Positions 1 to 4,057 of a stretch of 4,057 nt of DNA are shown here, piece by piece. How positions within the stretch are numbered: position 1 is the stretch's first letter; each line of letters opens with the position of its first letter. The stretch is taken from the IMG/VR virus record IMGVR_UViG_3300029873_000288, positions 1 to 4,057 of that record. One strand, given 5' to 3'. The notes under the pieces were generated by a model that saw only the letters and a list, made by a program, of their open reading frames with translations, searched no databases and had not been told where the DNA came from. The translations under genes were made by a program, and so were the position numbers. Origin of the DNA: a virus. Its lineage: Duplodnaviria > Heunggongvirae > Uroviricota > Caudoviricetes.

Positions 1-1
1 G

Positions 2-451
2 TGCGTGGTCATCATTGCCCTGCTGGTGGCCTGTGGTGCGCTTAGTCTGGGGCTGAATCATTACCGTGATAACGCCATTACCTACAAAGCCCAGCGCGAC
101 AAAAATGTCAGAGAACTGAAGCTGGCGAACGCGGCAATTACTGACATGCAGATGCGTCAGCGTGATGTTGCTGCGCTCGATGCAAAATACACGAAGGAGT
201 TAGCTGATGCGAAAGCTGAAAATGATGCTCTGCGTGATGATGTTGCCGCTGGTCGTCGTCGGTTGCACATCAAAGCAGTCTGTCAGTCAGTGCGTGAAGC
301 CACCACCGCCTCCGGCGTGGATAATGCAGCCTCCCCCCGACTGGCAGACACCGCTGAACGGGATTATTTCACCCTCAGAGCGCGACTGATAATAATGCAA
401 AAACAACTTGAAGGGGCACAGCTATACATTCGAGAGCAATGCCTCAGATAA
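2..451 (+). CDS. Rz: Rz-like i-spanin (inner-membrane spanin subunit of the lysis cassette); 5' end lies upstream of the window
   Basis: Open frame runs from the window edge to TAA at 449-451. The translation (..[107 protein letters not shown]..) is near-identical to lambda Rz as recalled. An N-terminal hydrophobic segment is followed by a coiled-coil-like charged region, and an Rz1-like gene is embedded in the +1 frame. The GTG at 5 is probably not the true start. Confidence 0.9.
207..389 (+). CDS. Rz1: Rz1-like o-spanin (outer-membrane lipoprotein), entirely embedded in the +1 frame of Rz
   Basis: ATG at 207 is preceded by AAGGAG at 195-200. The 60-aa product [20 protein letters not shown].. 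has a lipobox (VVGC, Cys20) and a proline-rich mature region ([15 protein letters not shown]), and ends at TGA 387-389. It is almost identical to lambda Rz1 as recalled. Confidence 0.85.
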
Positions 452-758
452 AAACCGGCCAAGGATAATCCGCTGAAGATTCGCCGGTGGCTAAAGTGTG
501 CCAAGAGTTCAATTTACGCAATTACTCCTGTCGATGCTATGCACCGTCTTTGTGAAGTCAATGGATACCTGATTTATTTCTGTGCGCTGTATCGTCGCTG
601 TACTCTTGCATTAATTATGACTGTAGCCTGACGGGGAACTCCTTCTGCACAAGTGTGGGGGAATAATCAAAAACGATGCACACCGGGGTTACCGGGTACA
701 CATATTTCATCATGCCAGCGAGTCCGGTTCTGGTACGGAAGAAACCGGACGTTATGAT

Positions 759-1169
759 TTAGTGCGGAAATATTTGTGTAGTGTTCTGAATGTTCTCAGT
801 AAAGAGTAATGAATTATCAAAGGTATAGTAATATCTTTTGTTTTCGTGGATATTTGTAATCCATCTGAAAACCCCTGCTGTAGCAAGATTTTTCCTGTAT
901 TCGTAAAATGATAACTCTCCTGATTTGAATCCTTTTAAGGTGGCTTCTATAAGGCATTTATTTTTTGAAAATCTTACATTTACAACCTTACCCTGTCCTT
1001 TTATTAAAACCGTATTATCGTTTTCAAGAACAAGATGAATATTCTCTGTGGCTAAATAGTAAATGTAATGTGAGACATTGTGACGTTTTAGTTCAGAATA
1101 AAACCAGTGATAGTTTAAATTATTTCGCACTTTATCGAATATTTGTTTAAAAATGGCAACCTGAGCCAT
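759..1169 (-). CDS. DUF1398-family protein, homologous to the lambda p78 'putative envelope protein' (YbcV/YdfO-like); function unknown
   Basis: Minus-strand ORF with stop TAA (revcomp of 759-761). The preferred start is the ATG at 1167-1169 ([11 protein letters not shown]..), which has a GGAAGG Shine-Dalgarno 9-14 nt upstream. The alternative upstream ATG at 1182-1184 (MEGTTMAQ..) has no SD. The 136-aa product resembles lambda p78 ([34 protein letters not shown]..) as recalled. Confidence 0.8.
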
Positions 1170-1226
1170 TGTAGTACCTTCCATGTGATATGAGGGGGCG
1201 TAGTCTGCACGATTATCTAAATTGCT

Positions 1227-1460
1227 TCAATCTGGTCTGATCTGTTTTCTGAGCAATTCAGTAATGTCACTCTTTTCTTTGTTTGCTTCAGGCGAAACTC
1301 TTTTTTCTGAGCACAGTCTCCGGCGGCAGGCTTCAATGACCCAGGCTGAGAAATTCCCGGACCCTTTTTGAACAAGAGCGATGTTAATTTGTTCAATCAT
1401 TTGGTTAGGAAAGCGGATGTTGCGGGTTGTTGTTCTGCGGGTTCTGTTCTTCGTTGACAT
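1227..1460 (-). CDS. Small Arc/Mnt-like ribbon-helix-helix (RHH) DNA-binding protein, 77 aa, function unknown
   Basis: Minus-strand ORF from ATG (revcomp of 1458-1460) to TGA (revcomp of 1227-1229). It has a basic N-terminal tail (MSTKNRTRRTTTR) followed by NIRFPNQMIEQINIALVQKGSGNFSAWVIEA, which aligns position by position with the P22 Arc strand-helix-loop-helix (NLRWPREVLDLVRKVAEENGRSVNSEIYQRV). The 5' two-thirds of the gene and the flank up to cos look near-identical to the lambda right end as recalled. Weak SD (AGGG, 7 nt spacing). Confidence 0.7.
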   Translation of the reverse strand: MSTKNRTRRTTTRNIRFPNQMIEQINIALVQKGSGNFSAWVIEACRRRLCSEKRVSPEANKEKSDITELLRKQIRPD

Positions 1461-1629
1461 GAGGTTGCCCTGTATTCAGTGTCGCTGATTTGTATTGTCT
1501 GAAGTTGTTTTTACGTTAGGTTGATGCAGATCAATTAATACGATACCTGCGTCATAATTGATTATTTGACGTGGTTTGATGGCCTCCACGCACGTTGTGA
1601 TATGTAGATGATAATCATTATCGCTTTAC

Positions 1630-1636
1630 GGGTCCT
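1630..1636. other. cosQ (termination element for DNA packaging), approximate position
   Basis: The segment TTTACGGGTCCTTTCCGGTGATCCGACAGGTTACG immediately left of cosN matches the lambda right end as recalled. The 7-bp GGGTCCT lies about 24-30 bp upstream of the top-strand nick, where lambda cosQ maps. The exact boundaries are from memory and uncertain. Confidence 0.5.
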
Positions 1637-1659
1637 TTCCGGTGATCCGACAGGTTACG

Positions 1660-1671
1660 GGGCGGCGACCT
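1660..1671. other. cosN, the 12-nt cohesive-end sequence (GGGCGGCGACCT); terminase nicks are expected at 1659/1660 (top strand) and 1671/1672 (bottom strand)
   Basis: Exact lambda cohesive-end sequence GGGCGGCGACCT, flanked on the left by ..CAGGTTACG (lambda right end) and on the right by CGCGGGTTTTCGCTATTTATGAAAATTTT (lambda left end). Confidence 0.85.
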
Positions 1672-1710
1672 CGCGGGTTTTCGCTATTTATGAAAATTTT
1701 TAGGGAAAAA

Positions 1711-1725
1711 TCAGATCCGTTCTTC
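1711..1725 (+). promoter_or_regulatory. cosB R3-like element (terminase small-subunit binding site), TCAGATCCGTTCTTC
   Basis: One of three copies of the core TCAGATCC(G/T)TT(C/T)T. Its position and orientation match lambda R3. The right half (CCGTTCTTCTTC) is shared with lambda R3, while the left half differs (TCAGATC here, GCGTTTC in lambda). Confidence 0.6.
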
Positions 1726-1732
1726 TTCTTTT

Positions 1733-1745
1733 TAACTGATTGATT
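1733..1745 (-). promoter_or_regulatory. IHF binding site (I1-like) within cosB
   Basis: The reverse complement of 1733-1745 is AATCAATCAGTTA, a perfect match to the IHF consensus WATCAANNNNTTR. An A/T-rich tract (1746-1769) flanks it on the side expected for IHF sites. It sits between R3 and R2, as I1 does in lambda. Confidence 0.6.
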
Positions 1746-1764
1746 ATAAATAGAATTTTAAAAA

Positions 1765-1781
1765 TATAAAAGGATCTGACA
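1765..1781 (-). promoter_or_regulatory. cosB R2-like element, inverted orientation (minus strand TCAGATCCTTTTAT)
   Basis: GGATCTGA at 1772-1779 is the inverted copy of the TCAGATCC core. It lies between the R3-like and R1-like copies, reproducing the forward-inverted-forward arrangement of lambda R3-R2-R1. Confidence 0.55.
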
Positions 1782-1810
1782 AAGGCTGTTTTTGTTAGAA
1801 AACGCCATTT

Positions 1811-1825
1811 TCAGATCCTTTCTGG
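1811..1825 (+). promoter_or_regulatory. cosB R1-like element, TCAGATCCTTTCTGG
   Basis: Third copy of TCAGATCC(G/T)TT(C/T)T, about 15 bp upstream of the Nu1 start codon. Confidence 0.6.
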
Positions 1826-1840
1826 TTCCCGGGGGAGTGT

Positions 1841-2389
1841 ATGAACGTCAATAAGAAAAAACTGGCCGATATTTTTGGCGTTGATGTCAGGACCATCACC
1901 GCCTGGCAGAGTCAGGGGTTACCACTAGTTTCTGGTGGAGGGAAAGGGACTGAATCAGTTTTTGATACAACTGCTGCCATTCAGTGGTATGCGCAGAGGG
2001 AAGCTGATATTGAAAACGAAAAACTCCGTAAAGAGATCGAGGATTTGAGGGCTGCCAGCGAATCAGACCTTCAGCCCGGCACCATTGATTACGAACGTTA
2101 CCGACTGACGAAGGCACAGGCCGATGCACAGGAGCTGAAAAATGCTCGTGAGGAAGGCCTTGTCCTCGAGACAGAGTTATTTACCTACATCTTTCAGCGA
2201 GTGGCACAGAATATATCAGGGATCCTTGTCCGTGTCCCTCAGACACTGCAGCGTAAATACCCTGATATATCACCCGTACATCTTGATGCTGTGAAAACTG
2301 AAATCGCGAAAGCATCCGATGTGGCTTCTGAAGCCGGTGAGAATGTGCGCAGGTGGATTGATGATTTCAGACGAACTGAGGGCGGCTAA
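1841..2389 (+). CDS. Nu1: Terminase small subunit (Nu1-like; winged-HTH cosB-binding protein)
   Basis: ATG at 1841 is preceded by GGGGGAG (1831-1837); stop TAA at 2387-2389. The 182-aa product [38 protein letters not shown].. is collinear with lambda Nu1 (MEVNKKQLADIFGASIRTIQNWQEQGMPVLRGGGKGNE..) as recalled. It has an N-terminal HTH and the GGGKG motif, and sits immediately downstream of cosB. Confidence 0.95.
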
Positions 2390-4057
2390 TTCTGCAGGAG
2401 CGATAGCAACCGGCCTCCTTGCGCTAAAAATTCCTGTCCCTCTGACGACAGTTCAGTGGGCAGATCGACATTATTACCTTCCGAAAGAGTCATCTTACAC
2501 CCCGGGGCGGTGGGAAACACTGCCGTTTCAGGTTGCCATCATGAACAGCATGGGGAATGACCGGATCCGCACTGTTAATCTGATTAAATCTGCCCGTGTT
2601 GGTTATACAAAGATGTTGCTGGGAGTGGAGGCTTATTTTATTGAGCATAAATCACGCAACAGCCTTCTTTTCCAGCCCACGGATTCTGCTGCTGAAGATT
2701 TTATGAAATCTCATGTGGAACCCACGATCAGGGATGTGCCGGTTTTACTCGATCTTGCACCGTGGTTTGGGCGTAAACATCGTGATAATACCCTCACGCT
2801 GAAACGTTTTTCATCGGGCGTGGGCTTCTGGTGCCTGGGCGGGGCTGCCGCTAAAAACTACCGTGAAAAATCCGTGGACGTGGTCTGCTATGACGAACTT
2901 TCCTCGTTCGAACCGGATGTCGAAAAAGAGGGTTCGCCAACCCTGCTTGGGGATAAACGTATTGAGGGCTCTGTATGGCCCAAATCCATTCGCGGCTCGA
3001 CGCCTAAAATCAAAGGCACCTGCCAGATCGAAAAAGCGGCCAACGAGTCGGCGCATTTCATGCGTTTTTATGTGCCCTGCCCACACTGTGGGGAGGAGCA
3101 GTATCTGAAATTTGGCGATGAATCCACGCCTTTTGGCCTTAAATGGGAGAAGGACAGCCCCGAAAGCGTTTTCTACCTCTGTGAACATCATGGCTGCGTG
3201 ATCCATCAGTCTGAGCTTGACCAGAGCAACGGGCGGTGGATCTGTGAAAACACGGGGATGTGGACCCGTGACGGTCTGACGTTTTTCAGCGCCGCGGATA
3301 ATGAAATTCCGCCGCCGCGCTCCATCACGTTCCATATCTGGACGGCGTACAGTCCGTTCACCACATGGGTACAGATAGTCTATGACTGGCTGGATGCACT
3401 GAAAGATCCCAACGGCCTGAAAACCTTTGTGAACACCACGCTGGGCGAGACCTGGGAAGAGGCCGTGGGCGAAAAACTCGATCACCAGGTACTGATGGAT
3501 AAGGTTGTTCATTACACGGCGGCGGTGCCTGCCCGGGTGGTTTATCTGACGGCGGGCATTGACTCGCAGCGAAACCGTTTTGAGATGTATGTCTGGGGAT
3601 GGGCTCCGGGAGAGGAAGCCTTTCTGGTGGATAAAATCATCATTATGGGACGTCCCGATGAGGAAGAGACGCTGTTACGTGTGGATGCGGCGATCAACAA
3701 AAAATACCGCCATGCGGATGGCACCGAAATGACCATTTCCCGTGTCTGCTGGGACACCGGGGGGATCGATGGTGAAATCGTCTACCAGAGGTCAAAAAAA
3801 CACGGTGTTTTCCGTGTGCTGCCGGTAAAAGGCGCGTCTGTCTATGGCAAGCCGGTGATCACCATGCCGAAAACCCGCAATCAGCGGGGCGTTTATCTGT
3901 GTGAAGTGGGGACGGACACCGCAAAAGAAATTCTCTATGCCCGTATGAAAGCCGAGCCCACGCCTGCGGATGAAGCCACGTCGTATGCCATCCGTTTTCC
4001 TGATGATCCGGAGATTTTTTCGCAGACAGAGGCGCAGCAACTGGTCGCGGAAGAGCT
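2361..4057 (+). CDS. A: Terminase large subunit (gpA-like), 3'-truncated by the window edge; about 565 codons are present
   Basis: ATG at 2361 is preceded by AGGTGG (2351-2356) and overlaps the last 29 nt of Nu1. The frame stays open to the window end. The translation (..[117 protein letters not shown]..) is collinear with lambda gpA as recalled, including the N-terminal ATPase motif KSARVGYTK (codons 76-84, nt 2586-2612). This ORF is missing from the supplied track only because it has no in-window stop. Confidence 0.95.

Follow-up and report, generated by a model that had tools for sequence, protein, structure and literature searches.

Two minus-strand genes between the lysis genes and cos

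The window, by which we mean the whole stretch of 4,057 nucleotides analysed here (IMG/VR record IMGVR_UViG_3300029873_000288), comes from a lambdoid E. coli prophage and spans its lysis-to-packaging junction, and several E. coli chromosomes match all of it at 99.5% identity with the same genes annotated there. Two co-oriented minus-strand genes had been predicted between Rz/Rz1 and cos/Nu1, and this placement was confirmed (Table 1). One of the genes encodes a protein of the DUF3950 (YlcI/YnfO) family and the other a protein of the DUF1398 (YdfO/YbcV) family. We take GGGCGGCGACCT at about 1658-1669 to be the lambda-type cosN, by its resemblance to the lambda end sequence.

The two genes form a cassette already known from lambdoid prophages of E. 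coli, the Qin-type ynfO–ydfO arrangement, with annotations in the Qin prophage and in more than 1000 E. coli genomes. The annotated order of the Qin locus (gnsB, ydfO, 57 nt, ynfO) is the layout of the window. The E. coli K-12 pair agrees with it in families, orientation and location, with the lysis genes on one side and the Nu1 homologue on the other, and Qin-type loci share its 57-nt spacing.

Table 1. Coordinates of the genes and sequence features at the junction
Feature	Position	Strand	Remarks
Rz	5-451		Flanking lysis gene
Rz1	207-389		Flanking lysis gene
Hairpin GUCCGGUU...AACCGGAC	722-750	minus	9 nt past the DUF1398 stop codon; rejected as terminator
DUF1398 (YdfO/YbcV) family gene	759-1169	minus	411 nt, 136 aa, pI 9.4
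Spacer	1170-1226	minus	57 nt; holds Shine-Dalgarno-like GGAAGG (1182-1177) assigned to the DUF1398 start
DUF3950 (YlcI/YnfO) family gene	1227-1460	minus	77 aa, pI 10.9
PdhR-box-like palindrome ATCTGGTCTGATCTGTT	1230-1246		Weak; 9/14 consensus positions
Mosaic joint	1244-1297	minus	54 nt inside the DUF3950 tail, not alignable to lambda (blastn)
FNR-type box TTGATgcagATCAA	1521-1534		Perfect; 61-74 nt upstream of the DUF3950 start; pattern search
Nu1	1841-2389		Packaging gene downstream of cos; gpA next

A terminator scan gave no terminator-like hairpin between the two genes and no terminator after either of them, and a consensus promoter scan gave no sigma-70 promoter upstream of either gene. 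As no terminator-like element separates the genes, a bicistronic transcript is possible. The hairpin that follows the DUF1398 gene was considered as a terminator and rejected; it has no U tract, and its fold z-score of -0.37 is no better than that of shuffled sequence. An Rfam search of the window (E up to 1) returned no RNA family.

The DUF3950 protein is highly conserved and probably a ribbon-helix-helix protein

The gene closer to cos matched Pfam DUF3950 (PF13132; E 1.9e-20, 72.9 bits, cut-off 25) and NCBIfam YlcI_YnfO_N (NF041551; E 8.9e-9, 35.3 bits, cut-off 30). In alignments of the family residues 1-50 are nearly invariant and the C-terminal tails are variable; the conserved NFS motif is present in the window protein, and NFSAW is invariant across the alignments. 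DUF3950 is a real coding gene under very strong constraint, with a dN/dS of 0.03-0.05 (dS 0.8-1.06) over the N-terminal 49 codons. These values were measured against copies whose upstream DNA is unrelated, and it is therefore the protein itself that is conserved and not merely the DNA flanking cos.

The AF2 model of the protein (core pLDDT 83-85) consists of a basic N-terminal arm, a predicted strand RNIRFP (residues 13-18), a helix (19-32), a KGSG turn, a second helix (34-53) and a variable tail of low confidence. The gene had been described as Arc-like with a ribbon-helix-helix (RHH) product, and as a prediction this is plausible. Small size and a basic N-terminus are shared with P22 Arc and Mnt, and as in Arc an N-x-R-[FW]-P strand motif, in register, is followed by a helix, a G-x-x turn and a helix. 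However, the protein has no significant sequence, profile or fold match to Arc, Mnt or other RHH repressors. Pfam scans of 19 DUF3950 members, plus a distant one, gave no RHH family at E values up to 10, phmmer and profile searches of the PDB matched no RHH structure, and Foldseek with the model returned nothing. When the protein was compared with P22 Arc by hhalign the two aligned in the expected register (N-I-R-F-P with N-L-R-W-P), but with a P of 0.014 and a probability of 3%. We treat an RHH fold as probable for the DUF3950 protein, which would then be expected to bind DNA as an RHH-type regulator.

The DUF1398 protein has the YdfO fold and no toxin or defence signature

The open reading frame at 759-1184 matched Pfam DUF1398 (PF07166) over the full profile (positions 1-119/119; E 3.3e-43, 147 bits, cut-off 22), and its product matched the NMR structure of YdfO, 2HH8, with an E of 1.4e-69. 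The upstream ATG at 1184, which would give 141 aa, was rejected as start codon. It is out of frame in lambda through a 1-nt indel, which leaves the ATG at 1169 as the conserved start. The latter follows the GGAAGG motif at a spacing of 7 nt, and public annotations likewise take the 411-nt version of the gene. With this start, the 136 aa and the 57-nt gap of the original prediction are both right.

The AF2 model of the DUF1398 protein (pLDDT 88.8) shows an internal duplication, (helix-helix-three strands) x2, and this is the duplicated alpha-alpha-beta3 unit of the YdfO fold. It had been cautioned that DUF1398 is not a known toxin fold and that no defence signature is visible, and on both points we came to the same result. 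The fold matched only the protein's own NMR structure, 2HH8, and no toxin or nuclease fold, and a PADLOC scan of the two proteins found no system; against PADLOC-DB 2.0 DUF1398 gave only Csx23 (E 0.025, 12.6 bits) and DUF3950 gave nothing. A match to HEPN_AbiA_CTD at 15.8 bits was under the cut-off and was discarded.

DUF1398 is a small family, with 189 clusters among 1.84 billion representative proteins. The GC content of the window gene is 30-33%, as compared to 46% for the DUF3950 gene and roughly 50% for the flanks, and a dN/dS of 0.33 against the lambda copy shows purifying selection. The protein has neither a hydrophobic segment nor a signal peptide (maximum Kyte-Doolittle 19-residue mean 0.39), and in a CRISPRi screen its lambda homologue, lambdap78, is non-essential for lytic growth (PMC10695390). 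For these reasons we see no support for its database annotation as "head protein" (PHROG 413, RefSeq) or as "putative envelope protein". These labels are all that a role in the virion or the envelope would have in its favour, whereas the gene runs against late transcription and its homologues are also found in chromosomal, non-phage contexts. We assign such a role next to no probability.

The compact layout is a mosaic relative to lambda

In lambda the order of genes is lambdap78 (DUF1398, minus strand), lambdap79/ybcW (plus strand) and a DUF3950 open reading frame at 48109-48303 (minus strand) that has no RefSeq annotation. The order in DLP12 is ylcI–ybcW–ybcV, likewise with an opposite-strand gene between the two families. 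About 0.7 kb and a small open reading frame had been given for lambda in the original prediction, in agreement with the 613-bp segment carrying the opposite-strand ybcW/lambdap79 that we found there.

By blastn the window aligned to lambda in two blocks. One of them (582-1243, 82%) covers the p78 region together with its 5' flank and includes the spacer between the two window genes, which is homologous to the region upstream of p78; the other (1298-1659, 97%) extends from the DUF3950 N-terminus through cos. In lambda the place of the unalignable stretch between the blocks is taken by the 613-bp segment, that is, by ybcW/lambdap79 and the lambda-type tail. The homology blocks on either side place a mosaic joint within the C-terminal tail of DUF3950, and the last five tail codons correspond to lambda DNA that flanks p78 upstream and does not code for DUF3950. 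In lambda and DLP12, DUF1398 travels with its own 5' flank of roughly 75 nt.

A 2026 preprint reports the loss of lambdap79 from lambda-vir phages that escape the Vulcan defence system, with recombination with Qin as the probable route (bioRxiv 10.64898/2026.09.04.749371). Recombination with Qin of this kind would yield the compact layout seen in the window, which is the lambdap79-less genotype reported for these escapers.

DUF3950 and DUF1398 are distributed independently

Among 50,697 phage records searched with tblastn, DUF3950 was found in 155 and DUF1398 in 43, so at least 112 phage records carry DUF3950 without DUF1398. In complete E. coli genomes DUF3950 is present in 4162/5426 and full-length prophage-type DUF1398 in 3011/5426, and most of the remaining DUF1398 matches in these genomes are ycgX. 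In BP-4795 and related E. coli contigs DUF3950 stands alone, flanked by the lysis genes on one side and an HNH endonuclease/TerS/TerL set on the other, and the genes downstream of it are on the opposite strand. At these HNH-type loci the DUF3950 protein is 94% identical and the upstream DNA is unrelated. The ev243 locus lacks DUF1398, and there a small open reading frame and bor come after DUF3950. Phage satellites of Enterobacterales widely carry another DUF3950 subfamily (38% identical), in which the gene is solitary and lies antisense within the AlpA-to-primase operon.

Solitary DUF1398 genes were found as well: ycgX beside bluR, distant members at four further loci of chromosomal or metagenomic origin, and one copy in another prophage between Q and the holin gene, which is another moron site. 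A six-frame HMM search of all these loci gave no DUF3950, with positive controls at 1e-13 to 1e-38.

A result that counts against a reading as separate genes is that, for the allele of the window, DUF3950–DUF1398 adjacency was seen in 79/80 IMG/VR loci, in each direction. Since these loci are nearly identical lineages, the adjacency reflects shared ancestry and few independent events. Tail type and downstream DNA go together in DUF3950: YnfO-type tails always come with DUF1398, lambda-type tails come with either ybcW or bor, and other tails have nothing downstream. A recombination joint located in the tail would be expected to produce this pattern, and so would a tail that binds a partner. Lambda-type tails occur in the presence as well as in the absence of DUF1398, so the tail shows no specificity for DUF1398. 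A survey across prophages had been suggested as a check on whether the pair is enriched; the comparative evidence speaks against a conserved pairing, and the distributions of the two genes are independent of each other.

Candidate host-controlled sites upstream of both genes

The FNR-type box upstream of DUF3950 (Table 1) has a counterpart in K-12, where FNR bound TTAAGTTGATGCAGATCAATTAAT at nohB (DLP12) and nohA/ydfO (Qin) in ChIP-chip (PMC1802558). The 14-nt core of the window box is identical to the core of this 24-nt sequence, and one flanking base differs. The box is kept in all lambda-cos-type loci examined and is absent from the HNH-type loci. With its centre at 1527.5 and a candidate -10 element (GACAAT/ACAATA, 1499-1493), the arrangement would fit a class II promoter, and a host FNR-dependent promoter probably drives DUF3950 in lambda-cos phages.

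The PdhR-box-like palindrome overlaps the last codons of DUF3950 and lies within the 5' flank of DUF1398. In SELEX, PdhR picked out the homologous DLP12 and Qin sites, and in a pdhR mutant ybcV mRNA was down 10.0-fold and ybcW mRNA 8.9-fold (PMC7660256). Overexpression of T4 MotB, which alters H-NS-dependent repression, raised ybcV and ybcW more than 1000-fold (PMC7827196), and ydfO is strongly induced by ionic liquid (PMC4077768). The latter paper also quotes a second-hand claim that YdfO overexpression raises oxidative-stress resistance, which we did not use as evidence. The FNR, PdhR and expression results all come from K-12 homologues and not from the window prophage; by analogy they fit a host-controlled expression on the lysogen side, and they suggest that DUF1398 may be expressed from its own flank.

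Interpretation of the cassette

The cassette had been likened to the morons that lambda expresses in the lysogen, and our data are consistent with this. It lies between conserved modules, it is present in some lambdoid phages and absent from others, and it is compositionally distinct, with DUF1398 as a low-GC island. These features, together with the orientation opposite to late transcription, are shared with the bor and lom morons of lambda, as are dispensability for lytic growth, going by the lambdap78 result above, and homologues that answer to host factors. In contrast, Bor and Lom are outer-membrane proteins, while the products of DUF3950 and DUF1398 are predicted to be cytoplasmic.

We consider it rather likely that the cassette consists of two separately mobile accessory genes that came to abut by chance, with no dedicated two-component system. 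In this explanation DUF3950 encodes a small, very basic, probably RHH DNA-binding protein, presumably a dimeric transcription regulator, and would be a constant resident of the lysis/packaging junction that is always directed against its long operon. DUF1398 would be an AT-rich cargo gene, a moron that brings its own 5' flank and is dispensable for lytic growth. Its product is predicted to be soluble and cytoplasmic, has an alpha/beta platform fold in duplicate and lacks a catalytic signature; it most likely binds a host or phage partner in the lysogen and is probably not an enzyme. The compact layout may have been formed by recombination between the conserved DUF3950 and DUF1398 blocks, deleting ybcW/lambdap79, and leftward transcription from the DUF3950 promoter may in this layout run on into DUF1398.

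The original prediction of a type II toxin–antitoxin or a dedicated regulator–effector module is not supported, given a pairing that is conserved in neither direction and the intervening gene of lambda. In its toxin–antitoxin form, DUF1398 would be the toxin and DUF3950 the RHH antitoxin that neutralises it through the C-terminal tail. The order and sizes of the genes do resemble those of ParD/ParE, RelB/RelE, CcdA/CcdB and FitA/FitB, in that a small RHH-like protein with a variable tail is followed by a gene of about 130 aa. The cassette differs from them in its unconserved partnership, with DUF1398 retained alone as ycgX in most E. coli genomes, in the gene that lambda and DLP12 tolerate between the two, in a DUF1398 fold unlike any known toxin and in the 57-nt gap, which is untypical of such pairs. 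Moreover, the supposed neutralising tail is low in model confidence and takes its last five codons from DNA that in lambda does not code for DUF3950, and we give a toxin–antitoxin only a very slight chance. A regulator–effector operon, in which the RHH protein autoregulates a bicistronic leftward transcript and DUF1398 acts as the effector, for instance in superinfection exclusion or in altering host physiology, with the solitary copies degenerate or re-purposed, appears unlikely to us. It would account for two co-oriented genes 57 nt apart with no terminator between them, for the 79/80 adjacency, for the YnfO-type tail that is always followed by DUF1398 and for an FNR box that is found upstream of the first gene only. 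It does not sit well with a DUF3950 that is far commoner than DUF1398 and whose strongly constrained copies are the solitary ones, nor with distant DUF1398 genes that have no RHH neighbour. In lambda and DLP12 DUF1398 also keeps its own 5' flank, with an opposite-strand gene between the pair, DLP12 ybcV responds to PdhR via a site in that flank (PMC7660256), and neither protein has a PADLOC match.

Alternatively, DUF3950 might serve the phage itself at the lysis/packaging boundary, acting for example on read-through of the late transcript or on expression of the packaging genes, with DUF1398 as unrelated cargo. The gene is always found directly before the packaging genes and divergent from them, whether these are Nu1/A or HNH-TerS-TerL, which are unrelated terminase types; in satellites, too, it is antisense inside a long operon, and its protein is very strongly constrained. 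Yet it lacks a RefSeq annotation in lambda, it is absent from the genes listed in the part of the CRISPRi essentiality table covered here (PMC10695390), and the lysis/packaging junction is a generic insertion site for morons, which leaves this role quite unlikely. A more far-reaching version, to which we give little credence, makes DUF3950 an FNR-activated, oxygen-responsive RHH repressor placed antisense in phage and satellite operons, with DUF1398 as effector. If this were true, DUF3950 would control late or packaging expression or counter competitors, the compact layout would in addition let it switch on DUF1398 anaerobically as an effector, for instance of superinfection exclusion, and the oxygen-responsive pair would be a new regulator–effector module.

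The cassette does not stand as a toxin–antitoxin or defence candidate and should not go forward as one. Few uncharacterised prophage genes of E. coli are as common as DUF3950 and DUF1398. Of the two it is DUF3950 that stands out, by its unusual constraint, its constant antisense placement in mobile elements of two kinds and its documented FNR site. The DNA target of this protein, once found, would close a small gap in lambda biology.

Putative regulatory sites around the two minus-strand genes

A perfect FNR-type box lies upstream of the DUF3950 gene, with a geometry that fits a class II FNR promoter driving this gene. ChIP-chip in E. coli K-12 showed FNR bound to a 24-mer containing the 14-nt box core at nohB and at nohA/ydfO (PMC1802558), and compared with this 24-mer the window has an identical 14-nt core and one different flanking base. 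The box is kept in lambda-cos-type loci and is missing in HNH-type loci. A 37-aa ORF between cos and the DUF3950 gene, matching phrog_9395 and labelled hypothetical protein in some phages, probably does not represent a gene; it overlaps both the FNR box and the putative promoter.

The window also holds a PdhR-box-like palindrome, with 9/14 matches and a G-to-A change in one half-site. PdhR SELEX selected the homologous sites of the DLP12 and Qin prophages, and in a pdhR mutant the mRNA of ybcV was down 10.0-fold and that of ybcW 8.9-fold (PMC7660256).

Coordinates of the sites and small ORFs in the window, and of DUF3950 genes in phage satellites
Feature	Sequence	Position	Remark
FNR-type box, perfect	TTGATgcagATCAA	1521-1534	61-74 nt upstream of DUF3950 start
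PdhR-box-like palindrome	ATCTGGTCTGATCTGTT	1230-1246	overlaps last DUF3950 codons
37-aa ORF		1476-1589 (-)	
32-aa ORF		615-713 (-)	
Satellite DUF3950, loci L185-L188		4001-4204 in each	
Satellite DUF3950, locus L089		2501-2674	

The DUF1398 gene lies in an island of 30-33% GC (window 800-1200) between flanks of about 50% GC, a composition typical of horizontally acquired cargo under H-NS silencing. The homologue in DLP12 was up >1000-fold on overexpression of T4 MotB, a protein that alters H-NS-dependent repression (PMC7827196).

Annotation of the region and its homologues

In databases the DUF1398 proteins (window 759-1169; lambdap78 in lambda) are called either 'head protein', as in RefSeq and PHROG 413, or 'putative envelope protein'. 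These names look like propagated mis-annotation, since the protein has no hydrophobic segment, the gene is oriented against late transcription, homologues are found on chromosomes, and lambdap78 is non-essential in a lambda CRISPRi study (PMC10695390). The RefSeq model of lambdap78 (1676-2209 of the lambda locus, 177 aa) is itself probably over-extended, as the conserved MAQ start lies 41 codons further downstream and neither the window nor Qin conserves this N-terminal extension. The lambda DUF3950 ORF (48109-48303) has no entry in the RefSeq annotation.

Between Rz and the DUF1398 gene, bor is absent (window 452-713). Positions 597-623 align to the annotated bor promoter of lambda and HK630, with both hexamers degenerate, and 452-581 have no counterpart in lambda or ev099. 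The 32-aa ORF in this region is a shortened form of a 54-aa hypothetical gene of ev099 and PhiR49_1.

Hundreds of lambda-type DUF3950 and DUF1398 proteins are frameshifted, and their source is either a contig of about 3.5 kb or an implausible host. Proteins P0017-P0119 and P0139-P0239 are from contigs of about 3.4-3.6 kb, and the labels of further hits name Staphylococcus aureus, Bacillus, the spider Caerostris extrusa and 'Campylobacter phage CJLB-4'. A sequencing control amplicon of roughly 3.6 kb spans this end of lambda, and we infer that the frameshifted proteins represent lambda control DNA contaminating public assemblies.

A second DUF3950 subfamily, with an identity of ~38%, occurs widely among those phage satellites of Enterobacterales that have the layout integrase–AlpA–AntA–primase–capsid. 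There DUF3950 is a solitary gene, antisense within the main operon, and some records have a long ORF annotated over it on the opposite strand.

Absence of the ybcW/lambdap79 gene

The window lacks ybcW/lambdap79 (window 1244-1297 against 2162-2774 of the lambda locus). In a 2026 preprint lambdap79 was identified as activating the Vulcan NADase defence system, and escapers had lost it, probably when they recombined with Qin (10.64898/2026.09.04.749371). Such a recombination would yield the compact layout, as seen in the window.

What the first reader, a model, noticed from the sequence alone, without database searches (positions are those of the whole stretch)
1227..1460. Arc/Mnt-family RHH ORF abutting cosQ, with a mosaic breakpoint inside its 3' end
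The ORF matches the Arc strand-helix-loop-helix pattern position by position (N-[IL]-R-[FW]-P, then helix A, a G-[RS]-[SG]-x-N loop, then helix B) and is preceded by a basic arm, so it is very probably a sequence-specific DNA-binding repressor. Its target is unknown. It lies about 170 bp from cosQ and reads away from cos. As recalled, lambda has the same ORF at its right end with a different C-terminal tail (lambda ..RRRLTSEKRAYTSIKSDEE; here ..RRRLCSEKRVSPEANKEKSDITELLRKQIRPD). The homology break therefore falls inside the gene: the DNA-binding domain is conserved and the tail is swapped. I am not sure this ORF is annotated in the reference lambda genome.
Basis: partly seen in the sequence, partly recalled or inferred. 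Interest (0 to 1): 0.5.

Follow-up and report, generated by a model that had tools for sequence, protein, structure and literature searches.

The report
Prophage ynfO: small ribbon-helix-helix gene
The ORF is real and is the already catalogued but unstudied prophage gene ynfO (lambda carries the ylcI form, unannotated in its reference record); its conserved first 50 residues most likely fold as a ribbon-helix-helix DNA-binding domain, and its short tail differs in every phage lineage compared.

Summary
Observation confirmed. Window 1227-1460 (-) encodes a 77-aa protein 96% identical to E. coli K-12 YnfO (Qin prophage). It matches Pfam DUF3950 and the NCBIfam YlcI/YnfO family. Lambda carries the same ORF at 48109-48303 (c). 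The homology break is inside the gene. Window 1298-1659 is 97% identical to lambda. The 54 bp at 1244-1297 replace 613 bp of lambda that carry the ybcW-like gene. Lambda still holds the last ynfO codons (VRPD-stop) 584 bp beyond its present stop.

So an RHH fold is likely, Arc/Mnt family membership is not shown, and repressor function and target are unproven. A new lead: phage satellites fuse this domain to the DNA-binding domain of a small terminase subunit. Overall this is an ordinary "known unknown" with a useful fold assignment.

The parts
1227..1460 (-). ynfO-type gene, 77 aa including the stop codon at 1227-1229. Member of DUF3950 / YlcI-YnfO.
   Evidence: ORF list. PF13132 at 72.9 bits against a cut-off of 25. 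NF041551 at 35.3 bits against 30. 96% identical to K-12 YnfO. dN/dS 0.04-0.10.
1422..1460 (-). Residues 1-13, basic N-terminal arm (MSTKNRTRRTTTR).
   Evidence: Read from the sequence. A K/R-rich arm is conserved across the family. Low-confidence part of the model.
1407..1421 (-). Residues 14-18 (NIRFP), the predicted ribbon strand. I15 is invariant; R16 and F17 are conserved in at least 90% of members.
   Evidence: Non-helical, extended in the AlphaFold model. Aligned to Arc NLRWP by hhalign. Conservation.
1365..1406 (-). Residues 19-32, predicted helix A.
   Evidence: H19-32; block pLDDT 72-84.
1353..1364 (-). Residues 33-36 (GSGN), the loop before helix B. The N-F-S-A-W motif that follows is the family signature.
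1299..1352 (-). Residues 37-54, predicted helix B. This is the end of the block shared with lambda.
1230..1298 (-). Residues 55-77, the YnfO-type tail with a predicted helix at 59-74. It is lineage-specific.
   Evidence: Tails differ between YnfO, YlcI/lambda, BP-4795, 783R2 and satellite copies. pLDDT 61-68.
1244..1297 (.). 54-bp segment with no counterpart in lambda. Lambda has 613 bp here (47528-48140), which carry lambdap79, the ybcW-like gene. The junctions lie at about 1243-1245 and at 1297/1298.
   Evidence: blastn and anchored alignments.
1241..1255 (+). Left copy of a 15-bp direct repeat (TCTGTTTTCTGAGCA) that sits on the left junction.
   Evidence: family D1. The second copy is at 1299-1313 (93% identical).
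1299..1313 (+). Right copy of the 15-bp direct repeat (TCTTTTTTCTGAGCA), on the right junction.
1461..1590 (-). The 130 bp upstream of the ATG, nearly invariant in five lambdoid elements. It holds the inverted repeat 1530-1542 / 1550-1562 (13-nt arms, 85% complementary). These are candidate control sequences. No consensus sigma-70 promoter was found.
   Evidence: Alignment. Repeat I3. Promoter scans.
1660..1671 (+). cosN cohesive-end 12-mer GGGCGGCGACCT. Window 1659 corresponds to lambda 48502, the right end of the lambda record.
759..1184 (-). DUF1398 gene (YdfO/YbcV type). It lies 42 bp downstream of ynfO on the same strand.
   Evidence: PF07166 at 3.3e-43. PDB 2hh8 YdfO at 1.4e-69. It follows the ynfO-type gene in 79 of 80 IMG/VR loci.
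1841..2389 (+). Nu1-type small terminase subunit, divergent from ynfO across cos.
   Evidence: PF07471 at 1.6e-86.

Best explanation
The ORF is the lambdoid-prophage gene ynfO, a member of the DUF3950 / YlcI-YnfO family.

Shown here:
- It is a genuine protein-coding gene under strong purifying selection.
- Only the first ~50 residues are conserved. The C-terminal tail differs in every phage lineage compared.
- The 'breakpoint' is one edge of a replacement of 54 bp by 613 bp. That replacement separates the YnfO allele (window, Qin) from the YlcI allele (lambda, DLP12).

Inferred:
- Residues 1-13 form a basic arm. Residues 14-54 form a ribbon-helix-helix domain that pairs with a second copy, so that two NIRFP strands form a two-stranded ribbon lying in the DNA major groove. 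N14 and R16 would point at bases; I15 and F17 would sit in the core.
- The protein is therefore most likely a small dimeric, sequence-specific DNA-binding regulator. It would be made from the strand opposite to the late operon, like other prophage-expressed accessory genes such as bor.
- It probably controls its own leftward transcription unit (here ynfO-ydfO) through sites in the nearly invariant 130 bp upstream of its start codon.
- The tail is an exchangeable appendage, not part of the DNA-binding core.
- The lambda/YlcI form looks derived. Lambda keeps the last four ynfO codons plus the stop (GTC AGA CCA GAT TGA, 47511-47525 complement) stranded 584 bp beyond its present stop codon.
For: Identity: PF13132 at 72.9 bits, NF041551 and phrog_949. 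96% identical to K-12 YnfO; the lambda ORF is 100% identical to K-12 YlcI. PGAP labels the same locus 'YlcI/YnfO family protein' in E. coli genomes that match the window at 100%.

Real gene: dN/dS 0.04-0.10 with dS 0.75-1.4 over codons 1-49 against the BP-4795 and 783R2 copies. Homologs down to about 35% identity keep I15, R16, F17, F37, W40, V41, A44 and C45.

Fold:
- The AlphaFold model has an extended segment at 14-18, helices at 19-32 and 37-54, and core pLDDT of 72-84.
- The Foldseek PDB list includes Arc (1b28, 1bdv, 1par), CopG, AmrZ and NikR.
- Nearly all the functionally named hits in the viral structure library are RHH proteins.
- hhalign against Arc gives P = 0.0014 in the predicted register, and 1 of 300 shuffles reaches that score.

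Regulator-like setting:
- The gene lies on the strand opposite to the late operon in lambda-type, window-type and HK97-type (BP-4795, 783R2) phages.
- In satellites a 60-aa copy is divergent from the replication operon. The palindrome GGTACGTACC occurs twice in its 146-bp upstream region.
- The domain is fused to other DNA-binding modules.

Mosaic structure. YnfO-type tails are always followed by DUF1398.

Against: The model places a low-confidence helix at residues 8-13.

No consensus sigma-70 promoter lies between the ORF and cos. No operator can be defined, because the upstream block is too conserved for comparative analysis.

In the Stx phages no co-oriented gene follows the ORF, so 'operon leader' cannot be its general role.

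No experiment on YnfO, YlcI or DUF3950 was found in the searchable literature.

The direction of the 54/613-bp replacement is a parsimony argument, not proof.
Confidence: 0.55

Rival explanations
1. Packaging-linked DNA-binding protein. The RHH protein acts at or near cos or the small terminase subunit. It might keep terminase off the prophage cos in lysogens, or interfere with packaging by related phages or satellites. It would not be a plain transcription factor.
For: The gene lies immediately before the packaging module, on the opposite strand, whatever the terminase type: Nu1 type in the window, lambda, DLP12 and Qin, and HNH + Terminase_2 type in BP-4795 and 783R2.

In helper-embedded or PICI-like satellites the domain is fused to a TerS N-terminal DNA-binding domain. 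That domain is 64-66% identical to the helper-type TerS and only 53% identical to the satellite's own TerS. The fusion architecture persists down to 44% identity in 5 clusters.

The RHH-coding part belongs to the block shared with lambda at 97% up to the end of the lambda record (window 1298-1659); the shared sequence runs on through cosN to about 1700 in other lambdoid elements.

A conceptual precedent exists in Listeria: TerI, a small prophage gene on the strand opposite to the early lytic module that blocks packaging.
Against: Other family members sit in settings with no terminase. One lies between a TonB-dependent receptor and CopC. Another lies in an island with CbtA toxin and TraI genes. 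Others lie next to integrases.

From general knowledge, not tested here, lambda packaging in vivo and in vitro has never needed a product from this region.

The position may only reflect the accessory-gene-rich region between the lysis and head genes. In the fusion the RHH domain may simply provide dimerisation.
Confidence: 0.15
2. Antitoxin-like RHH partner of the downstream DUF1398 protein (YdfO/YbcV). The RHH domain would repress the two-gene operon and the C-terminal helix would bind and neutralise YdfO, as in ParD, RelB or TacA systems. The tail swap would then change partner specificity.
Against: DUF1398 is not a known toxin family and matches no defence or toxin model. In lambda and DLP12 a gene on the other strand separates the two. 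The Stx-phage and satellite copies have no DUF1398 neighbour at all. The tail is not conserved across the family. The linkage follows simply from the two genes being one contiguous DNA block.
Confidence: 0.08
3. A true Arc/Mnt-family repressor, homologous to the P22 immI proteins and acting on an antirepressor or immunity circuit.
For: The strand and helix A align in register with Arc; N and R sit at Arc's base-contacting positions N11 and R13. Arc structures appear among the Foldseek hits.
Against: There is no hit to Pfam Arc PF03869, even at E <= 10. hhalign probability is 17% over only 26 columns. The loop length differs from Arc. No ant-like gene lies in the window. Other RHH families score as well as Arc or better in the fold searches.
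Confidence: 0.03
4. Not a functional protein: an open frame kept only because the DNA next to cos is conserved.
For: The 400 bp around cos are nearly identical among Nu1-type lambdoid phages. The ORF is unannotated in reference lambda. No promoter was found.
Against: Synonymous sites are close to saturation (dS 0.75-1.4) while amino acids are kept (dN/dS 0.04-0.10) against copies in phages with an unrelated packaging module. Diverged homologs occur far from any cos.
Confidence: 0.02

Closest known systems
E. coli K-12 YnfO (Qin prophage, b4533) and YlcI (DLP12 prophage, b4589); Pfam DUF3950 (PF13132); NCBIfam NF041551 'YlcI_YnfO_N'
   Same: The window protein is 96% identical to YnfO, and the gene order is the same (nohA/Nu1 - ynfO - ydfO). 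The lambda ORF is 100% identical to YlcI, again with the same gene order (ybcV - ybcW - ylcI - nohD). The NCBIfam model covers only the shared N-terminal part, so the curators already treat the two tails as different.
   Different: Nothing of substance: 3 substitutions (E30V, S57P, V74I). No function has been described for either K-12 protein in the literature searched.
Arc and Mnt repressors of phage P22 (Pfam PF03869); more broadly the MetJ/Arc/CopG ribbon-helix-helix superfamily
   Same: The predicted topology is arm - strand - helix - loop - helix. The strand alternates N-I-R-F-P like Arc's N-L-R-W-P. It is a small phage-encoded protein. Arc, CopG, NikR, AmrZ and many RHH antitoxins are the structures most similar to the model.
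   Different: No HMM-level sequence match. The loop is one residue shorter. Its own signature is N-F-S-A-W-V-x-E-A-C in helix B. There is an extra variable tail. The genomic setting is next to cos and the terminase genes, not an immunity region. Dimerisation, operator and repressor activity are untested.
RHH antitoxins with C-terminal partner-binding helices (KacA/TacA DUF1778, ParD, RelB, B. subtilis MazE)
   Different: The downstream gene (DUF1398, PDB 2hh8) is not a known toxin. The pairing is absent from many lineages and the tail is not conserved.
Satellite proteins that act on helper terminase: RppA of E. coli PICIs and TerI of Listeria prophages (literature: PMC6739421, PMC9026076, bioRxiv 10.1101/2025.02.27.640495)
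   Same: These are small proteins of mobile elements linked to the small terminase subunit or cos. The satellite DUF3950-TerS-N-terminal-domain fusion suggests a comparable target.
   Different: No sequence relationship was shown or tested. For the window gene itself there is no evidence of any effect on packaging.

Membership tests
DUF3950 / YlcI-YnfO family | Score above the curated cut-off of Pfam PF13132 and NCBIfam NF041551 | tested here: met
   72.9 bits against 25. 35.3 bits against 30. phrog_949 at 5.8e-33.
DUF3950 / YlcI-YnfO family | Orthology with K-12 ynfO: sequence identity and conserved gene order (Nu1 homolog - ynfO - DUF1398) | tested here: met
   96% identity. Gene order matches. 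70-79 of 80 related loci share this order.
Ribbon-helix-helix (MetJ/Arc/CopG) superfamily | N-terminal beta-strand followed by two helices joined by a short loop | tested here: met
   Prediction only: extended segment 14-18, helices 19-32 and 37-54, core pLDDT 72-84.
Ribbon-helix-helix (MetJ/Arc/CopG) superfamily | Structural similarity to solved RHH proteins above significance thresholds | tested here: inconclusive
Ribbon-helix-helix (MetJ/Arc/CopG) superfamily | Intertwined homodimer whose two strands form the DNA-reading ribbon | not testable with these tools
   Only single chains can be modelled.
Ribbon-helix-helix (MetJ/Arc/CopG) superfamily | Sequence-profile match to an established RHH family | tested here: inconclusive
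   HMMER found none at E <= 10 for 19 members, and no PDB hit. hhalign against Arc gives P = 0.0014 and probability 17% in the correct register; 1 of 300 shuffles reaches it.
Arc/Mnt family (Pfam PF03869) | Match to the Arc HMM at or above its gathering score | tested here: not met
   No PF03869 hit for the window protein or for 18 homologs. By contrast, every hit returned for the Arc query itself carries PF03869.
Arc/Mnt family (Pfam PF03869) | Sequence-specific operator binding and repression | not testable with these tools
   Needs EMSA, footprinting or a reporter assay.
Type II antitoxin of the RHH class | Cognate toxin of a recognised family encoded next to it, and a conserved toxin-binding C-terminus | tested here: not met
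   The neighbour is DUF1398 (YdfO), with no toxin or defence match. The tail is hypervariable and the neighbour is often absent.

The most novel reading that the evidence does not exclude
DUF3950 may be a ribbon-helix-helix module dedicated to the cos/terminase interface of lambdoid phages and their satellites. The phage copy, made from the prophage on the strand opposite to the late operon, would bind DNA beside cos. It might keep terminase from cutting the resident prophage, or exclude related phages. Satellites would have weaponised the same module by fusing it to a copy of the helper's small-terminase DNA-binding domain, to occupy or redirect the helper's packaging site. That would add an unannotated, conserved lambda gene to the packaging story.
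Probability: 0.12. Interest if true: 0.6.

Novelty: new member of a known kind. Interest (0 to 1): 0.3.

Why it matters
Lambda is the best-studied temperate phage, yet this conserved gene under purifying selection, 200 bp from cos, is missing from its reference annotation. Its K-12 copies (ynfO, ylcI) are listed among the uncharacterised 'y-ome' genes. Assigning the domain to the ribbon-helix-helix fold turns a DUF into a testable DNA-binding hypothesis. The satellite fusions to a small-terminase DNA-binding domain give a concrete place to look for function. The mosaic analysis also shows, at base resolution, how an accessory gene (ybcW) was spliced into the 3' end of another gene without destroying its conserved domain. 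None of this is surprising in kind: small RHH regulators and mosaic joints at domain edges are common in phages.

Tried and rejected
- HMMER against Pfam at E <= 1 for the window protein, and at E <= 10 for all 19 family members, found no RHH family.
- phmmer and hmmsearch against all PDB sequences gave only chance hits.
- The AFDB50 fold library was not available.
- Consensus promoter scans, both the tool's and a laxer one of my own, found no convincing sigma-70 promoter in 1461-1660. The only good matches on the minus strand lie at 1782-1743, in the region between cosN and Nu1 that differs from lambda, so they cannot serve the lambda copy.
- Comparative search for an operator failed: the 130 bp upstream of the ATG are nearly invariant in all five lambdoid elements available, and the Stx-phage copies have only 41 bp between the ORF and the HNH gene.
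- Rfam and tRNA searches of the whole window found nothing.
- PADLOC defence models found nothing meaningful.
- Literature searches for YnfO, YlcI, DUF3950, DUF1398, YdfO and YbcV found only gene lists and mutation tables.
- My recollection that the Nu1/cosB side of the window resembles phage 21 could not be checked. The phage collection has no close DNA relative (best 86% identity over 34% of the query), so I do not claim it.
- The idea that the Stx-phage copies share the YnfO-type tail (suggested by tblastn coverage of residues 1-71) was rejected once the sequences were read: their tails are unrelated.

Full report
**What is in the window.** The window is the lysis-to-packaging joint of a lambdoid E. 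coli prophage.
- Rz/Rz1 lie at 5-451 (PF03245).
- A DUF1398 gene lies at 759-1184 (-).
- The target ORF lies at 1227-1460 (-).
- The cosN 12-mer GGGCGGCGACCT lies at 1660-1671.
- A Nu1-type small terminase gene lies at 1841-2389 (+), and the large terminase gene follows.
- An E. coli chromosome matches window 600-1850 at 100%. PGAP annotates it there as 'DUF1398 domain-containing protein | YlcI/YnfO family protein | terminase small subunit'.

The ORF is 77 aa, with ATG at 1460 and TGA at 1227-1229, and it reads away from cos. Lambda has an ORF of 64 aa at NC_001416 48109-48303 (complement): MSTKNRTRRTTTRNIRFPNQMIEQINIALEQKGSGNFSAWVIEACRRRLTSEKRAYTSIKSDEE. No feature is annotated there in NC_001416 or J02459. 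Other RefSeq lambdoid records call it a 'YlcI/YnfO family protein'.

**What the gene is.** It matches three curated models:
- Pfam DUF3950, at 72.9 bits against a cut-off of 25.
- NCBIfam NF041551 'YlcI_YnfO_N', at 35.3 bits against 30.
- phrog_949, of unknown function.

The window protein is 96% identical to K-12 YnfO of the Qin prophage. The lambda protein is 100% identical to K-12 YlcI of DLP12. Gene order matches too. Qin has nohA - ynfO - ydfO, like the window. DLP12 has ybcV - ybcW - ylcI - nohD, like lambda. Both tail forms are therefore already annotated genes of the E. coli reference genome, with no known function. YnfO is listed among the y-ome genes. Full-text searches for YnfO, YlcI and DUF3950 found no functional study.

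**It is a real gene.** Against the copies in the Stx-type phages BP-4795 and 783R2, whose packaging modules are of a different type, codons 1-49 give dN/dS of 0.04-0.10. Synonymous divergence there is 0.75-1.4. Conservation is therefore at the protein level and is not a by-product of DNA conservation next to cos.

The family is small. An exhaustive HMMER scan of 1.84 billion representatives found 108 with E <= 0.001. Many of those are frameshifted versions of the lambda copy, often on contigs of about 3.5 kb. Genuine diverged members (about 35-55% identity) keep I15, R16, F17, F37, W40, V41, A44 and C45.

**The fold.** The AlphaFold model has mean pLDDT 72 overall and 72-84 in the core. It shows:
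- an extended segment at 14-18 (NIRFP);
- helix 19-32;
- loop 33-36;
- helix 37-54;
- an extra, lower-confidence helix at 59-74 in the tail.

At the sequence level:
- HMMER finds no RHH family in Pfam, even at E <= 10, for 19 members.
- HMMER finds nothing in the PDB.
- A profile-profile comparison with an Arc alignment (built) aligns RRTTTRNIRFPNQMIEQINIALVQKG with SKMPQFNLRWPREVLDLVRKVAEENG. P = 0.0014 and probability 17%. Only 1 of 300 column-shuffled profiles reaches that score.

It puts N14 and R16 at Arc's base-contacting N11 and R13, and I15 and F17 at Arc's core positions.

My conclusion is that an RHH fold is likely (about 0.8). Membership of the Arc/Mnt family itself was tested and not met.

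**The mosaic joint.**
- Window 1298-1659 matches lambda 48141-48502 at 97% identity.
- Window 582-1243 matches lambda 46867-47527 at 82%.
- The 54 bp at 1244-1297 have no lambda counterpart. They replace 613 bp (47528-48140) that carry lambdap79, the ybcW-like gene, on the other strand.
- In protein terms, residues 1-55 are shared and the tails differ after that.
- Lambda still holds GTC AGA CCA GAT TGA at 47511-47525 (complement). This reads V-R-P-D-stop, the end of K-12 ynfO, and lies 584 bp beyond the present ylcI stop codon.

This favours a ynfO-like ancestor into which the ybcW segment was spliced, giving lambda and DLP12 a new, shorter tail. The reverse event is not excluded.

In the window, a 15-bp direct repeat sits on both junctions: TCTGTTTTCTGAGCA at 1241-1255 and TCTTTTTTCTGAGCA at 1299-1313. 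The two copies are in different reading frames, so the repeat is a DNA-level feature. It may be a short-homology recombination site.

The tail is different again in BP-4795, in 783R2 and in the satellite copies. The edge of the conserved domain therefore marks where every compared lineage diverges. On the other side, the shared sequence runs through cosN to about 1700 and ends where the region between cosN and Nu1 begins.

**Setting and leads to function.** In every lambdoid phage examined, the gene lies between the lysis genes and the packaging module, on the strand opposite to the late operon. This holds whether the terminase is Nu1 type or HNH + Terminase_2 type. In 80 IMG/VR loci with the YnfO-type tail, DUF1398 follows on the same strand in 79. 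A Nu1 homolog lies divergently upstream in 70; the others are cut by contig ends.

Diverged members occur in other mobile elements:
- In helper-embedded or PICI-like satellites they lie in the zone next to integrase and AlpA, again on the strand opposite to the main operon. The zone layout is described in bioRxiv 10.1101/2022.07.18.500453.
- One lies in an island with CbtA and TraI genes.
- One lies between a TonB-dependent receptor and CopC.

In the satellites, one copy (60 aa) is divergent from the replication operon. Its upstream region has two copies of the palindrome GGTACGTACC around a TATAAT.

A second satellite copy is a fusion of the DUF3950 domain with a TerS N-terminal DNA-binding domain (Terminase_2, E = 1.6e-11). 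That domain is 64-66% identical to the helper-type TerS and 53% identical to the satellite's own TerS. The architecture persists down to 44% identity in five clusters.

**Most likely mechanism.** I take the protein to be a small dimeric RHH DNA-binding regulator made from the non-late strand. It probably controls its own leftward unit (ynfO-ydfO here) through the nearly invariant 130 bp upstream, which hold a 13-nt inverted repeat at 1530-1562. These steps are inferred:
- No consensus promoter was found.
- No operator can be defined.
- The only expression evidence found is indirect: a paper lists ybcW-ylcI as a convergent overlapping transcript pair in K-12.

The rivals are:
- a packaging-linked role, supported by the position and by the TerS fusion;
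- an antitoxin-like partnership with DUF1398, weakened because the tail is not conserved and DUF1398 is absent from many lineages;
- true Arc/Mnt membership, which was not met;
- a non-functional ORF, refuted.

**Verdict.** The object itself is a catalogued gene family of unknown function, not a new system. The useful outcomes are:
- the identification as ynfO/ylcI;
- a fold assignment for DUF3950;
- a base-level map of the allele replacement;
- the satellite fusion as a lead to function.

Noticed in passing
window 1711-1718 (+), 1772-1779 (-), 1811-1818 (+): There are three exact copies of TCAGATCC, all between cosN and the Nu1 start (0.15 expected by chance; 0 of 200 shuffles reach 3). Two of them lie inside a 23-nt inverted repeat (1769-1791 / 1799-1821). 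They sit where lambda has its R3/R2/R1 Nu1-binding sites, so they are probably the cosB repeats of this terminase. The sequence of this region is unrelated to that of DLP12, Qin and PhiR49_1.
   Followed up: partly
window 443-581, compared with lambda 46423-46866: The bor gene of lambda (46459-46752) has no counterpart here. About 139 bp of unrelated sequence take its place between Rz and the DUF1398 gene. This is a second mosaic indel in the same accessory-gene region.
   Followed up: partly
window 759-1184 (-); lambda lambdap78 (47042-47575): The DUF1398 (YdfO/YbcV) gene is labelled 'head protein' in PHROGs (phrog_413) and in RefSeq lambda. Its solved structure (PDB 2hh8) is a hypothetical protein, and I found nothing linking it to heads. 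The lambda annotation also starts 36 codons upstream of the start used here; that extension runs over the stranded remnant of the ynfO 3' end.
   Followed up: partly
L005 6001-6363 (+) and L004 4714-5103 (+); proteins P0213, P0180, P0285-P0287: Phage satellites integrated in or near prophage late genes encode a 120-129 aa fusion of the DUF3950 domain with a small-terminase N-terminal DNA-binding domain. That domain is closer to the helper-type TerS (64-66% identity) than to the satellite's own TerS (53%). Upstream of the fusion gene lie several GTT(T)AACAC repeats (L005 about 5890-5990).
   Followed up: partly
L005 5540-5592: The palindrome GGTACGTACC occurs twice around a TATAAT, just upstream of the satellite's 60-aa DUF3950 gene. 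This lies in the 146-bp gap that separates the gene from the divergent replication operon, and it looks like an operator-promoter arrangement.
   Followed up: no
window 1476-1589 (-): A 37-codon GTG-start ORF (MEAIKPRQIINYDAGIVLIDLHQ...) lies in the invariant block between ynfO and cos, in the same orientation. One RefSeq record (ev099, gp73) annotates a longer, end-truncated ORF spanning this stretch. The region is too conserved to judge whether it codes.
   Followed up: no
proteins P0020-P0120 and P0121-P0221: Many 'homologs' in the large protein collections are frameshifted or error-laden versions of the lambda YlcI ORF. They often sit on contigs of about 3.5 kb, which look like long-read copies of a lambda right-end control fragment. 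They inflate the apparent size and diversity of the family.
   Followed up: no
window 1610-1622 (+): There is a perfect 13-bp palindrome GATAAT-C-ATTATC just left of the expected cosQ position. It is present, with a single base change at most, in lambda, Qin, DLP12 and PhiR49_1.
   Followed up: no
window 1690-2400: The region between cosN and Nu1, together with the Nu1 gene itself, has no close DNA relative among 50,697 phage records (best 86% identity over 34% of the query). Yet the same sequence occurs in several complete E. coli chromosomes at 99.8-100% identity.
   Followed up: partly
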